From NCBI GenBank assembly GCA_937944855.1, contig CALFAY010000022.1, forward strand, positions 14,507 to 78,506: a stretch of DNA of 64,000 bases, written 5' to 3'. A program made the position numbers and the translations under genes. Source of the stretch: an uncultured Planctomycetota bacterium. GTDB taxonomy: Bacteria > Planctomycetota > Planctomycetia > Gemmatales > HRBIN36. Below are positions 1 to 64,000 of this stretch, one piece after another (position 1 is the first letter of the stretch; each line of letters opens with the position of its first letter). Below the pieces are notes generated by a model. It was not told the DNA's origin. It saw only the letters and a list, made by a program, of their open reading frames with translations, and searched no databases.

Positions 1-1280
1 ATGTCCAGGGGGAGATCGAAGGCGTGCTCGGCATCAGCTGGGACGTCAGCGAGCAGCGGGCCTTGGAGGAAAAACTGCGGCAAGCCCAGAAAATGGAAGC
101 CATCGGCCGCTTGGCCGGCGGCATCGCTCACGACTTCAACAACCTGCTCCAGGGCATCCTCGGCAACATCTCGCTGGTGCTGTCCGGCTTGGCGGAGGAC
201 GATCCGAACCGCCCGCTGTTGCAGTCCGCCGACAAGGCGGCCACGCGGGCTTCGGAACTGGTCCGCAATCTTCTGAGCTTCTCGCGTCGCAGCGAACTGC
301 ACCTCGACTCGGTGTCACTCAACACGGTCATCGAGGAAACCCTGGAAATCCTGCGTCCTAAGCTGGCTTCCAACCTGCGGATCCACCTCGAGCTGGATCC
401 GCAACTGGGCCGGGTGCGGGCCGATGCTTCCCAACTGGGACGGGTGGTCATGAACCTGTGCCTCAACGCCTGCGACGCCATGCCCAAGGGGGGTACGCTC
501 ACCATCCGCACACGCAACGTCGAGGTTTCTCCTCGGGAGGCGCAGCAGTACGTCGGGGCCAAGGCGGGGTCGGCTGTGTGTCTCCAGGTGGCGGACACCG
601 GCATCGGCATGCCCAGCGACGTTCGCTCCCGCATCTTCGAGCCGTTTTTCACCACCAAGGAACCGGGCCGCGGCACCGGTTTGGGCCTGTCGATGGTGCT
701 CGGCATCGTGCAACAGCATCGCGGCTGGCTCGACTGCTGGAGCGAACCCGGCAAGGGCACCGTTTTCACCATCTGGCTGCCGCGTGACGACACTCCAGTC
801 GTGGACGTTCCGCATCTGTCCCCGGCTGTTGCCGGCAACGCCCACAGCGGCGAAACCCTCTTGATCGTGGACGACGAACCCGTCGTCCGCATGTTGGCGC
901 GAACCATTCTGCAACGGCTCGGGTACACCACCCTGGAGGCGGGCGATGGGCCGGAAGCAATCGCCCTGTTCCGCCGGGAGCACGCCCGCATCGCGCTGGT
1001 CATCCTCGATTACACCATGCCGGGCATGTCCGGCCAGGAGGTGCTGAAGGAACTCGTGCGCATCAACCCGCAGGTGCGCGTGCTCTTTTCCAGCGGCTAC
1101 TCCGATACGCCGCCTGCTCTGCACGAAATCCGCAACGTTCTTGGCTTCCTGGGCAAGCCCTATCGTCCCGAGCAGCTCGGCAAGGCGGTTCGTCAGGCGT
1201 TGGACCAGACCCTTCCGGACGGCAGCCCGGACAGCGGCAATCGAAGGTCGCTCGCCTCGGCAGGTCCCCGCCGTTCCTGA
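1..1280 (+). CDS. Hybrid sensor histidine kinase/response regulator (5' end outside window)
   Basis: H-box AGGIAHDFNNLL, N-box NACDAM, G-boxes DTGIGM and GTGLGL, C-terminal receiver (LIVDDE...LDYTMP...GKP). Frame is open to the window edge. Confidence 0.93.
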   Translation, partial: VQGEIEGVLGISWDVSEQRALEEKLRQAQKMEAIGRLAGGIAHDFNNLLQGILGNISLVLSGLAEDDPNRPLLQSADKAATRASELVRNLLSFSRRSELHLDSVSLNTVIEETLEILRPKLASNLRIHLELDPQLGRVRADASQLGRVVMNLCLNACDAMPKGGTLTIRTRNVEVSPREAQQYVGAKAGSAVCLQVADTGIGMPSDVRSRIFEPFFTTKEPGRGTGLGLSMVLGIVQQHRGWLDCWSEPGKGTVFTIWLPRDDTPVVDVPHLSPAVAGNAHSGETLLIVDDEPVVRMLARTILQRLGYTTLEAGDGPEAIALFRREHARIALVILDYTMPGMSGQEVLKELVRINPQVRVLFSSGYSDTPPALHEIRNVLGFLGKPYRPEQLGKAVRQALDQTLPDGSPDSGNRRSLASAGPRRS

Positions 1281-1331
1281 TGCCGTACCTATAATGACTG
1301 GATCAGGCATGAGAGGCAGAGAAGGAACTGC

Positions 1332-4292
1332 ATGGCCACGCAGATGACCGCACTTCGCGGACTGACCGCCGCGGAGGTCGAGGCCAGTCGCCGACTCCAC
1401 GGGGCCAACGTCCTCACGCCGCCGGAGCGGGACCCCTGGTGGAAGCTCTGGCTGGAAAAATTCGATGACCCCGTCATTCGCATCCTGTTGATCGCCGCAG
1501 TCCTTGCCTTCGGCGTCGGGCTGGTGGACGGGCGGTTCGCCGAGGGTTTGGGAATCGTCATCGCCATTCTGCTGGCGACTACCATCGCGTTTTTCAACGA
1601 ATACCGGGCAGCCCGCGAGTTCGAAATCCTCAACCGCACCAGCGATGAGACGCCGGTCAAAGTCCTGCGCGACCGTCATTTCACGACCGTGCCTCGCCAC
1701 GAGATCGTCGTCGGCGACCTGGTCCAGTTGGAGCTTGGCGACGAAGTCCCGGCTGACGGAGAAGTCCTCGAAGCCATCGGCTTGCAGATCGACGAATCGC
1801 GGCTGACCGGCGAATCGAAGCCGTCGGTGAAGGGGCCTTCGTCCGGCGGCGATGAGGCGCATCCAGACACGGCGTATCCGCCTGACCGAGTCTTCCGCGG
1901 CACGGTCGTCACCGACGGGCATGGATTGGTCCGCGTCACGGCCGTCGGCGATGCCACGGAGATCGGTCGGACCGCTCGGGCCGCCGCCGAGGTCGTCGCC
2001 GAGGAGTCGCCCCTGACCCGACAACTGGAAAAGCTCAGCAAGCTCATCGGCGTGGTCGGTCTGGGCGTGGCGACGCTGACTTTGACGGCTCTGATCGCGC
2101 GGGGCGCCTGGACCGGCAGTCTGGCCCTCGATTCCGCGGGCTGGTATCTCGTCGCGGTCCTCGGGCTGTCTGCCGTGGTGGGGCTGGTCCGAGTCTGGCT
2201 GCCCCTGGTGTACGACGGCATCGAACTGGTCACAGGCCGCGACGCCCGACCGATCTGGCTGACGCGATCCGGATTGCGCGGCTGGGTCGCGCCGCTGACA
2301 GTCGGAGTGATCGTGGGCCTCAGCGGCGTCGCACTCGGGCTGGCCGCCGGATGGCTGTCCTGGGATGTGGAGAGCTGGTTGTCCGCCGAGGCCGGTCGGG
2401 AATTACTGACTTACTTCATGGTCGCCGTCACCATCATCGTCGTGGCCGTGCCCGAAGGCCTCGCCATGAGCGTCACGCTTAGCCTCGCTTACAGTATGAG
2501 GCAGATGACCGCCAGCAACAATCTCGTTCGCCGACTCCACGCCTGCGAGACCATCGGTGCCGCCACGGTCATTTGCAGCGACAAGACCGGCACCCTGACC
2601 CGCAACCAGATGCGGATTGCGGCCGTGGATTTTCCGAGTTGCCCGGAACTGGCCCGGGGACTTCGGCCGTCGGGAAGAAACGCCTGGGCAACGATCGTGG
2701 AAGCCGTCGCGGCGAATTCGACGGCCCACCTCAGCCGCGACAACGGCGGCGACGTCCGTCCCCTCGGCAATCCCACCGAAGGGGCTTTGCTGCTGTGGCT
2801 GGCAGATTTGGACGAGGACTACTTCCGCTTCCGGCGTCAGTTCTCCATTGCACGGCAATGGACCTTCACCACCGAGCGGAAGTTTATGGCCACGCTGGGC
2901 CGTTCCGCCGTCACGGGCCTGATGACGCTCTACGTCAAGGGAGCGCCGGAAATCGTTCTGGAGCGGTGCCGGTATCTGGCGGTTCCCGACGGCCTGGCCG
3001 GCCTGGACGCCCATCGAGCTGCCATTGAAGACCGCCTGCACCGCCTCGAGGCCCAGGGGATGCGGACCCTGGCCCTGGCCTGCCGAACCCTGGACGATGC
3101 GGCAGCGTCCTCGGCGTCTGACGACGGTGATCGGCTCGACAACCTGGCCCGCGATCTGGTCTGGCTGGGCTTCGTGGCCATCGCCGATCCGGTGCGTCCC
3201 GAAGTTCCCCCCGCCATTCAGGCTTGCCGCGAAGCCGGGGTCATGGTCAAGGTCGTCACCGGCGACAACATCCAAACCAGCATCGAAGTCGCCCGTCAGA
3301 TCGGCCTGTGGGAAGAAGGCGACAAACCAGAGGAGGTCTGGCTCGGCTCGGAATTCGCCAAGCTCAGCGATGAGGAAGCCCGGCAAGTGGCTCTGCGGTT
3401 GAAGGTGCTGGCCCGAGCACGGCCCGCCGACAAGATGCGCCTGGTGAGGCTGCTCCAGGAGCAGAATCAGGTCGTGGCCGTGACCGGCGACGGAGTCAAC
3501 GATTCCCCGGCCCTCAACTACGCCGACGTGGGCCTGGCGATGGGCAAGACCGGCACCGCCGTCGCCAAGGAGGCCAGCGACATCATCCTTCTGGACGACT
3601 CGTTCCGTTCCATCGTCAACGCCATCCTGTGGGGACGCTCCCTCTACCAGAACATCCAGCGCTTCCTGCTTTTCCAATTGACGATCAACTTCTCCGCCCT
3701 GGGCCTGGCCATGCTCGGGCCGTTCCTCGGCGTCAAGCTGCCGCTCACCGTCATGCAGATGCTCTGGATCAATCTCATCATGGACACGTTCGCCGCCTTG
3801 GCGTTGGCCACCGAACGGCCCAACTGGGACGTGATGCGGAACAAGCCCCGCGATCCCAAGGCGTTCATTCTGACCCGGCCCATGCTGCTCAACATCCTGG
3901 CCACGGGGCTGACCTTCTTGGCCGCCATGATCGGGCTGATGCTCTACTTCCAGCGCATCGGCTGGCTGGCCGACGTCGATGAGCCGACCCACGGCGGCAC
4001 GATCCTGTTCTGCGTCTTCGTGCTGCTCCAGTTCTGGAACCTATTTAACGCGCGGACCATGGGCGGCACGAAGTCGGCCTTTGCGGGCATTCACCGCAAC
4101 CCGGCGTTTCTGGCCATCGTGGGGCTGATCCTGTGCGGCCAGATCCTGCTGGTCACGTTCCTGGGCAGCGTCTTCCGCACGGTGCCGCTGCCCTGGACCG
4201 AGTGGCTGGTGCTTTTGCTCGCCACTTCGGCGGTGCTGTGGATCGGCGAAGCGTTCCGCTGGCTGCACAGACGACGACTCAAGCCGGCTTAG
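1332..4292 (+). CDS. Calcium-translocating P-type ATPase (PMCA-like, P2 type)
   Basis: LTGES, VVAVPEGL, phosphorylation motif DKTGTLT, KGAPE, TGDGVND, LWINLIMD. TATAAT at 1290-1295 upstream. Confidence 0.95.
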   Translation: MATQMTALRGLTAAEVEASRRLHGANVLTPPERDPWWKLWLEKFDDPVIRILLIAAVLAFGVGLVDGRFAEGLGIVIAILLATTIAFFNEYRAAREFEILNRTSDETPVKVLRDRHFTTVPRHEIVVGDLVQLELGDEVPADGEVLEAIGLQIDESRLTGESKPSVKGPSSGGDEAHPDTAYPPDRVFRGTVVTDGHGLVRVTAVGDATEIGRTARAAAEVVAEESPLTRQLEKLSKLIGVVGLGVATLTLTALIARGAWTGSLALDSAGWYLVAVLGLSAVVGLVRVWLPLVYDGIELVTGRDARPIWLTRSGLRGWVAPLTVGVIVGLSGVALGLAAGWLSWDVESWLSAEAGRELLTYFMVAVTIIVVAVPEGLAMSVTLSLAYSMRQMTASNNLVRRLHACETIGAATVICSDKTGTLTRNQMRIAAVDFPSCPELARGLRPSGRNAWATIVEAVAANSTAHLSRDNGGDVRPLGNPTEGALLLWLADLDEDYFRFRRQFSIARQWTFTTERKFMATLGRSAVTGLMTLYVKGAPEIVLERCRYLAVPDGLAGLDAHRAAIEDRLHRLEAQGMRTLALACRTLDDAAASSASDDGDRLDNLARDLVWLGFVAIADPVRPEVPPAIQACREAGVMVKVVTGDNIQTSIEVARQIGLWEEGDKPEEVWLGSEFAKLSDEEARQVALRLKVLARARPADKMRLVRLLQEQNQVVAVTGDGVNDSPALNYADVGLAMGKTGTAVAKEASDIILLDDSFRSIVNAILWGRSLYQNIQRFLLFQLTINFSALGLAMLGPFLGVKLPLTVMQMLWINLIMDTFAALALATERPNWDVMRNKPRDPKAFILTRPMLLNILATGLTFLAAMIGLMLYFQRIGWLADVDEPTHGGTILFCVFVLLQFWNLFNARTMGGTKSAFAGIHRNPAFLAIVGLILCGQILLVTFLGSVFRTVPLPWTEWLVLLLATSAVLWIGEAFRWLHRRRLKPA

Positions 4293-5892
4293 CTCCCGGT
4301 CTGCCGGCCTCGACCACGAAGGAAGCCCGCGTCACCACGTTGCCGCCCGACTGGGTCACGTCCTCGACCACGACGTAGTCGCTGGTCCACAGCGTCGGCG
4401 TGATCGTGCAGCGGACGTAGCCCCGTTCCCGGTTGAAGAACTGGATGCACGGATTGGCTACCAGCACCCGCTGCGCTCCTTCGGGCAACTCTTTGGGGCC
4501 GTTGCCGCCGCTGGAAATGCTGGTGCCGACAAACTCCGTGGCGACCACCGGGGCGTCGTGAACCCGGTCGTCCACGCGGAGATTGTTGACCCAGTTGCAG
4601 TGGATGTCGCCGGTGAGCACGATCGGGTTGGGCACCTTGCGGTCGGCGATGAACTGCATCAAGGCCATGCGTTCGTGGGCATAGCCCGGCCATTGATCCA
4701 TCGCATAGCCCTTGCGCAAGGGCGTGTCGAACTCGACCATCGCCATCATGACCTGCTGAGCTAGCACATTCCAAACGGCGGTCGAAGTGATGAGTCCCGC
4801 TTGGAGCCAGCCTTTCTGCTTGCGGCCCAGGAGGGTGTTGTTGGGATTGAGAGCGGCCTCGTTGAGCGGCTTGACGCCGTCGCCGTTGGGCTGGTCGGTG
4901 CGGTACTGGCGGGTGTCGAGGACGAAGAACTCCGCGAGTCGGCCGAACGACGCCTTGCGGTACAGCTGCATGTCCGGGCCGTGTGGCAGCGACCGGGGAC
5001 GCAACGGCATCATCTCGTAGTAAACCTGATAGGCGGACGCCCGGCGGATGAGGAACTCGACGGGATGCTCCGGCTCGACGCCGGGCCGCTGCTCTTCCTG
5101 GATGTCGTTGGCGTAGTTGTTCTCGAACTCGTGATCGTCCCAGGTCACGAACCAGGGGCAGACGGCGTGCATGCCGTGCAAAAGCGGATCGTGCCGATAC
5201 TGCATGTGCCGCAGCCGATAGTCGGCCAGCGTCCGGAGGCGGGTCCGCGTCGGCCCGGAATGCTTGCGGACCAGGTTATTCCGCGGCGGACCTTCGTAGA
5301 TGTAGTCGCCCAGGTGGAAGACCAGATCGACGTCATCCTTCGCCATCTGCGCATAAGCGGTGTACAAGCCCTGCTCATAATGCTGGCAGGACGCGAACGC
5401 CATGCGGAGCTTCTCGGGGATGCTATCGGGCCGTGGAAGGGTGCGGGTCCGACCCACGGGGCTGACCGCATCGCCGACGTGAAAGCGGTACCAGTACCAG
5501 CGGTCGGGTTTCAGCCCCCCGGCCTCGACATGGACCGAGTGGCCCAGCTGTGGAATGGCCATCGCCTTGCCGCTGCCGACGATCCGCTTCATGCCCTCGT
5601 CCTCGGCGATCTCCCAGCCGACCTCGAAGATCTCCGGCTTCATGCCGCCGTCGGGATCTTCCGGCACGGGAGCGAGCCTGGTCCAGAGCACGACGCTGGA
5701 ATCGTCGGGATCGCCGGAGGCGACGCCAAGCGTGAACGGAGTGCTGGCAAAGGCGACCCGGCGAGCCGACGGCTGGGCGCGCAGGGCCAGACTGGGCAGG
5801 GCGGCCAAGGCCGCACTCGTTGCCAGAAAGAGCCGACGGCTGACGCCGCCTTCGTAATGAACCGCTTCCGCGATGCGAGTCAGATCGAGCAT
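4279..5892 (-). CDS. phoD: Alkaline phosphatase D family protein, Tat-exported
   Basis: SRRLFL twin-arginine signal; FTLGVASGDP, FHLGDYIYE, WDDHE, LDTRQYR, TGDIH motifs. Confidence 0.93.
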   Translation of the reverse strand: MLDLTRIAEAVHYEGGVSRRLFLATSAALAALPSLALRAQPSARRVAFASTPFTLGVASGDPDDSSVVLWTRLAPVPEDPDGGMKPEIFEVGWEIAEDEGMKRIVGSGKAMAIPQLGHSVHVEAGGLKPDRWYWYRFHVGDAVSPVGRTRTLPRPDSIPEKLRMAFASCQHYEQGLYTAYAQMAKDDVDLVFHLGDYIYEGPPRNNLVRKHSGPTRTRLRTLADYRLRHMQYRHDPLLHGMHAVCPWFVTWDDHEFENNYANDIQEEQRPGVEPEHPVEFLIRRASAYQVYYEMMPLRPRSLPHGPDMQLYRKASFGRLAEFFVLDTRQYRTDQPNGDGVKPLNEAALNPNNTLLGRKQKGWLQAGLITSTAVWNVLAQQVMMAMVEFDTPLRKGYAMDQWPGYAHERMALMQFIADRKVPNPIVLTGDIHCNWVNNLRVDDRVHDAPVVATEFVGTSISSGGNGPKELPEGAQRVLVANPCIQFFNRERGYVRCTITPTLWTSDYVVVEDVTQSGGNVVTRASFVVEAGRPGAKPA

Positions 5893-5950
5893 GAGACAGG
5901 CTCCTCCCCCTTCGGACGGCTGACGCCCCCGCCGATCTCCTGTTCACGAG

Positions 5951-6919
5951 TCATTGATCCGGTGCGGCTTGCCACCCGTAGGTCACATATTCACAGGTCG
6001 AAGTTCCGTCGTCGTACAGGTCCACCAGCGCGTAGCCCTCGGCGAAGTGCTGGTTCTTGCCCTTCCACCAGCCGCCGCAGACCGCCCCGTTGCAGTAGTA
6101 AGTGGTGCCCAGATACACAACAGCATCGACCAGGTGCATGTGTCCGCTCAGGCAGACCTTGACGTTGCCGTGCTGGTGGAACAAGGCCGTCAGTTTTCGA
6201 GCGTCGAGGTGCATCCAGGAACCCGGCACGACCCAATCGCCGGTCTTCTCGTTGTGGCCGTCGAGAAATGCACACGCTGCCAGGATCGGGATGTGAGACA
6301 GGATCAGGATCGGCGTCGTCCGCAGCGTGGCTTTCACCTCGGCTGTCAGCCAGGCGAACTGTTCCTCGTCCAGCCGACCATCGTAGCCGTGCCGATTCGG
6401 ATTGGGTTGAGTGCTGTCGAGGACGAGAAACTTCCAACCGGCCTTGTCGAAACTGTAGTACCGTCCCGGCAGACGCAGCTCCTCGACCGCCCAGGCTTTG
6501 CCATAACCGACGTCTTCCGGCTTGGCTCCCGAATTCGGTCCCCAGCCCCAGACGTCGTGATTCCCGATGCATGATTGATACGGCAGCGAGCACTCGGCCT
6601 TCAGCACTCGATGCCAGACATCCCACTGGGTCCGCGTCCGCTCCCGGGTCTGGTTGAAGGAATCCATGATGTTGTCGCCGCCGAACAGGATCAGGTCCGG
6701 CTTGACGGCCTGATTCTGGACATGGTGAAGGCAGGCGGCGAAGCCAGCGGCGGCGTTGCGTTCCGGCTGCACATGCACATCGGTCAGATGAGCGATGCGG
6801 AGGACGCGCTTGCGGGATGCCCGGTCGGCCCAGGCGGAGACGGCCAATGGACCTGCCAGCAATGCCGAAGCCGCCGCCAGGAAGGCGCGCCGGGTAGGAT
6901 GGCGAGAGGATGGGGCCAT
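5951..6919 (-). CDS. Tat-exported calcineurin-like metallophosphoesterase
   Basis: TRRAFL signal; DVH, GGD, GNHD, SHIP, GHMH metal motifs. Confidence 0.9.
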   Translation of the reverse strand: MAPSSRHPTRRAFLAAASALLAGPLAVSAWADRASRKRVLRIAHLTDVHVQPERNAAAGFAACLHHVQNQAVKPDLILFGGDNIMDSFNQTRERTRTQWDVWHRVLKAECSLPYQSCIGNHDVWGWGPNSGAKPEDVGYGKAWAVEELRLPGRYYSFDKAGWKFLVLDSTQPNPNRHGYDGRLDEEQFAWLTAEVKATLRTTPILILSHIPILAACAFLDGHNEKTGDWVVPGSWMHLDARKLTALFHQHGNVKVCLSGHMHLVDAVVYLGTTYYCNGAVCGGWWKGKNQHFAEGYALVDLYDDGTSTCEYVTYGWQAAPDQ

Positions 6920-7042
6920 CGCGGGGAACTCCTGATGGTAATAGGCAACATAACCCTACCAATACCGGCTGAGATTCGAGTTGTCTCGTGTTTTTTCAGT
7001 AAAAGCGGCGTGGAGAAATCGGCCTGGCCGGCGGACGCTGTT

Positions 7043-8170
7043 TCATGATCGTGGCTCAACGCTGTCGAGGGACGCCGCGCGGAATCGTCCCCGAATGAGC
7101 CAGTCCTCGCCGCTGGCTTCGACAGTCCAGCGGGCCAGGCGCAGGGCCTTGTGCAGCGTCGCCGCCCCGCGTCCGCCCACAGGTCCCAGGGCGGGCCGAC
7201 CGCCGATGATGATCGGAGCCACGAAGACCATCGTTTCGTCCACCTGACCCGCATCGAAAAAACTGCCCAGAATCTCGGCCCCGCCTTCGACAAGCACCTG
7301 GGTGAAACGCCGACGTCCCAGTTCATCCAGGACCGCGTCAATGGCCTCTCGACGGCCCGTAGTGGGAAGGGAGACGCACTCACAGCCAGCCGCTTCCAAA
7401 CGGTGCTTCGATGCAGCATCGGCCTGCGGCTCGTGGAAAATGAGCACGGGAACTTCCTTGGCGGTCTGGACTAGGCGGCTGCTGAGCGGCAGCCGCAGGC
7501 GGTTGTCGAGCACGATCCGGCAGGCGGTTCGCGGACCGTGGGGACGAGCGGTCAGGAGCGGATCATCGGCCAGGGCCGTGCCGATGCCGATCAGAATGCC
7601 GTCCACTTTGCCCCGCACCTCATGCACCTTGCGGCGGGACTCTTCGCCGCTGATCCAGCGGGCGTCGCCTGTCACCGTGGCGATGCGGCCGTCGAGCGAC
7701 ATCGCCCACTTGGCAATCACATAGGGCCGACCCGTCCGGACAAGTTTCAGATACGGAGCATTCAATTCCTCGGCCTCGTCGGCCAGACAACCGACTTCGA
7801 CGGAAATTCCGTGTTCCCGCAGCAGGGCAATCCCTTTGCCGCGGACTTCGGGAAACGGATCGGACATGGCGGCGACGACGCGCTTCACGCCGGCGCGGAG
7901 AATGGCATCGGTGCAGGGAGGGGTTTTTCCGAAGTGGCAGCACGGTTCGAGGGTAACGTACAGCGTGCCGCCTCGGGCCGCTTCCCCGGCCTCTTCCAGG
8001 GCGAAGACTTCGGCATGCGGACCGCCGAAACGCTGGTGCCAGCCGCTACCGACGACTCTGCCCTCTCGGACGACAACAGCTCCGACCAACGGATTCGGCT
8101 CGACATGGCCCCGTCCCCTTTCCGCGAGGTGCAGAGCCTGTCGCATGAACTCGACGTCGTTGACGTCCAT
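7043..8170 (-). CDS. ribD: Bifunctional riboflavin biosynthesis deaminase/reductase
   Basis: PNPLVGAV, HAE, TLEPCCHFGKTPPC, SLDGRIA, VEGG. Start may be the TTG at 8179. Confidence 0.96.
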   Translation of the reverse strand: MDVNDVEFMRQALHLAERGRGHVEPNPLVGAVVVREGRVVGSGWHQRFGGPHAEVFALEEAGEAARGGTLYVTLEPCCHFGKTPPCTDAILRAGVKRVVAAMSDPFPEVRGKGIALLREHGISVEVGCLADEAEELNAPYLKLVRTGRPYVIAKWAMSLDGRIATVTGDARWISGEESRRKVHEVRGKVDGILIGIGTALADDPLLTARPHGPRTACRIVLDNRLRLPLSSRLVQTAKEVPVLIFHEPQADAASKHRLEAAGCECVSLPTTGRREAIDAVLDELGRRRFTQVLVEGGAEILGSFFDAGQVDETMVFVAPIIIGGRPALGPVGGRGAATLHKALRLARWTVEASGEDWLIRGRFRAASLDSVEPRS

Positions 8171-8183
8171 GCTCGCCAAGCCC

Positions 8184-9134
8184 TCACTTCGCAGTCGGCG
8201 GGCCGGAGCTTTGTTCGTCTTCCAGATGCCTCTGGAAGTAGCGCAGCATCCGAGGGACGGCGGCTTCGATCGCCGTCATATGGTCCGTGCCCGGGAATTG
8301 GACGACCCGGACGATCTTCCCCAGATGCGCCGCCAGCACTTCCATCGACGCGGCCTGACTGTAGTAGAGCTGGTCCTGACGCTCGCCGTAAAACAGGTAC
8401 AACGGGCACTTCAGATCGCGCAGATGGCGGGCTGGCGAACGCAGGTCCAACTCCAGCGGGTCACGCCAATCGAACGGAATGAACTGGAAAGCGGGTTTTC
8501 TCTGCTCCTCGACGATGGCCCGCATGTCGGGGATGCCGCCGCACGCCGCCGCGGCCCGCAGCCGGGGCGTGATCATCGCCAGCAACATCACGATTGTCGC
8601 GCCGGCGTCGTGTCCCGCGGCGAACAGCCGCGTCCGATCCACGCCGGGCAAACCCGCCAGATGCTCCAGGGCCGCCTGAGCGTCCGCCACTTCGCCGTAA
8701 TACATTTCGAAGTATCCCGGGTTGCCGTTCTCGCCGCGCCAGGCCGGAAGCATTACGACATAGCCCGCATCGGCGAAGGCACGAGGCACTTCGAGGTCGC
8801 CCCGGGACAGGGCGTAGCCAGCATGGCCGTACAGCACCGCCGGGGCCGATCCCTCCGACCGAACCGGACGCAGCACCCAGGCCAGGAGCCGACGGCCCTC
8901 CGATTCGTAGGTGATCGCCTCGACGCCCTCGGGAACTTCGGATTCATACGGCTCCGGCGAAGGTTGTTGTACCATGAGCCGGGTCTTGACCCGCTGCCGG
9001 GCTTCCGCCAACGAGGCCAAGCGTCGGTTCAGGATGCCCGGCGAAGTCGTCTCCTCAGGACCGCAGCCCGCCGCCAAGGCCGTCAAAGCGAGGAATGCCG
9101 TCAAATGTCGCGCCCCGATGCGCCCCCGTGCCAT
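8184..9134 (-). CDS. Alpha/beta-hydrolase (S9-like) lipoprotein
   Basis: Lipobox LAAGC; YGHAG, WRGENGNPG; nucleophile elbow reads GHDAG rather than GxSxG. Confidence 0.75.
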   Translation of the reverse strand: MARGRIGARHLTAFLALTALAAGCGPEETTSPGILNRRLASLAEARQRVKTRLMVQQPSPEPYESEVPEGVEAITYESEGRRLLAWVLRPVRSEGSAPAVLYGHAGYALSRGDLEVPRAFADAGYVVMLPAWRGENGNPGYFEMYYGEVADAQAALEHLAGLPGVDRTRLFAAGHDAGATIVMLLAMITPRLRAAAACGGIPDMRAIVEEQRKPAFQFIPFDWRDPLELDLRSPARHLRDLKCPLYLFYGERQDQLYYSQAASMEVLAAHLGKIVRVVQFPGTDHMTAIEAAVPRMLRYFQRHLEDEQSSGPPTAK

Positions 9135-9402
9135 GTCCGGCCCCTCCGTGAACGGCTCCGCGGTGTGGTAGGGAAGGTCTAGTAACGATTATCAGCCTTG
9201 ATCGAACAGCGAGCAAGTCCGCTGCAAAGGGACCATACATTTGAGCAGTATAACTATACGTTTGCATCGTATTTCGCCCTTGCTCCAAGTTGGCGTGTCG
9301 CTATAGTTGTCCTTTGCGACGCAGGAGCAGTGAAGCCGAAGGCTGGAAAACCTTTCCTGTTTCGGCGAGTGCCTGGTTCAATGCCTGGGAGGGATTTGTC
9401 TC

Positions 9403-10749
9403 ATGGTCGTGGTCGGCGAAGCGTTGAAGATCGACATTAAAGCTCTGTTTCTGGAGAAGGAAGATTGCGACGCCGGAACAGTGCAACAGTTGCGAAACGG
9501 CCTGGCCCAGGGCAAGGGCCAGTTCAAGGCCCTGCGCGAGGCTGTGGAGGCGATGAAGTCCCGCTTGGCCGCCTCTGCCCCGCCCCAGGCCAAGAAGTGG
9601 CATTTGAAGCTCGGCATCGCCTGCTATTTCCTCGGACGCATCAAGGAAGCCGCTGAACATCTCTCCCATGCCGATACGCCCCTGGCCCTGTTCTATCTGG
9701 GCAAATCGCTGTTGTCGTTGGAGAAGTACGCCGAGGCCCTGCAAGCCTTCGACCGGGCCGAGAAGGCCGGCTACACGGCCAGCCAGGTCAACCTCCAGCG
9801 CGTGGCCGTCTATCGCCGCCAGGGGCACCTGAAGCAGGCCCGGGCCCTGCTCGGCAAGCTCGAAGATCTCAGCACGCACAGCGGCGAGTATCATTTCCAA
9901 CTGGCCTGTCTGTTGCTTGACGAGGGCGACCGCAGTCAGGCCATCCGCCACTTCGAGCGCGCCGCCGAACTGGATCCGACTCACTCCGGCGCCCTGTTTC
10001 ATCTCGGCTATTTCAACGACTTGTACGGCAACGACACCGACGCGATCTCCTACTACGAACGGGCCGTGGCCCAGCTTCCCGCTCACCTCGGGGCCTTGAC
10101 CAACCTGGGCATCCTCTACGAGGACCAGGGCCAGTACGACAAGGCGGTCAAGATCTACCAGCGGATCCTGGACGTGATTCCCAACGAGGAACGGGCCAGG
10201 CTGTTTCACAAGGACGCCGCCGCGTCGCAGACCATGTACTACGACGAGGAAGCGGCCAAGACCTTCGACAAGTTCTCGCAGGTGCTGGAAACGCCAGTCA
10301 CGGACTTTGAGCTTTCCGTCCGCGCCCGCAATTGTCTCCGCAAGATGAACATCCGCACGCTCGGCGACCTGACCCGCGTCACCGAGCAGCAGTTGCTCAG
10401 CAGCAAGAACTTCGGCGAGACTTCGCTCCAGGAAATCAAGGAGATGATGGCGGCCAAGGGACTGCGGCTCGGGCAGGCGCTCGAAGAGGGAGCGAAGTAC
10501 GACAACCGCTTCCGCCCGCAGACCCAGCTATCCGAAGCGGAGCAGGCCGTTCTCAACAAACCCGTGGCCGATCTCAACCTCTCCGTCCGCGCCCGCAAGT
10601 GCATGAACAAGCTCGGCATCACCACGCTGGGCGAACTGATCCAGCGGACGGCCGATGAACTGCTGGAAATCAAGAACTTCGGCCACACTTCGCTCAACGA
10701 GGTCCGGGAGAAACTGGCGGCTCACGGACTGAAGCTCCGCGGGGATTGA
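9403..10749 (+). CDS. TPR-repeat protein with two RNA polymerase alpha C-terminal domains
   Basis: TPR-like helical repeats followed by two alpha-CTD signatures (LSVRARNCL...KNFGETSL and LSVRARKCM...KNFGHTSL). Confidence 0.88.
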   Translation: MVVVGEALKIDIKALFLEKEDCDAGTVQQLRNGLAQGKGQFKALREAVEAMKSRLAASAPPQAKKWHLKLGIACYFLGRIKEAAEHLSHADTPLALFYLGKSLLSLEKYAEALQAFDRAEKAGYTASQVNLQRVAVYRRQGHLKQARALLGKLEDLSTHSGEYHFQLACLLLDEGDRSQAIRHFERAAELDPTHSGALFHLGYFNDLYGNDTDAISYYERAVAQLPAHLGALTNLGILYEDQGQYDKAVKIYQRILDVIPNEERARLFHKDAAASQTMYYDEEAAKTFDKFSQVLETPVTDFELSVRARNCLRKMNIRTLGDLTRVTEQQLLSSKNFGETSLQEIKEMMAAKGLRLGQALEEGAKYDNRFRPQTQLSEAEQAVLNKPVADLNLSVRARKCMNKLGITTLGELIQRTADELLEIKNFGHTSLNEVREKLAAHGLKLRGD

Positions 10750-10750
10750 G

Positions 10751-11875
10751 ATGCCCTTCGCCTTCGAGGTCCTGGCGCGGGACGGGTCGGCTCGCCGGGG
10801 CCGACTCGTCACCCCGCACGGCAGCGTGGACACCCCCGTCTTCATGCCCGTCGGCACTCAGGCCACGGTCAAAGGGCTGACCCCGGAACAATTGGAAAAC
10901 CTCGGCGTCCAGATCCTCTTGGGCAACACCTACCACCTGGCTTTACGACCCGGGGCCGATCTCATCGCCGAGGCCGGGGGATTGCATCGCTTCATGGGAT
11001 GGACCCGGGCCATCCTCACCGACAGCGGCGGCTTCCAGATTTACAGTCTGGCCCCGACGCGGACCATCACCGACCACGGGGCCGCGTTCCGCTCCCACAT
11101 CGACGGGGCTTTGTTCGAACTGACGCCGGAAGAGGCCGTGCGAATTCAGGAGCAACTCGGTTCCGACATCGCCATGTGTCTGGACGAGTGCCCGCCATTC
11201 GGCACGCCGCCGGATCGGTTGCGGGAAGCGGTGCGACGCACCATTCACTGGGCGGAGCGTTGCCGGGACGCCCATCGGCGAGGCGATCAGGCTCTCTTCG
11301 CCATTGTGCAGGGAGCGACCGATCTCGACCTGCGCGCGGAATGCGCCGCTGCCCTTGTTGCAATGGATTTTCCTGGCTACGCGCTGGGAGGCTTCAGCGT
11401 CGGCGAGACGCCGGAACAGATGCGGGCCGTGCTCCAGCCCTCGGCCGCTTTATTGCCGGAAAACAAACCTCGCTACCTCATGGGCGTTGGCCGACCTGTC
11501 GACATCCTCGATGCCGTGGCCGTCGGCGTGGACATGTTCGATTGTATTCTGCCGACCCGCAACGGCCGAAACGCCCAGGCTTTCACCCGCTCCGGCCCGC
11601 TCAAGCTGCGCAACGCCGCTTTTCGCCGCGATCCCCGTCCCGTCGAGGAGGATTGCACCTGCCCCGCCTGCCGCCGCTTTTCCCGAGCGTATCTCCATCA
11701 CCTGTTCAACGTGGACGAAATGCTCGGGCCGATCCTGTTGAGTCTGCACAACATCGCTCACTACCTGCGGCTCATGAGCGACATCCGCCATGCCATCGAA
11801 CAAGGCCGCTTCGCTCAGTTTCATGCGGAAATGAGGAGACGGCTCGACGGATCGCTCGAAGAATCGCAAAGCTGA
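10751..11875 (+). CDS. tgt: tRNA guanosine(34) transglycosylase
   Basis: TPVFMPVGT, TDSGGFQ, YLMGVG, DMFDC, zinc site CTCPAC. Confidence 0.97.
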   Translation: MPFAFEVLARDGSARRGRLVTPHGSVDTPVFMPVGTQATVKGLTPEQLENLGVQILLGNTYHLALRPGADLIAEAGGLHRFMGWTRAILTDSGGFQIYSLAPTRTITDHGAAFRSHIDGALFELTPEEAVRIQEQLGSDIAMCLDECPPFGTPPDRLREAVRRTIHWAERCRDAHRRGDQALFAIVQGATDLDLRAECAAALVAMDFPGYALGGFSVGETPEQMRAVLQPSAALLPENKPRYLMGVGRPVDILDAVAVGVDMFDCILPTRNGRNAQAFTRSGPLKLRNAAFRRDPRPVEEDCTCPACRRFSRAYLHHLFNVDEMLGPILLSLHNIAHYLRLMSDIRHAIEQGRFAQFHAEMRRRLDGSLEESQS

Positions 11876-12013
11876 CTTGGGCTTTCAGCATCTTCTCATT
11901 TCACCACGAATTGCCAACACGCACCTTGAGCCGTCGCACGGAAAGATGTTACCCTGACTGAGTCGAGAGACGCAGCAGTCTTCGGTTCCCGTGAGGGGGA
12001 GGCGATCAAAGCC

Positions 12014-12853
12014 ATGAGGTTCGTTGTTTTTGCCGTCGCACCAGTGGGTTTCTTACTCGCTGTCACGTTGCTGGGCGGACGGGAGCCGGAGGGCCGACCC
12101 GCTGCCGAGCGCACGGTCGTCAGCCCGCCGCCGGAAACGCTCAAGCTCGATGCGTTCTACGCCAAGTATGTTGACGCCGGGGGCGTTCCCATCATCAGTT
12201 CGGGCAAGGTGCCGGACGACGCTTTATTCATGGCCGCTGACCTGGTGCTGCGGATGCTCGACCGTCGCCCCGATGTCCTCAAGGCCCTGGCGGAAAACAA
12301 GGTCCGCGTCGCCGTGATGGCCAAGACCGAACTCACCACCGACATCCCCGAGCACAGCCGCCTGCGTCCCAAGGAGTACTGGGACAAGCGGGCCCGCGGG
12401 CTGGGCGGTACGCCCCACATTCCCACCACCAGCTGTGCCGAGGAAAATCTGCTCGGCTACAAAGACGACCGCTATTGCGGCGAGAGCATCCTCGTCCACG
12501 AGTTCGCCCACACCATCCACGAAGTCGGCCTGGCCGCACTGGACCGCCAGTTTGATGCGCGGCTGAAGCGGATCTACGACCAGGCCATGAGCCGGGGGCT
12601 GTGGAAGCAGACCTACGCGGCCACCGATCACAAGGAGTATTGGGCCGAGGGGGTCCAGAGCTATTTCGACTGCAATCTGCACGCTGACCCGCCCAACGGG
12701 AATCACAACCACGTTCGGACGCGGGAGCAGTTGTGGGAGTACGATCCCGACTTATTTGATCTGATCGATGAGGTTTTCGTCCGCAATCCTTGGCGGTGGG
12801 TTCCCAACGGTGCTCACGCCAAGAAATGGCCCAAGAAAGAGCAGCAGAAGTGA
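12014..12853 (+). CDS. Secreted zinc metallopeptidase (HExxH...E gluzincin-like)
   Basis: Signal-like N-terminus; VHEFAH and EYWAEG motifs. Confidence 0.75.
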   Translation: MRFVVFAVAPVGFLLAVTLLGGREPEGRPAAERTVVSPPPETLKLDAFYAKYVDAGGVPIISSGKVPDDALFMAADLVLRMLDRRPDVLKALAENKVRVAVMAKTELTTDIPEHSRLRPKEYWDKRARGLGGTPHIPTTSCAEENLLGYKDDRYCGESILVHEFAHTIHEVGLAALDRQFDARLKRIYDQAMSRGLWKQTYAATDHKEYWAEGVQSYFDCNLHADPPNGNHNHVRTREQLWEYDPDLFDLIDEVFVRNPWRWVPNGAHAKKWPKKEQQK

Positions 12854-12866
12854 CCGCCCAGACACC

Positions 12867-13063
12867 GAAAAATGTTGCGCGACATTTGTTGCGCAGGACT
12901 GCTTTCGATGCGCCAGCACGGTATGGAAGGACATGGGGAACGGAGTCGGTCCTGTGTCACAACTCGTTGTTGTGGAAGGGGTTCAGAGATTCGGTAGATT
13001 GCGACGAAGTGGGTGGCGCGGAAGCACAGAACAGCGGTTTGGTGCGTAGAAAGAATGTTGCGC
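12867..13063. promoter_or_regulatory. Cluster of TGTTGCGC motifs (putative protein-binding sites)
   Basis: GAAAAATGTTGCGC (12867-12880), ATTTGTTGCGC (12884-12894), AATGTTGCGC (13054-13063). Same motif occurs in reverse at about 50045-50554. Confidence 0.5.
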
Positions 13064-13250
13064 CCCCGATCCGGGCGTATCGGCATGGGGGAAGGAATCA
13101 GCCGGATGCTGCCGGGGTTCCGTCTCTTGTCCGCGGCGAGCGGGTTCGGATATACTGACAGTGTGCCAAGGTATCGTCCGAAGCTCCCGCCCGACAACGA
13201 GCCATCCGACTGAGTCTTTCAAGTAAGCGAGCCTCCGAAGGAGAATCATC

Positions 13251-13553
13251 ATGACGCCGCTTTTTGGTCTGTTCAACCTGGGACCGCCGGAAATCATCAT
13301 CATTCTGGTGGTGGGCATCCTGCTGTTCGGCCGACGGCTTCCGGAGGTGGGTCGCTACCTCGGCCGAGGCATCGTCGAGTTCAAGAAGGGCATCAAGGGC
13401 GTCGAGGATGACATCGACGTGCAGGCGACCGGCAACTACGGCGGACAGGGTTACCAGGCTCCGGAACCGCCGCGACCGCCGCAACGGGTCGGTGCCAGCG
13501 GCCCGAAGTTCGAGGAACAACCCGTTGACAGCGAGGGCAAGGCCCGCTACTAA
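13251..13553 (+). CDS. tatA: Twin-arginine translocase TatA/TatE family subunit
   Basis: GPPEIIIILVVGILLFGRRLPEVGRYLGRGIVEFKKG; RBS GAAGGAG upstream. Confidence 0.93.
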   Translation: MTPLFGLFNLGPPEIIIILVVGILLFGRRLPEVGRYLGRGIVEFKKGIKGVEDDIDVQATGNYGGQGYQAPEPPRPPQRVGASGPKFEEQPVDSEGKARY

Positions 13554-13581
13554 GGTGGCATCGGGGAAACCGGCAGCTACA

Positions 13582-13655
13582 GGGCTGTTAGCTCAGCTGG
13601 CTAGAGCGCACGGATCACACCCGTGAGGTCGGGGGTTCGAATCCCTCACAGCCCA
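13582..13655 (+). tRNA. tRNA-Val (anticodon CAC)
   Basis: Cloverleaf: GGGCTGT/ACAGCCC acceptor stem, GCTC/GAGC D-stem, CACGG-ATCACAC-CCGTG anticodon arm, TTCGAAT T-loop; CCA not encoded. Confidence 0.96.
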
Positions 13656-14079
13656 ATGATCGCATGTTCACTATATGGCACTTTGCGAAATCCTCCGGAA
13701 AACAAGGCATTTCGGTAGGATATCCCGTCCCACCGTTGGTTTCGATCCACGATTTCCTTGGTTTGGCTCAGCCGGGCTGTGGCGACGTGGCGGGGGAACG
13801 TCCGGGCTAGTTCCTTTGTCCGTGTGTTGCGGAGCGACAGAAACAGCTTCGGCCAAGGTTCGATGCTGCCTCATTCCCATTTTGGTTGAACCGTTCGGGA
13901 AGCGGGGCACGGGGCGGTAAAGGCTTGCATGGGCGAGACTTCGCAAACAGCAAGCATTCCCCGGCCGATGCTCAAGGCGTTACGGTCCATCGGCCTAGTA
14001 CTGCTCGATCAGTGCGCGGAACTTGGGGTGGGTGCCGCAACGATGTCTTGAACCCACCAGTACCATATAGGCCAAGGTC

Positions 14080-14420
14080 AGAATCAGCGGCAGGTGGTCG
14101 AAGCGTTCTGCCTTCGTCACCTGGATCTTTCGCAAGTTCAAGGTCGGCCTGCTGGTCGGCAAGCACACCTGGGGCGGCTTGGTCGTCGTGTCCAGCTACC
14201 CGATGTTAAAGGACTGTGGCAACCTGACCGCTCCGAACATTTCCTTCTGGGCACCCGAAAAAGGTTTCACCGTGGAAAACGTCGGTGTCCCACCGGACTG
14301 CGACGTCGAGATCTGGCTCAAAGACTGGATCGCCGGCCGCGACCTCCAGTGTGAAAAGGCCATTGAGCTGCCGCTGGCCGCCCTGAAGCAGAACCTGCCC
14401 AGGCAAGATCAGCGGCCTGC
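14080..14420 (+). pseudogene. C-terminal fragment of tricorn-like S41 protease
   Basis: Reads WIFRKFKVGLLVGKHTWGGLV...TAPN...VENVGVPPDCDVE...GRDLQCEKAIE, the tricorn C-terminal pattern. N-terminal part is absent and the upstream frame is shifted. Boundaries approximate. Confidence 0.75.
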
Positions 14421-14476
14421 CTTATCCCGAGCGGGCGGTGGTCGAATAGTTCCCTTGAGTCACGACGAGCGCCGGC

Positions 14477-17400
14477 TCAGCGGACGGGCACTTCGTAAAT
14501 ATGCAGGGCGACGGGAGCGTTGCCGTATCCGCTTCGCTCTCCCCCGTAACGCTGATACAGATCGACGCCGCGGAAGTCGTCGACGAAATAGCCATCTTCG
14601 GCGATGATCTGGCGATCCTCAAACAGGACACGCACTCGGGTTCCCTTTTTCAGGCCGGCGACCTGGATGCGGACCGCGGCCAGCGTCTCGGGAGCCGGTC
14701 GATCCTCATGGACGCCGAAGACGATTTCCTCTTTGCCGTCGGAGCTTACTAACGCGGTGTCCGACCACCAAACCCGTCCGCCGTGGTGGGCGAAAGCCAC
14801 CCCGTCGAGCAGCTTGCCGGAGGCGTGCAATGTCTGGAGGGGGACTTCCAGTTTGACCCAATCCCCGGCCGTGGGCGGATCGCCCATGTCGGCGGCCTCG
14901 GCGGGCAGATAGGCGAGGGCATACGGAGGCGCTGCTTCTCCCCAACCGAGGAATCCCGGAGCGTGGCGGTAAAACGTCCGCAGGAACCAGAGGGCCAGGC
15001 GATTGTTTGACCGGATCAAGGGCAGCGGATTGGGCCCCCAGGAGGCGGCGTGGGTCCACCGTCCGTCGGCCTTGACCAGGGCCAAAAGGCTTCTGGGCTG
15101 CGCTTTCGGGTCGAGCTTGATCCAAGTGACCAGTTTGCTGCCGGCGGGCCAGGCTTTCGGCTCGATGAGGTACTGGATGCCGTGGGGAACAAGGAGTTGC
15201 AGGTTCGCGTCGCTGGCTGCGTGGGAGCCGTCTGATTCTGCGCGAACGACAGAGGGATCGGCTGTCACTCGGGCGGCTTTGCCGTCCACGAGGCCGGCAG
15301 GCCGCCACTGGCCGAAGCTCATGCCGTGCGTACTGGCGGCGATGATCAGCACCGAGTCGGCCTGACGGCGCACCAGGTGTTCCAGTGGCGGCTGGATGGT
15401 GACGTCTGGCGGCCGCTCCTTGGAATACAGCGCCGGCTGCAAGCGTTTCAATTCGGCATGCAGCCCGCGGAATGTCGAAGCGTCCCCGGGCCCGTGCGCG
15501 ACCTGCCAGCCACGAGCGCCGCGAATCAACTCGACGTAGACATGGTAGCGCCAACGCTCGTACGGGACGCTTTCGTACATCTGCGGCCGAAGCCAGACCA
15601 CTTTGCCTTTCCCTGCGAAGAGCGGCTTCATGTCGGTGTGCAGCGGCGCGGGGTAGAGCGGCTCAGTCTCAGGATCATAAATGTCAAAGAAGGGGACGCG
15701 TTCAAACTCCAGACGATTCCAGTAGCCGCCGTGCCCGACCATGACCGGCTTGTTCGTAGCCCGGCGCAGCTCCTCAACTTCCGACTTCAGGTCGTCGATC
15801 TGGTTCTGAGACAGGGGGGTGAAATAGCCGAAGGCCTCTTCCGGACCGCGCGAGACCGAAGCGACCATCGGGGCCGTTCGCAGGTAATCGAGCAGGTCCT
15901 TCGGCCAGGGACCGTGCGCCCGGGGCGGCAGAAACACGGTGGAGGCGTAGAGGTTCTTCTTCCACATGGCTTCGAGCTGCTCCCGGCCGATCTTCGGCCC
16001 TTCGACCAGGCGCAGGCAGTTGCCGTCCCACAGCGACCGTTCGCCCAAGTTGCCCCCGTGGCGGTCATAAAGGCTCCAGGCAGAGAGGTTCGCCAAGTCA
16101 TGGTATTTGTCGGCTTCCGCTGGCCCGTCGTAGACAGGGTTGTGCCCGTAGGTGACGCCCCAGGGGATCCACGGTTTGTCGTTGATGAGGAAGTCGCCGT
16201 CGGCGTTGATCCGGACCGATTGGATCGGCGGCTGCGGTTCATCATGGGCCAGTCGGCAAAACGGGGGCGAGGTCATGCTCCAGCCTGGCTTGCCATCGAC
16301 GTCGATGGTCGTGACGCGAACCAGCCAGTTCCGCTGCGGGTCATGGAAGGGCTGAACGGGGAGAAACGCGACGTCGAGATCCTTCAGGAGCAGATTGCGG
16401 AAATCGTCGCGCAGGCCGTCAGGGATCTTCGTCCGTTGTCGTTCGATCGCGGCAAGCGTCGCCGGGAGGGTCAGCGCGTGGAGCGATTCGCCCGTTCCTC
16501 GGCGAAGGACTTCGACCCGGAGCGCCTGAACCCGAGCCATCTCGGCTGCTGTCAGCCCCAGAGTGACGCGGACGAATTGTTTTTGGTTCGGGCGCAGATA
16601 CAGGGCACCGAGTTCGAGGTCGATCGGGACGGTCCAGGTGGACAAGTCGAAGTCCGAAGAGGCCAGGGTGCGGCCGTCGGCGTCCACAAGTCGCAAGCGG
16701 GCGGGACGGCGCGAGTACGGGACGTCCGGCTGGCTCAGGGTGTACGGCACGGCGACACGGACGCGTTCCCCGCGGCGGACCGTCAACGTGCCCGTCTGGG
16801 AGGAGCGGACATCGTCGCCGTCCGCAACGTCGAGAGCAACGCGGAAGGAACCATCTGGCCCTGGATTGACCAGTTCCGCAGTCAGTTCATTGCGGCCGAG
16901 CAGGACTTCGCCAAGATCGACGTGTTCCAGACGCGGACCGGCACGAGAATCCGGTTCGTTCACCGGCCTCCCGCGCGGCGGGTCGTCGGGGGCGTTCGGG
17001 ATCAGATACACGGCGACGTCGTCCCACCAGATGACGCCCGCGGCGTTCTGCTGCGGCTGATGGCCGGTGTCGTCCAGGGTGTAGCCGTTCATCCCGCGGG
17101 CGCACAGCTTCACTCGGATCGACTTCAACGCCTCCGTCGGCCGGAAAACCTGACGCACCAGTCGCCAGTCGTTGGTCCCGATCGAGAGTGGATTTTTGTG
17201 GATGAAGTTGAAACCGTCGAGTCGGCGGCCGATCTCGTCCTCGGCGTCGATCTGCATCATGCAGAGGCGGTCGGTCTTGATCCAGGCGCGCACCTCGATG
17301 AATTGGGCCTCGGGCAAGCCCAGGGGGACTGGATCGCTGACCACGCAGACTTCATCTCCGCTCGGGACGACCATCCGCAGGCTGTTTCGGCCGCGATGGG

Positions 17401-18319
17401 GGATGAGCGAATCGACGGCGACGGAGCCGCGATTATCCGAATTGCTGTTATGCCAGGTATTGAAGATGTAATAAATGCCCGGGGGAAAAGAGCGGTACTT
17501 CCTGGGTCCGGACCAGCCGGACGGGCGTCCGTCGCGGAGTTCCTCGAAGCCGCCGTTCGGGAGAAGATTGCCAGTGCGGGCGGGGATTTCCAGGGTCGCC
17601 TCGTGCAATTCGATCGAGCCGCTATGCTTGTCGGCCACGGCGATTTCACAGGTTGCGCCCATCGGGATTAGGGCGCCTTGCGAAGCGAAAGCGGGGTCCT
17701 TGCGGGCTGTCTCAAGCCAGGCACTCGCCGGGAGCTTTACCTCAATCCACTGGTCGCGATACGTTCCAGCCGGCACAGGAGCAGAAGCTGCTACGATTCG
17801 CTTCGTGCCGAGCGGATCATCCACCGGCGACGCGCCATTCCAGGCGACGATGACGGTCGCCGCCTGAGCTGGGAGATTATCGGCACTCAGTCGGACGCGG
17901 AACGTCAGGTCGCTGACCAAGGCGAGGGGGTTTTTGCTGCGGACCGCTTCCGCCGCCGGATAGCCCCCTGCGTCGGGCCAGCCTTCCAGTTTGGAAGGGT
18001 TGTTGATGGTCACCCAGTTGACCGACTGCACGGCGCGCGACGGCGAGGCGAGAGTTAGGCGGCGTCGGCCGCGCGGTTGGTCGGCGTCCAGCCAGCGCCA
18101 GGTTCCGCTCAGCCGCCAGCCGTCCGGGTTGTAATCCCGGCGGTTGTACACCTCGGTCGTGTAATTCCAGTGGTGGTTCTTCAGCTCCGGCAGCAACGTC
18201 AGCCAATCGTCCTGAAAGTCGCCGTTGCGGAGCAAGTTGCCGTCGCCCCACGCCGGCCCAACAAGCAGAACGAGCGAGACCAGCAGGGAACAGAACAAAG
18301 GAGAGACTTGGTGCCTCAT
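14477..18319 (-). CDS. Large secreted hypothetical protein with carbohydrate-binding-like domains
   Basis: Start reassigned to MRHQVSPLFCSLLVSLVLLVGPAWG (signal peptide); NLLRNGDF and NLLPNGGFE CBM-like domain starts; about 1280 aa. Confidence 0.8.
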   Translation of the reverse strand: MRHQVSPLFCSLLVSLVLLVGPAWGDGNLLRNGDFQDDWLTLLPELKNHHWNYTTEVYNRRDYNPDGWRLSGTWRWLDADQPRGRRRLTLASPSRAVQSVNWVTINNPSKLEGWPDAGGYPAAEAVRSKNPLALVSDLTFRVRLSADNLPAQAATVIVAWNGASPVDDPLGTKRIVAASAPVPAGTYRDQWIEVKLPASAWLETARKDPAFASQGALIPMGATCEIAVADKHSGSIELHEATLEIPARTGNLLPNGGFEELRDGRPSGWSGPRKYRSFPPGIYYIFNTWHNSNSDNRGSVAVDSLIPHRGRNSLRMVVPSGDEVCVVSDPVPLGLPEAQFIEVRAWIKTDRLCMMQIDAEDEIGRRLDGFNFIHKNPLSIGTNDWRLVRQVFRPTEALKSIRVKLCARGMNGYTLDDTGHQPQQNAAGVIWWDDVAVYLIPNAPDDPPRGRPVNEPDSRAGPRLEHVDLGEVLLGRNELTAELVNPGPDGSFRVALDVADGDDVRSSQTGTLTVRRGERVRVAVPYTLSQPDVPYSRRPARLRLVDADGRTLASSDFDLSTWTVPIDLELGALYLRPNQKQFVRVTLGLTAAEMARVQALRVEVLRRGTGESLHALTLPATLAAIERQRTKIPDGLRDDFRNLLLKDLDVAFLPVQPFHDPQRNWLVRVTTIDVDGKPGWSMTSPPFCRLAHDEPQPPIQSVRINADGDFLINDKPWIPWGVTYGHNPVYDGPAEADKYHDLANLSAWSLYDRHGGNLGERSLWDGNCLRLVEGPKIGREQLEAMWKKNLYASTVFLPPRAHGPWPKDLLDYLRTAPMVASVSRGPEEAFGYFTPLSQNQIDDLKSEVEELRRATNKPVMVGHGGYWNRLEFERVPFFDIYDPETEPLYPAPLHTDMKPLFAGKGKVVWLRPQMYESVPYERWRYHVYVELIRGARGWQVAHGPGDASTFRGLHAELKRLQPALYSKERPPDVTIQPPLEHLVRRQADSVLIIAASTHGMSFGQWRPAGLVDGKAARVTADPSVVRAESDGSHAASDANLQLLVPHGIQYLIEPKAWPAGSKLVTWIKLDPKAQPRSLLALVKADGRWTHAASWGPNPLPLIRSNNRLALWFLRTFYRHAPGFLGWGEAAPPYALAYLPAEAADMGDPPTAGDWVKLEVPLQTLHASGKLLDGVAFAHHGGRVWWSDTALVSSDGKEEIVFGVHEDRPAPETLAAVRIQVAGLKKGTRVRVLFEDRQIIAEDGYFVDDFRGVDLYQRYGGERSGYGNAPVALHIYEVPVR

Positions 18320-18856
18320 CGCGGCACTCGCGGCGGGGTTCGGGCGGGCGATGTCGGGTGATGTTCTACGGACCTGAGGGTGAACCGAACATCCTGCTGC
18401 ATCGGGTCGGTCGTGCGGTAGTCCAGGTCGCGGAGCTTGCGGCCCAGGCTTTTCCTCGAGTTGCTGGGTGACGGTCAGGTTGATCGCGGCGGGTGGGCCA
18501 GCCGCGGCTCGGCCGGTGGGGGAGCGAGGCGCGACTGGTACGGCCGGCCCGTGCGGCTCGCTTCCGCCATCGCCTCGTAAATCTCCAGGATGACTCGCTT
18601 CGTGCGGTACTCGCCGTACTGCTCTTCGTCCTTGCGGCGAACGATGGGGAAGGTGTCCAGGATGTAGGCCGCGTCGTCCCGGCTGATGCCGTAGAGGTGG
18701 AAAAACGCCGCGTCGAGTTCGCACCGCAGCAGGAAACGTCGCTCGGGATCCCAGCGGAACGGCGGGCCGGCGTAGCCGCAATCCTCCGCGAACGGCTGCA
18801 TGTCCCAGGCGGTGTAGAGCAGCTCCAGGACCCGCGGCAGCAGCCAGGAGGAGAGT

Positions 18857-18914
18857 GAGTCGGGAGTGGGGAGTCGGGACTCGGGAGTCGGGCTGACCGC
18901 CACTCCCCGTTCCC
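18857..18914. repeat. Heptamer tandem repeat A (GAGTCGG/GAGTGGG), in frame within the methyltransferase
   Basis: gagtcgg gagtggg gagtcgg gactcgg gagtcgg, then cactccc; encodes SPTPESRLPTPDS. Confidence 0.85.
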
Positions 18915-19304
18915 AGGGGCACGGCTGAGCGTAGGTTTCGGGCGGAAGAACGGGGAGTTGCTTGTAGATGAAGAAGTTGAGTGATGACCCGCCCATTTTT
19001 TGACGCGATACATAGTCATAAACAAACGCAGAAAGATTTGCTAAAAGGCAACCTGCGCAACCTGTGTGAGTATCAGCTATTAACATCAAAGGCACTTTGT
19101 TCCCCACGCCCACACGCGGCAGGAGGCTGGCGATGACGGTGCGTTCGTTGGTGGTGTTGGTGATGTCGCGCCAGCCGAGGAGCCAGGGGCGATCCCATTT
19201 GTCCTCCAGGCGGGCTTCGACTTCGGCCGCGGGCACCCAGTACCGCGGTTGCACCTGAAACTGCGGATCGCGTTTCTCTTGCGCGGTGCCTTCCCGCACC
19301 CCCT

Positions 19305-19332
19305 CTCCCGACTCCCGACTCCCCACTCCCCC
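19305..19332. repeat. Heptamer tandem repeat B (CTCCCGA), inverted relative to A
   Basis: ctcccga ctcccga ctcccca ctccccc; encodes GGVGSRESGE. Confidence 0.8.
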
Positions 19333-19529
19333 CTCATACGTCGCCCAGCGGTGATCGAACTGGTGCAGCATCTTCGCTTCGTACAGCGGCAGGTACTCGC
19401 GCCCGCCTTGGCGGAAGACATTCCCGTCCAACTGCCAGCCGTCCTTCTCCAACTGCTCCCGCGTGCGGAACAGGTGCGAGTCGTTGGCCATATGGAACAT
19501 CGCCAGGAACTTCACGCCCCAGGGGTTGG

Positions 19530-19676
19530 AGGGGGAATGGGGAGTGGGGAGTGGGCAGTGGGCAGTGGGGAGTGGGGAGTGGGGAATGGGCAGTGGGGAC
19601 AAGGCTTTCGACTCCCGATTCCCGATTCCCGACTCCCCCGCCTTAACTCCCGACTCCCCACTCCCGACTCCCTCCC
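19530..19676. repeat. Palindromic heptamer element C (GGGGAGT arm / ACAAGGCTT core / CGACTCC arm)
   Basis: About nine GGG(G/C)A(G/A)T units, core acaaggctt, then CGA(C/T)TCC units; in frame. Confidence 0.9.
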
Positions 19677-20370
19677 GCACCAGCACGGGCACGCAGCGGT
19701 AGATGGCCTTGGTCAGTTCGGCATCGCGGCGGGTACGGAAAATCGGACAGGTGCGGGTGTTGGGGTTGACCAAAGCAATGTCCTCGGCAGAGAGTGTGAA
19801 CCGCCGCTCGGGATCGGTCAGTTGTTCGGTGTTGTGCAGGAAGAACGCGAACTCCGCCCCTTGGTTCTGCGGCCGGGCTGGGCCGGTCAGCGTCAGCAGG
19901 CAGAACTTGTAGCTGCGGTGAACGCCGGGGAAAATCGCGTCCCGATTCTCGAAGTCGTAGAGGCTGACGAGGGAGCGTTGGTCCACCAGGTCCTGAAAGA
20001 ACAGCTTGGTGGTGTCGTCGGTGGCGATGCCGGACGGGACGATGCAGCCGACGCGGCCAGTGGGGTTGATGAGCGCGCGGTTGAGTTCAGCAAAGAGCAT
20101 GTAGGTATTGACATCGCCGCGACCGCAGAGGGGATAGCGGCCGGAGTTGCGGACGAAGTGGCTTTCGCCTTCGGCCTGTCGGCGGTCTTCGAGGAACGCC
20201 CGGTACAGGGCCGGGTCTTGTTCGGCCAGTTGGGCGATGAGTTTGCGGCGTTCGGCTGCGTTGCGTGCCTTGGCGATGTCTGGTCGGCGCTGGGCGAACC
20301 ATTCCTGTTCCTGGAGCTTGATGCGTTCCCACGGCGGATTGCCCAGCACAAAGTCGAAGCCGCCGGTACA

Positions 20371-20467
20371 GTGGGGGGAGTGGGGGGTGGGGAGTGGGGA
20401 ATGGGGAGCGGGGAGTGGGCACAAGGCTTCCGACTCCCGCCTCCCGATTCCCGACTCCTCCGCCTTC
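20371..20467. repeat. Palindromic heptamer element D, homologous to C
   Basis: GGGGAGT-type units, core acaaggctt, CCGACTC-type units and terminal ccgcctt shared with C; in frame just before NPPW. Confidence 0.9.
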
Positions 20468-22727
20468 CACGCTCCTATCACAGGTCGGAAGACGTCAGGG
20501 AAGGCCAGGTGCCAGTGGAAGAACTGGTACTGCTGGGCGAGTCGGCGGATTTCGTCGTACATCCAGGGGGCGACGTCGTGGGGATGGCGTTCGACGCGGC
20601 GGAAGAGGTCTTCCGTGACGGCGTCATCGAACTGTCTGGTTTTTTTCCAGACGAAAGCGGCACACCAGAGGTCCGCGAGGAAGCGGCCGGAGGAGCGGTA
20701 GCTCGTTTCGGAGACCAGCTCGGCGTAGCGTTGCTCCTTGGAGCGGATGTGAGCTAGGCTGTCGCTGGGCAGCGCGTCGAGTTCGGCCATGGCGGCGGCG
20801 AGATTGCCGAGTTGTTCCCAGGGGAAGCGGAGCTGGCCCTGCTCGTGATCCGACCGCTCCTTTTTGTTCCGCTTCTTCAGGGCGGTGCACAGCGTCTTGT
20901 CGTCTCCTTCAAGGGGTTGGAAAGCTTCGTCGGGAATGCCCTGGGCGAGCAGGGCCGGGGTCGCGCCGAGGAGGCTGTTGCCGCACTGGATGTGGTGGTC
21001 GAGGAAGGAAAGGGGCTTGCCGGGGACGAGGGCTTCCATCCAGAGGGCGACCTTGCAGAGTTCGACGGCCATGGGGTTGAGATCCACGCCGTACAGGCAG
21101 CGTCCGATGATGTCGCGGAGGGCGTGGCGAAGGCGGCGGGTGAGGGTTCGTCCTCGCCGGTGCGGATGGAGGCGAGGCGTTTGGCCATGCGATGAGCGGC
21201 GGCGATGAGGAAATGGCCGCTGCCGCACGCCGGGTCGCAGACCTCGAGGGCGAGGATCGCGGCCTCGGCGTCGGGCTTTCGGGCAGCTTCGTCCAGCACC
21301 GGGTCGAGGGCGGAGTCGAGCAGGCAGTTGATGAGGCTGGCGGGGCTGAAGTAGCTGCCGGTGGTTTTGCGTTCGTGTCCGCTGGCGGTGTGCAGGGTGA
21401 AGGTGCCAGCTTCGCTGTTGAGGACAGGATGCAGCTCCAGGAGTGACTCATAGACGCTGCCCAGTTCTTCAGAGCCGAGGTTGCGATAGTCCACGGTGCG
21501 CAGCACGTCGCCATCGCTGGTCAAGGCCAGGGCGCGGATGGCTTCGAGCAGGTCGGCATTGGCAAGCTGGCAGCCGTGCAGGTCGGGGATGGCGTTCGGA
21601 GAGAGCAAGAAGCTGCCCAGGGCCGGCAGTCCGAGTTCGGGACAGCCGCCGTTGCCCAGCCGGTCCATGATCAACGTGAGCATTTGATACAGGTCAGTAT
21701 GTTGGGTGCCGCGGAGGCGTTCCGCCAGGCGGCGCAGTCGGCTGGTCGAATAGAAGCGCTGGTAGCGTTCTCGGGCGGCCTCGCTGGCCTGGGGATCGAG
21801 GAGGAGTTCGCGGTCTTCGGCGACGAAGAGAAACAGCAGGCGATAGACCAGCCGGAGCAGTTGGCGGTAGTAGTCCTGGGGGTTGAGGCGGCCGGAGCGG
21901 AGGCGGTCGCGGAGGGTCTGGTTGGCAGGACAGGACAGGAAGCCGCTGCCCAGCCGGGCGATGGCCTGCTCGACGCCGGTGCGAAACTGGTCCAGGACGC
22001 GCAAACCTTGCTGCCGAGCGAGCCTGGACCATTGCTCCAGCCAGCATTCTTCAGGTATTTCCGCTTCGACACGCGACTGATGACACAGCCGCCACAGCAG
22101 GGCGAAGTCCGCATAGAGCTGGCCGTCGAACATCGCCTGAAGGTCGAACTCGACATAAGCCTGCCGGGTCAGGCGGATGTTGTCGCGGAGGATGCGGAGC
22201 TTGAGGCCGTTGCTGAGCAAGCCCCACAGGTACTCCTCGGAGCGGTTGAGGAATTCTTGCACGAGGCTGTGCGGGCTGGGACTGCCGGTCGTCCGCTTGT
22301 CGAGGTCAGCGCGGCAGCCGACGAGATGGATGGGGACATGGTGCCAGGCATGGGAGATGGGGTAGGCTTTTCCCCCGATGACGAAAGGGACCTTCAGGGA
22401 TTGCAATCGGCCGTAGCCCAGTTCCTGAAAGAGGGGAAGCAGCCAGCGTTCGCGGGTCACTGTGGTGCCCGATTCGGTCGGGGCGAGTTTGTCCCAGGCG
22501 GCGCGGAAGGAGGCCCAGGCACTCTGAAGCCGGTTCCAGGCGCGGTTGGTGGCTTCGTTGAGCTTTTCGTCCTGGAGCAGGTGGTAGGAGGTCGGGTTCA
22601 GGCCGGGGAGGTCATTATCGCCGGCGGCGATCCGCAGAAGCAGGTCGGCCGGGAGGATGGCCCCTTCGGTGCGGAGCGTGGGAAAGCGGTCAAAGGACGA
22701 TGTCGGCACAGCAGACTCCTGAAATCC

Positions 22728-25541
22728 TCAACCCTTTGGCAAGTGAACAAAGATGCCGAGTACGTCGGGAGGCAGTTGCGGCTCGACGCGGTGGCTGACG
22801 CCCTTGGTGCGGCTGGCGGCGCGGACGCGCCGGTGGGCTTCCAGGAGTTCCTCGCCCCGCTGGCGGGCATGTTGTTCGAGGTGAGGGCGCAACACGTCAA
22901 GACCGTCCAGGACGACTCGCAGGAAATGGGCCGCCTGGTCGGGCGTGACATTGGCTTCGGGTTCGGCCAGAAGCAGCGCCTCGGCCTGGTCGGCGGCCAG
23001 CCATTCCGCGTTCTGTGGCGACCCCGCGAAGGCCAGCAATTGCGAGTCTTCGGCGAGCAACGGGCGCTCCTGCTCGCCGTAGCGGGTAATGATGTGGAAG
23101 CGCAGGCGGAGCAACAACAGCGTGGTGCGCCGTCCGACCTTGCTGGTGCGGATGACGCCGCAACGCCGGGCCACACTTTCCAAGTGTGGATCGAGGGCCG
23201 TGTTCAGGACGTAATTCGCCAGCCGTTCCACCAGGGGGTGTGTTCGTGTCAACAGAAGCTGGCCTGAAGAAACCGGCAGCTCGAACCGAGCCGAGAAACG
23301 GATGGGCGCTCCGAGCGTATCGCGCAAGGAGCGAGGAGCTTCGGAAAGATCAACGCGAATCGGGTCGGTGCCGCTGACGCTTGCCCCGTAGGCAGCAAGC
23401 GCGGTGCGGGTGAATGCGGCCACATCGACGCCGGAACCGACAGCGGCCCGGGCAGCTTCCACCTCCCGGACCACTTCGTCCACCTTGATCGTCTCCTGGG
23501 CGAACATCGTCCGCGAGCGCTTCTCCCGCTCGGCAGAAGCTTCCCAGGTGCGACGCAGTTCGTTCCCTTCCACCTCACTGAGGTACTCTTCAAACAACTG
23601 CGGTTGGACCGCCTTTCGGCCGCGAAGCAACATGCCCTCAAAGACGGCCTGGATGACCTGCTCGCTATCCATCGGCAATGGTACGGAGATCCCCAGCGAA
23701 TTGCGGATGGCGCGGTGCTTGCGGAGCAGGACGTCGAGAACGACGCCGTCGATCTGGTTGTCCGTGCCGTAGTAGGTCAGGGTTCGCACGTTCGGGCTGG
23801 GCTGGCCATAGCGGTCCACGCGGCCCTCGCGCTGTTCATGCCGGGTGGGGTTCCACGAGAGGTCGTAGTGGATGACGGCATTGAAATGTTGCTGAAGATT
23901 GATTCCTTCGCTCAGGCAGTCGGTGCAGACCAGGACACGTTTTTCGGCCTGTGCCAGTTGCGCCACCCGCTCTTCGCGCACGACCGGGGGCAAGTTGCCG
24001 GTGATGGCCACGACTTCGACGCCTTTGAGCCTCTCGCGCAAGGCGGAGGCGACGTATTCGGCAGTGGGGATGAAGCGGCAGAAGAGGATGGGCTGAAAGC
24101 CGTCGCGGATCAGTCCCTCGACGATGGGGATGACTTTCTGGAGTTTGGCATCCTTGCGGCCCTGGAGGGCGTCGGCCTCACGGGCCATTGCCAGGAGACG
24201 AGAGCGGACGGGACCGGCATCGTCGGCATCCTCGCCCGGATCGCTGCCGGGTGCCAGGTCCATCGCCTCGCTGGATTCCTCTTCGACGAGATCGAGCACC
24301 GTGCGGCGGCCGAGGGCGTCGGCCTCCTCGGGCGAATCCGTGTCGGCAGTGGCGGCGCGGGTGCGGAGCGTCGCAGCAGCAGCCGCGGGACTGGAGGCCA
24401 TCGACCGGAGCAAGGCCAAGGCCGACCACCAGCGGACACGCTGCCGCTGGGCCGTGACTGTTGCTGCCGGGTCCGTCACCGTCTCGCGTGCATACTCCAG
24501 GACCTTTTGAAAAAGCTGCTTGTACTCAGGGGAAAGTTTGTAGGTTTCCTCGGCCTCTTCGCGTTCGGGGAAGGGGGTGTCGGCCTGCATGTAGTGGCGA
24601 ATGTCACCACGCCGGCGTTGGACGAAATGGGCTGCCAGCCGACGGCGATGGTGCTGGTTGGCCGGGCCGCTCAAGTCATCCGGCAGGTTGCCGAAGTCCC
24701 GGTCGAGTAGGGTGAGCAGGGCGCGGAAGTTCTCCTCCTTGCCACTGTGGGGCGTGGCCGTCACCAGAATCAGATGTCGGTCCGAGTCGGCAGCCAGACC
24801 TTTCACGAGTTGATACCGTTGGTGTCGGCTGCCCCGGCCGTCCTCAGCCCCAAGGCAAGTGTGCGCCTCATCCACGATGACCAGCTCGGGACAGGCCCGG
24901 AGGAAGTCGTCGCGGCGGCGATCAGACTTGATGAAGTCGGTCGAGACGATGACGTAAGGGTGACGTTCAAAGATCGACTGGCCCAGGCGGCAGGCTCGCT
25001 CCAGCCGCGTGACGGTGCCCGGCAGGACCAATTCGGCGTCGAGGTGGAACTTGCTGCTCAGCTCCGTCTGCCACTGTTCGGCAATCTGTGGCGGACAGAG
25101 GATGGCAAAGCGGTTCACTTCGCCGCGGTCGATCAACTCCCGCACGATCAGGGCGGCCTCGATGGTCTTGCCGATGCCGACGTCGTCAGCGATCAGGATG
25201 CGCACCGGGTCGAGCTTGAGGGCCATGAGCAGTGGAACGAGTTGATACGGTCGCGGCTCGAACGCCAAGTGACCAAAGCAGCGGAACGGCCCGGCACTGG
25301 AGCGAAAGCCCAGGCGCAAGGCATCCCGCAGCAACCGACAAGAGCGGTAGTCGCCGAGTTGGGAGGGATCGGGCAGAGGGAACGAGGCTGCCTCAACACG
25401 TTCCAGGGGCAAGTAAATGCCCGCTGTTTCATCTTCTCCTCCGCCCAGAGGGCGAACGATGATCAGGTCGTCTTTTGATTCGGGCAGGACAACCCAATCG
25501 CGGCCGCGAGCCCGCACTAACGAACCGACAGCAAAACTCAT
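22728..25541 (-). CDS. SNF2-family helicase (DrmD-like)
   Basis: ADDVGIGKT, VDEAH, TATPHSG, SEGINLQ, WNPTRHEQREGRVDR. Start overlaps the upstream stop (ATGA). Confidence 0.92.
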   Translation of the reverse strand: MSFAVGSLVRARGRDWVVLPESKDDLIIVRPLGGGEDETAGIYLPLERVEAASFPLPDPSQLGDYRSCRLLRDALRLGFRSSAGPFRCFGHLAFEPRPYQLVPLLMALKLDPVRILIADDVGIGKTIEAALIVRELIDRGEVNRFAILCPPQIAEQWQTELSSKFHLDAELVLPGTVTRLERACRLGQSIFERHPYVIVSTDFIKSDRRRDDFLRACPELVIVDEAHTCLGAEDGRGSRHQRYQLVKGLAADSDRHLILVTATPHSGKEENFRALLTLLDRDFGNLPDDLSGPANQHHRRRLAAHFVQRRRGDIRHYMQADTPFPEREEAEETYKLSPEYKQLFQKVLEYARETVTDPAATVTAQRQRVRWWSALALLRSMASSPAAAAATLRTRAATADTDSPEEADALGRRTVLDLVEEESSEAMDLAPGSDPGEDADDAGPVRSRLLAMAREADALQGRKDAKLQKVIPIVEGLIRDGFQPILFCRFIPTAEYVASALRERLKGVEVVAITGNLPPVVREERVAQLAQAEKRVLVCTDCLSEGINLQQHFNAVIHYDLSWNPTRHEQREGRVDRYGQPSPNVRTLTYYGTDNQIDGVVLDVLLRKHRAIRNSLGISVPLPMDSEQVIQAVFEGMLLRGRKAVQPQLFEEYLSEVEGNELRRTWEASAEREKRSRTMFAQETIKVDEVVREVEAARAAVGSGVDVAAFTRTALAAYGASVSGTDPIRVDLSEAPRSLRDTLGAPIRFSARFELPVSSGQLLLTRTHPLVERLANYVLNTALDPHLESVARRCGVIRTSKVGRRTTLLLLRLRFHIITRYGEQERPLLAEDSQLLAFAGSPQNAEWLAADQAEALLLAEPEANVTPDQAAHFLRVVLDGLDVLRPHLEQHARQRGEELLEAHRRVRAASRTKGVSHRVEPQLPPDVLGIFVHLPKG

Positions 25542-28500
25542 GTCTTCTTCCCGAAAATGTGGGGGTAACGGGCCAGGATGTTCTCCCAGTCATCCTGATG
25601 GTGGAAGCGGATGACCGTGTAACCAGCGTCTTCCATGCACTCGGTCTTCATCAGGTCGCGTTGTGCTCGTTCGGGGTAGTCGTGGGGAGGTCCATCGATG
25701 TAGATCGCCGCCTGATACTCCTGGTAAAAGAAATCAGGGCGCGTCTGGCATCCTTCGATCCGATGTTGAGCGTGGCTGGGAAGGCGAAGGTTGTGTGCTT
25801 CCAGAAGCCTCAGCCAGCGCCGCTCCAACTCTGAGCCAGCCAAGCCCTCGAGCATGGCGAGGTGTTCGGCGCGGGTCTGGCCGCCCGGGGCGGTTTGCGC
25901 GCGGGCCTGGGCAAGCCGAAGCAGCAGGTCGCGGATTTTCTGGCGATCCAGGCGGCGATGCACCGGTTGGTTGCCGTAGTGCATCAGGCAGTCGTAACAG
26001 GCAGCTTCGCAATCCTCACGGGCCTGCTCTGCACGGCGTCGGTCTTCTCCGGTGTCGGGGTCGAAGTGGCAGATCTCCAAAGCTCGACGGGCGACTTGGG
26101 CGAAGGCATCAGCATCGTCGAGCAGCCGGCGCAGCACACCGGCCCCGCCCTCGGCAGACTCGTACAAGAGCAGGAGACGTGGCCGATCTTCATTGGGCAG
26201 CAGCTCGGTGGCCAGCTCGTTCTCCTCAAGTTGGTACTGGACCTGGATGGCGTTCTTCAAAGCGGCCTGCAAGGAGACCATGCAGTCGAGATCGAGCGGC
26301 CTGACCGGTTCAAAAAGCAGGCAGTTACGGTGGTCCTCGACGTAAGGGATCACCCGCTCCGTGCGAGGCGACAAGGGGTCTTCGAGGTCGTCTTCGTTCT
26401 GCTCATTGCGCGACCAGAAGCCCCGCTCTTTGTCGAGAACGAAGCCGAACTGGAACTTATTGTGGCGACGGGACCAGCCCAAATTGATTCGCCAGAGGGT
26501 GGCGGCCCTGCCGTACGTTAGCGTGGCCAGGAGGTCGGCCCTCTGCATCAGGCGTGCATTGCGCTGAACAGGCATGCCACCTTGTTCGGCCAGGCGGATG
26601 CCGGTGCGGATGTCGTAGCCGAGGCGAAGCCGCTCTTCCTCGTCGCAGTTGATCCTGTCGCGCCGCTTGGTCGCTACGTTTTGCAGGCGGAGGAGCGGTC
26701 GTAACGGCGGCGGCAGCGCGCTGCCGCATCGCTGGCACAAATCCGGGCCAAGACATTCGGGAATCGGATGCAAGTAGCCGCACTGGTCGCACTGCTTGGC
26801 CTGAGTAGTGAGCAGATCCTCGTCCTGCACCGGCAGAATAACTTGGTTAATGATGTATCGTGAGCCTTCATGGTAAACAATCGCTCGCGGACCGAATTCG
26901 GAAATGGCGAGGAAGCGTGGGCGGGACAGGTACTCCTCGCGTTGCCGAGTGCGGCGGGCTGGGATGAAGGCCGACAGCGGCAGACGCGGAAAGCTGTAGC
27001 CCGGCAAAAAGCCCTCGCTGGCGAAGTAGCGGTAGCTGTAGAAGTCGCTCTGGGCGAAGTCTTCGGTTTCTGTCAAAAGCTTGAGCTGTGCCTCGGCTTC
27101 GCGCCGCAGGCGCTCGGCCTGCTGCTTGTCGGCCAGCGGCCGGGAGGCGTCACGGATGATGCGGTCCTGCGCTGTCGCCTGGGTCAAGGCGGAGCGGTAT
27201 AGCCCTCGCCAGCGTTCGCACGCCTGATCGAATTGCCGTACTACTTGGCTGAGCACTTCGTCCAGCCAGCCGGGGGTGTACCAACCGCCCTGGTGCAATT
27301 CCTCTTCGAGGGAGGCCAGCACGCGCTCGGCTCGGGCCTTAGCCCGCCGGCGCGCCTCCGGGGATTCGACAGCACTGCGGACGCTGGGCAACAGCTCGAG
27401 TGTCGGTTCGACACCTCTCAGGTCGAGCAGGTCGCTGAGGGATTTGCCCAGGCTCAGGCCGGTTTCGGCCAGCCATATCGCTTGGACGTGCGCGCGGATC
27501 ATGTCCTCATTGGCGAGGTCCAGGCGCGGAGGCGTAACTGCCCCACAGACCATGCGTTCCGGGCGGCGAAAGAAATACTGATCGTGGGAACTGCCCGTTG
27601 AACAGTAGGAGATCACTAACGCAGGTTGGCCGCTCCGCCCGGCCCGACCGCTGCGCTGAGCGTAGTTGGCGGGCGTCGGCGGAATGTTACGCAGGTTGAC
27701 AACGTTCAGGTCGGAGATGTCAATGCCCAGTTCCATCGTCGGCGAGCAGTACAGGACCGGCAAAAGCCCCTTACGGAAACGGTCCTCCCGATCGAGCCGC
27801 TTCTCGTAGGGAACTTGGGCAGTGTGCTCACGGGCCTCCAGCCCGTGCAGCGAGGCGGCCACGTTCTTGTAGAAATCCACGAAGAACCGGTTTGTCCGAC
27901 TTCCGGTGGAGGGTAATCGTGGCACGCGGATGGGATCGTGGAGGGGACGCGTTCCATCTCCAGCGACCCAGAGCAGGGTCGAGGCGGGGACCTGGTAGCC
28001 AGGCACGTCGTCGTTGCCACGAGCCGGAACGACAGCCTCGACTAGACCGCCGATTTGCAATGCACGCAATAGGTCGCGGATGATCTGCTGCCGGTCGTCC
28101 AGGGTCAAGCGGCCCGGCGTCTTTCGGAAGGTGCTTCTCCGGCCGAGGTATTGGCCGAATCCGCCGCGTGCCGTCAAATAGACGTTGCCGCCGTAGTCAT
28201 CCTTGCCTTGCCGGGGTCGTGGGAAAAGGACGGCGGCGTGTTCCATGTCCGACGATTCGTTCTCGTCGATGGCCCAAGGCTCGATCAGCCGCTGGCTGCT
28301 TTGCTGCAGGAGGTTCTCTTGGTAGGTCGGGTCGAGATAATCGACCTTTATCGCCAGCTCCCGCCGCATGAAGTCGAGAAGGACACGGGCCACACGCTGG
28401 CGGGTCTCGGCACTGGCTTGTTGCAATACTGGGTGACAGTTACTCCAAACGTCTGGGGCCTTGCAGACCTCTTCCAGGGAAAGATAGCGGATTTCCAGCA

Positions 28501-30717
28501 GGCCGCACTGTTCCAGATTCGGTGCGGTGACGCGCCATCCACGCTTGAGGTCACGGTAAAGGCGATAACCAAGGACATTTCGCAAGGCCCGCTGCGTTTC
28601 TGCCAGAGCCTGAAACTTGGCACTGGGGTTGCTAGCGTACATTTCCACCGGCAGCCTGAGCGCCTCGAAGACGCGCTGGGTCAGTTCCTCGTGCCGCAAG
28701 CCAGACTCTCCGGCAGCTCGGACCGCGGCGAACAGCGCGCCGCGCAGCAGGCTTACCTCGACAAAGTCGTTGAAATGTCCCGCTTGGAGCGAGGCGTCCT
28801 GGCGATTGTCGGTGAAGCTGAGCAGCTTATGCGCCTGCGGGTCCAGGTCGCTGGCCTTCAAACCCCGAATGGCCGACAGGCTCAGGATGGTGGTCGCCGT
28901 GCTACGGCCCTCGGAACCGAGGGCAGTCAATTTACCGAAGTCAGACGTCTGCAGAAAGTTATACGCTACGCCACAATTCAGGCAGAAACGGAACGGGGCG
29001 GTGACGAAGTAGCCGTCCCGCCCCTCAGTGCCCTCCACTCCATCCGGCCCGACCCGAACAGGCTGAGGGAGATCCTTCTGGCGGCTCGGCTTCACACGCT
29101 GCTGACCTCGGTGCTCTTCCACCCAGTCATCCGGAAGCCGGTCCAGCAATTGGTCAAGCTGATCGCCCGGCCAGGGATTGTTGCTGCTGAAATACAGGTA
29201 GCCCGCCACGTTGTCGTCGTTTCCAAAGCGGTCTCTCAGCTCGCGCGGCTCATAATGGATGCGTTGCCCTTCGTCTTCCGAAACTTTGCGGACGCAGTAG
29301 TATTCCTGGCCGCACTCCCGGCAGAAGACCAGCGGCAGCAGCACACGCTGCCGATCGCCGGGTACGAACTGCTGACCGTGCAACGTCAGGTAGCGGTCGG
29401 CCTCATTCTCGATGGAGGCGTAGACTGTGTCGCCTCGACTAATGAACTGGTGCAGTCGGAAGGCAAAGAGCGGTGGATTGGTCAGAGGGTCGCGCTTGCA
29501 GCGATAGCTGGCTTGAAGCTGGTCCTGGATGGCTTGAACGCATCGCCCGATGGAAACGCCTGTCAATCGACTGAGGGTGACAGCGGCTCCGTTAGACCCG
29601 CCGATGCTTTTGGGCGATACCCGGACCAGCCGCTCACTCCCCGGCTCCGCCTGAACACCGAAGGTACTTTCGATCCAGATCGACAACGGGTCGTTCACAA
29701 AGTCTTGGTAATCGGCAGGTGGTTGACGGGACGGATCGGCCAACCGCTCGGTCAATGCCGCAACGAACGCTGGGTCACGTTCGTCGCGGGGCGGCGTGGC
29801 CCGGCGCAGCGTTTCGCCGATGACGTGTTCCGGTCGGACGGGCACGCCGAAAAGCTGGCTGGCCACACTGGCAACCTGGGCTTGTTGCTCGGCGAAAGAG
29901 CCGGCGCCTGCCAGCGTCGCGGACGTGCCAATGCATTGCAGGTGCGGGGCGTTCAAGGCGTCGCGCACCCGCCGGATCAGCAGGGCCACGTCCGCCTTTG
30001 TCGTCCCCGGTAGGTGTGAAGCTCGTCCAGCACCAGAAACCGAAGCCCCTGACCGGCACTGACCAGTGGTTGCTCCTGGGGCCGCGTCAGGATCAACTCC
30101 AGCATCACATAGTTGGTCAGCAGAATGTCCGGAGGCTGGGCGAGGATGCGTTCGCGTTCGGCACTGGATTCCTGCCCAGTGTATCGCTAAAAAGTCACCG
30201 GGCCGCGCCCGTCCGGGTAGCCGTGGCAAAGGAACTTGTGTAGCTCACCTCGCTGGCTATTCGCCAAAGCGTTCATCGGATAAACGACGATGGCCTGGAT
30301 TCCTCGGCCGCTACCCATACGCAGGACATAATTGACGATCGGTACCATATAAGCCAAGCTCTTGCCCGAGCCGGTGCCTGTGGTGAGGACGTAAGACTCG
30401 CGGCTCTGGGCGATGCGGATGGCGTCGGCCTGGTGGCGGTGCAAACGAAGAGGGCGGCCCGTGCTCGACGGCTCGGGCTTGATGCGAAAGACCCGACTGC
30501 ACTCGCTGTGGAGGATGCCTTGGGCGACCAGTTCGTCGATGGACGGGCCAGACTCGAAGGACGGATTGAGCTGAATAAGTGGTTCGGGCCATAGAACTTC
30601 GGACTGGAGTTGCTGTTCCACGAAGTGCCGGAGCCGTTCGTCGCTGACTCGAATGAAGCTGCGTATGTAAGCCGCGTAATCCTCGATCACCCGGCAACGG
30701 AGTGCAAAGATATTCAT
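25538..30717 (-). pseudogene. YprA-like DEAD/DEAH helicase with DUF1998 and C-terminal Vsr/DUF559-like nuclease; premature stop and frameshift
   Basis: TGTGSGKS, YPMNALANSQ, DELHTYRG, SPTMELGID, QRSGRAGR, CEAACYDCL, RPDF...IDGPPH. In-frame TAG at 30187-30189 (VTF*RYTGQE); one base missing near 29996 (YRGRQ|ADVALL). Confidence 0.9.
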
Positions 30718-31744
30718 CGCGCCTCTCCCCCATGCCAACAGGTGGCTTTCGACCAACCAGGCAATGATGCCATGAAACCTGGGGCTACTGCTCCGCAGTG
30801 TAGCTTGGTGGGAACGACACCCGTACTTGCTTTTTTGTCCATCCAAATGATATCCGCAAGCTGGGCAGGGAACAGCCAAGGTTCCGAAAGGCAGGAAGGT
30901 AGCAAAATAATGTTGAGCGCCGGACAAAGAAAGTGCCGGCGGATACACCCAAATCTGGAAGGACCTGGGCGCCCAGCTTGGACAAACGAAACGAACGGTT
31001 AGCGGAGGCAGAAGCAAACTTCCGTGCCCGGCTGAATTCCTCAACTCGTGATGATGCCCTCAGCAGCCTTTTTGACGGAGTTTCTTTACCAACCATGGGT
31101 CGGGCGAAACCGGCCGCGAGCAGTTCCTGCCTTCGTTTGATCCCCTGTTTCAGGCCAGCAGAGTTCATTTCCGAACACCGGTACCCTCCTTCACACTAAT
31201 TGGCCTATGTTATGCTGCGAATTGCGGAAACGTTGGAAAAGTAAGAGCCAACAGGCAGAAGCTCGGTGAGTGTGTTATTATCAAGCTGCAATCGCAGTTC
31301 TGCCTTGCAGCTTTAACTTCAGCGATGCAGGAAGCCAGCGGAGTGATTTGCCATCTCGAAATGGGACCATCTTCCTGACTACAAGGCACGAGCTCTCGTG
31401 CGTTCGGCACTGCGCAGAATGAGGAGATCTCAAGGCGGGCCTTTCACCAAGCGTGAGATACGTGAAATCGTACCAGATGTGATGCAGTTGTCAAAAGAGG
31501 AGTGCAATATTTCAACTTGGACGAGGGAGAGGTGCAGACTTCTTCTCTTAAGACTCTTGGTTCGAGGCCTGATTTATGACCCTCGTCTCGAATCGGGTGC
31601 CTCACCCGATTCGGCGACACACGGCGAATCCGATAGTTCGTAGCTTACTGAGAGTTGACAGTGTACCGCGTTATTGGTCCGGACGATCAAGAACGGATTC
31701 ATCGTTAAAGCCATGGGAACCGTGTTCCCCTTCGACGTGACAAT

Positions 31745-33814
31745 TCACCAACCCGCTTCGTCCGGATTGATTCCTGCCCCTGTCATCGTCGGTTCCGCCA
31801 CACTGATTTGCTTAAGCTCTTGCAGGTCGGTGTGGAGATCGTCCAAGTCACCCATCGCCCCGGTCCCATCGTTACCGACGGCGACGAGTCGCCGGGCTTG
31901 CTCCCGATAAACCTCGACTTGGGCTTCGTAGAGTTCCACAAGTTGCCCAACACACGCCTTGACCCACGCTTGCAACTGTCGGTCGTGGACTTCGACCTGC
32001 TCCTGCAACAATTTCCCCAGGCGGTTTTCGAGCGTCTGGCGAGTCACCCATAAAGCCAGACGAGGGAAAAGCGAAGCCCACCAGGGTCGGACGCAGTGCA
32101 ACTTCTCCTGGAGCGGCGTGAGATCCAAGACCGGCAGGCCACGGAAGATCAAGCCCCGGATCGCGGTCTCATCGGCCTCGACCAGCGGTGCCGACTGTCG
32201 CAGAGCTTCCAGGCTGCGAACCAAGTTCTGTTGGAGAGCGGCCACCAACTCCTGAGCCATCCTGTCCCGTTGGGTCAGGACGTACTGAAGCGCATCAAGG
32301 ACTGGCTGCCCATTTTTGCTGGCGCACTTCACCACCGCTTGGGCCGCGTCGCTCAGGGCGATCTTCACCAGGGAAGGCCCGTCCGTTGTCCGGTCTCGGC
32401 AGCGGACCTGGACTTGACGAATCTCCTCGTCGGTTTGGTCGAGGTACTGCCGCAAAGCTGTCGCGCTGGCTGAAGAACGGCCCTTGTCACTTCCGCCCTC
32501 GCTCCGTGTCGCAAGCGTCTGTAACTGTGTGATGACAGACTCCCGCAGGAGGTTGATCTTGCGCCGCAGGGACGCTTCCAGCAAGGCTCGATGCCGGACC
32601 AATTGCGGCTCGACCTCGTTCTCAAACCATCGGAAGAGCAGTTCCTCATTGGAGCCCATGGTGCTGACGGGATGGACCGGTAGTTCGAGGCTAAGCTCCC
32701 GCCGCACATTTTCGCGGATGTAATTCACCGCTCGTTCCCGATCAGCGGGCGTCAGCAGGTCGGCCTTGCTGAGCAGAACTTGGGCTGGCACGCCTGCCTC
32801 GTAGAGGAGCCGAAGCAGGTCCAGGTCCTCCGGGGTAAGGGCGGAGGCGGCATCGATCAGCACCACGCCCAGGTCGCAGTGCGGCAAGTAGGCCAACGTC
32901 TCCGCACTGCCGGACCGGGCCAACGAGCCGATGCCCGGCGTGTCCACGAGCACGATACCCTCGCGGAGCCTGGCAGCGGGGAGTTGCACGAGGATGTCAG
33001 TGACGTGTTTCTTATTGCCGGGGTTTTTCTCTTCCGAAGCGTAATTGCCCAGTTCCTCCAGGGGGACGGTGCGGGGCGGCTGTTCAGCGAACGAGATGAA
33101 AGCGGCAGCCTGATCGCCGCTTATCAGCCGGGTTGGCACGGCGGTAATCGGGGTGACCCCCACGGGAAGAACGTCTGCACCGATGAGGTGGTTCAGGAGC
33201 GTAGACTTGCCGGAGCTGACACGGCCGAACATGGCAATCTCGAAGCGGGGGGCTTCCAGCCGACGCACGATCAGGTCGAGCTGAGGCCGAAACTCGACCA
33301 GCCCCCAGCGTGTGATTACCCGGTCGAGCACCTGGAGCATCTCCACGTTGGCGGGCGCTGCCTCCAGGCGCGCCAGCCGTTGCGGCAGGTCCTGGCCCAG
33401 ACCCTGGCGCAGATAGTTGGCGATGCGGTCGATGACCCGAGAGAGTTCCTGTTGAATCTTGAGGGCTTGTACCTGGCCACTGGCGTCCAGAGGACCGTAA
33501 CCGCGCAGTCGATCCGGACTAAGCTCTGCGGTGGCGATATTCAAAAAGATCATGCCGCACTGCAAGGACCAGCGCAGGCTGGTCTGATGCACCTCCAAGG
33601 GAATGTCGGCTTCTTGCAGGCAGGCAAGCATGGTGCTGCGCAGGCGGTTGAAGTAGTCCTGAACTACTCGCCTCTCGGTCGGCGACAGGTCGTTGACGTA
33701 TTGCGAGAAGGGGGAGGTATTCAGGCTCTGGGACAGCATGGCCTCCATCTCCGCCAAGCGCCGGTGGATATCGAGGAAGCTGAAAAGGACAGAACGCTTC
33801 TGGGATTCGTTCAT
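31745..33814 (-). CDS. Bacterial dynamin-like GTPase
   Basis: G1 GRVSSGKS, G2 region LPVGVTPITAVPT, G3 DTPG, G4 SKAD; helical N- and C-terminal regions; RBS AGAGG before ATG 33814. Confidence 0.9.
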   Translation of the reverse strand: MNESQKRSVLFSFLDIHRRLAEMEAMLSQSLNTSPFSQYVNDLSPTERRVVQDYFNRLRSTMLACLQEADIPLEVHQTSLRWSLQCGMIFLNIATAELSPDRLRGYGPLDASGQVQALKIQQELSRVIDRIANYLRQGLGQDLPQRLARLEAAPANVEMLQVLDRVITRWGLVEFRPQLDLIVRRLEAPRFEIAMFGRVSSGKSTLLNHLIGADVLPVGVTPITAVPTRLISGDQAAAFISFAEQPPRTVPLEELGNYASEEKNPGNKKHVTDILVQLPAARLREGIVLVDTPGIGSLARSGSAETLAYLPHCDLGVVLIDAASALTPEDLDLLRLLYEAGVPAQVLLSKADLLTPADRERAVNYIRENVRRELSLELPVHPVSTMGSNEELLFRWFENEVEPQLVRHRALLEASLRRKINLLRESVITQLQTLATRSEGGSDKGRSSASATALRQYLDQTDEEIRQVQVRCRDRTTDGPSLVKIALSDAAQAVVKCASKNGQPVLDALQYVLTQRDRMAQELVAALQQNLVRSLEALRQSAPLVEADETAIRGLIFRGLPVLDLTPLQEKLHCVRPWWASLFPRLALWVTRQTLENRLGKLLQEQVEVHDRQLQAWVKACVGQLVELYEAQVEVYREQARRLVAVGNDGTGAMGDLDDLHTDLQELKQISVAEPTMTGAGINPDEAGW

Positions 33815-33856
33815 GGTGGTCGCCTCTGGTTGGACCTGCCCCCAGCACGCCTCGCC

Positions 33857-33893
33857 GCAAAGGAAAAGCCCTCGGGAAGGCTCCCGAGGGCTT
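33857..33893 (-). terminator. Intrinsic terminator in the dynamin gene leader (riboswitch expression platform)
   Basis: AAGCCCTCGGGA-GCCT-TCCCGAGGGCTT, a 12-bp stem followed by TTCCTTT on the minus strand. Confidence 0.85.
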
Positions 33894-33933
33894 CGGCTCA
33901 CTTACTTGGCCCCTACCCGAAGCGAATGCCTTC

Positions 33934-33988
33934 CGGTAGGGGTTATCAGCCGCATGAGGCGGCGGTTGATGGCGAACCCCATCGCCAC
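33934..33988 (-). ncRNA. Fluoride riboswitch (crcB motif)
   Basis: Minus strand reads GGCGATGGGGTTCGCC-ATCAACC-GCCGC CTCAT GCGGC-TGAT-AACCCC-TAC: P1 GGCGA/TCGCC, P2 GCCGC/GCGGC, pseudoknot GGGGT/ACCCC, conserved GATGG, CTGAT and CTAC. Confidence 0.93.
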
Positions 33989-33992
33989 GGTA

Positions 33993-34021
33993 AATCTATC
34001 CGCTTACGGGTTAACCGGCAA
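33993..34021 (-). promoter_or_regulatory. Sigma70-type promoter for the riboswitch-dynamin transcript
   Basis: TTGCCG-17 nt-TAGATT, ending 6 nt before the first G of the aptamer. Confidence 0.7.
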
Positions 34022-34053
34022 TATGCCGTCATTTCAGGTCCCCAAATCGGGCA

Positions 34054-35442
34054 TTAATTGACCTTCACTTCGCCCAACGACAGCCAACCTGGAGCGTCGG
34101 CGTCCTGAGCGACATTGGCAAAGCGCAGCGGCTTGCCACCTTTCATCGGATTCGGCACCCACACTGCCAGAACGTAACGCCCTGCTGGAACGCCTTTCAG
34201 CTCAAGGACGTCGCGCCAGACTCGCGGCTTGTCACCCGGAAGGAGGCCGATCAGTTTGCCTGAGCCGGGGAATGTCTTGATCGGTTTGCCATCGTTCAGC
34301 AGACCGAATTCCGGCCTCCAGTCGTAATAGAACGGAGCTACACCACGGTTTTCGATTTCCAGTTTCACCTCGATTTGGCTGCGTGCCAGGGTGCGGATAG
34401 TGACACCGGGGCAATGAAACTCATAACCCATCCGTCGGACCTCCTCCTTGGCCCGCTGGATCCGCTCGGGATTCTGTTTTCTGCGAAACATGCCGCTGTC
34501 CATCAGCCAAGTGACGTGTGTCGCCTCGACACATTGGCGAAAGTTCTGAATTCTCGGGTTCCCCGGGTCCGGATCGAAGACCCGTCCCCAGGCTTCCGGG
34601 CGAATCTCGCCGCCGATGGGATGGGTCTTCCACCGCGCTTCGGCTTCCGGGCCGGCCGCTTTCAGCGCCGTCATGAAAAACCACTCGTCTCCCCTTTTGC
34701 CCGTATGCAACGTCGCCCAGGCAAACGAATCGTCGTGGTAGCCGAATCTGCGGTGGGCCGTCGGGGCCTTGGTTGGGTCATTCGGACCGGCTGGGTAACG
34801 CAGGAGGATAGGCGTAGTCTGAAAGGCCGACTCGTAGGCGTCCAGGACTTCCTCCTGTACCTGCTTGCTGGCGAACAGATCATCGCGGGGCCAGTTGTGC
34901 CATTCTCCCCAGGTGCCCAGAAGACCAGCCGTGATGAATCCGATGCGGGGATCCCCGTCGTATTTCTTGCCCAAAGCGATGACGAAGTTTTTCAGCGACC
35001 GCCTCAACTTCGGATCCGAGTAGTCCGGGGTTTCCAGCATGGCCGCCGGTTTGTCCGGAAACTCCTGAAAGGGCCAGCGCGTCACCTTCAAACCATCCTT
35101 TATCAGAAACTCTGGGATGACTCCTGACTTGTTGGGATACTCGAGGAAGATCCGGAAGACCGTTTGATGGCCACGCGAGGCGATGTCGTCCAGGAGGCGT
35201 TCCAGCGGTTGCCAATCGAATTCGTCGTAACCCTTCACAAGTGCCGCGTAGGGGAGATAGTTGAACTCCATGCTGTGGGGAAAGCGGTCACGGACGTCTC
35301 CCTGATAGGGAACGAGTCCCTTCAGCGGGTTGTCCACCGGTGCCGGGGCATATGCCAGGGCACGACGGGCATCGTCTGCTCGGGTAGCGCTGAGAGCGGC
35401 CAAGACGACCAGCCACAGCAGAAGCACCGCCAGACGAAACAT
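34054..35442 (-). CDS. Secreted DUF4832-type (glycoside-hydrolase-like) protein
   Basis: Signal peptide; PVDNPLKGLVPY, GLLGTWGEWH, PIGGEIRPE, NRGVAPFYYDW, KPLRFAN. Confidence 0.75.
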   Translation of the reverse strand: MFRLAVLLLWLVVLAALSATRADDARRALAYAPAPVDNPLKGLVPYQGDVRDRFPHSMEFNYLPYAALVKGYDEFDWQPLERLLDDIASRGHQTVFRIFLEYPNKSGVIPEFLIKDGLKVTRWPFQEFPDKPAAMLETPDYSDPKLRRSLKNFVIALGKKYDGDPRIGFITAGLLGTWGEWHNWPRDDLFASKQVQEEVLDAYESAFQTTPILLRYPAGPNDPTKAPTAHRRFGYHDDSFAWATLHTGKRGDEWFFMTALKAAGPEAEARWKTHPIGGEIRPEAWGRVFDPDPGNPRIQNFRQCVEATHVTWLMDSGMFRRKQNPERIQRAKEEVRRMGYEFHCPGVTIRTLARSQIEVKLEIENRGVAPFYYDWRPEFGLLNDGKPIKTFPGSGKLIGLLPGDKPRVWRDVLELKGVPAGRYVLAVWVPNPMKGGKPLRFANVAQDADAPGWLSLGEVKVN

Positions 35443-35479
35443 CGGGGCCTCCAGTTAACTCTCCCTGGGCCGCTCGACC

Positions 35480-36406
35480 TCACGCGGCGTTGAACGCCTT
35501 GCGAAGGAGTTCCAGGCTTTTCGGGATAGCGGTCACGGGGTTTTCCCTACCCTCGAATTCCAACGACACATAGCTGCGGTATTGATGTTTATGGAGAAGC
35601 CGGGCGATGCGATCGTAATCCAGGTCAAGCGTGTACCAGAGTCCGCCGCCGTAGTACGTCTTGGCCTGAACCAGCACTGTCTTGGGAGCGAGTTGTTCGA
35701 GTCGGTCGTAAGGATCCTCCAGGAAGTTCCCGGTGTCGAGCGTGACTTGCAGCCAGGGGGAGTTGATCGCGTTGACGATCCGCAAGACTCCTTCGGGAGT
35801 GCGTCCCAAACCCCAGTGATTCTCCAATCCCAGAATGACGCCGCATTTCTCGGCCGTTTTCAGGCAAGCCGTCAGCCCGTCGATCACCCACGGATAGGCG
35901 TCCTCATCGGTGTAGCCTTGGATCGGCGGCTCGAGGCCACGATTCTTCATCAGCTCGTCAAAGTTCTTGCTAGTCCGCCAAGTCCCCGTGTTGACCCGCA
36001 GCGTCGGAATCCCAAGTTTGTAAGCCAGCTCGATGCAGTGGATGGTATGATCGACGTTCTTCTGTCGCTCCTCCTTCGAGGGAAACAGGAAGCTCTGATG
36101 CGTGGAGAAACCTATCAGGTCCAAGCCGTTCAGGAATGCACGGCGTTTAATCCTATGGAGCGCGGCATCGCTCTCGTCCGTCATCTGTCGGTGAAGGATC
36201 TCTACGCCGTCGAAGCCCATGTCGGCTGCGGCGTCAATGCACCTGTCGATGTCACGCCACTCAGCTCGCTGGAACTGCCAAAACGAATAGGTCGAAACGC
36301 CGATGCGGTTGCGGATTCTTGCCTTGGTCGGCTCGGCCGAGCAGAGACCCGAGGTCAGACCTCCCGTGACCGCCACGCCGAGAAACGTCCGACGATCCCA
36401 TAACAT
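35480..36406 (-). CDS. Sugar phosphate isomerase/epimerase (xylose-isomerase-like TIM barrel), Tat signal
   Basis: DRRTFL signal; GFDGVE, LENHWG, LDTGNF, SLEFEG. Confidence 0.88.
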   Translation of the reverse strand: MLWDRRTFLGVAVTGGLTSGLCSAEPTKARIRNRIGVSTYSFWQFQRAEWRDIDRCIDAAADMGFDGVEILHRQMTDESDAALHRIKRRAFLNGLDLIGFSTHQSFLFPSKEERQKNVDHTIHCIELAYKLGIPTLRVNTGTWRTSKNFDELMKNRGLEPPIQGYTDEDAYPWVIDGLTACLKTAEKCGVILGLENHWGLGRTPEGVLRIVNAINSPWLQVTLDTGNFLEDPYDRLEQLAPKTVLVQAKTYYGGGLWYTLDLDYDRIARLLHKHQYRSYVSLEFEGRENPVTAIPKSLELLRKAFNAA

Positions 36407-36838
36407 GGAGAAGCTCCCCGATGGCTTCAGGAAGTTGTAGCTGAACCAGAAAAACCGCATCCAGGAGGATAATATCTCGTCCTCCCTGCTGCCAGGGTTG
36501 GGCCAACTCCGCAGCTTTTGAGACATCCGCTGGGTCGGACATATGCCATGTCATTTTGATTCGTGTTAAACATGACTTCTAACTTCGTGATGCTGGCATT
36601 TGCTGCTGTGAATTGAGGGTCGCGTGAACGGGCAGCGGTCGGTGGCTCTGGAAACGGACCGAGACACCGCGGCTGCTCGCGGGCACTGGTGGCTCGGTCA
36701 GCAGGGTGTGGTGCTTGCGTTGGCTGGGGATCGAGGGCACAATCAGCGTCTCGGCCCGCGAATCGCCGCCCAGCACCGACCCACTGCCAACGAGGGCAGG
36801 TTGGTCCGGGCCGAATCAGGAACGGGAGGACCTGCATC

Positions 36839-37693
36839 ATGTCCTGGAAAGCACGTTCGCAGCAGCGGCTGCCGGAATGGCCGTTGCTTCTGCTTGCCGT
36901 GGTCGTCGTTGCCGCAGTCTGTTTTCCGCTGTGGAGTTTCCTGGCCCCCAGCGAAGGAGCCGAGCCGATCCTGACCCGGGAACGGGTCGTCCGGCTGCTG
37001 TTGGGACCGGAGCAGATCGCCTGCTATGCCTGCTTCGTGTGGGCTGCCATGTTGCTCGCACTGCGCTGGCGGGAAGTGCGACGGCAACGGCGGGCCTTCG
37101 CCCTGAATCTGCTGCCGACCGATGAAACTTTGCGGATCCTGCCGGAAGACGCCCGTCCGCTCCAACGGCGCGTCAACCACCTGAGCGAACGCGGCGGGCC
37201 GTACCTGCTGACAAGCATGATTCACTTGGCCTTGAGCAAATTCGCCGTCAGCCGGTCGCCGCAGGACGCTAACCAGACCGTGCAGGCGCAGGCGGACGTC
37301 GAGCTGGGCCGCATGGGCACTTCCCTGGCCACGGTCCAATATCTCGCCTGGGCGATTCCGGCCCTGGGCTTTCTGGGAACGGTGCGGGGCATCGGACTGG
37401 CCTTGACCGTGGCCCCGACGCTGACGGACGAATCGCTGCCCGATTTCCTGCACGTCACGACCCGCTGCCTCGCCGTGGCCTTCGACACCACTCTGGTCGC
37501 CCTTTTTTTGAGTCTGCTTCTGATGTACGTCTTGCACGCGGTGCAGCGGGACCAGGAAGAGCTGGTGCTCGATTGTCAGGAGTATTGCCTGGAGCACCTG
37601 ATTACGCGGCTGTACGACCTGGAAAAGACCGCGGCGGCGACTTCGGAGACGGAAACCGACGGCTTCGAGCCGATGCGGCCCTGGTCGGCGTAA
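36839..37693 (+). CDS. MotA/TolQ/ExbB proton-channel family protein
   Basis: AIPALGFLGTVRGI...AFDTTLVAL; RBS GGAGG before ATG 36839. Confidence 0.88.
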   Translation: MSWKARSQQRLPEWPLLLLAVVVVAAVCFPLWSFLAPSEGAEPILTRERVVRLLLGPEQIACYACFVWAAMLLALRWREVRRQRRAFALNLLPTDETLRILPEDARPLQRRVNHLSERGGPYLLTSMIHLALSKFAVSRSPQDANQTVQAQADVELGRMGTSLATVQYLAWAIPALGFLGTVRGIGLALTVAPTLTDESLPDFLHVTTRCLAVAFDTTLVALFLSLLLMYVLHAVQRDQEELVLDCQEYCLEHLITRLYDLEKTAAATSETETDGFEPMRPWSA

Positions 37694-37757
37694 GGGGGCG
37701 CGGAGGCAGGGCTGGATTTGGCAAGCACGTTCCGCTTAACAGGGGAAACACGACGCG

Positions 37758-38906
37758 ATGACGCTGGCTGCCGTGGATTTCAGCGCGGATCGGATATGGG
37801 CGTGGTCTGGTGCTGCGGGACAAACGCCTCAAATCGTTCCTTTGGAAAGTGCGGACCCAGAATTGCCTTTGGCTGTAGCCGTTGTTGGGCGAGAGCTGCG
37901 GGCCGGTCGGTGGGCCTTGCACCGGGCACGATGTCTGCCGCATCGGGTCTGTCGGCACTTTCTGCCCCGCCTGGGTCAGTCCTGCGTGTGGGACTTAGGA
38001 CGGTATCGCCTGACCCCGGAAGCGGCCCTTCGGACTGTGCTGCTGCGGATGCGGCCGCACCTCGTCGGAAGTCGGGGCGTGGCCCTGAGCGTACCGGGTT
38101 ATTTGCACCGCGAGCAGGTCAGCCTGCTGGCCCGGCTGGGAGTGGAAGCCGGATTGCCGATCCTCGGGGCCCTTCCCCGCGCAGCTGCGGTGGCCTTGGC
38201 CGCCAATCCGTCCGGCATCGCTCCTTCCGTCGGCGTAGTTGTGGACGTGGATGACCATGCCCTGCTGTCCTGCGCCGTCGAGTGGAGCGGCCATGAGCTA
38301 CTGATCCGTCCGCCCTGGATTCTGACCGGCCTGGGTTTGCGGGTCTGGCGAGAACAGGTGATTCGCTGTGTGGCAGAGCAGTGCATCCGCTGGTGTCGCC
38401 GCGATCCCCGAGACTCTCCCGAAGCCGATCAATCCGTGTTCGATCAAACCGATGACGTGCTGGAGCAATGCAGTCAGAGCCGTCCCGCGGTCGTCCGGGT
38501 GCAAGCGGTGAGTTGGTATCAGGAGGTAACGATACGACCGGAAGCGGTGGCGGCGGGCTGTAGCGTTCTCAGTCGCCAGGCTGCGGAAGCGATCTGGCAA
38601 TGCGTGCTGCGGGCGTCGCCCTGCGGCCAGGAACCCGCCGTCTGGTTCACCGCCGAAGCCGCCCGGTTGCCGGGTCTGGCCGCTGCCTTCTACGCCCGCA
38701 GCGACGAACAGATTCCGATCAGTATGATCGCACTGTCGGACCTCGGTCGGGCCGTTCACGCCTTGGCCGGACGAATCGCTACCGGCGAACTAGCACCGGG
38801 ATACCTGGAAACTGCTGTGCCCCTGCCGTCGTCCCGGGTCGATGAGAAAACGGAACACGCCGGCTTGAGCCCTCTGCCGCGGTATTCGGTTGGTGAGGCG
38901 ACCTGA
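37758..38906 (+). CDS. Degenerate Hsp70/actin-like ATPase-fold protein
   Basis: Spacing of AAVDFS, LSVPGYL...AGL...PRAAAVALA and VVVDVDD follows the Hsp70 nucleotide-binding domain; no substrate-binding domain. Confidence 0.6.
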   Translation: MTLAAVDFSADRIWAWSGAAGQTPQIVPLESADPELPLAVAVVGRELRAGRWALHRARCLPHRVCRHFLPRLGQSCVWDLGRYRLTPEAALRTVLLRMRPHLVGSRGVALSVPGYLHREQVSLLARLGVEAGLPILGALPRAAAVALAANPSGIAPSVGVVVDVDDHALLSCAVEWSGHELLIRPPWILTGLGLRVWREQVIRCVAEQCIRWCRRDPRDSPEADQSVFDQTDDVLEQCSQSRPAVVRVQAVSWYQEVTIRPEAVAAGCSVLSRQAAEAIWQCVLRASPCGQEPAVWFTAEAARLPGLAAAFYARSDEQIPISMIALSDLGRAVHALAGRIATGELAPGYLETAVPLPSSRVDEKTEHAGLSPLPRYSVGEAT

Positions 38907-38952
38907 GTGCATCGGGAAAAGCCCCGTCAGGTTGCCGGGGAGGCCAAGAATC

Positions 38953-40446
38953 ATGCGACACCGTCAGCGTACGCCGATGATCTTCAGCTTGTCCATGATC
39001 GACATGCTGTGCTGCGGCCTCGGAGCGGTCATTTTCCTGATGATCTTGTACTCCTGGGACGCCCGCAGGCAGTCGCGGGCGTTGACAGCCGCGCGACTAC
39101 GCCTGGAGCATCTGCATCAGCACCTTGGCGAAGCGGAAAAAACTCTCCAGTCCACGCACGAGGACTTGCAGACGACCCGGCTGGCTCTGCAACGCAGCGA
39201 GGAAGCGGTTCGAGACCAGAGCGGCAAACTGGCCACCCTGGCCGCCTTGCTCGATCAGTCGCGGCGTCAGACCGCCCGCAAGGAAGAGGAGCTTTCCGCT
39301 CTGCAAAGCGAACTGAGTTTCGTGACTCTGGCACTGGCTCATCGGGAAGCGGTAACGGAATCGCTCCGGAAGGACTTGGCCGCCCGGACGCAGGAACTGC
39401 GGCAGGAGGCGGATCGGCGAGCCGCTGCTGAACGGAAACTCGCCGACGCTGTCAGCCTCGCCGAACAGGTCCCGTTGCTTCGCCGTCAACTGGCCGAGCG
39501 GGTCAAGGAACTGGAAACCGAAATCGCGGCGGGGAAGCGACAGATCAAGGAGATGCAGGACCGGCTGACGATGGAAGAGAAGCGGCGGACCATGGCGGAA
39601 GAACAACTGGCGATGCTGCCGCGACTCCGCGACCAACTCGCCGAGGCCCTTCGCAAGACGACCGATCTGGAAGCAGCCCGCTCTCAGGTGCTCAAGGAAA
39701 AGGAGCAAGGCACCCTGCGGATGACGGAATTACAGCGGTTGTTGGAAACCGCCCAGCGGGAAAACGTCATGTTGCGCCACCAGATCAGGCAAGAGCAGTC
39801 CACGACGGGAACGCTGCGCAAGCAACTGGCTGAGGCCGACGCACGCTTCGCCGGCATCGACCTGTCGGGCAAGCGGGTCGTCCTGCTGGTGGACAAGTCC
39901 GGCAGCATGGACTACTCGGAAGGAAACAAACCGGACCCGGCCAAATGGCCTGCGGTCTGCCGCACGGTCGCCCAGGTGTTGGGGAGCCTGCGGAGCGTGG
40001 AACGGTTTCAGGTGATCCTGTTTTCCGATCAGGTCTCATATCCGCTCGGCCGTCCGGATGGCTGGCATGAGTTCGATGCCGACCGCTCGCCGCAGCAGGT
40101 GCAGGAGGCCCTGGCCGGCGTCCGACCTGGCGGCGATACGAATCTCTATCTCGGTTTTGAGGCAGCGTTCCGCTTCAAGGCGATGGGCATGGACGCGATC
40201 TATCTGTTCTCCGACGGTCTGCCGAACGTCGGTCCCGGCCTGCCCAGCCCGCCGCCCAAAGACGAAGCGGCCCTGGCGGCGGCCCTGGGTCGGCATGTCC
40301 GCGACGCCATTCGCCGCGGCTGGAACGCCCGCGCCTCGCAGGTCCGCATTCACGCCGTCGGCTTCTATTACGACAGCCCGGCGTTGGGAGCGTTCCTGTG
40401 GTCGCTGACCAGGGAAAATGGCGGCAGCTTTGTCGGCCTCCATTAG
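38953..40446 (+). CDS. Membrane-anchored coiled-coil protein with C-terminal vWA domain
   Basis: N-terminal TM FSLSMIDMLCCGLGAVIFLMIL, long heptad-rich region, MIDAS DKSGSM...GGDT...FSDGLP. Confidence 0.85.
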   Translation: MRHRQRTPMIFSLSMIDMLCCGLGAVIFLMILYSWDARRQSRALTAARLRLEHLHQHLGEAEKTLQSTHEDLQTTRLALQRSEEAVRDQSGKLATLAALLDQSRRQTARKEEELSALQSELSFVTLALAHREAVTESLRKDLAARTQELRQEADRRAAAERKLADAVSLAEQVPLLRRQLAERVKELETEIAAGKRQIKEMQDRLTMEEKRRTMAEEQLAMLPRLRDQLAEALRKTTDLEAARSQVLKEKEQGTLRMTELQRLLETAQRENVMLRHQIRQEQSTTGTLRKQLAEADARFAGIDLSGKRVVLLVDKSGSMDYSEGNKPDPAKWPAVCRTVAQVLGSLRSVERFQVILFSDQVSYPLGRPDGWHEFDADRSPQQVQEALAGVRPGGDTNLYLGFEAAFRFKAMGMDAIYLFSDGLPNVGPGLPSPPPKDEAALAAALGRHVRDAIRRGWNARASQVRIHAVGFYYDSPALGAFLWSLTRENGGSFVGLH

Positions 40447-40488
40447 ACCGCGTTGCCGAGCGGGCCACATGCCCAGTCCCGCCCCGGT

Positions 40489-42888
40489 TCAAGGGGCTGA
40501 CTTGGTTTCCTGCTTCTGATCCGGGTACTTGACGCGGGCGTGATACATGGCGATGAGGCTCATCGACAGGCTCTCTTCGATGATCCGCAGTTCGCTGAGC
40601 GTCAAGCCGCTTTCATCGAATTGGCCGTCCATGAGGCGTTTCAGGAGGATGTCGTGGACCAGCTTCCGCAGGCTGCTCGGCCCCGGTTCGCTCAAGGCCC
40701 GGCTGGCCCCCTCGACGGCGTCCGCCAGCATGAGGATGCCGATTTCCTTCGTCTGAGGCCGTGGCCCGGGATAACGGAAGGTTGATTCCAGCTCCGGACT
40801 GCCGTTGCCGTTTTCGTGCAGCTTCAAGGCTTCCTGGTAGAAGTATTCCACCAGCGTGTTGCCGTGGTGCTGCTCGATGAAGTCAATGATCGCCTGCGGC
40901 AGGCGGTGTCGGCGAGCCAGCTCGACGCCGTCCTTGACATGACCAATGATGATGAGAGCGCTGATGCCGGGGGCCAGCGAGGCATGGCGGCTGGTGCCGG
41001 ACTGGTTCTCGACGAAGTAATCCGGCTTGAGCATCTTGCCGATGTCGTGGAAGTAAGCGCCAACCCGGGCCAGCAGCGAATTGGCCCCGATCGCCTTGGC
41101 AGCCGTCTCCGCCAGAAGGGCGACGGTCATGCTGTGCGTGTAAGTGCCTGGCGCCCGCTGGATCAGTTCCTGAAGCAGCGGGTGGCTCATGTCGCCTAGT
41201 TCGAGCAGGCTCATGTCCGTGAGGATGCCGAAGAGCCGTTCGATGAGCGGCAGCAGGCCGGTCAGAAACAGCCCGGACACAAAGCCCCACAGGAAGCGTC
41301 GGGAGGCGTCCAGACCGATCAGCGACCAGGGCTGATCGGTGACCAGTCCGGCGGCCACGGTCATGACGGCGTAGCCAAGCCCGGCGGCCACCCCGACCCA
41401 GGCCAGTTGCGAGCGGGTGCGGACATTGCGAAGCGCCAGCAGGGCCACGGTGGAACCGCTGACCAGAACCAGAAAGTGCCGGGCCAGATCGGTACCCAGG
41501 GCCAAGGTGACGACCAGGGCCATGCACACCGAGACGATCCAGGCGAAGGCCTGATTGTAGGCCATCCGCAGGATTAAAGCGGTCATGGTCAACGGCAGGA
41601 TCGCCCCGTACCAGGGCGGCTGACTCAACAAGATCGCCAGTCCCAGCGCTCCGACGATCAAGCCGGAGACCAGGACGAGTTGATACACGCTGTCCGCCAG
41701 CTGAGGAAGCGTCTGGGCACCGTAGAAACAGACGAAAGCCGTCAGCGTGGCAATGATGACTAGCAAGGCGAACCAGCGGCGGAGGTGGTCCTGCCAGGTC
41801 AGACTGGCCAGGAAGGTCCGGTGTTCCTCCCGCAGCAGGGGAATGTCCTTTTCCTGGATCGGCCGGCCCTGTTCGATCAGCGGCGCGCCGCGCTTGTATT
41901 CCTTGCGTTGCTCGGGGACGCTGGCGGCGGCGTGGGCACGGGCCTGTTCCGTGGCTGCGGGGTTGTACTGGAGCGTGCCCGGCAGGCGCGTCGGCCTCCG
42001 GTCGGAACCGACGACGAGGCGGTAGAGGCGCTCGGCAATTTTCTCGTTTTGAAATGCCTTGGCGAACTGGAGGTAGAGCGGGCCGCGGTCGCCGCGGGGA
42101 TCGCCGATCAGCTTGGACTTGAGGACTTCCTCGGGCAAAGCGTTGAAGCGGCTGCCGTCGGGACGGACAACGGTCAGCTGAGTAGCCCGGCGGAGGGTTT
42201 CCTCGGACTCGCGGACTTCGTCTTCCAGGATGCCCCCGGCCAGCAGCGAGGAGAAAGCCGCCTCGACGCGGGCGCGGAGGTCGTTCTCGCCTCGAATCGG
42301 ATAGCGGGCCATTTCGAAGCCCAGGACGCCAAACACCTCCGCAGGGATCGGCGGCGGCGGAGCGGGAGCCAGCGGCACCACCGCCAGATAGCTCAAACTC
42401 CGCTCCGGTTCGTTACGCAGAGCGCTGCTCAAGGCCCGCAATTCGTCTTCCGACAACGACCAGAAGCGGACCATTTCGGGGTCGAGCTGGTCGAAGGAAC
42501 CGGCGTGGGCGGCCAGCAGGAGTTGGGTCAGGCGGAGTTGCAGTTCCTGGAGCGGTTCCGGGTTGAGGTCGAGGATGGGATGCACAGCCGCGGCGGCTTG
42601 TTCACGCCGCAGCTGCGTGGCTGGCAGGTCGAGGACCGAAAAGTCGATCTTGACGCGAATATCGCGGGGATAGACCTCACCTTCGCGGAAGGCGAAAGGC
42701 GGTCCCCAATTGCCTCCGCCGGCGTAGCAGACCAGACTGAGGGCGAGCACGGTCGCGGAGACGATAGCCAACCGGACCAACAGCGCCTTCCGCCGGGCCC
42801 AACGCTCCTCGGGAGTTCCGAGCCGTTCGCTGCGGGCCTGATCCTGCCAGACTTTCAGACGTGATTGGCGTCGTGGATTGCTAAACAT
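40489..42888 (-). CDS. 7TM-HD family phosphohydrolase (PgpH-like)
   Basis: Extracellular domain, multi-TM block, APGTYTHS, FHDIGK, HHG, FRYPGPRP, MLADAVE. Confidence 0.92.
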   Translation of the reverse strand: MFSNPRRQSRLKVWQDQARSERLGTPEERWARRKALLVRLAIVSATVLALSLVCYAGGGNWGPPFAFREGEVYPRDIRVKIDFSVLDLPATQLRREQAAAAVHPILDLNPEPLQELQLRLTQLLLAAHAGSFDQLDPEMVRFWSLSEDELRALSSALRNEPERSLSYLAVVPLAPAPPPPIPAEVFGVLGFEMARYPIRGENDLRARVEAAFSSLLAGGILEDEVRESEETLRRATQLTVVRPDGSRFNALPEEVLKSKLIGDPRGDRGPLYLQFAKAFQNEKIAERLYRLVVGSDRRPTRLPGTLQYNPAATEQARAHAAASVPEQRKEYKRGAPLIEQGRPIQEKDIPLLREEHRTFLASLTWQDHLRRWFALLVIIATLTAFVCFYGAQTLPQLADSVYQLVLVSGLIVGALGLAILLSQPPWYGAILPLTMTALILRMAYNQAFAWIVSVCMALVVTLALGTDLARHFLVLVSGSTVALLALRNVRTRSQLAWVGVAAGLGYAVMTVAAGLVTDQPWSLIGLDASRRFLWGFVSGLFLTGLLPLIERLFGILTDMSLLELGDMSHPLLQELIQRAPGTYTHSMTVALLAETAAKAIGANSLLARVGAYFHDIGKMLKPDYFVENQSGTSRHASLAPGISALIIIGHVKDGVELARRHRLPQAIIDFIEQHHGNTLVEYFYQEALKLHENGNGSPELESTFRYPGPRPQTKEIGILMLADAVEGASRALSEPGPSSLRKLVHDILLKRLMDGQFDESGLTLSELRIIEESLSMSLIAMYHARVKYPDQKQETKSAP

Positions 42889-43035
42889 GTCCCGCTACTA
42901 CAGGGGACCCTCGATGGGCGGCTGCGGCTCCCGCGCGTTTAGAGCCGGGTGCTTCCTGTCATCCTTCACCCCTCGATGCGGATGGTACGATGCGAGTTCG
43001 GGCTGGGCTGCATTGCTCTTCCATGCTAACCGATC

Positions 43036-43064
43036 ATTATACGGACTAATTGCACCGGCCACAA
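43036..43064 (-). promoter_or_regulatory. Sigma70-type promoter for the 7TM-HD gene
   Basis: TTGTGG-17 nt-TATAAT on the minus strand. Confidence 0.55.
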
Positions 43065-43351
43065 GCCGACAGCCAAGCATGGCCGTCCCTCACGGTTTCG
43101 GCAGATCGGGCGGCGATCCGGGGGCTGTGCCAGCGCGCGGTGTCGGTCGAGGCCGGCAATTTCTCCAGCTTCCAGTATGGTGGTCGAAGCCGCAATCGCA
43201 GATTCAACGCCGCGCGGGGTGCCAGTCCGCGATCGCCAGAGAGCCGAAGGCTCCTCTCTGCTTCATTCATTCAATGATTCACTGGGTGCGGCTCAGCGCA
43301 GATCTGGCGGGCCAATGCAGCCTCGGGGCTTCGGAGTTGGCAAGTTGCTTG

Positions 43352-43380
43352 TTGACGGCGAGGCGGCAGTCGTTTAACCT
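43352..43380 (+). promoter_or_regulatory. Sigma70-type promoter for the hybrid kinase
   Basis: TTGACG-17 nt-TAACCT. Confidence 0.55.
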
Positions 43381-43543
43381 TGAAGAACTTTGGTGGAGGC
43401 GGTGTGGACGTTCACTCCGTGGCCGAGGGTCACGGTGCGGTTCTGGTCATTCCGGGAAGCAATCGCTTCAGGTTTGATTGTCGTTGTCGTCCGGAGGACG
43501 ACCGAACGCCTGTTTGCCCAGAACAGAGAAGGAAGTCAGGACG

Positions 43544-46153
43544 ATGCCAGAACACAGCCCATTCGCCAGTTCCGAGGCCTTGAAATCTCGACCTCAGTCG
43601 ATTGCCCTGTCCCCGGAGCACCCCTTACTCAAAACGCTGGACCGGATTGCGGCGCTTCCCCTGACCGTGGATGCGTCGGACACGCTGGTGAAACAACTGG
43701 TCACAGCCGGAGCGGAAGGTCTCGGCTGGCCGATGATGGCGCTGCAACTGGTCGATCCGCAACGGCCGGTGCTGCATCTGCGCGCGGCAGTGGGTCTGCC
43801 CCAGACCTTTGCCGATCAGGTCCGTGATCTTCCCCTGGGAGGCCCTCAGGTCGGCATCTGTGCCACGGCGATCCGGCAGGCTCAGCCCATCATCATTGAG
43901 GACATCGTTAACGATCCCCGTTTCCCCGGCGTGGCGGAGTGGTTGACTGGCCAGGGCATCCGCTCCGTGTGGTCAATTCCGCTGACCGGACTGGACAACC
44001 GCTGCTTTGGCACATTGGCGGTCTTTCACCCGGGGCCAGCCTCGCCCGGCCGGGATGCCCTGGCCGCGTTGCAGTTATTGGCTCGGGAAATCGCTTTAGC
44101 CCTCGAAACGGCTCGATTGTTGTCAACCACTCGGCGACAGGCCGAGGAGTTGGCAGCCTCGCAAACCACTCTGGAAGCTGCCCTCGATCAAGCGGACGAA
44201 GGCTATTGGATCATTGGTCCGGACCGCCAGACGCTGGCGTACAACCAGGCGTTAAGTCGGGTCTTCGGCGGATCCCCTCCGGAACGCTTTTGCACCCCGG
44301 AAGACCTGATTGCCAGGCCGATGTTCTTTCACCCTGATGGCCGACCCGTTTTGTTCCGCGAATGTCCAGTTTTTCGGGCCTTTGATGGACATGTGTGTCA
44401 GGGTGAAGACATCGTGGTTCGCCGAAGCGACGGATCGCAGGTCTTCGTTTCCGTGAAGGCCAAGCCACTTCAGCGGGACGGGAAGATGCTCGGCGTCCTG
44501 GCTGTGGTCCGCGATCGCACTGAGGAGAAACGGGCTGAGCATCAACGGAACACGCTTCGGCGCCTGTCCGAACAGTTGGTGGCCGTCGATAGTCCCCGCG
44601 ACGTGGCCGAGGCTGCCTATCGGGCCGCCATCGAGTTGTTCAAACCCGATTGCTTCCTGCTCGACTGGTACGACACACCGACCCACGTCATGCACTCGGT
44701 GCTTCTGATCGATCTCGACAACACCGGCATTCCCCGTGAATACCTCCGGGAGCCGCTTCCGGTATCCGAAGACATGCGGGAGGTGATTCAGGGTCGGCCG
44801 CTGGTCATCAATCGCATTCAGGGCACGGAACGGCTGACCCTGCGGCCGATCGGTTCCGGCCGACGTTCCGCCAGCTTGCTTTTCGCTCCGGTGCGAAGGC
44901 GCGGCGAGACGGTGGGGCTGCTTTCCGTGCAGAGTTACACGGTGCTTCGCTACAGCGAAGCGGACTTGCCGCTCCTTCAGGAACTGGCCGACTTGATCGG
45001 CCCCGCGCTGTTGCATGCCCATCTGCGGGAAGAACTGGAAGCCCGACGCTCCCAGGAGGCCCGTCAGGAGCGGCTCGTCGCTCTGGAAAAAATGGCGGCC
45101 GGCATCGCTCACAATTTCAACAATCTGCTTACGGGGATTCTGGGCTACGCCGATCTTCTGTGCTACCGGGACGACCTGGATCCGTCGGCCCGGGAGATGG
45201 TTGAGCACATCCGCACTTCGGCCCTGGACGCCGCGGCCGTGGTCAAGCGGCTCCAGGAGTTTCACCGCTCCAAGAGCAGCGTCGCCGAAAGCCAGATGCT
45301 GGATTTGTGCGAACTCATTCGCGGCCTGGTGGAAGCGGCTCGACCCCGCTGGTACGACATGCCGCGTCGAACCGGCGTTACCGTGGACGTGCAACTCGAT
45401 CTTCAGCCGGTCCCCCGCATCCGAGGATACCGTCAGGAAATCCTCAACGGGCTGAACGAGTTGCTGTTCAACGCCGTCGAAGCGATGCCCAAGGGCGGCG
45501 TCATCCGCATCGCCACCCGGCAGGACGGCCAGGACGCCGTGGTGACTGTCGCCGACACTGGCGTCGGCATTCCGCCAGAAGTCCTGGAACACTGTTTCGA
45601 GCCGTTCTTTTTGAGCAAAGTAAGGCGTGGCAGCGGGCTGGGCCTTCCCTCGGTACATGGAATGGTGGCCCGTCACAGCGGACAGATCAGCGTCCGCAGC
45701 GAAGTCGGTAAAGGCACGGAGTTCACCCTTCGCTTTCCGGCAGAAGCAGTCTCCCGTTCTCAGGCTGTCCGTCCGTCGGTTCCGGCCGGTGGAACCCGGA
45801 AAGCCTTCCGAGTTCTGGCCATTGATGATGAACCGATCGTCGGCCGCATCATTCAGGCCACGCTTTCCCGCCACGGCTATTCCGTGTGCCTGGCCAACGA
45901 CGGGCCGAGCGGACTGGGCATGCTCAAGCAACAGCCCTTCGACATCGTCATCACCGATCTGGGCATGCCCGCGATGGACGGCTTCGAGGTGGCTCGAAAG
46001 ATCAAGGAACTGTTGCCCACCCTCCCCGTCGTCATCCTGACCGGTTGGGAGCAGAACACGCTCCCGCTGGAGGGCGTTCCCGTGGATGCCGTGCTACAAA
46101 AGCCGATCGGCGTCCACGATCTCATCTCGACCATCGAAGGCTTGGTAAGCTAA
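43544..46153 (+). CDS. GAF-PAS-GAF hybrid histidine kinase with receiver domain
   Basis: GAF and PAS-like segments, AGIAHNFNNLL, NAVEAM, GSGLGL, receiver IDDE...TDLGMP...KP. Confidence 0.92.
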   Translation: MPEHSPFASSEALKSRPQSIALSPEHPLLKTLDRIAALPLTVDASDTLVKQLVTAGAEGLGWPMMALQLVDPQRPVLHLRAAVGLPQTFADQVRDLPLGGPQVGICATAIRQAQPIIIEDIVNDPRFPGVAEWLTGQGIRSVWSIPLTGLDNRCFGTLAVFHPGPASPGRDALAALQLLAREIALALETARLLSTTRRQAEELAASQTTLEAALDQADEGYWIIGPDRQTLAYNQALSRVFGGSPPERFCTPEDLIARPMFFHPDGRPVLFRECPVFRAFDGHVCQGEDIVVRRSDGSQVFVSVKAKPLQRDGKMLGVLAVVRDRTEEKRAEHQRNTLRRLSEQLVAVDSPRDVAEAAYRAAIELFKPDCFLLDWYDTPTHVMHSVLLIDLDNTGIPREYLREPLPVSEDMREVIQGRPLVINRIQGTERLTLRPIGSGRRSASLLFAPVRRRGETVGLLSVQSYTVLRYSEADLPLLQELADLIGPALLHAHLREELEARRSQEARQERLVALEKMAAGIAHNFNNLLTGILGYADLLCYRDDLDPSAREMVEHIRTSALDAAAVVKRLQEFHRSKSSVAESQMLDLCELIRGLVEAARPRWYDMPRRTGVTVDVQLDLQPVPRIRGYRQEILNGLNELLFNAVEAMPKGGVIRIATRQDGQDAVVTVADTGVGIPPEVLEHCFEPFFLSKVRRGSGLGLPSVHGMVARHSGQISVRSEVGKGTEFTLRFPAEAVSRSQAVRPSVPAGGTRKAFRVLAIDDEPIVGRIIQATLSRHGYSVCLANDGPSGLGMLKQQPFDIVITDLGMPAMDGFEVARKIKELLPTLPVVILTGWEQNTLPLEGVPVDAVLQKPIGVHDLISTIEGLVS

Positions 46154-46165
46154 ACAACCGGGGCG

Positions 46166-46873
46166 TCAGAACTCTTCCTGAACCGGATCCGAGCCGCCGG
46201 TTCCGGGCGTGGCCTGGTCGAACAAGGCGGCGATGCGCGCGGCCTCGGCTGTGAATTCAGGCACCTGTTCGGGATGGCAGGTTGCGCTGTCCCGATAGAC
46301 GAGGAGCATTCCTTCCTTGCTCTCGACGGACCATCCCGGATGGCTGGCGAAGTAATCAAGGACATCGGGGTTAAAGGCGGCCCGGATCTGTTCCTCGTCT
46401 GGACCTCGCAGCAAGTACTTTCTGGAAAATTCCCGGTGCTCCTCGAAGTTGATGTCCCGATAGCCGAGCGCCTGCATCACCTTGACCAGGAAGTTTTCCG
46501 GTGACAACTCGAAATGCGGAAGGCGAGTGGCCAGTTGGGGGAAGACCGCCACCGTCTGCGTGTGCGTCGAGCGGTTCTTGCCGCTGCCGGTCGTGTATTT
46601 GTAGTCCATGACGAGGACTTCCCGCGAGGCGACCTGTCCCCGCATGGCGTTGTAGCCTGCTGCTTGGCCGCCGCGATTGAACAGGGAGAAATGACGCAGC
46701 TGGCTTGTCAGGATCCCTAAAGACTTATCCAGCCAGTCGAAGCCCATGAGCTGGGCGGCCTCGGCCAGGGCCTTGCGACGTTTCTCGCTGACGTAATTTC
46801 CGTAGATCCCTGTCGCCACAGCCAGGCCGATAAACAGCAGAAAACATACGCATGGGATGCTGAATTCGAACAT
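46166..46873 (-). CDS. Hypothetical membrane-anchored protein
   Basis: N-terminal TM; DYKYTTGSGKNRSTHTQTV and DINFEEHREFSRKYLLRG segments; fills the gap between known genes. Confidence 0.75.
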   Translation of the reverse strand: MFEFSIPCVCFLLFIGLAVATGIYGNYVSEKRRKALAEAAQLMGFDWLDKSLGILTSQLRHFSLFNRGGQAAGYNAMRGQVASREVLVMDYKYTTGSGKNRSTHTQTVAVFPQLATRLPHFELSPENFLVKVMQALGYRDINFEEHREFSRKYLLRGPDEEQIRAAFNPDVLDYFASHPGWSVESKEGMLLVYRDSATCHPEQVPEFTAEAARIAALFDQATPGTGGSDPVQEEF

Positions 46874-46971
46874 CGAGACCCCTCTCGGATCAGGCACCGT
46901 GGGCAGGGCGGCTGCTGCCCTTTCGGCGCAGGTGATCGTCTCTGCAACAGCCGGATTGCATAATGCACTTC

Positions 46972-48138
46972 ATGGATACTCTGCCTCAGATTCGCCTCAA
47001 AATCGAGCGCCGTTCAGCCCATCCGTGGATTTACCAAAAAATGGTGGAGAAGCCCAGCCGCAAGGTTCCCAACGGCAGCGTTGTGGACGTGGTGGACCGC
47101 ACGGGTGCCTGGGTAGGTCGGGGTTTCTGGAACGGCCATTCCCGCATCAGCCTGCGCATCTTGACCCGCGATCCTAACCAGGCCATTGACGCCGAGTTCT
47201 TCCGCCGCCGCATCGCCCAGGCCATCTCCCTTCGGCGTCACGTCCTCAACCTGGACGCCGTCACCGACGCCTATCGCCTCGTTCATTCCGAAGGCGACCA
47301 GCTCAGCGGTCTGGTCGTGGACCGCTTCGGCCCGGTGCTCGTCATTGAGTTCTTCGCTGCCGGGATGTTTCGATTTCGAGAAGAAATCCTCAAAGCCCTG
47401 GGAGAGCAGTTTGCCGACAGCCGCTTCTACTGGTTTGCCGAGGAGCATGTGCAGAAGCAGGAGTCGTTCGACTGTCGGGAGCCGCCGGCTCCTGATGCCG
47501 TCGTCATCACGGAGCACGGCCTGCGGTTCCGCGTCGCTCCGGGAGCCAAGCATAAGACGGGCTTTTTCCTCGATCAGCGCGACAACCGGCGTCGGCTGGC
47601 GGACTTGTGCAGCGGTCGCCGCGTCCTGGACCTGTGCTGCAACACGGGCGGATTCGCGCTCTACGCCAAAGCGCTGGGGAAGGCGGAAGAAGTGATTGGC
47701 CTCGATCTCGACGAAGAAGCTCTCGAACTGGCCCGTGGGAATGCCAACCTCAATCAGGTCCGCATCCGCTTCGTGCAAAGTGATCTGTTTCCCTGGCTGC
47801 GGGATGCCATCACCAACGGTCAACGCTTTGACGTGGTAGTTCTGGATCCGTCCAAGCAGACCCGCTCCCGGGAAGAACTCGGCGAAGCTCTGAAACGCTA
47901 TCTGGACATGAATCGGCTCGCCCTTCAGGTGGTTGCTCCTGGGGGCGTGTTTCTGACCTGCTCCTGCACCGGCCTGGTGCGAGAGGAAGAATTCCTGGAC
48001 GTGGTTCGGCGAGCGGCCTGGCAGGCGGGACGCTCCGTCCAGGTGTTCCACGTCAGCGGGGCGGCAGGCGATCATCCGTGGCTTCTGCACGTCCCCGAAA
48101 GTCGTTACCTCAAAGCCGTCTGGTGCCGCGTGGAATAA
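46972..48138 (+). CDS. Class I SAM-dependent rRNA methyltransferase (RlmI-like)
   Basis: HPWIY PUA-like start, EGDQLSGL, KTGFFLDQRDNR, VVLDPS, TCSC, YLK. Confidence 0.92.
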   Translation: MDTLPQIRLKIERRSAHPWIYQKMVEKPSRKVPNGSVVDVVDRTGAWVGRGFWNGHSRISLRILTRDPNQAIDAEFFRRRIAQAISLRRHVLNLDAVTDAYRLVHSEGDQLSGLVVDRFGPVLVIEFFAAGMFRFREEILKALGEQFADSRFYWFAEEHVQKQESFDCREPPAPDAVVITEHGLRFRVAPGAKHKTGFFLDQRDNRRRLADLCSGRRVLDLCCNTGGFALYAKALGKAEEVIGLDLDEEALELARGNANLNQVRIRFVQSDLFPWLRDAITNGQRFDVVVLDPSKQTRSREELGEALKRYLDMNRLALQVVAPGGVFLTCSCTGLVREEEFLDVVRRAAWQAGRSVQVFHVSGAAGDHPWLLHVPESRYLKAVWCRVE

Positions 48139-48192
48139 TCGCCGGTGATCGGCTACACTGTCGAAGCTCCGTGAATCAACCGGGAATCATGT

Positions 48193-48984
48193 ATGCGAAT
48201 TCTGGTCATCGGCGACATCGTAGGCAAACCGGGCGTGGAAGCAGTGGCGGCTCTGCTGCCGGAACTGATCGCTTCGGAGAATATCCATTTTGTCGTGGCC
48301 AACGCCGAGAACGCCAGCGGGGGAGCGGGTATCTCCCTCAAGGCGTATCGCAAGCTGCGCAATGCCGGCGTGGACGTGGTGACGATGGGGGACCACATTT
48401 ACAACAAGGCTGACATTTACCGCCTCATCGCAGATCAGGAGCCTGTCGTCAAACCGGCCAATTACCCCAGTGAATCCCCCGGAGCGGAGTTTTTCATAGC
48501 CCCAGCCCGGGACGGCACTTTGGTCGGCGTCTTCAGCCTGCTCGGTCGTCTGTTCATGCGGCCGGTCGATTGCCCCTTCAAAGCCGCCGATCGCGTTCTG
48601 GGTGTGCTGAAGGAAGAAGTGTGCTGCATTGTCGTCGATCTGCACGCCGAAGCGACCGGCGACAAAGCGGTAATTGGCCGCTATCTGGACGGCAAGGTTA
48701 GCGCGGTGATCGGCACGCATACACACGTTCCGACGGCCGACGAGTGCATTCTTCCGGGGGGCACGGCCTTTCTGACCGACGTCGGCATGACCGGGCCGTA
48801 TGAGAGCATCCTGGGACGGCGCATTGACCGCGTTCTCCAGGCCAATCTCACCTTCGTTCCCACACCGTTCGACGTGGCCGAGGGCGATCCTCGTCTGGCC
48901 GCCGCTCTGATCGACGTGGACGAACAGACCGGCAAGGCCCGTTTCATTCGCCGTGTCATGCGGTCTCTCAAGTCCTTAGCCTGA
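48193..48984 (+). CDS. YmdB/TIGR00282 family metallophosphoesterase
   Basis: IGDIVGKPG, NAEN, DLHAEAT, GTHTHVPTAD, TDVGMTGP. Confidence 0.93.
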   Translation: MRILVIGDIVGKPGVEAVAALLPELIASENIHFVVANAENASGGAGISLKAYRKLRNAGVDVVTMGDHIYNKADIYRLIADQEPVVKPANYPSESPGAEFFIAPARDGTLVGVFSLLGRLFMRPVDCPFKAADRVLGVLKEEVCCIVVDLHAEATGDKAVIGRYLDGKVSAVIGTHTHVPTADECILPGGTAFLTDVGMTGPYESILGRRIDRVLQANLTFVPTPFDVAEGDPRLAAALIDVDEQTGKARFIRRVMRSLKSLA

Positions 48985-48994
48985 TACAAGTTAC

Positions 48995-49042
48995 AAAAAC
49001 CGACGGCAGCCGGCGGGGTGCCTGCCGCGCCGTGCTGCCGTC
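48995..49042 (-). terminator. Probable intrinsic terminator between convergent genes
   Basis: GACGGCAGC/GCTGCCGTC stem; TTTTT follows on the minus strand. Confidence 0.55.
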
Positions 49043-49109
49043 CGATGGAGGTCGGTTATCCCGGTCTGGGTCTTTTCCGGGAGTGCTTGCCGGACTGCAC
49101 TGCCTGAGA

Positions 49110-49688
49110 TCACAGATTGTCGCGCTTCTGTTGCACCAGGGTCTTGATCCGCTGGGCCAGAAGGGCGACATCGAACGGCTTCTTGAAGACCTCGTTGAAG
49201 CCGTAGTTGAGCAGAGCTTCGGGGTTCGGCTCGTCTTCCAGGGCCAGAGCCACGATCAGGGTTTCTTCGTACTGGGGATTGCGGCGGAGATTCTGAGCGA
49301 TCTGCAGGCCTTCGCTGCGGCCCATCGCCAAGTCAACGATGATCGTGTCGGGATGAAAGCTCTCGGCCTGGATGCCGGCTTCGAAGCCGCTGTTAGCGCA
49401 TTCAAACTTGTAATCGTCGCGTTCGGGGAGCAGGTCCTTCATCCGGTCGATGAAGAGCTTCTCGGCTCCGATGATGAGAATCTTATGCCAGCCCTCCTCT
49501 TCGAGTTCTCCCAGCGGCATTCCATGTTCCTTAAGGAACCGGATCAGATGCTCGCGGGGAATGCGGCGATCCTGGCTGCCGGGAATGCGGTAGCCGCGGA
49601 GCCGACCGGAGTCGAACCATTTGCTGACCGTGCGCGGGGCCACTTTGCAGATCTTCGCCACCTGGCCGGTTGTGAACACTTTCCTCAT
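49110..49688 (-). CDS. Excisionase-like HTH + receiver-domain regulator
   Basis: MRKVFTTGQVAKICKVAPRTVSKWFDSG...RRIP HTH, then receiver-like IIVDL...KKPF. Confidence 0.9.
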   Translation of the reverse strand: MRKVFTTGQVAKICKVAPRTVSKWFDSGRLRGYRIPGSQDRRIPREHLIRFLKEHGMPLGELEEEGWHKILIIGAEKLFIDRMKDLLPERDDYKFECANSGFEAGIQAESFHPDTIIVDLAMGRSEGLQIAQNLRRNPQYEETLIVALALEDEPNPEALLNYGFNEVFKKPFDVALLAQRIKTLVQQKRDNL

Positions 49689-50044
49689 GGCAGGCACTCC
49701 GTTTTTGTTTTGTGAGCCACTTGGGCCATGACGGGACGGACGCGGGATCGTCCACGGCATGGCTGCCCGCGGGCCGGCTTGCAGGCCGCCGACCGGCAAA
49801 TCGCGGGAACAATTTGCCGGTCCGGGCCGGCTCCGTCTGACCTCCGGCCGCGGGTCGGGATTCCATCCGCTGCCGGCGTACCGCCGTGTTTTTCCCTCCG
49901 CACGGTCCGGCACAGTCCGGCTGACGGTTTGCGATGCACTTCGCTTATCTTCCTTTTCGGCCAAGAATCCCCCGGAGATAAGAAAAAGGCCACAACTTGG
50001 GAAACTTCTGCGACTTGCCCACCAAACCCCTGCCGCGTCGTCCC

Positions 50045-50554
50045 GCGCAACTTTCCCGGCTGTTCGTTTCGTTCCATCCTTGCCGCCTGCCCCATTTACC
50101 CAACTCCTTATCTGGTCTTGACATGCAATCATTCGTCAGGCTTTGCACTGCGATTTTACGCCCCGCCGACAAGCCCAAACCGCATTCAACGCACCCTCGA
50201 TGCGCAACGTTTTCCAGCACCAACCCGGTGCAGAGAAACCCGTTGACGCCGCTGCCAGATGCACCCGGCTTAGCGATGCGCAACATTTTCCAGATCTGTT
50301 GTGCGGAACCTCTTCCAACCCCGCATCGAAGCGGTCAATTCGCCCTAAGCGATTCCAGATGCCAGACTTGCAATCGAAACTGATGTTGAATCCAGACTTT
50401 GGCCAGGCCGTTTCTTCCCAATCTTTCGCGCAACAAATGTCGCACGGCTGGTTAGAACAGCGTTCGCTGCGAAAACGATACCGGAAACCAGATGCCAAAA
50501 GCTTACAGATGTGCAACAAATCCCCGAGCCGAAGAAAGTGGCGCAACATTTTTC
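50045..50554. promoter_or_regulatory. Cluster of GCGCAAC motifs including a 20-bp direct repeat
   Basis: Copies at 50045, 50202, 50278, 50428, 50511 (GTGCAACA) and 50541; CGATGCGCAAC(G/A)TTTTCCAG at 50198-50217 and 50274-50293. Confidence 0.6.
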
Positions 50555-50927
50555 TGAGAAATGGTGACGGGCCAGCTAGCAGGTCCAGTCGGACGGACCG
50601 GCGGTGGACAGACTCTGCCTACCCAACCGCTGGTCTTTCCCGAGGCTAGCATGTGGCTTCTGGCTTCGACAACGGTGGTAGGCCATGCTTGGTCGGCCCG
50701 GCTTGACCGGCTCGACTCCCCCTGCCGCGCTCGCGACGACCCTGCCTTCCTGCCGGTGGAATCTTGTGGCGGAATGATTGTTCCCGTCGCATTTCGCCTT
50801 CGACGACACGCTCACCGTCGGACCCCATCAGCAAGCGGTCTTGTTGCATTTTGCTTTCCGTGATAACCTCCCCGTCCGCGGCAGATGGCGATTTTACGTC
50901 GCCTTTGTAGGCCTGGATGCCTGCCCT

Positions 50928-52280
50928 ATGGATGCAGTAGCGCTACCCGGAACGCCTTCGACCCGCCTGCGCTGGATCGTTTATGGTTTGGCAAGCCTGA
51001 TCCTCGTGGCTGTGGCGGTGCAGTATGCCGTCAAGGCCTCGGAGGACCGTTCCGCGTTCGTGCGCTGGCGGAACCAGGTGGAGGATCTCGGACGCGGCGT
51101 GGACATCTATGCCGTCCACATCTACCCCAATCCGCCGATCACCGCCCTGATCCTGTACCCGTTCGTCCAGCTTCCGACGTGGACCATCGGCAACTTCGAC
51201 CTGGATTTAGGAGCGCTGGCATGGTTCGCCGTCAAGACGGCGATGACGATCCTGGCCTTCGCATGGACGGTGCGGCTGATCGAAACTCCCACGGCTCCAT
51301 TTCCAGGCTGGGCGCAAGTGTTGACAGCGGTTCTCGTGCTGCGGCCCATCATCGGAGACTTGCGCCACGGAAACGTCAATCTGCTCATTCTCTTCCTGGT
51401 GGTTGCCGCGTTGTATGCGTTCCATCGGCACCGGGACTTCCTGGCCGGCGTTGTCTTAGGACTGGCAATTGCCTGCAAGGTCACGCCTGCCCTGTTCGTG
51501 CCCTACTTCCTCTGGAAGCGGGCCTGGCGGACCGTGGCGGGCAGCATTCTGGGATTGGTGCTGTTTCTGGTAGTGGTGCCCGGAGCCTTGCTCGGCTTCC
51601 GACACAATCTCGTCCTGCTGCACAGCTGGTACGAGCGCATGGCCGCTCCCTACCTGCACGGCAACCAGATTACGACGGAACACTCTAACCAGTCCCTGCC
51701 CGGCCTGATCTACCGCCTGACGACCACCAGCCCGTCGTTTTTCGACGAGGAAGACCGGCCAGCGGATTACCACAATGTGCTGAATCTGGAGCCTTGGCAA
51801 GCCCGGAGAATCCTCCAGGCGTGCGGCCTGGCCTTCCTGGTCCTGATGGTCTGGACCTGCCGGACGCCCTTGGATCAGCGCAACGGCTGGCCGATGGCGG
51901 CGGAGTTCGGGCTGATCCTGCTAGGGATGTTGTTGTTCAGCGAACGGACCTGGAAGCATCACTGCGTCACGCTACTGGTTCCCGTGGCGGTTCTGTGTTC
52001 CTGTCTGGCCTGGCGGTGGCATGACGGGTGGTGGCGGGCCTATCTCATAGCGACGTTGGCAGCGTCTCAGCTTCTCATGGCCAGCACCAGCACGGCCTTG
52101 TGGGAACCGATCGGCTTTCGAACGGGAGCGAAACTCGCTCAGGTGTACGGCGGATATGTCTGGGCTTACGTCGTACTTTTGACAGCTCTGGCTATCCTGC
52201 TCAAGACAAAGCCTGAACGATTTCCTCGCGCACCGGGCCATCTTCTTCCACAACCAGACGGGCGTGCAGAGCCTGCCTGA
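50928..52280 (+). CDS. Glycosyltransferase family 87 (DUF2029) membrane protein
   Basis: YPNPP, GNVN, AIACKVTP, NQSL, TWKHH motifs; multiple TM segments. Confidence 0.88.
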   Translation: MDAVALPGTPSTRLRWIVYGLASLILVAVAVQYAVKASEDRSAFVRWRNQVEDLGRGVDIYAVHIYPNPPITALILYPFVQLPTWTIGNFDLDLGALAWFAVKTAMTILAFAWTVRLIETPTAPFPGWAQVLTAVLVLRPIIGDLRHGNVNLLILFLVVAALYAFHRHRDFLAGVVLGLAIACKVTPALFVPYFLWKRAWRTVAGSILGLVLFLVVVPGALLGFRHNLVLLHSWYERMAAPYLHGNQITTEHSNQSLPGLIYRLTTTSPSFFDEEDRPADYHNVLNLEPWQARRILQACGLAFLVLMVWTCRTPLDQRNGWPMAAEFGLILLGMLLFSERTWKHHCVTLLVPVAVLCSCLAWRWHDGWWRAYLIATLAASQLLMASTSTALWEPIGFRTGAKLAQVYGGYVWAYVVLLTALAILLKTKPERFPRAPGHLLPQPDGRAEPA

Positions 52281-53358
52281 TTGAATCGGGCTGAATATTC
52301 TCATGCAGATAGCGGCCCAGCGCCCAGGCCACGGCTCCCCGCACGAGCGGTTCTTCGTCGTTCAAGGCCCGCAGGAGAACCGGAAGAGCAGCAGGATCAC
52401 GGCGATTGCCCAGAACGATGGCTACGTTGCGAAGCAAACCGGCTCGACGGGGCCGAGTCAATGGCGTTCCCCGGAACACCTCACGAAACCGCGACGGCGA
52501 CAGCTCCAACCAGGCGATCAGGTCTGGGGTGGCGAGCATCGGCCACGGTTGAAGCTCGGGATCGGTCGTGACCGGGACTTTGCGGTTCCACGGGCACACG
52601 TCCTGGCAGATGTCGCAGCCGAAGACCCAATCGCCGATCTGCTCCCGCAATTCCCGGGGAATCGGCTTGCGCAATTCGATGGTCAAGTAGCTGATGCAGC
52701 GGCGGGCATCGAGAACTCTGGGTTCGGGGAAGGCCCCGGTCGGACAGGCTTCCAGACAGGCCGTGCAGGTGCCGCAATGGCTCGCTTCGTGCGGCGGATC
52801 GGGGTGCAGCGGGACGTTGACGAGCAATTCCCCCAGGAAGAACCAGCTGCCCCAGTACTTGTTGAGGAGCATCGTGTTCTTTCCGAACCATCCCAGGCCG
52901 GCGAGCCGAGCGTAGTCCCGTTCGAGCAACGGAGCCGTATCAACGACGACTCGCCCGTGACAATCGGGTACCCGCTCCTGAAGCCAATCGAGAAGCCGTT
53001 TCAGCCGTTGCCGCAGCAGATCATGGTAATCCCGCATCCGCGCATAGCGGGAAACCCGCCCGGTGACGGAAGGTCGGGCGGGAGTTTCATTGGCCGGGTG
53101 AATCGGAACGCCGTGGGCATCGGCGACGTAGTAGTTCAGGCCGACGACGATGACCGACTGGACGTCGGCCAGGACGGACTTGGGATCGGCACGGGCGTCG
53201 CGGTGCTTCTCCATGTAGGCCATGTCGCCGGCCTGCCCGCGGCTGAGCCACTGGTCGAAACGAGGAAACCCGGGAGGCGGGACAGCGGGAGCGATGCCGA
53301 CAAGATCAAAGCCGAGGCGTCGGGCCTCGGCTTTCAAGAGCTCTTCCAGCGAACGCAT
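52201..53358 (-). CDS. queG: Epoxyqueuosine reductase
   Basis: SRYA...DYH, VDTAPLLER, CGTCTACLEACPT, RCISYLTIE, GCDICQDVCPWN, HEAT-repeat tail. Confidence 0.96.
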   Translation of the reverse strand: MRSLEELLKAEARRLGFDLVGIAPAVPPPGFPRFDQWLSRGQAGDMAYMEKHRDARADPKSVLADVQSVIVVGLNYYVADAHGVPIHPANETPARPSVTGRVSRYARMRDYHDLLRQRLKRLLDWLQERVPDCHGRVVVDTAPLLERDYARLAGLGWFGKNTMLLNKYWGSWFFLGELLVNVPLHPDPPHEASHCGTCTACLEACPTGAFPEPRVLDARRCISYLTIELRKPIPRELREQIGDWVFGCDICQDVCPWNRKVPVTTDPELQPWPMLATPDLIAWLELSPSRFREVFRGTPLTRPRRAGLLRNVAIVLGNRRDPAALPVLLRALNDEEPLVRGAVAWALGRYLHENIQPDSIRQALHARLVVEEDGPVREEIVQALS

Positions 53359-53376
53359 GGGGAGGAACCCCGCCCG

Positions 53377-54864
53377 TCAATCGCCCTGGCCGTTGCCATT
53401 GCCGTGCATCAGCCCGTACTTCTTCATCTTTTTGTAGAGGGTGACGCGACTGATGCCGAGTTCCCTGGCGGCCCGGGAACGGCTGCCGCCGTGATTGGCC
53501 AAGGCCCGCTGGATAACGCTCCGCTCCAGGACTTCGCGGTTGTACAGCAGGGTGTCCACGGGGGCCTTGATGGCCGGGACGTGGACCAGGGAATGTTCCT
53601 GGATGGCCTCGGGCAGATGCTTCAGTTGCAGGACCGGCCCCTGACTGACCAGGACCGCATGTTGGATGGCGTTCTCCAGTTCCCGAAGGTTGCCGGGCCA
53701 GTGATACGACTCCAAGGCCGCCATCGCCTCCGGGCTGATTTCGTAGAGGTCTTTCTTGAACTTGGCGTTGAACCGGGCCGCAAACCCGCGCACCAGCGGG
53801 GCGATGTCTTCCACCCGTTCCCGCAGCGGGGGCAGATGGAAGGACATGACGTTGAAGCGGAAGTAGAGGTCTTGGCGGAAGCGGCCTTTGTCTGCTTCTT
53901 CCTTGAGATTGCGATTGCTGGCCACGATGAGGCGGCATTCAGTGCGATGCGTCTCGGTGCTGCCGACCGGCTCGTACTCGCCGGTCTCGACGACGCGAAG
54001 CAAATTGGCTTGCTGCTCCAGGGGCAAGGCGTCGATTTCGTCGAGCAGCAGGGTGCCGCGGCCGGCGGCGGCGAACTTGCCGATCTTGGTGCGGTCGGCT
54101 CCGGTGAACGCGCCTTTGACGTGCCCGAAGAATTCGCTTTCCACCAGGTTGGGGGCCAAGGCTCCGCAGGGCACGATCAGGAACCGCTCGTTGCGTCGCG
54201 GGGAAAACTCGTGGATCAGCCGGGCCAGGAAGGTCTTGCCCGTGCCGGTTTCACCGGTGAGCAGAACGATGACGTCGTGGGACGCGGCCAAGGCCAGCTT
54301 TTCGACCAGAGGCACCAAAGACGGCGTATAGGCCAGCAGGCGCCGCGCCATCTGATCTTCGACGGAACCTTCCGGGAAGCTGCCAAGGTCGGGTTTGCGG
54401 CGACGCAGGCAGGAGTTGCGGACGACGTGGGCCAACTGAGCGGCGTCCCGAGGCCAGTAGCAGACCTGGGCGACCCGGTCCGAGACTTCGCTGAGCCATT
54501 GGGGACTGCACTCCTCCACGGTCAGCAGAACCACCTGATAGGAGAGTTTCTGGAGGCTGATGATCTGGATCAGTTGACGAGCCTGCTCGGCCTCGGCAGC
54601 GGAAGCGGCCAGCAGGACGAGCAAACCATCGCGTTCGCGCGGCGCTTCGCTGATGATGCTCTCGTAGGATCGGACGCTCAGAGTACAGCCGGCCGACTTG
54701 CGCAGCTGCGGCACGATGCCCTCCGCCGAGGCGCGGTCAGCTGTCACCAGATACTGACCCGGGTGCGGGGCGTTCCTGGCATGACCGTTCCGTGATCCTG
54801 CGGTGCGTCGGACGACCGAAACCTTGTCAGCGTCCAGGCAGGGGTTTTCCGATATCAAGTCCAT
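53377..54864 (-). CDS. Sigma-54-dependent transcriptional activator
   Basis: GETGTGKT, GAFTGA, LLDEID, FRQDLYFR, WPGNLRELEN, Fis-type HTH. Confidence 0.94.
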   Translation of the reverse strand: MDLISENPCLDADKVSVVRRTAGSRNGHARNAPHPGQYLVTADRASAEGIVPQLRKSAGCTLSVRSYESIISEAPRERDGLLVLLAASAAEAEQARQLIQIISLQKLSYQVVLLTVEECSPQWLSEVSDRVAQVCYWPRDAAQLAHVVRNSCLRRRKPDLGSFPEGSVEDQMARRLLAYTPSLVPLVEKLALAASHDVIVLLTGETGTGKTFLARLIHEFSPRRNERFLIVPCGALAPNLVESEFFGHVKGAFTGADRTKIGKFAAAGRGTLLLDEIDALPLEQQANLLRVVETGEYEPVGSTETHRTECRLIVASNRNLKEEADKGRFRQDLYFRFNVMSFHLPPLRERVEDIAPLVRGFAARFNAKFKKDLYEISPEAMAALESYHWPGNLRELENAIQHAVLVSQGPVLQLKHLPEAIQEHSLVHVPAIKAPVDTLLYNREVLERSVIQRALANHGGSRSRAARELGISRVTLYKKMKKYGLMHGNGNGQGD

Positions 54865-55472
54865 GGACGAACCTCTTATGGGTGTTCCGGATGGCGGACC
54901 GTCGGTCGAGGAACGCCTCCTTCCTCATGCTGGGCTGCACCGACTCCCGCCGGCTGGCATCCTTAGTCGCTTGTTGTTGACACGGGCCTGTCAATCCGAT
55001 CCTGAGGCGCGACCGGAGCGACGGGCCTTAAGGTGTCTCCGGGATGTCCCATCTGGTCACGAGGGATGAATCCAGGTTGAGTCTTCGGCAAGAGGAAGTC
55101 CCACGAATGTCCGGGACCTTGGAGGGGCTGATGATCCCCATGCCGAATCCGCAGCCACGATGCGTCCGATACCCCCAATCGGCACGCGATGGCGGCGGCC
55201 CAGAGCGGCGCTTCATCGGAGCCCGCGTGGGCGACGATGCTCGAGCTACGAGGCTCCCTACCATCCAACTCTCAAGCGGGGAGAGCGGGAGTTGGCCGAA
55301 TCAGACGCTTCCTGCGCCGAACCATCTGTCTCGCCCAATCCCATGTGGCGGGTCTAGCATGGACCCGTGGAGACATTGATGCGATGAATGTAGTCGGAGT
55401 GCTCCTGCCTTGTCAACAGGGTAGTTTCCAAAATCTAACACTTGGGGAGGTCGTACCGCCTTTGCCGGATTT

Positions 55473-56174
55473 TCAGGCTCCCTCCCGCTCGGCGGTCTGA
55501 GGCGGAGCGGCTTGCGTTTCTCCATGCGGCAGCGGACGTTGCGACCGCTTCAGGAGACGGACGTCGGGGGCCGGTCCCTTGGCATTCTCTCCCTCCCAGA
55601 TAAAGCGGGAATCCAGGATCGACTGCGCGATCTCGCGGATCTTCTTGCGCTGCCGGCGCGACTGCACCCGCATCCGCATGTACGCCTCTTCTTCCGACAG
55701 GCCCAGCGTCTGCATCAGCACGCCCTTGGCTTTCTCGATGACGATGCGGTCGCTGAGACGTTGGCTGAGACTGGCCACCTGATTGCGGAGCAGGTTCTCG
55801 CGGCGAGCGGCACAGCAAAGACTCTGCAGCGCTGCCCACACCTCTTCTGCGCCGGCGGAGGCGGGAAGGAACGCCAAGGGGTACTTCTCCGCCAGGGGAA
55901 GCCAGCCGGAGATCGCCGAGGCAGTGACGGCCACCAGCAGGGGCAACCCGGTGTCGAGCACGATCAGGGCCTCGCTCGGCTCCGTGCGGCTGATGCCGTT
56001 GTAGAGGACAGCTTCCAGTTGACCGGCCCGCAGGCGCTCGCCTAAGTCCGCCACCCACCCGCATACCCCGACCAGGACCAGCTGCTTGCCCTCGCGGATC
56101 AGCCCGTTCACCAACGGTTGCAAGCTGGCCTGGGCGGGCGTGGTATCGGCGTCCTCGATCAACCAGACTCGCAT
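55473..56174 (-). CDS. ANTAR-domain antitermination regulator with pseudo-receiver domain
   Basis: LSDRIVIEKAKGVLM...LSEEEAY..MR..SR ANTAR signature; start MRVWLIED. Confidence 0.88.
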   Translation of the reverse strand: MRVWLIEDADTTPAQASLQPLVNGLIREGKQLVLVGVCGWVADLGERLRAGQLEAVLYNGISRTEPSEALIVLDTGLPLLVAVTASAISGWLPLAEKYPLAFLPASAGAEEVWAALQSLCCAARRENLLRNQVASLSQRLSDRIVIEKAKGVLMQTLGLSEEEAYMRMRVQSRRQRKKIREIAQSILDSRFIWEGENAKGPAPDVRLLKRSQRPLPHGETQAAPPQTAEREGA

Positions 56175-56666
56175 GATCCTTCCCCGTTCTGGCCCGCAGG
56201 GGGCGGCAGTGGAAGCTGCACACGGCGTTAAGCGATCTTGCACGGCAACTAGGAGGGTCGCAGGAGCGGCCCCACCAGCCGGGTAGGGGAGGGATTCACG
56301 TTTTCTCCCGAACGGGACGCCTCCTCTCGTCCTGCGGGAGATGGCTGCATGAGTATCGTAATTCGCACTTGCTGTACAGGCAAGGAAACATTGCTCCAAA
56401 GTTTGACTCCCCTCTGTCACTTCATTCAGAAAATTTCAGAACCGGCGCGAAGTGCCCTGCGAACTGTTCAGCTTTGGCTACACTGCTTAGGACGGTGAAG
56501 CGCCGCGCGAAGTTCCCGATCCTGGGAAATTGTTCCGATCCTTCTTGACATGCCGACCGGCACAGTGGAATATGAGAAAGGCGAGAATGCGCGGTGGACA
56601 CTGCCACAGCGCAGTCGCAGCCAGGTGGGCCGGATTTATTGTTGTTCATTGCTTGGAGGTCATACC

Positions 56667-57653
56667 ATGTTCCCTGTCAGGCCGAAACAGCGGCGAGCAT
56701 TCACCCTGATCGAATTGCTAGTGGTCATTGCCATCATCGTGACGCTGATGGGCTTATTGCTGCCGGCAGTGCAGCGCGTCCGCGAGGCGGCAGCCAGTCT
56801 GACTTGTGCCAGCAACCTGCGGCAGATCGGCGTGGCCATGCACAACACGGGCCCCAGCAGCTACTTGCCCACGGGCGGCGGTCATCGAGACGATTCGCGC
56901 ACGTTCGTTGGTATCAGCATCGGTCAGCGCGACAATCAGGCCTGGGGCTGGCCCTACCAGATCCTACCACAGATCGAAGGCGACAACATCTGGTCCCTGC
57001 CTGCCGGGCAGGAAGGTATCATCATCACCTCCACGACCAAGCTGTACTTCTGCCCGTCGCGGGGAGTGCCCCGGAAGGTCGCTAACCGGGCCATGATCGA
57101 CTACGCGGGCAATGCAGGCACAGCGATTTGGGCTGCCATCCCGTCTGCTGGAAGCAGCGGGGCGGTTCGCAATACTGCTTCCGACATTCCCCATGACGGC
57201 CTGATTCTAAAAGTGCGTCCGAGGGATCCAGTAATTTCCGGCAGTCCCGGAGGTCCCGACCAGCCGATCAAGCTGACCCAGATTCCTGACGGCTCGTCCC
57301 AGACGATCCTGGTCGGTGAGAAGCGTTTGAACCTCAATCTCCTCGGTCAGGCCCAGGAAGGCGACATCATGGGCTACGCCTCCGGCTTCGACAACGACAT
57401 CGTCCGCTCTGCGGACATCCGCAATCCCCTTGGTGCCATTGGGCGAGACCTGGTCGGCCGCTACGCCTTTGACCCCAGTGGGGCTGCGATTCAAGTCATG
57501 GACGGCTTCGGCTCGGCCCATCCGAGCGGGTGCAACATCCTGTTCGCCGACGGGCACGTCACTTATGTGCGGTACGATGTCGATCCCCAAGTCTTCCTTC
57601 AGCTTTGCAATCGCGCGGGTGGCGTCCACGTGGACATGGGCCAGATCGAGTGA
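56667..57653 (+). CDS. DUF1559 prepilin-type protein
   Basis: [14 protein letters not shown]...[39 protein letters not shown]; RBS GGAGG. Confidence 0.95.
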
Positions 57654-57682
57654 CCGTGTTTTAACTTGCTGAGCCATTGCGT

Positions 57683-57719
57683 CAGCCCCACGGCTTGTTG
57701 CCGTGGGGCTGGTTTATTT
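57683..57719 (+). terminator. Intrinsic terminator
   Basis: CAGCCCCACGGC-TTGTT-GCCGTGGGGCTG, a 12-bp stem followed by GTTTATTT. Confidence 0.8.
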
Positions 57720-57795
57720 CACCTCCGCACCAGCAGCAGCATCAGGCCATCCGAGGCGGAGCCGCTGATCTCGGCAGAGCAGGTGGTTTGCGTCT

Positions 57796-58689
57796 TCACG
57801 GCGTTGACAGCAAGCCGGCTTTTTGCAAGATCGCACGTAGCTTTTCGAGCTTGTCAGGGGAGAGCGGTCCGACGGGAGAGCGACAGGGCCCGATGGACAG
57901 GCCCATGAGCTCCAGGGCCGCCTTGACCCCGCTGGGCGGCGTGCCGAGGCCGAGGCTTAAACGGATCGGGTTTAAACGCCATTGAGCTGCTCTGGCGGCC
58001 TCCTGATCGCCACGCTGAAATGCGTTATAAATCTCGACACACAGAGCCGGGGCGACATTGCCCGAAGCAGGGATCGCTCCCTTGGCTCCGAATTGCAAAC
58101 TGGAATAAATCAAGGTGTCCCGGCCTTGCAGCACCGCAAACGACGGCGTAACGACGCGGATATATTCCAGCGTCGTGGTCATATCTCCGCTAGAATCCTT
58201 GATTCCGATGAAGCGGGGATCTTCGGCCAGCCGGGCCACCGTGTCCACGTCGAGTTTTAATCCGCCGCAGGTCACCGGATTGCTGTACAAGATAATCGGC
58301 AGGCTCGTAACGTCGGCGATGCGGCGGTAATGGTCCAGAATCTCCTTTTGATTGGGACTGATAAAATAGGGCGTAATGATCGAAACCGCATCGACGCCTT
58401 CGCGCTGGGCCATGCGGGTCAGGCGGATCACTTCGCGGGTGGACTCCGCGCCAGTGCCTGCGTAAACCGGAACGCGGCCGGCAACGTGCTCCACGGCCGT
58501 TGCAATGACCGCCTGTTTCTCCCGCTCGTCGAGGGCGTAAAACTCGCTGTTGGTGCCAAGGACGAAGATGGCGTGAACTCCCGCGTTTAACAAGCGGTCG
58601 ATATACCAGCGCAAACGCGGGAGATCGAGTTCCTCGTCGGGCCGCATCGGCGTCGCTACCGGCGGAATGATCCCTTGCAGCGACTTCAT
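57796..58689 (-). CDS. Dihydrodipicolinate synthase family aldolase
   Basis: GTNSEF, ITPYF, ILYSNP, Schiff-base motif GIKDSSGD. Confidence 0.92.
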   Translation of the reverse strand: MKSLQGIIPPVATPMRPDEELDLPRLRWYIDRLLNAGVHAIFVLGTNSEFYALDEREKQAVIATAVEHVAGRVPVYAGTGAESTREVIRLTRMAQREGVDAVSIITPYFISPNQKEILDHYRRIADVTSLPIILYSNPVTCGGLKLDVDTVARLAEDPRFIGIKDSSGDMTTTLEYIRVVTPSFAVLQGRDTLIYSSLQFGAKGAIPASGNVAPALCVEIYNAFQRGDQEAARAAQWRLNPIRLSLGLGTPPSGVKAALELMGLSIGPCRSPVGPLSPDKLEKLRAILQKAGLLSTP

Positions 58690-58713
58690 GGTCACGGTTT
58701 CCTGGATGGGGGA

Positions 58714-59331
58714 TTATTTCTTCTCGGTTGTATCAACGACCGGCGTAAGTATGACATCCAGTCCGATGTTGGTCGTGGCGATGGTCCATTCGGAGCGGTC
58801 CCAGCCGGTGATGATCTTCGTGGCTTCGAGGCGGTCGAGCAATTGTTCGACGAACACCGGCACCTGATCTTCAAACTCCTGGATTAAATCCAGTTTCCGT
58901 CCGATGAAATTAAGCAATCCGCTCAAGGGCCGCCGACCCTTTTCGCCGTACAGTTTTTTACCTTGGGGAGAAGCCGGGTCCGGGCCGCGAAAGGTCAGTT
59001 CGATGGACTTGGCGGCCCGGCCGATCCTGGCGAACACGCCGTCGCCCAGACCGATGTAGTCGGCGTGAAGGATCTGCACCGTGCCTTTGCGCACACGGGC
59101 GGCTTTATACACCGATTCCAGCTCGTTCTCCAGGAAACCATGCTCGAAGGCGATGTTGATCGCCTTGGCCATGTTCTGCAAGGCCTTCTGCACCGGCACG
59201 GCAGAGGGCGAGACGGGCAACTGCATGTCGTGCAGCCCGGCCGCCATTCGCGCTGTGACCGGCTCACCCGGCAACTTGGGCGATACAGCGATGTTCAACT
59301 GGCTGATCCCTTGCGGTGGATTCTTGGCCAT
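58714..59331 (-). CDS. Hypothetical protein
   Basis: Co-oriented ORF with RBS GAGGAG before MAKNPPQG; no motif recognised. Confidence 0.7.
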   Translation of the reverse strand: MAKNPPQGISQLNIAVSPKLPGEPVTARMAAGLHDMQLPVSPSAVPVQKALQNMAKAINIAFEHGFLENELESVYKAARVRKGTVQILHADYIGLGDGVFARIGRAAKSIELTFRGPDPASPQGKKLYGEKGRRPLSGLLNFIGRKLDLIQEFEDQVPVFVEQLLDRLEATKIITGWDRSEWTIATTNIGLDVILTPVVDTTEKK

Positions 59332-59399
59332 GCGGTGCTCCTCGTGCTGACGGCCGCGCAATCAGATGCGCCAAAGTTTCTAGATTCTGCAACAGGTTC

Positions 59400-60971
59400 T
59401 CACAAGGTCGGTCCGATGCTCCACGGAGCAAACTCTTCTTCGCCGACGCCGTGCAGTTCGCTTTTGGTCTTTTTGCCGCTGGCGACTTCGAGAATCTCCT
59501 CGAAGATGCGCTGGCCCACTTCGGCCACCGAAGCCCCTTCGAGGACGACGCCGGCGTTGATGTCCATGTCATCGGGCATCCGCTCAAAGAGCGGCGTGTT
59601 GGTGGCCACCTTGATCGAAGGCACCGGCTTGCAGCCGAAGACCGAACCACGGCCCGTGGTGAAGACCAGGATGTTGGCTCCTCCGGCGACCAGGCCGGTC
59701 ATGGAAACCGGGTCGTACCCTGGCGTGTCCATGACGACGAAACCTTTTCGCGGGATCGGTTCGGCATAGCGCACCACGTCCATCAGTGCCGTGCTCCCGC
59801 CCTTGGCGATGGCTCCCAGCGATTTTTCGTAGATCGTGGTCAGGCCGCCTTCCTTGTTGCCCCAGGAGGGGTTGTTGTTGATCTCGGCCCCGAAGACGCC
59901 GGTGTACCATTCCCACCAGCGGATCCGCTCCAGGAGTTTCTCGGCGACTTCCGGGGAAATCGCTCGGCGGGTCAGCAAATGTTCGGCCCCGTAGATTTCC
60001 GGCGTTTCGGCAAGCACCGCTGTGCCACCGTCGGCGATGAGCCGATCCGCGGCCCAGCCCAGGGCCGGATTGGCGGTCACGCCGCTGTTGCCGTCCGATC
60101 CGCCACATTGGGTTCCGAGAATAAGTTTGTCGGCACTCAGCCGGACGCGGCGGACGTCGTTGGCCAGCGGAAGCAGATCGGCGACGGCCTTCAGCCCCGC
60201 CTCCACGGTTTGCCGGATTCCCCCGCACTCCTGAATCGTCAGCACGACGGGCGGTTTGCGAATCTGTCCCGAACCGTTGCTTCGCGGCGACAGGGTGAGG
60301 AGGCCTTCCGATTCGATCAGATGCACCGCCTGTCCGGTTTCGCAGCCCAGACCGACGAGGACGCAGGCGGCGACGTTGGCGTGGCGGGCGAACCCGGCCA
60401 GGGTGCGTTCCAATTGCCGATGATCGGGACCGCCGAACGCCATCGCACAGCCGCCCTTGTGGGTGATGGCGAAGACGCCGTCGATGTTCGGAAAGCGATG
60501 CAGCAGTCCGCGCTGCCGGACCTCGTCGCAGATGTAGCGGCTGGTGCTGGCGGAGCAGTTCACCGTGCTGATGACGGCGACATAATTTCGCGTGCCGTAG
60601 CGGCCGTCGCCACGGTCGTAGCCCATCCAGGTCGCCGGGACGGCGGGCCGTGGCGGAGGCGGCGGCACGTCCCGGCAGAAGGCGTAATCCCGGGCGAAAG
60701 CCTCGGCCGTGACGTTGTGGACATGCACATGACAGCCCGCGGCAATGTCGCAACCGGCGAAGCCGATGATCTGTCCGTACTTGCGAATCGCTGAGCCTCG
60801 GGGGATTGCGGACAGGGCGACCTTATGGCCCAGGGGAATCGGGTCCGCAATCCGCAGCGCAGTTCCATTCCATGCGAATTCCTGACCGGGAGCCAGTTTT
60901 CGGGCAGCCACGGCGACATTATCCAGCGGGTGGAGAACCACGGCGACCTGGGAGAGACTGCGTTCCGGCAT
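59400..60971 (-). CDS. Altronate/galactarate dehydratase family (UxaA-like) with SAF domain
   Basis: DNVAVA, GHKVAL, HVHVHN, GLGCE, CGGSD, NPSWGNKEGGLTTI, FTTGRG. Confidence 0.93.
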   Translation of the reverse strand: MPERSLSQVAVVLHPLDNVAVAARKLAPGQEFAWNGTALRIADPIPLGHKVALSAIPRGSAIRKYGQIIGFAGCDIAAGCHVHVHNVTAEAFARDYAFCRDVPPPPPRPAVPATWMGYDRGDGRYGTRNYVAVISTVNCSASTSRYICDEVRQRGLLHRFPNIDGVFAITHKGGCAMAFGGPDHRQLERTLAGFARHANVAACVLVGLGCETGQAVHLIESEGLLTLSPRSNGSGQIRKPPVVLTIQECGGIRQTVEAGLKAVADLLPLANDVRRVRLSADKLILGTQCGGSDGNSGVTANPALGWAADRLIADGGTAVLAETPEIYGAEHLLTRRAISPEVAEKLLERIRWWEWYTGVFGAEINNNPSWGNKEGGLTTIYEKSLGAIAKGGSTALMDVVRYAEPIPRKGFVVMDTPGYDPVSMTGLVAGGANILVFTTGRGSVFGCKPVPSIKVATNTPLFERMPDDMDINAGVVLEGASVAEVGQRIFEEILEVASGKKTKSELHGVGEEEFAPWSIGPTL

Positions 60972-61128
60972 GGCGGCGGTTTCCGAAGGCTCGACGATCC
61001 AGAAGTCACCATACCCGCTCCGAAGGAGATCGCAAAGGGGCTGGTCGCTGGGACGCCCTGATGCTGCGGCCGGGCGCTGATGCGATCGAACCGTACAAAC
61101 GGTACTTCGTCTGGAAAGGTGCTTCCGG

Positions 61129-61752
61129 TCAGGTTTTTTGGGCGTAGATGGCCAGCAGGACCTCCTCGGGATTCTCGTAGCGTTTCCCGGACTGCCTGAC
61201 CTTTTCCAGCAGTTGCCGGGCCTCTTCGGCGGTGTGGCCGACGCTGCGGAGGGCCTCGTAGGCCAAGTCCCAGACATCGGGTGCGGTCGGTTGCTCTGGC
61301 GGCCACTCCGCTCCTTTGCGCATCAAAGCGAATTTCGTCACCTTGTTCCGCAGGGCATTGATGATCTTTTCGGCCGTCGCTTTGCCGATGCCGGGAAGTT
61401 CTTCAAGCATTCGTCGATCCGCCCGTTGGATGGCGTCGGCGATTTCAGTCACGGGCCGACTCATGGCCTTGAGGGCCTTGCGGACGTTGACCCCCTCCAC
61501 AGCGCAGAGCAGCTCGAAGAACTCCAGTTCCGCTTCGGTCAGGAAGCCGATCAGACGGGGAACCAGACGTCCCTGCATCGGCGAGCCTTCGAGATAATGG
61601 CTGGTGTGCAGCGTGATTTCCTGACCCGTGTTGCCGTGAAGTTGGCGAACCACCAGTTCCGGCACCAACACTTCATACTCCAACGGTCCAGCCTGGATCC
61701 GCACGGCGTCGGCGAGCACGCGGTTGATGGTTCCCGTGATGGCTGAAAGCAT
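61129..61752 (-). CDS. ruvA: Holliday junction branch migration protein RuvA
   Basis: OB-fold start, LIGF...FFELL..VEGV, LPGIGKATAEKI HhH, C-terminal ALRSVGH. Confidence 0.9.
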   Translation of the reverse strand: MLSAITGTINRVLADAVRIQAGPLEYEVLVPELVVRQLHGNTGQEITLHTSHYLEGSPMQGRLVPRLIGFLTEAELEFFELLCAVEGVNVRKALKAMSRPVTEIADAIQRADRRMLEELPGIGKATAEKIINALRNKVTKFALMRKGAEWPPEQPTAPDVWDLAYEALRSVGHTAEEARQLLEKVRQSGKRYENPEEVLLAIYAQKT

Positions 61753-61862
61753 GGCTGATCCCTCGTGTTCGGGATATCGTATAGCAAGAGAGCAGCGAAG
61801 GGTTCCGCAGAGTGGAAATCAGACCAACTAACCGCAAAGCCCCGCCGAAGTTCGAGGTGAAC

Positions 61863-63725
61863 ATGAAGACTCGTCTGCATCAGCTGGCCGTGGTGATCGC
61901 CGGGTTGCTTTTGGTGTTCGTCGGTCGGGCCTGGTCCGACGCCCTGACCAACGCCGCTGTCGAAGCCCGGATGCTGGAAGACCTCAAGTATCTGGCCAGC
62001 GAAGAGTGCGAAGGCCGGGGCGTGCTCACCCAGGGCCTTGAAAAGGCCGCTGAGTTCATCGCCAATCGCTTCAAGGAAGCCGGTCTGAAACCCGCCAACG
62101 GCGACAGCTGTTTCCAACCCTTCGAGATCAGCACCGGCAGCCGGCTGGTTGGTGGTGAGACGGCCAATCGGCTCAAGCTCAAAGGTCCGCTCGGCCAGGT
62201 CATCACCCTGGATCTGGGGAAGCATTTCACGGTCCTGGGCTTCGGCCACTCGGGCACGGTGAACGCCCCCGTGGTCTTTGCGGGGTACGGCGTGACCGCT
62301 CCGGAGCATCAATACGACGACTTCGAGGGTCTGGACGTGGCCGGGAAGATTGTGATCGTGCTTCGGGGGGTGCCGCGTGCCTCCGCTCCGGAAGCGGCAG
62401 TGTTCCCTGCCAACGACGGCCAGATCAACCGCCATGCCCGCATGGACTCCAAGGCGAGCAACGCCGAGGTCCGCAAGGCTGCCGCCGTCATCTTCGTCAA
62501 CGACAACGCCACCGCTGCCGAAAACAAGGACGCTTTGCGGACGTTCAACGAAACGGCGATGAGCTTTGATCCCATCGGCATCCCGGTGGTGCATGTGCGT
62601 CGCGGGCTGGTCAATGCCATGATTCGCAGCCAGACGGGGCAGGACCTCTCGGCCATCGAGAAAACGATTGACCGCGACGTCAAGCCGAACAGCTTCGCGC
62701 TGGAGGGCTGGACAGCGGAACTGGAAACGAAGATCGAAAGAACCAGCCGCCTGGTGAAGAACGTCATCGGGGTGGCCGAGGGATCGGGACCGTTGGCGGA
62801 CGAAACCATCGTCATTGGTGCCCACTACGACCACCTGGGCCGCGGCGAGCGTGGCAGCTTGGCCTTCGGCAGCCGGGAGATCCACTATGGAGCCGACGAT
62901 AACGCTTCCGGAACGACGACGCTCATCGAACTGGCTCGCCGCTTCGGGGCACAGACCGACCGCAAGGGCCGTCGCATCGTGTTCATCGCCTTCACCGCCG
63001 AAGAAAAGGGCTTGCTCGGTTCCCGGCACTACACCAACAAGCCGCTCTTCCCCCTCGAAAAGACGGTGGCCATGATCAACCTCGACATGGTGGGCCGTCT
63101 CCGCGAGGACAAGGTGCAGATTTTCGGCGTCGGCACGTCCAAGGATTTCGGCCCGATGCTCGACCAGCTCAATGGCAAGCACAAGTTCAACATGAACAAG
63201 TCGCTGGGCACGCAGTTGGCCGGCGGGTCCAGCGACCATGAGTCGTTCAATCGCAAGAACATCCCGACGCTGTTCTTCTTCACCGGCAACCATCCGCAGT
63301 ACCATCGTCCGACCGACACCTGGGACCTGATCAACGTCGAGGGGATGCGCCGCATCGCCGAACTGGTCGAGGACATCACGAACATCCTGGCGGCCAGCGA
63401 GAAGCGGCCGGAGTTCGTTCGGGTGACGGCCCCAGCAGGCGGACCGGGCCGGGTCACGGCGCGCGGACCTCGGCTCGGCATCATGCCCGGATACGCCGAG
63501 GACGATAACCGGGACGGGTTGCTGCTGGACGGGGTTTCGCCGGGCGGTCCTGCCGAGAAAGCGGGCCTCAAAGCGGGGGACCGCATCACCGAGATCAATG
63601 GCAAGCCGATCAAGAACATTCAGAACTACATGACCGTCATGGGCGGCTTCAAGCCCGGGGACAAGATCGAATTGACCGTGCTCCGCGAGGGCAAGCCGGT
63701 CAAGATCACGGTCGTTCCCGAGTGA
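61863..63725 (+). CDS. M28 family aminopeptidase with PA and PDZ domains
   Basis: Signal peptide; VFAGYG, GAHYDH, GADDNASG, AEEKGLLGS, NLDMVG, SDH, YH; C-terminal PDZ. Confidence 0.94.
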   Translation: MKTRLHQLAVVIAGLLLVFVGRAWSDALTNAAVEARMLEDLKYLASEECEGRGVLTQGLEKAAEFIANRFKEAGLKPANGDSCFQPFEISTGSRLVGGETANRLKLKGPLGQVITLDLGKHFTVLGFGHSGTVNAPVVFAGYGVTAPEHQYDDFEGLDVAGKIVIVLRGVPRASAPEAAVFPANDGQINRHARMDSKASNAEVRKAAAVIFVNDNATAAENKDALRTFNETAMSFDPIGIPVVHVRRGLVNAMIRSQTGQDLSAIEKTIDRDVKPNSFALEGWTAELETKIERTSRLVKNVIGVAEGSGPLADETIVIGAHYDHLGRGERGSLAFGSREIHYGADDNASGTTTLIELARRFGAQTDRKGRRIVFIAFTAEEKGLLGSRHYTNKPLFPLEKTVAMINLDMVGRLREDKVQIFGVGTSKDFGPMLDQLNGKHKFNMNKSLGTQLAGGSSDHESFNRKNIPTLFFFTGNHPQYHRPTDTWDLINVEGMRRIAELVEDITNILAASEKRPEFVRVTAPAGGPGRVTARGPRLGIMPGYAEDDNRDGLLLDGVSPGGPAEKAGLKAGDRITEINGKPIKNIQNYMTVMGGFKPGDKIELTVLREGKPVKITVVPE

Positions 63726-63755
63726 CGGACGCCGAAGCGGAGTGACAATGGTTTG

Positions 63756-64000
63756 TCAACTCCGCAGGATCAGGTGAATGGCGGGCGTTTTCACCAGCGC
63801 GGTGACCGCGTCGCCAGAGGCCAGTTCCATTTCCCGGCAGGCCAGGTGCGTCACCAGGGCCGTCAGTGGGAAACCGCAGTCCATCCGCACCCGCACCAGC
63901 GGCCCTTCCGGAGTCAGGCTCTGGATGCAGCCGTGCAACTGGTTCCGCGCACTGGCACTGCCGCTGGAGCCTTTTTGCAGCATCACGTCGGCGGCGCGGA
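63756..64000 (-). CDS. ABC transporter ATP-binding protein, C-terminal TOBE domain (molybdate/tungstate type; partial)
   Basis: SARNQLHGCI...DCGFPLTALVT...VKTPAIHLI; runs off the window edge. Confidence 0.8.
   Translation of the reverse strand, partial: RAADVMLQKGSSGSASARNQLHGCIQSLTPEGPLVRVRMDCGFPLTALVTHLACREMELASGDAVTALVKTPAIHLILRS

Follow-up and report, generated by a model that had tools for sequence, protein, structure and literature searches.

The stretch of DNA analysed here (the window, 64 kb in length) contains on its minus strand a DISARM-like defence operon, in which a large N6-adenine DNA methyltransferase lies downstream of two helicase genes. The C-terminal open reading frame of this methyltransferase, P0001, contains an NPPW motif and all four of the heptamer elements (A to D) with which we are concerned. 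The features of the locus are as follows, the elements being given without strand.

18475..21228, minus strand: P0001, the C-terminal open reading frame (917 codons) of an Eco57I/type IIG-like, DrmMI-like N6-adenine DNA methyltransferase
18853..18916: element A, five GAGTCGG-type units, a short core (GCTGACC) and two inverted units, encoding ...ERGVAVSPTPESRLPTPDSL
19296..19338: element B, one arm with about five units, C-rich on the plus strand, encoding GVGSRESGEG, with no hairpin
19528..19675: element C, a palindrome encoding an insert of 43-48 amino acids, defined by repeat finding, alignment and folding; G-rich arm 19528-19599 (about ten units), core ACAAGGCTTTC 19599-19609, C-rich arm 19609-19672 (about nine units)
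20368..20467: element D, a palindrome and paralogue of C; G-rich arm 20375-20419, core ACAAGGCTTCC 20421-20431, C-rich arm 20430-20458, followed by CCGCCTT
21127..21135, minus strand: frameshift that splits the methyltransferase, one base lost relative to the orthologue P0393, outside every heptamer array
21130..22709, minus strand: N-terminal portion of the same methyltransferase, within the open reading frame 20877-22709 (P0003), with homology until ...EPSPAAF
22728..25541, minus strand: intact SNF2-type helicase, DrmD/DpdE-like (Pfam SNF2-rel_dom and Helicase_C), the upstream neighbour in the same orientation
25538..31044, minus strand: large helicase with MrfA Zn-binding (DUF1998-type) and DUF559 domains, the next gene upstream, disrupted

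P0001 scores 66.2 bits against the Pfam Eco57I family (cut-off 25.3), and 8000 homologues of it were retrieved. Among the PADLOC models REase_MTase_IIG (148 bits) outscores DrmMI (115.7 bits), and the SNF2-type helicase, which reaches 886 bits with DpdE and 273 bits with DrmD in PADLOC, falls under the cut-off of the NCBIfam model DISARM_DrmD (315.7 bits, cut-off 610). For these reasons, and as no PLD-type DrmC was seen, the host system, compared with DISARM class 1 (a DrmMI methylase with a DrmD helicase), is named DISARM-like only. The original prediction had placed the arrays in one defence methyltransferase gene, but P0003 (81% identity with the N-terminus of P0393, PADLOC DrmMI 93 bits) ends in ...EPSPAAF and P0001 picks up at RHALRD, at a point where P0393 is uninterrupted (EPAPAAYRNALRD). 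The methylase gene of the window is thus broken into P0003 and P0001 by an apparent 1-nt frameshift near 21130. In the operon as a whole we observed two frameshifts and one in-frame TAG. The window also encodes a DUF1559/N_methyl protein, and the best named matches of the neighbouring gene are from Gemmataceae or Gemmatales, both of which point to a planctomycete host.

Heptamer arrays of the GGGARTN type are found at four places between 18853 and 20467, all of them within the single minus-strand methyltransferase reading frame. With a period of 7, Tandem Repeats Finder located A at 18857-18892, B at 19300-19335, C at 19528-19599 and 19609-19672 and D at 20375-20419 and 20430-20458 (consensus units GAGTCGG, GGAGTGG, GGGGAGT and CGACTCC), and detected no other period-7 array in the window. 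When up to three mismatches were allowed, 31 of the 32 matches to GGGAGTSGGGAGTSGG in the window fell in the four elements (5.15 expected), as did all five matches to the stricter pattern GGGARTNGGGARTNGGGARTNGG (GGGARTN x3; 0.00 expected), and no heptamer array lies outside the methylase gene in the remaining 62 kb. The proposal that four arrays share one gene and are missing from the rest of the 64 kb is therefore upheld. The same is true of their reading in frame, as all four elements are stop-free in the methylase frame, through P0001, and encode peptides of the GVGSGESG.../...PLPTPHSP type. The description of two of the elements as palindromes requires some amendment: C and D conform to it and B is a single arm, but A is also a weak palindrome in the window, with a predicted fold no better than those of shuffled sequences, and a full palindrome in P0393.

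Elements C and D are closely similar to one another. Their gapless alignment (19593-19645 with 20415-20467) shows 47 of 53 bases to be identical around a core, ACAAGGCTT, that occurs in the window at those two places only, and both have loops of 11 nt. The arms of C extend over 60 nt with 75% complementarity, and its C-rich arm is broken by GCCTTAA. By this alignment C and D derive from a single hairpin element through copying, in agreement with the common origin first proposed for them. An explanation without any mobile element is that each array grew independently in situ by slippage, from host sequence with a prior likeness to the unit (such as the R-E-G codons CGG GAG GG). The junctions do blend into unit-like host codons (PWERG before A, VREG before C and after B), recurrence at the same sites would be explained by these conserved motifs, and B has only one arm and lacks a core. 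However, separate growth of C and D would not yield their common non-repetitive core, nor variant units that follow one another in the same order through 53 bases, and slippage in one direction does not make palindromic arms around a loop. Independent growth in situ is thus an unlikely origin for the four elements.

The original prediction considered the elements to be insertions, to be checked by alignment with homologues, and this proved correct. In an alignment of 15 homologues most rows have gaps at all four sites, including P0005, which is 75% identical and carries none of the elements, and phmmer alignments with distant homologues are interrupted at the elements (query residues ~256-288 and 520-567). 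On the basis of these alignments, the elements are insertions at variable loops that are missing from most homologues. P0393, an intact orthologue of 1671 amino acids (81% identical) that is the sister sequence on the tree with a support of 99, carries each of the four elements at the corresponding site, with different lengths. Its inserts exceed those of the window by 21 amino acids at D, 23 at C, 7 at B and 36 at A, all in frame; the differences at D (63 nt, 9 units) and B (21 nt) are exact multiples of 21 nt. It follows from this distribution that the elements are inherited and variable in length, and comparison of the two sequences places them in the common ancestor of the window genome and the P0393 genome, before the split. 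The additional defects of the operon noted above could reflect a poor draft assembly, in which case the arrays might be collapsed or chimeric repeats, but P0393 was independently assembled on a different contig (263 kb) and the frame is preserved through all four elements, which makes it extremely improbable that they are assembly artefacts.

The methylase family as a whole also carries such inserts more frequently than its neighbour in the operon. Heptamer-type peptides were found in 10 of 119 members of the methylase family compared with 2 of 120 members of the neighbouring helicase family (Fisher p = 0.019), and the tree requires two to three independent changes at each of sites D, C and A. 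With respect to structure, a sequence search of the PDB with P0393 gave no match at E <= 0.001, and an AlphaFold2 model of P0001 built from a 16-row alignment was poor (mean pLDDT 48, pTM 0.26). The low-confidence segments of this model cover all four inserts but much else too, and were dropped as evidence for linkers.

The presence of heptamers in a defence methylase gene had also led to the suggestion of a contingency locus, in which frequent slippage would switch the methylase off and on (phase variation), as in the mod genes of some pathogens. In Streptomyces pglX is switched by a G-tract, and type III mod genes are switched by repeats. As in these phase-variable restriction-modification repeats, the unit is not a multiple of three, so that a change of one unit in its 7-nt period shifts the frame, and at none of the four sites do the window and P0393 agree in array length. 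However, every one of these differences preserves the frame, with no out-of-frame allele seen between the two sequences, and the only frameshift in the gene lies outside the arrays. The longest perfect period-7 runs measure 13-22 nt (1.9-3.1 units), so that the arrays are imperfect and contain no long tract, and, unlike phase-variable repeats, the tracts are short, several to a gene and distributed across its C-terminal two thirds, away from the start. The same arrays are moreover present in housekeeping genes elsewhere, and Rehm et al. regarded phase variation as improbable in the case of the (GGGANTN)n repeats (PMC4692102). Phase variation is accordingly given up as an expectation for this gene, where we consider it quite improbable.

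Elements C and D are predicted to form long imperfect hairpins. As DNA, the plus strand of C folds with -46.5 kcal/mol (z -5.5) and that of D with -26.7 kcal/mol (z -3.2); the mRNA-sense RNA folds reach -90.1 kcal/mol (z -6.4) for C and -48.8 kcal/mol (z -3.9) for D. Six of the 11 canonical G-quadruplex (G4) motifs in the window sit within the elements, at 18862-18892, 19522-19598 and 20373-20419 on the plus strand and at 19293-19333, 19614-19639 and 19649-19676 on the minus strand, as predicted from the motif. It is conceivable that such structures are regulatory, the C/D hairpins or the G4s of the arms throttling the methylase through stalling of polymerase or ribosome, or through RNase III cleavage similar to that of the stems of intervening sequences (IVS) in 23S rRNA. 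The strong folds in the mRNA sense, the G4 motifs on both strands and the retention of the palindromes by both orthologues are consistent with this, and in the Coxiella IVS several tandem heptamers precede the S23p open reading frame, the RNase III site falling at the first of them (PMC4990558). Against it, the plus (antisense) strand folds better than the mRNA strand, which is a poor fit with selection acting on the mRNA, and A and B have no significant fold. Nor did any Rfam family match 18400-21300 at its gathering score; generic hairpin (microRNA precursor) models alone appeared, below threshold, with 17-37 bits against 49-168. A regulatory role for these structures is unlikely on this evidence.

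Several known classes of repeat bear comparison with the elements. The STRR sequences of cyanobacteria are tandem heptamers, G/C-rich at one end, that are dispersed genome-wide and also occur within open reading frames. Such heptamers were reportedly described by Mazel in 1990, and Elhai is said to have found in 2008 that small dispersed repeats are embedded in heptamer arrays of cyanobacteria. The STRR1 unit presumably differs by one base from the heptamer unit of the window, and the host of the window is not cyanobacterial. Palindromic elements of Rickettsia have a fixed sequence of ~100-150 nt, lie in frame in coding genes and are translated as extra loops. Compared from description, they resemble the window elements in being palindromic and in frame within a protein-coding gene, but the latter consist of tandem heptamers and no sequence relation is expected.

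The closest likeness is to the G-quadruplex-forming (GGGANTN)n repeats reported from Xanthomonas and Nostoc by Rehm et al. 2015 (PMC4692102). In both cases the unit has G at positions 1-3, A at position 4 and T at position 6, the tandem arrays are heterogeneous and comprise from a few to tens of units, some copies are intragenic, and convergent inverted pairs able to form stem-loops occur (here C and D). The window arrays accordingly show the tandem unit, at least four consecutive G-tracts (a predicted G4 motif) and the inverted pairs of this class. In X. campestris, 70 cases among 186 repeats are of two sites close by in convergent (inverted) orientation, and the intragenic share is 7-11% in Xanthomonas and about one third in Nostoc, the class being dispersed through the genome with a preference for intergenic DNA; no function was found for the repeats (PMC4692102). 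In contrast, the copies in the window are all intragenic and in frame, a single defence gene holds a cluster of four, a non-repeat core is common to two of these, and the host belongs to the Planctomycetota. Searches of the literature gave nothing relevant on heptamer repeats of Planctomycetes or on bacterial G4 heptamers that lie in frame.

Arrays of this general type are widespread in other genomes. A search of genome contigs with the general heptamer pattern gave at least 130 loci, and the window's own genome is not among the matches listed. At no fewer than 12 of the first 80 listed loci, taken with 1-kb flanks, the array lies in a frame that stays open on either side for 100 codons or more; ten of these 12 encode Pfam domains of ordinary genes and one belongs to the same methylase family. 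Among the matches listed, in-frame heptamer palindromes are present in the genes for TGT, DnaE, RecJ, GcvP, PFOR and others in bacteria from several phyla, and 47 of the 80 titled loci are cyanobacterial according to their record titles. None of the 130 heptamer loci listed has the C/D core ACAAGGCTT next to it, and a peptide search for this core in 5.8 billion proteins found the orthologue P0393 only, plus one weak 37-bit match, so that neither collection yielded the numerous dispersed copies of identical internal sequence that mark MITEs and REPINs. No direct repeat that might represent a target-site duplication could be made out at the ends of the elements, which are ill-defined. The notion of a mobile hairpin that targets linkers of this gene consequently survives in part: insertion at variable loops, copying between C and D, enrichment in the family and recurrent changes speak for it, whereas the same palindromes in TGT, DnaE, RecJ, GcvP and PFOR and the absence of the core from the listed loci speak against it.

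A transposase or four-helix-bundle gene had been anticipated nearby. The 38 long open reading frames of the window include no transposase domain and no PF05635 gene, and tblastn of the window with the four-helix-bundle protein of locus L051 gave a best E of 0.72; in relatives, however, the same GGGARTN heptamer arms bracket a PF05635 gene that is nested in frame in this methylase family, so that the expectation holds for those relatives. Six of the seven four-helix-bundle genes that we inspected, from four phyla, lie between inverted heptamer arrays. The L051 cassette is 470 nt long, and the host frame is the sole stop-free frame of the six. In L051, P0015 and P0393 one and the same gene contains full and empty forms side by side, alike in heptamer flavour. 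The cassette peptide in the host frame was found, at varying positions, in 7 of ~270 methylase homologues compared with 0 of 120 helicase homologues, which is not significant (p = 0.11), and by eye the C/D core showed no relation to either end of the L051 cassette. A literature search found no description of a PF05635 gene between heptamer arms nested in frame in a methylase. Separately, a supposed preference of four-helix-bundle genes for restriction-modification loci was not borne out on cyanobacterial plasmids, where the three loci inspected adjoin integrase or transposase genes and no methylases.

The 23S rRNA IVS with its S23p open reading frame (PF05635, TIGR02436) is likewise a hairpin element with tandem heptamers beside the reading frame (PMC4990558, on Coxiella). 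The window elements have inverted tandem-heptamer arms as such a cassette does, but their loops hold no PF05635/TIGR02436 reading frame and their host site is a protein-coding gene rather than rRNA. We tentatively raise the possibility that the palindromes of the window, which lack a reading frame, represent an IVS-like hairpin cassette in its empty state, which when full would hold a PF05635 four-helix-bundle gene between the inverted heptamer arms. Such a family might persist in coding genes by being translatable in the host frame, and a single family of defence methyltransferases, in Planctomycetota, Chloroflexota and others, might have been invaded by it time and again at the same loops. 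If true, this would tie together heptamer repeats, IVS elements and the PF05635 proteins of unknown function, and would provide a testable model for their spread.

The reading that we prefer, with a probability of about 0.6, is that the four elements are tolerated (GGGANTN)n passengers in variable surface loops of a DISARM-like methyltransferase, and themselves serve no required function. Elements C and D at least would have arrived by copying of a hairpin repeat element and not by four separate slippage events, and the arms would then have lengthened or shortened through replication slippage. Arrays of the units found here, in which the seventh base is G or C, are free of stop codons in all six frames, and, as the whole elements are also stop-free in the frame of the gene, every length divisible by three is translated. 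The products would be Gly/Ser/Glu-rich and Pro/Thr/His/Ser-rich loops, probably disordered, that the enzyme would tolerate, and the hairpin and G4 potential would be a side effect that the gene bears. That all four elements are in frame would follow from purifying selection on the gene, which is likely to have purged out-of-frame variants. Since the gene is broken in the window, present-day selection there is doubtful and this argument rests on P0393.

Clustering in one gene, enrichment in the family and recurrence at three loops hint at more than neutral tolerance, but the same pattern would also be explicable by a protein that is more loop-rich and less constrained. An mRNA hairpin of the 65-bp class (-90 kcal/mol as RNA) would be expected to be costly, and, as it has been kept in two lineages, it could be in use. 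In themselves, the elements extend the known but unexplained (GGGANTN)n arrays and palindromes to a member of the Planctomycetota, and they show clearly that a large enzyme can retain such inserts in frame through a speciation event, even as the lengths of their arms shift. The window and P0393 together represent a natural experiment on the load of hairpin or G4 DNA, and of disordered peptide, that a coding gene can carry.

The methylase gene that carries the four heptamer-repeat elements (A to D) is the last of three minus-strand genes in a defence operon, and appears in the window as two ORFs, P0003 and P0001, whose intact orthologue is P0393.

25538-31044, minus strand: large helicase, MrfA Zn-binding domain plus DUF559, first in gene order
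30187-30189, minus strand: in-frame TAG in the large helicase (VTF*RYTGQE)
~29995-30005, minus strand: frameshift in the DEAD domain of the large helicase (TYRGRQ / ADVALLIRRVR), ~190 nt downstream of the TAG
22728-25541, minus strand: SNF2 helicase, second in gene order (PADLOC, NCBIfam)
18475-22709, minus strand: N6-adenine DNA methyltransferase, Eco57I / type IIG-like, a single large gene, third in gene order (Pfam, PADLOC)
20877-22709, minus strand: P0003, methylase N-terminus, through ...DPACGSGHFL...EPSPAAF (ORF reading)
18475-21228, minus strand: P0001, 917 aa of the methylase, from RHALRD via NPPW to the C-terminus (ORF reading)
21127-21135, minus strand: methylase frameshift, one base lost, separating P0003 from P0001 (comparison with P0393)

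The methylase is matched by Pfam (Eco57I, 66.2 bits) and PADLOC (REase_MTase_IIG, 148 bits; DrmMI, 115.7 and 93 bits). The SNF2 helicase, whose best named matches are from Gemmataceae (84%) and Gemmatales (80%), scores 886 bits as DpdE and 273 bits as DrmD in PADLOC, and its NCBIfam DISARM_DrmD score of 315.7 lies under the cut-off of 610; the system is called DISARM-like only. Since P0393 is continuous over the P0003/P0001 join (EPAPAAYRNALRD), the window is missing one base near 21127-21135; the gene is a pseudogene, or the missing base is a sequencing error. With the TAG and the frameshift in the large helicase this makes three defects in the operon. Decay of the system in this genome is probable, provided that the assembly itself is sound. 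The remaining genes of the window are ordinary and include a DUF1559/N_methyl protein, a type typical of Planctomycetota. Within the methylase gene, the patch at 18940-19119 has a GC content of 0.47 against 0.6-0.7 around it and encodes GNKVPLML...VYDYVSRQKMGGSSLNFF; homologues split there into alternative versions, and the patch could stem from exchange with a relative of lower GC content.

Tandem Repeats Finder confirmed the observation, locating period-7 arrays in the 64-kb window at the four places named in the original prediction and nowhere else. Of the 32 window hits for a pattern of two units, with no more than three mismatches allowed, 31 fall inside the elements (5.15 expected), as do all five exact matches to three GGGARTN units (0.00 expected). 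The two largest palindromes are arranged as follows.

19528-19675: element C, G-rich arm, 11-nt loop and C-rich arm
20368-20467: element D, G-rich arm, 11-nt loop and C-rich arm

The 11-nt loops read ACAAGGCTTTC or ACAAGGCTTCC. C and D are identical at 47 of 53 positions without a gap (19593-19645 vs 20415-20467) and share the 9-mer ACAAGGCTT, found in the window in these two elements only; this common core shows the copying implied by the originally proposed shared origin, which could have proceeded by intragenic duplication, conversion or transposition. When folded, both form long imperfect hairpins, with energies of -46.5 kcal/mol (z -5.5) for C and -26.7 kcal/mol (z -3.2) for D as + strand DNA, and of -90.1 kcal/mol (z -6.4) and -48.8 kcal/mol (z -3.9), respectively, as mRNA-sense RNA. 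In element A, five units are followed by a short core and then by two units in inverted orientation, but the element folds no better than shuffles; B consists of one arm only and has no fold. The elements also hold, on both strands, six of the window's 11 canonical G-quadruplex (G4) motifs. The hairpins or G4s may play a regulatory role; for both C and D the antisense (+) strand folds better than the mRNA-sense strand, which does not favour selection on the mRNA. The core of A (GCTGACC, 18893-18899) equals that of the first small palindrome (L051:694-700) in L051, a locus from a different phylum; being a 7-mer, the match may be due to chance.

In an alignment with 15 homologues most rows have a gap at each of the sites of A-D, and these sites fall in length-variable regions; C is a 43-column insert. 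The homologue P0005 (75% identity) is without any of the four, and phmmer alignments against 50%-identity representatives break near query residues ~256-288 and ~520-567, so that the proposed insertion at variable loops is borne out. Among 5.8 billion proteins, the sole strong match to the C-encoded peptide besides its own protein is P0393, a protein of 1671 aa from this methylase family that fell outside the first homologue set owing to its length. P0393 is 81% identical to each half of the window's methylase and is its sister on the tree (support 99). It carries all four elements at identical sites, each longer than in the window (by 21 aa at D, 23 at C, 7 at B and 36 at A), within an unbroken 1671-codon frame. 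From this sequence comparison it follows that the elements are older than the divergence of the two genomes, that they are not the assembly artefacts which the original prediction had allowed for, and that their arms vary in length. The differences at D and B are exact multiples of 21 nt (three units), and the length differences fit slippage.

As had been noted, all the arrays keep the reading frame: A-D lie within P0001 and each is translated stop-free. Arrays composed of the window's units, which have G or C as their seventh base, contain no stop codon in any of the six frames, and the whole elements are stop-free in the gene's own frame and most others. As three units span 21 nt, all frames yield one and the same peptide with a period of seven residues, and any insertion with a length divisible by three thus adds a low-complexity loop, with no worse harm. 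The in-frame state of all four elements is what would remain after selection on a functional gene, and is no inherent property of the element. We consider the elements to be tolerated hairpin-repeat passengers, with a probability of roughly 0.6. A contingency switch, whereby the heptamer tracts cause phase variation of the methylase, had also been suggested, but is unsupported: the longest perfect runs are just 1.9-3.1 units, an out-of-frame allele was never seen between the window and P0393, and the gene's real frameshift lies outside the arrays.

Three GGGARTN units in tandem were sought across 185,579 species genomes and occur at no fewer than 130 loci, an arbitrary sample in which counts are lower bounds. 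Among the matches listed, 80 loci have titles, which mark 47 of them as cyanobacterial; the others come from sources such as Xanthomonas, Lysobacter, Chloroflexota, Acidobacteriota, Bacteroidota, a Gemmataceae MAG and two archaeal MAGs. Of the 80 listed loci that have 1-kb flanks, 12 hold the array within a reading frame that stays open for 100 codons or more to both sides. Among these matches, ten fall in ordinary genes by their Pfam domains (TGT, DnaE, RecJ, GcvP, CobB/CobQ, PFOR, histidine kinase, GH116, poly(A)/CCA polymerase and AMP-binding enzyme), one has no Pfam domain, and one is L051, from an Ardenticatenaceae MAG, which belongs to the methylase family of the window's gene (54% identical to P0003 across 518 aa). 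The inserts at scan loci are built like those of the window, with a short core set between a G/S/E-rich and a P/T/H/S-rich arm. Two in-frame heptamer palindromes (L031 and L032) lie 2.4 kb apart on the Terriglobia MAG contig JBEKEZ010000001.1, in a tRNA-guanine transglycosylase and a DnaE-type polymerase; the latter has a second palindromic element of a different repeat. This very class was described, as (GGGANTN)n, by Rehm et al. 2015 (PMC4692102), who report 186 repeats in X. campestris, with 70 cases of two close, convergent repeat sites, intergenic fractions of 89-93% in Xanthomonas and 68% in Nostoc, and G4 formation demonstrated in vitro; they found no function and considered phase variation unlikely. 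The window's elements show the tested defining features of this class, and add a new member to an already known kind of repeat, in a setting that is unusual for it.

Counting homologues that contain at least one 6-residue peptide encodable by GGGARTN arrays, we found 10 among the 119 best methylase homologues versus 2 among the 120 best SNF2 helicase homologues (Fisher p = 0.019). On a 43-row tree (P0001, P0393 and P0005-P0045), made by a quick method with SH-aLRT support only and with insert columns removed (60% fill rule), D and C require two changes each, A three and B one, which indicates that the loops at D, C and A were each invaded, or cleared, repeatedly. The original prediction had invoked targeting of this gene, which is unsupported: in-frame arrays also occur in TGT, DnaE, RecJ and others. 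The helicase is also much more conserved (in the P0275/P0005 contig pair its identity is 87% and that of the methylase 75%), so more tolerant methylase loops could explain the peptide excess without targeting. The methylase family (P0008, P0011, P0007 and P0393) has further kinds of repeat-derived in-frame inserts: PPMNADERR...IGVHRRASAV in P0008, LSPNRGLTPPAH in three tandem copies in P0011, LTPGPSPAGRGE-type inserts in P0007 and P0011, and VLPPPHPSPPGEESRVRGE in P0393 at the site of a similar P0008 insert.

Neither a transposase or integrase nor a four-helix-bundle gene is present within the 64-kb window, and the neighbouring four-helix-bundle gene that had been envisaged is seen in relatives instead.

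L051:1560-2030, Ardenticatenaceae MAG contig JACKBU010000015.1: cassette inside the methylase homologue
L018:1001-1520, Chitinophagaceae (Bacteroidota): four-helix-bundle gene between convergent inverted heptamers
L070:990-1790, cyanobacterium: four-helix-bundle gene between convergent inverted heptamers
L131:2906-3409: four-helix-bundle gene between convergent inverted heptamers
L133:60-700 and 2894-3442: two four-helix-bundle genes between convergent inverted heptamers

L051 contains two small heptamer palindromes and a ~470-nt cassette between heptamer arms, which encodes, on the same strand but in a non-host frame, a 23S-rRNA-IVS / four-helix-bundle protein (PF05635, 132.9 bits; TIGR02436, 131.8 bits); the host frame alone of the six is stop-free. 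The host-frame peptide of this cassette recurs at varied positions in seven methylase homologues (P0015, P0393, P0127, P0017, P0242, P0163 and P0133) and in none of 120 helicase homologues, a difference that is not significant (p = 0.11). Six of the seven four-helix-bundle genes inspected lie between inverted tandem heptamers, L131 and L133 being Calothrix and Nostoc plasmids, and in L132 the layout is partial, with the downstream array alone evident. The units at these (S23p) genes differ (GGGAATA, GGGTGTA, GTCGGAG). According to a report on the Coxiella IVS, variable-number tandem heptamers stand just upstream of the S23p ORF and the RNase III site lies at the first repeat (PMC4990558). In the literature searched, with subscription journals mostly outside, we found no description of heptamer-armed four-helix-bundle cassettes or of their in-frame nesting in methylase genes. 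The L051 cassette, the recurring peptide, the heptamer-flanked S23p genes and the Coxiella IVS suggest, as a tentative and rather doubtful reading, that the window's palindromes could be an empty form of the four-helix-bundle cassette family.

Follow-up and report, generated by a model that had tools for sequence, protein, structure and literature searches.

A candidate fluoride-responsive ON switch upstream of a dynamin-like GTPase gene in a Planctomycetota bacterium

Described fluoride regulons and bacterial dynamin-like proteins

The closest described systems are the canonical fluoride riboswitch operons with crcB or eriC-F genes, and the expression platforms of this riboswitch class include, in the accessible part of Weinberg 2010, an intrinsic terminator that overlaps the aptamer. 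The FRM operon of Enterobacter cloacae (ppaC-uspA-eno-gpmA-crcB) holds ppaC and eno, as described in the accessible part of PMC5533749. No dynamin-like gene is named in the accessible parts of these two regulon accounts or of the 2020 orphan-riboswitch review, and a pairing of fluoride riboswitch and dynamin found no mention in the searchable full text of the literature; what PMC9971707 holds on GTPases stands in its reference list only.

The locus analyzed here lies on the minus strand of a 64-kb stretch of DNA (the window, meaning the whole stretch analyzed). It shares with the canonical operons the aptamer class, with its P1, P3 and pseudoknot, and an intrinsic terminator, and the regulon of its relatives likewise holds crcB, DUF190, enolase, NhaP and Usp genes. 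Contrary to the canonical operons, the controlled gene in the window codes for a dynamin-like GTPase, here called DLP1, and contrary to the canonical platform the leader has a separate anti-tail or antiterminator strand and a terminator that lies downstream of the aptamer and does not overlap it. Furthermore, DLP1 is the sole aptamer-controlled gene of this genome (G000; G-numbers denote genomes and L-numbers metagenomic loci), and no aptamer was found near its exporter gene.

IniA of mycobacteria is a stress-induced bacterial dynamin-like protein (DLP) thought to keep membrane integrity, and DynA of Bacillus subtilis has been linked to protection against membrane stress; for the DLPs of Campylobacter and Nostoc we know of no reported fluoride link. 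Among solved structures, the isoniazid-inducible IniA (PDB 6j72) was the best sequence match to DLP1 (E 5.9e-14, DLP1 residues 180-436), in an alignment that reaches from the GTPase domain into the first part of the stalk and no further, DLP1 having an extra 190-aa N-terminal region. The triggers differ as well, being cell-wall drugs sensed by proteins for IniA and, for DLP1, what would be fluoride sensed by RNA, and the DLP1 locus, unlike that of IniA, has no iniB or iniC neighbors. DynA is also a dynamin-family GTPase, but a fusion with two heads, as opposed to the one GTPase domain of DLP1; against the DynA equivalog model (NCBIfam NF052648) DLP1 scored 49.2 bits with a cut-off of 1600, and it is therefore not a DynA orthologue.

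Profile comparison placed DLP1 near the Campylobacter jejuni DLP1/DLP2 pair (5owv, both chains matched, E 4.4e-18 and 9.2e-17) and the Nostoc BDLP (2j68), with similarity in the GTPase domain only. The long form of Campylobacter, with its N-terminal extension, and the short form are paralleled by our DLP1 (GTPase from residue 193) and by a second protein of its relatives, DLP2 (574 aa, GTPase from residue 69); in contrast to Campylobacter, G000 has DLP1 alone. A paired system of the Campylobacter type was considered for G000 and rejected, as no DLP2 orthologue was found in this genome, where the best match to DLP2 of genome G218 was DLP1 itself (31% identity). Should DLP1 depend on a second DLP in the Campylobacter manner, G000 would be without one.

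The riboswitch leader

The elements of the locus, in order of transcription, are as follows.

33992..34020, minus strand: putative sigma-70-type promoter, TTGCCG (34020-34015), 17-nt spacer, TAGATT (33997-33992), read from the sequence
33930..33995, minus strand: fluoride riboswitch aptamer (RF01734), covariance-model match
33910..33942, minus strand: predicted switching hairpin, aptamer 3' tail CCCCUACC (33942-33935) paired with anti-tail GGGUAGGGG (33918-33910)
33859..33894, minus strand: intrinsic terminator, stem 33894-33882 with 33877-33865, loop GCCU, then UUUUCCUUU, by RNAfold
33823..33827, minus strand: ribosome-binding site AGAGG, 8 nt 5' of the ATG, read from the sequence
31745..33814, minus strand: DLP1, dynamin-like GTPase of 689 aa (P0001), ATG at 33814, stop codon 31747-31745, by translation and Pfam
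32819..33238, minus strand: Dynamin_N GTPase domain, residues 193-332 of DLP1, by Pfam

An earlier note on this DNA had read promoter, aptamer, terminator, ribosome-binding site and gene on the minus strand, and all five were recovered there, at most a few bases away from the positions it gave. Its promoter TTGCCG-17-TAGATT is present at 34020-33992, its canonical aptamer (33986-33936) is the structured core of the RF01734 match, its 12-bp terminator (33893-33866) is formed by RNAfold with 12-13 bp, and its start site and dynamin-like GTPase correspond to AGAGG, the ATG at 33814 and the Dynamin_N match. The covariance-model search that it proposed returned 54.1 bits for 33995-33930 on the minus strand (gathering score 34, E 3.2e-12, full model 1-64), and a search of the whole genome with RF01734 gave this same match as the sole one.

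The aptamer is a canonical member of RF01734. P1 is formed by 33986-33983 with 33974-33971, P3 by 33963-33960 with 33952-33949, and the pseudoknot by 33980-33976 in the P1 loop with 33943-33939 in the 3' tail. In the window aptamer a G has replaced A in the P1 loop and, in compensation, a C has replaced U in the 3' tail, so that pseudoknot pair 18-60 is G-C; across 19 aligned aptamers this pair is AU in 14, GC in three, GU in one and other in one. In the same alignment 98.8% of the cells in pseudoknot and helices are paired, double-sided changes occur at three pairs, and the covariation score was reached by none of 500 shuffles.

The promoter was left unlisted by a simple consensus scanner because it agrees with the consensus at 8 of 12 positions, one short of the 9 required. 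The aligned site in an orthologous leader reads TTGACA-17-TAGATT, and -35/-10-like hexamers stand just 5' of the aptamer in the leaders of G188, G218, G129 and G055, of which only that of G188 was aligned to the window leader. The terminator 33893-33866 was likewise missed by the scanner; its arms AAGCCCTCGGGA and TCCCGAGGGCTT, followed by UUUUCCUUUG, form 13 pairs when the outer G-U is counted. Both the tail/anti-tail hairpin and the terminator appear in the unconstrained minimum-free-energy fold (RNAfold, z = -3.28). Near-identical terminator sequence recurs in the leaders of G188, G129 and G055 and in the metagenomic leaders L070-L080, and the leader of G218 has co-varying CUCCUACC and GGGUAGGAG at tail and anti-tail.

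When the aptamer was blocked in folding of the nascent transcript, the anti-tail region paired with the 5' arm of the terminator in all five orthologous leaders that were folded. This pairing holds in G218 even in the full-length leader. For G000, G188, G129 and G055, blocking the aptamer still leaves the terminator as the thermodynamic optimum, and read-through there would thus have to be kinetic. By these folding models an expression platform of ON-switch type, competing with the aptamer, is present; we propose the anti-tail strand (33918-33910) as the antiterminator and regard the leader as most likely a transcriptional ON switch. Without fluoride, the aptamer tail would pair with the anti-tail strand and the terminator would form, ending transcription before DLP1. 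With fluoride, the pseudoknot would lock the tail and free the anti-tail strand, which would pair with the terminator 5' arm during transcription and let RNA polymerase read into DLP1. Terminator-type platforms occur as well among the metagenomic leaders, with a terminator in 14 of the 42 leaders that carry the aptamer directly upstream, and platforms that sequester the Shine-Dalgarno sequence are apparently also represented. The leader of G004 has GGAGG at the position matching the ribosome-binding site of the window.

DLP1 and the conservation of its aptamer

DLP1 scored 82.1 bits against Pfam Dynamin_N (cut-off 27, E 6.2e-23), and its motifs G1 (GRVSSGKS at 197), G3 (DTPG at 291) and G4 (SKAD at 349) are intact; across 40 homologues these residues do not vary, except at the third position of SKAD. 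Its closest solved relatives are IniA, Campylobacter DLP1/DLP2, Nostoc BDLP and mitofusin, and judged from its sequence DLP1 carries a dynamin-type GTPase domain of the BDLP/mitofusin branch. Residues 1-190 form a conserved region with no Pfam match, and the C-terminal region, likewise with no Pfam match, contains a conserved hydrophobic patch, RPWWAxLxPxLAxW (576-590). The whole 689-aa sequence has no hydrophobic stretch of transmembrane grade. This patch, the lack of a transmembrane helix and the IniA alignment to residue 436 give no more than indirect hints of a stalk or paddle. The full-length homologues number more than 120, at 51-85% identity.

The distribution of DLP1 within the order is patchy, with full-length orthologues in 8 of 267 genomes (48-66% identity); elsewhere in the phylum none was found in 400 sampled genomes at E <= 1e-60. 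Five of the eight genomes have the aptamer directly upstream, 110-139 nt from DLP1 (G000, G188, G218, G129 and G055, in tandem in the last); in two others it precedes the first gene of the operon, and the remaining genome lacks an upstream aptamer. The order of elements is aptamer, Metallophos, DLP1 in G099 and aptamer, CrcB, DUF190/DLP2, DLP1 in G236. As a control, 11 loci with distant DLP paralogues were inspected and none had an aptamer. Within the nearest lineage, DLP1 lacks an upstream aptamer in G004, L067 and L068. In the same-genus genome G001 the orthologue of a neighboring gene sits at a contig end.

The metagenomic set comprised 80 DLP1 loci (36-66% identity), 12 of them with too little upstream sequence, and the counts for the 68 assessable loci include many close kin or duplicates that are not independent. 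Of these 68, an aptamer stands no more than 400 nt upstream in 42 and, on the same strand, 493-2833 nt upstream in 11 further loci; 15 are without an upstream aptamer, 8 having one only elsewhere and 7 none. The Rfam gathering score was passed by 31 of 37 direct aptamers tested, the other six showing changes at conserved positions. Upstream aptamers were found in all three major DLP1 clades. Most homologues thus keep the aptamer, a frequency that the earlier note had proposed to count. A contig search with a single DLP1 protein, a query that reaches close relatives only, brought up one relative, L031. The sequencing runs listed were three DNA metagenomes of a single study, one of which may be the source of this DNA, with no RNA run among them. 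The DLP1 branch at 36-41% identity offers a lead, and only that, to Acidobacteriota.

A DLP2 orthologue was found in three of the eight DLP1 genomes (G218, G236 and G129) and in none of the other five. DLP2 is under aptamer control in G218 and in a Thermodesulfobacteriota metagenome-assembled genome, and both G236 and G218 carry DLP1 and DLP2 together, in a single operon or island. The motif EEKNPGNKK is common to DLP1 (P0001) and the Thermodesulfobacteriota DLP2, and reads EAMNPGNRR in DLP2 of G218. Their operon partners are genes for crcB, DUF190, NhaP antiporters, Usp, Cytidylate_kin2-like proteins and metallophosphoesterases: DLP1 shares an operon with NhaP/Usp at L109, L123, L134, L135 and L137, enolase lies 3' of crcB-DUF190 in the fluoride operon of G218, and metallophosphoesterases and PFK are co-regulated in relatives. 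DLP1 falls into a separate DLP1/DLP2 clade, whose members repeatedly stand behind fluoride aptamers, singly or in operons.

Within the 64-kb window neither a CrcB nor a CLC gene was found, in agreement with the earlier note, which had seen no Fluc/CrcB or CLC exporter there. The genome has a single CrcB match, on contig C26, and no match to Voltage_CLC (assembly 94.5% complete). Since the sequence up to about 1.5 kb from this crcB showed no aptamer, the exporter may be expressed without fluoride control, in which case DLP1 would be the sole riboswitch-controlled output of G000.

Possible roles of DLP1 under fluoride

The regulatory claim of the earlier note is strongly supported by the canonical aptamer, by the expression platform and by the aptamers kept in homologues. 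We consider it fairly probable that this promoter-proximal fluoride riboswitch is a transcriptional ON switch for DLP1 and that the protein has a membrane role under fluoride. DLP1 would be made only under fluoride stress and would bind to the cytoplasmic membrane and remodel or repair it, as a complement to ion and pH homeostasis. Its physiology is probably membrane maintenance under fluoride stress, and a role in membrane repair is inferred by analogy with stress-linked bacterial DLPs. The context leans to a dedicated stress role, as a search of G000, G188 and G099 gave no closely related, constitutive paralogue of DLP1 and its operons hold CrcB, NhaP-type antiporters and Usp. The pairing of aptamer and DLP recurs in related and distant bacteria, and membrane remodeling may thus belong to the fluoride response.

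Metal-fluoride complexes with GDP trap GTPases. The cell might instead raise its output of a DLP that fluoride inhibits, or produce a version that tolerates fluoride, to sustain a housekeeping membrane function, following the logic of riboswitch-controlled extra enolase and pyrophosphatase. Fluoride-inhibited enzymes do occur in fluoride operons, namely the enolase of G218 and, in the accessible part of PMC5533749, ppaC and eno, and the co-regulated metallophosphoesterases and PFK of relatives fit such compensation as well. We nevertheless hold it to be unlikely, because a gene that is off without fluoride cannot serve a constitutive function and because DLP1 has no close second copy to back up, the other DLP-like ORFs of G000 being only 23-30% identical to it and DLP1 being the only strong Dynamin_N match in G188 and G099. 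Still less probable is a regulatory or chaperone-like GTPase that assembles, activates or localizes CrcB or NhaP, or feeds signaling, with no membrane remodeling. The operons that DLP1 shares with CrcB/DUF190 (G236) and NhaP/Usp (the five loci named above) would suit this role, as would the conserved 190-aa N-terminal region with no known function and the E. coli dynamin homologue that, according to the accessible parts of PMC13463826 and PMC6510439, regulates a diguanylate cyclase. In G000, G188 and G129, however, DLP1 directly follows an aptamer of its own with no adjoining transporter gene seen, and its closest solved relatives are membrane-acting DLPs.

An aptamer that once served another gene, such as a Cytidylate_kin2-NhaP-Usp operon, and came to stand before DLP1 by rearrangement, without adaptive meaning, was considered on account of G004, where an aptamer 1.4 kb downstream of DLP1 controls just such an operon, which G000 is without. 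The conservation counts contradict it: homologues mostly keep the upstream aptamer, whereas an orphaned riboswitch would go with homologues that consistently lack it, and the aptamer-DLP1 layout with near-same terminator recurs in G188, G129, G055 and many metagenomic loci, across three clades. Upstream of DLP1, G004 has what looks like a degenerate remnant of the platform, pointing to loss in G004 and not to gain in G000, and the window aptamer scores well above threshold with all platform parts intact. Such an accidental juxtaposition is, in our estimate, very improbable indeed.

Beyond the fluoride-switched membrane role that we favor for DLP1 itself, it is conceivable, though we offer this tentatively, that the DLP1/DLP2 clade is an unrecognized arm of fluoride defense across several phyla, and that in some bacteria, this one included, the inducible response is membrane remodeling or repair and not export. 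In a bolder extension, fluoride, as a magnesium-fluoride transition-state mimic with GDP, would stabilize the assembled G-domain dimer; if so, one and the same ion would induce the gene and act on its product. The cellular role of bacterial dynamin-like proteins is largely unknown, and a well-understood sensor here points to fluoride as the trigger for an entire clade of these proteins, which makes the function of the clade directly testable. The picture of fluoride defense would widen beyond exporters and spare copies of inhibited enzymes, and the cell envelope may be a fluoride target that needs active maintenance. Several genes of no known function that are repeatedly co-regulated (Cytidylate_kin2-like, HEAT-repeat and metallophosphoesterase) would mark a larger, uncharted fluoride regulon of Planctomycetota-like and soil bacteria.

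Fluoride aptamer and leader of the dynamin-like gene

The earlier note had read from the sequence a fluoride riboswitch controlling a dynamin-like GTPase, and every element it listed (promoter, aptamer, terminator, ribosome-binding site with ATG, and the GTPase itself) was found on the minus strand of the window. An Rfam search agreed as to the aptamer: the fluoride riboswitch model RF01734 matched over its full length with 54.1 bits (E 3.2e-12) against a gathering score of 34.

Elements of the leader and the gene in the window
34020-33992 (-): promoter-like hexamers TTGCCG and TAGATT with 17-nt spacing, read from sequence
33995-33930 (-): fluoride aptamer, RF01734
Downstream of the aptamer (-): predicted hairpin of the aptamer 3' tail, CCCCUACC, with GGGUAGGGG (RNAfold)
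33894-33865 (-): predicted 13-bp GC-rich stem-loop, then UUUUCCUUUG (RNAfold)
8 nt 5' of the ATG (-): AGAGG, read from sequence
33814-31745 (-): frame of the dynamin-like GTPase DLP1, ATG at 33814, stop codon 31747-31745, 689 residues by translation

The hexamer pair was one match under the threshold of a consensus promoter scanner, and the leader alignment places TTGACA-17-TAGATT at the aligned position in an orthologous leader. The upstream neighbours (34054-36526, minus strand), a DUF4832/DUF4874 protein and a xylose-isomerase-like TIM-barrel protein, have no visible relation to fluoride. DLP1 is followed directly by a defence-like helicase pair (22728-31044, minus strand). One member is a DruE-like DEAD/Helicase_C protein that also has an MrfA Zn-binding domain and ends in a DUF559 endonuclease-like region; it is encoded in two overlapping reading frames (30187-31044 and 25538-30229; either frameshift or mis-assembly). 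The other is a DpdE-like SNF2 helicase (22728-25541; PADLOC DpdE, E 5.8e-267). The window also carries a tRNA at 13582-13655 (plus strand).

Five orthologous leaders share one design of promoter, aptamer, hairpin of tail and anti-tail (the downstream strand pairing with the tail), linker and terminator, the last being nearly constant (GAAGCCCUCGGGA-GCCU-UCCCGAGGGCUUUU). Free folding gave the tail/anti-tail hairpin and the terminator in all five, and when the aptamer was blocked in a transcript ending at the terminator loop, the anti-tail region paired with the 5' arm of the terminator, again in five of five. In relative G218 this pairing was favoured even in the full-length leader, whereas the other four kept the terminator as optimum, so that the decision between the two structures would have to fall during transcription. 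Between G218 and the window genome, G000, the tail, anti-tail and terminator arms differ in matching fashion. The folding results suggest ordinary ON-switch logic with a separate antiterminator.

Conservation of the pairing in genomes and metagenomes

The 3.99-Mb assembly of G000 (63 contigs, 94.5% complete) contains the window aptamer as its only RF01734 match among 150 scored of about 613 first-look candidates, a sampling by which a weak further copy could be overlooked. Its single crcB (134 aa, with a UbiA prenyltransferase gene after it) lies on another contig (locus L002, C26, 108940-112299), with no aptamer in the surrounding 3.4 kb even at E <= 1, and CLC family matches in the genome were zero. 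As far as these searches show, G000 has no riboswitch-controlled fluoride output other than the dynamin-like gene.

Among 40 relatives the sole clear DLP1 orthologue (G004, 66% identity) has no aptamer upstream; the G004 aptamer lies 1.4 kb downstream of DLP1, where it governs an operon for a Cytidylate_kin2-like protein, an NhaP-type antiporter and Usp that is not present in G000. The first impression from these two genomes, that of an orphaned riboswitch, was overturned by a wider search of genomes and metagenomes. Full-length DLP1 orthologues occur in 8 of 267 genomes of the order, G000 counted (48-66% identity). G188, G218 and G129 carry one aptamer each, 110-139 nt upstream of DLP1 on the same strand, and G055 carries two in tandem; in G099 the order is aptamer, metallophosphoesterase gene, DLP1, and in G236 a single aptamer is followed, in this order, by crcB, a DUF190/second-dynamin frame and DLP1. 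The tandem-aptamer DLP1 of G055 (L063, contig C5, ~4641-6993) is split into two overlapping reading frames by frameshift or sequencing error. As a control, loci of distant dynamin-like paralogues carried the aptamer in 0 of 11 cases.

A scan of metagenomic contigs with a 40-sequence alignment gave 566 relatives, the best 80 of which (36-66% identity) were kept, and our own covariance model, built on 19 local aptamers, made 92 matches across these loci. Within 400 nt upstream of DLP1 on the same strand, an aptamer was present at 42 of the 68 loci that could be judged (41 of 67 once a positive locus whose upstream sequence spans just 104 nt is set aside). At 11 others it lay farther off on that strand, 493-2833 nt upstream, and at 8 solely downstream or antisense; at 7 this model found no aptamer of any kind, and 12 with less than 250 nt of upstream sequence were left out of judgement. 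Most homologues thus carry an upstream aptamer, rather than consistently lacking it as the earlier note had allowed. The genes intervening at the more distant aptamers encode NhaP (L109, L123, L135, L137), NhaP then Usp (L134), a HEAT/HAD-like protein (L131) or an AAA ATPase (L146).

Since our model was fitted to the DLP1 clade, 37 of the 42 direct cases (all but L080, L081, L082, L085 and L111) were re-scored with Rfam, and 31 reached the gathering score. In the six below it, GUUGG replaces GAUGG and GGAAGAU replaces GGCUGAU (L096 2826-2893, L102 2792-2858, L119 2815-2878; also L098, L108 and L124); these variant aptamers may be decayed or functionally altered. A search of the 42 direct leaders found a terminator in 14. 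In more distant clades the distance from aptamer to start codon is often 30-55 nt, no terminator was found, and on inspection the tail CUCCU stands opposite a GAGG, as would be expected for control of translation initiation.

In a FastTree phylogeny of 84 DLP1 sequences with two outgroups of the shorter paralogue DLP2 (three short rows dropped), all three major clades contain upstream aptamers, and at least nine changes of aptamer presence are required. Some rows are the same or almost the same sequence (L074/L075, L096/L098, L067/G004, L110/L113), so that locus counts overstate independence. The tree places G000 as sister to the aptamer-less G004/L067/L068 group, within a clade otherwise aptamer-bearing. 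The G004 upstream region (L026 8330-8505) aligns with the anti-tail strand and U-tract of the G000/G188 platform, which is only suggestive of aptamer loss in that lineage as the alignment is short and GC-rich; a remnant resemblance, as though the aptamer had been deleted, is also seen in L067 and L068. DLP1 is patchy in genomes of the order yet common in metagenomes, and 0 of 400 genomes sampled from the rest of the phylum had it at E <= 1e-60. As a lead only, the Atlas points to Acidobacteriota for most of the distant DLP1 branch.

Sequence comparison argues that the aptamer-DLP1 pairing is conserved and not accidental. Riboswitch class and protein superfamily are each already known; what may be new is their conserved pairing. 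Searchable full text has no mention of it, and it does not appear in passages of Weinberg 2010, of a 2020 review on former orphan riboswitches or of the paper on the Enterobacter operon (PMC5533749). The earlier note's caveat about gene-context surveys stands, as gene-context tables in Baker 2012 or in supplements could hold an entry.

The fluoride regulon and the probable role of DLP1

The 11.1-kb fluoride island of G218 (L058, contig C62, 1-11102) carries four RF01734 aptamers, three of them preceding DLP1, the 574-aa DLP2 and crcB-DUF190-enolase-MFS, and the fourth lying at the contig end. DLP2 orthologues lie within fluoride operons of G236 and G129, and none was found in G000. In a Thermodesulfobacteriota MAG a DLP2 orthologue (37% identity across 490 residues) starts 67 nt after an aptamer and shares the GTPase-domain motif EEKNPGNKK with the window DLP1; the motif is EAMNPGNRR in G218 DLP2. 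G099 (L059, contig C492, 12000-31500) holds four aptamers inside 12 kb, with an MgtC-family gene among them, preceding an NhaP antiporter, an Alginate_exp-like outer-membrane porin, a SulP transporter then phosphofructokinase, and Metallophos-DLP1. In L133 (4024-5899) DLP1 has close downstream of it an aptamer that directly precedes a gene for GroEL (Cpn60). The first gene behind a fluoride aptamer repeatedly encodes a protein with two Cytidylate_kin2 domains, often beside DLP1 or DLP2 (L026 12173-13357; L022; L079 3563-4825; L080 5167-5724; L147 131-1087); this protein is apparently a recurrent, uncharacterised member of the regulon.

DLP1 matches Pfam Dynamin_N at residues 193-332 (E 6.2e-23) with GTPase motifs GRVSSGKS, DTPG and SKAD intact. 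Homologues number at least 3766 at E <= 1e-10 (8000 candidates scored); the top 120 are all full-length (51-85% identity), and NCBI labels homologues in Isosphaeraceae, Thermoguttaceae, Phycisphaerae and other Planctomycetes MAGs "dynamin family protein". Of the proteins with solved structures, IniA, the Campylobacter DLP1/DLP2 pair, Nostoc BDLP and mitofusins match best, with alignment confined to the GTPase domain and the beginning of the stalk. Family-model comparison ruled out a DynA orthologue. No Pfam family matches the conserved N-terminal 190 residues, and the protein lacks a transmembrane helix; a conserved patch, RPWWAxLxPxLAxW (residues 576-590), is a candidate membrane-inserting element.

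Compensation for a fluoride-inhibited GTPase seems rather unlikely: no close constitutive DLP1 copy was found in G000, and DLP1 is the sole strong Dynamin_N match in G188 and in G099. Without such a copy, a fluoride-only function fits better than the back-up of a housekeeping enzyme. A regulatory or partner role of DLP1 appears quite improbable. The genes co-regulated in relatives (CrcB, NhaP, Usp, enolase, phosphoesterases) serve ion and pH balance and the general stress response or encode fluoride-sensitive enzymes. The reading we favour, by analogy with IniA and DynA, is that DLP1 maintains or repairs membranes when fluoride stresses the cell.
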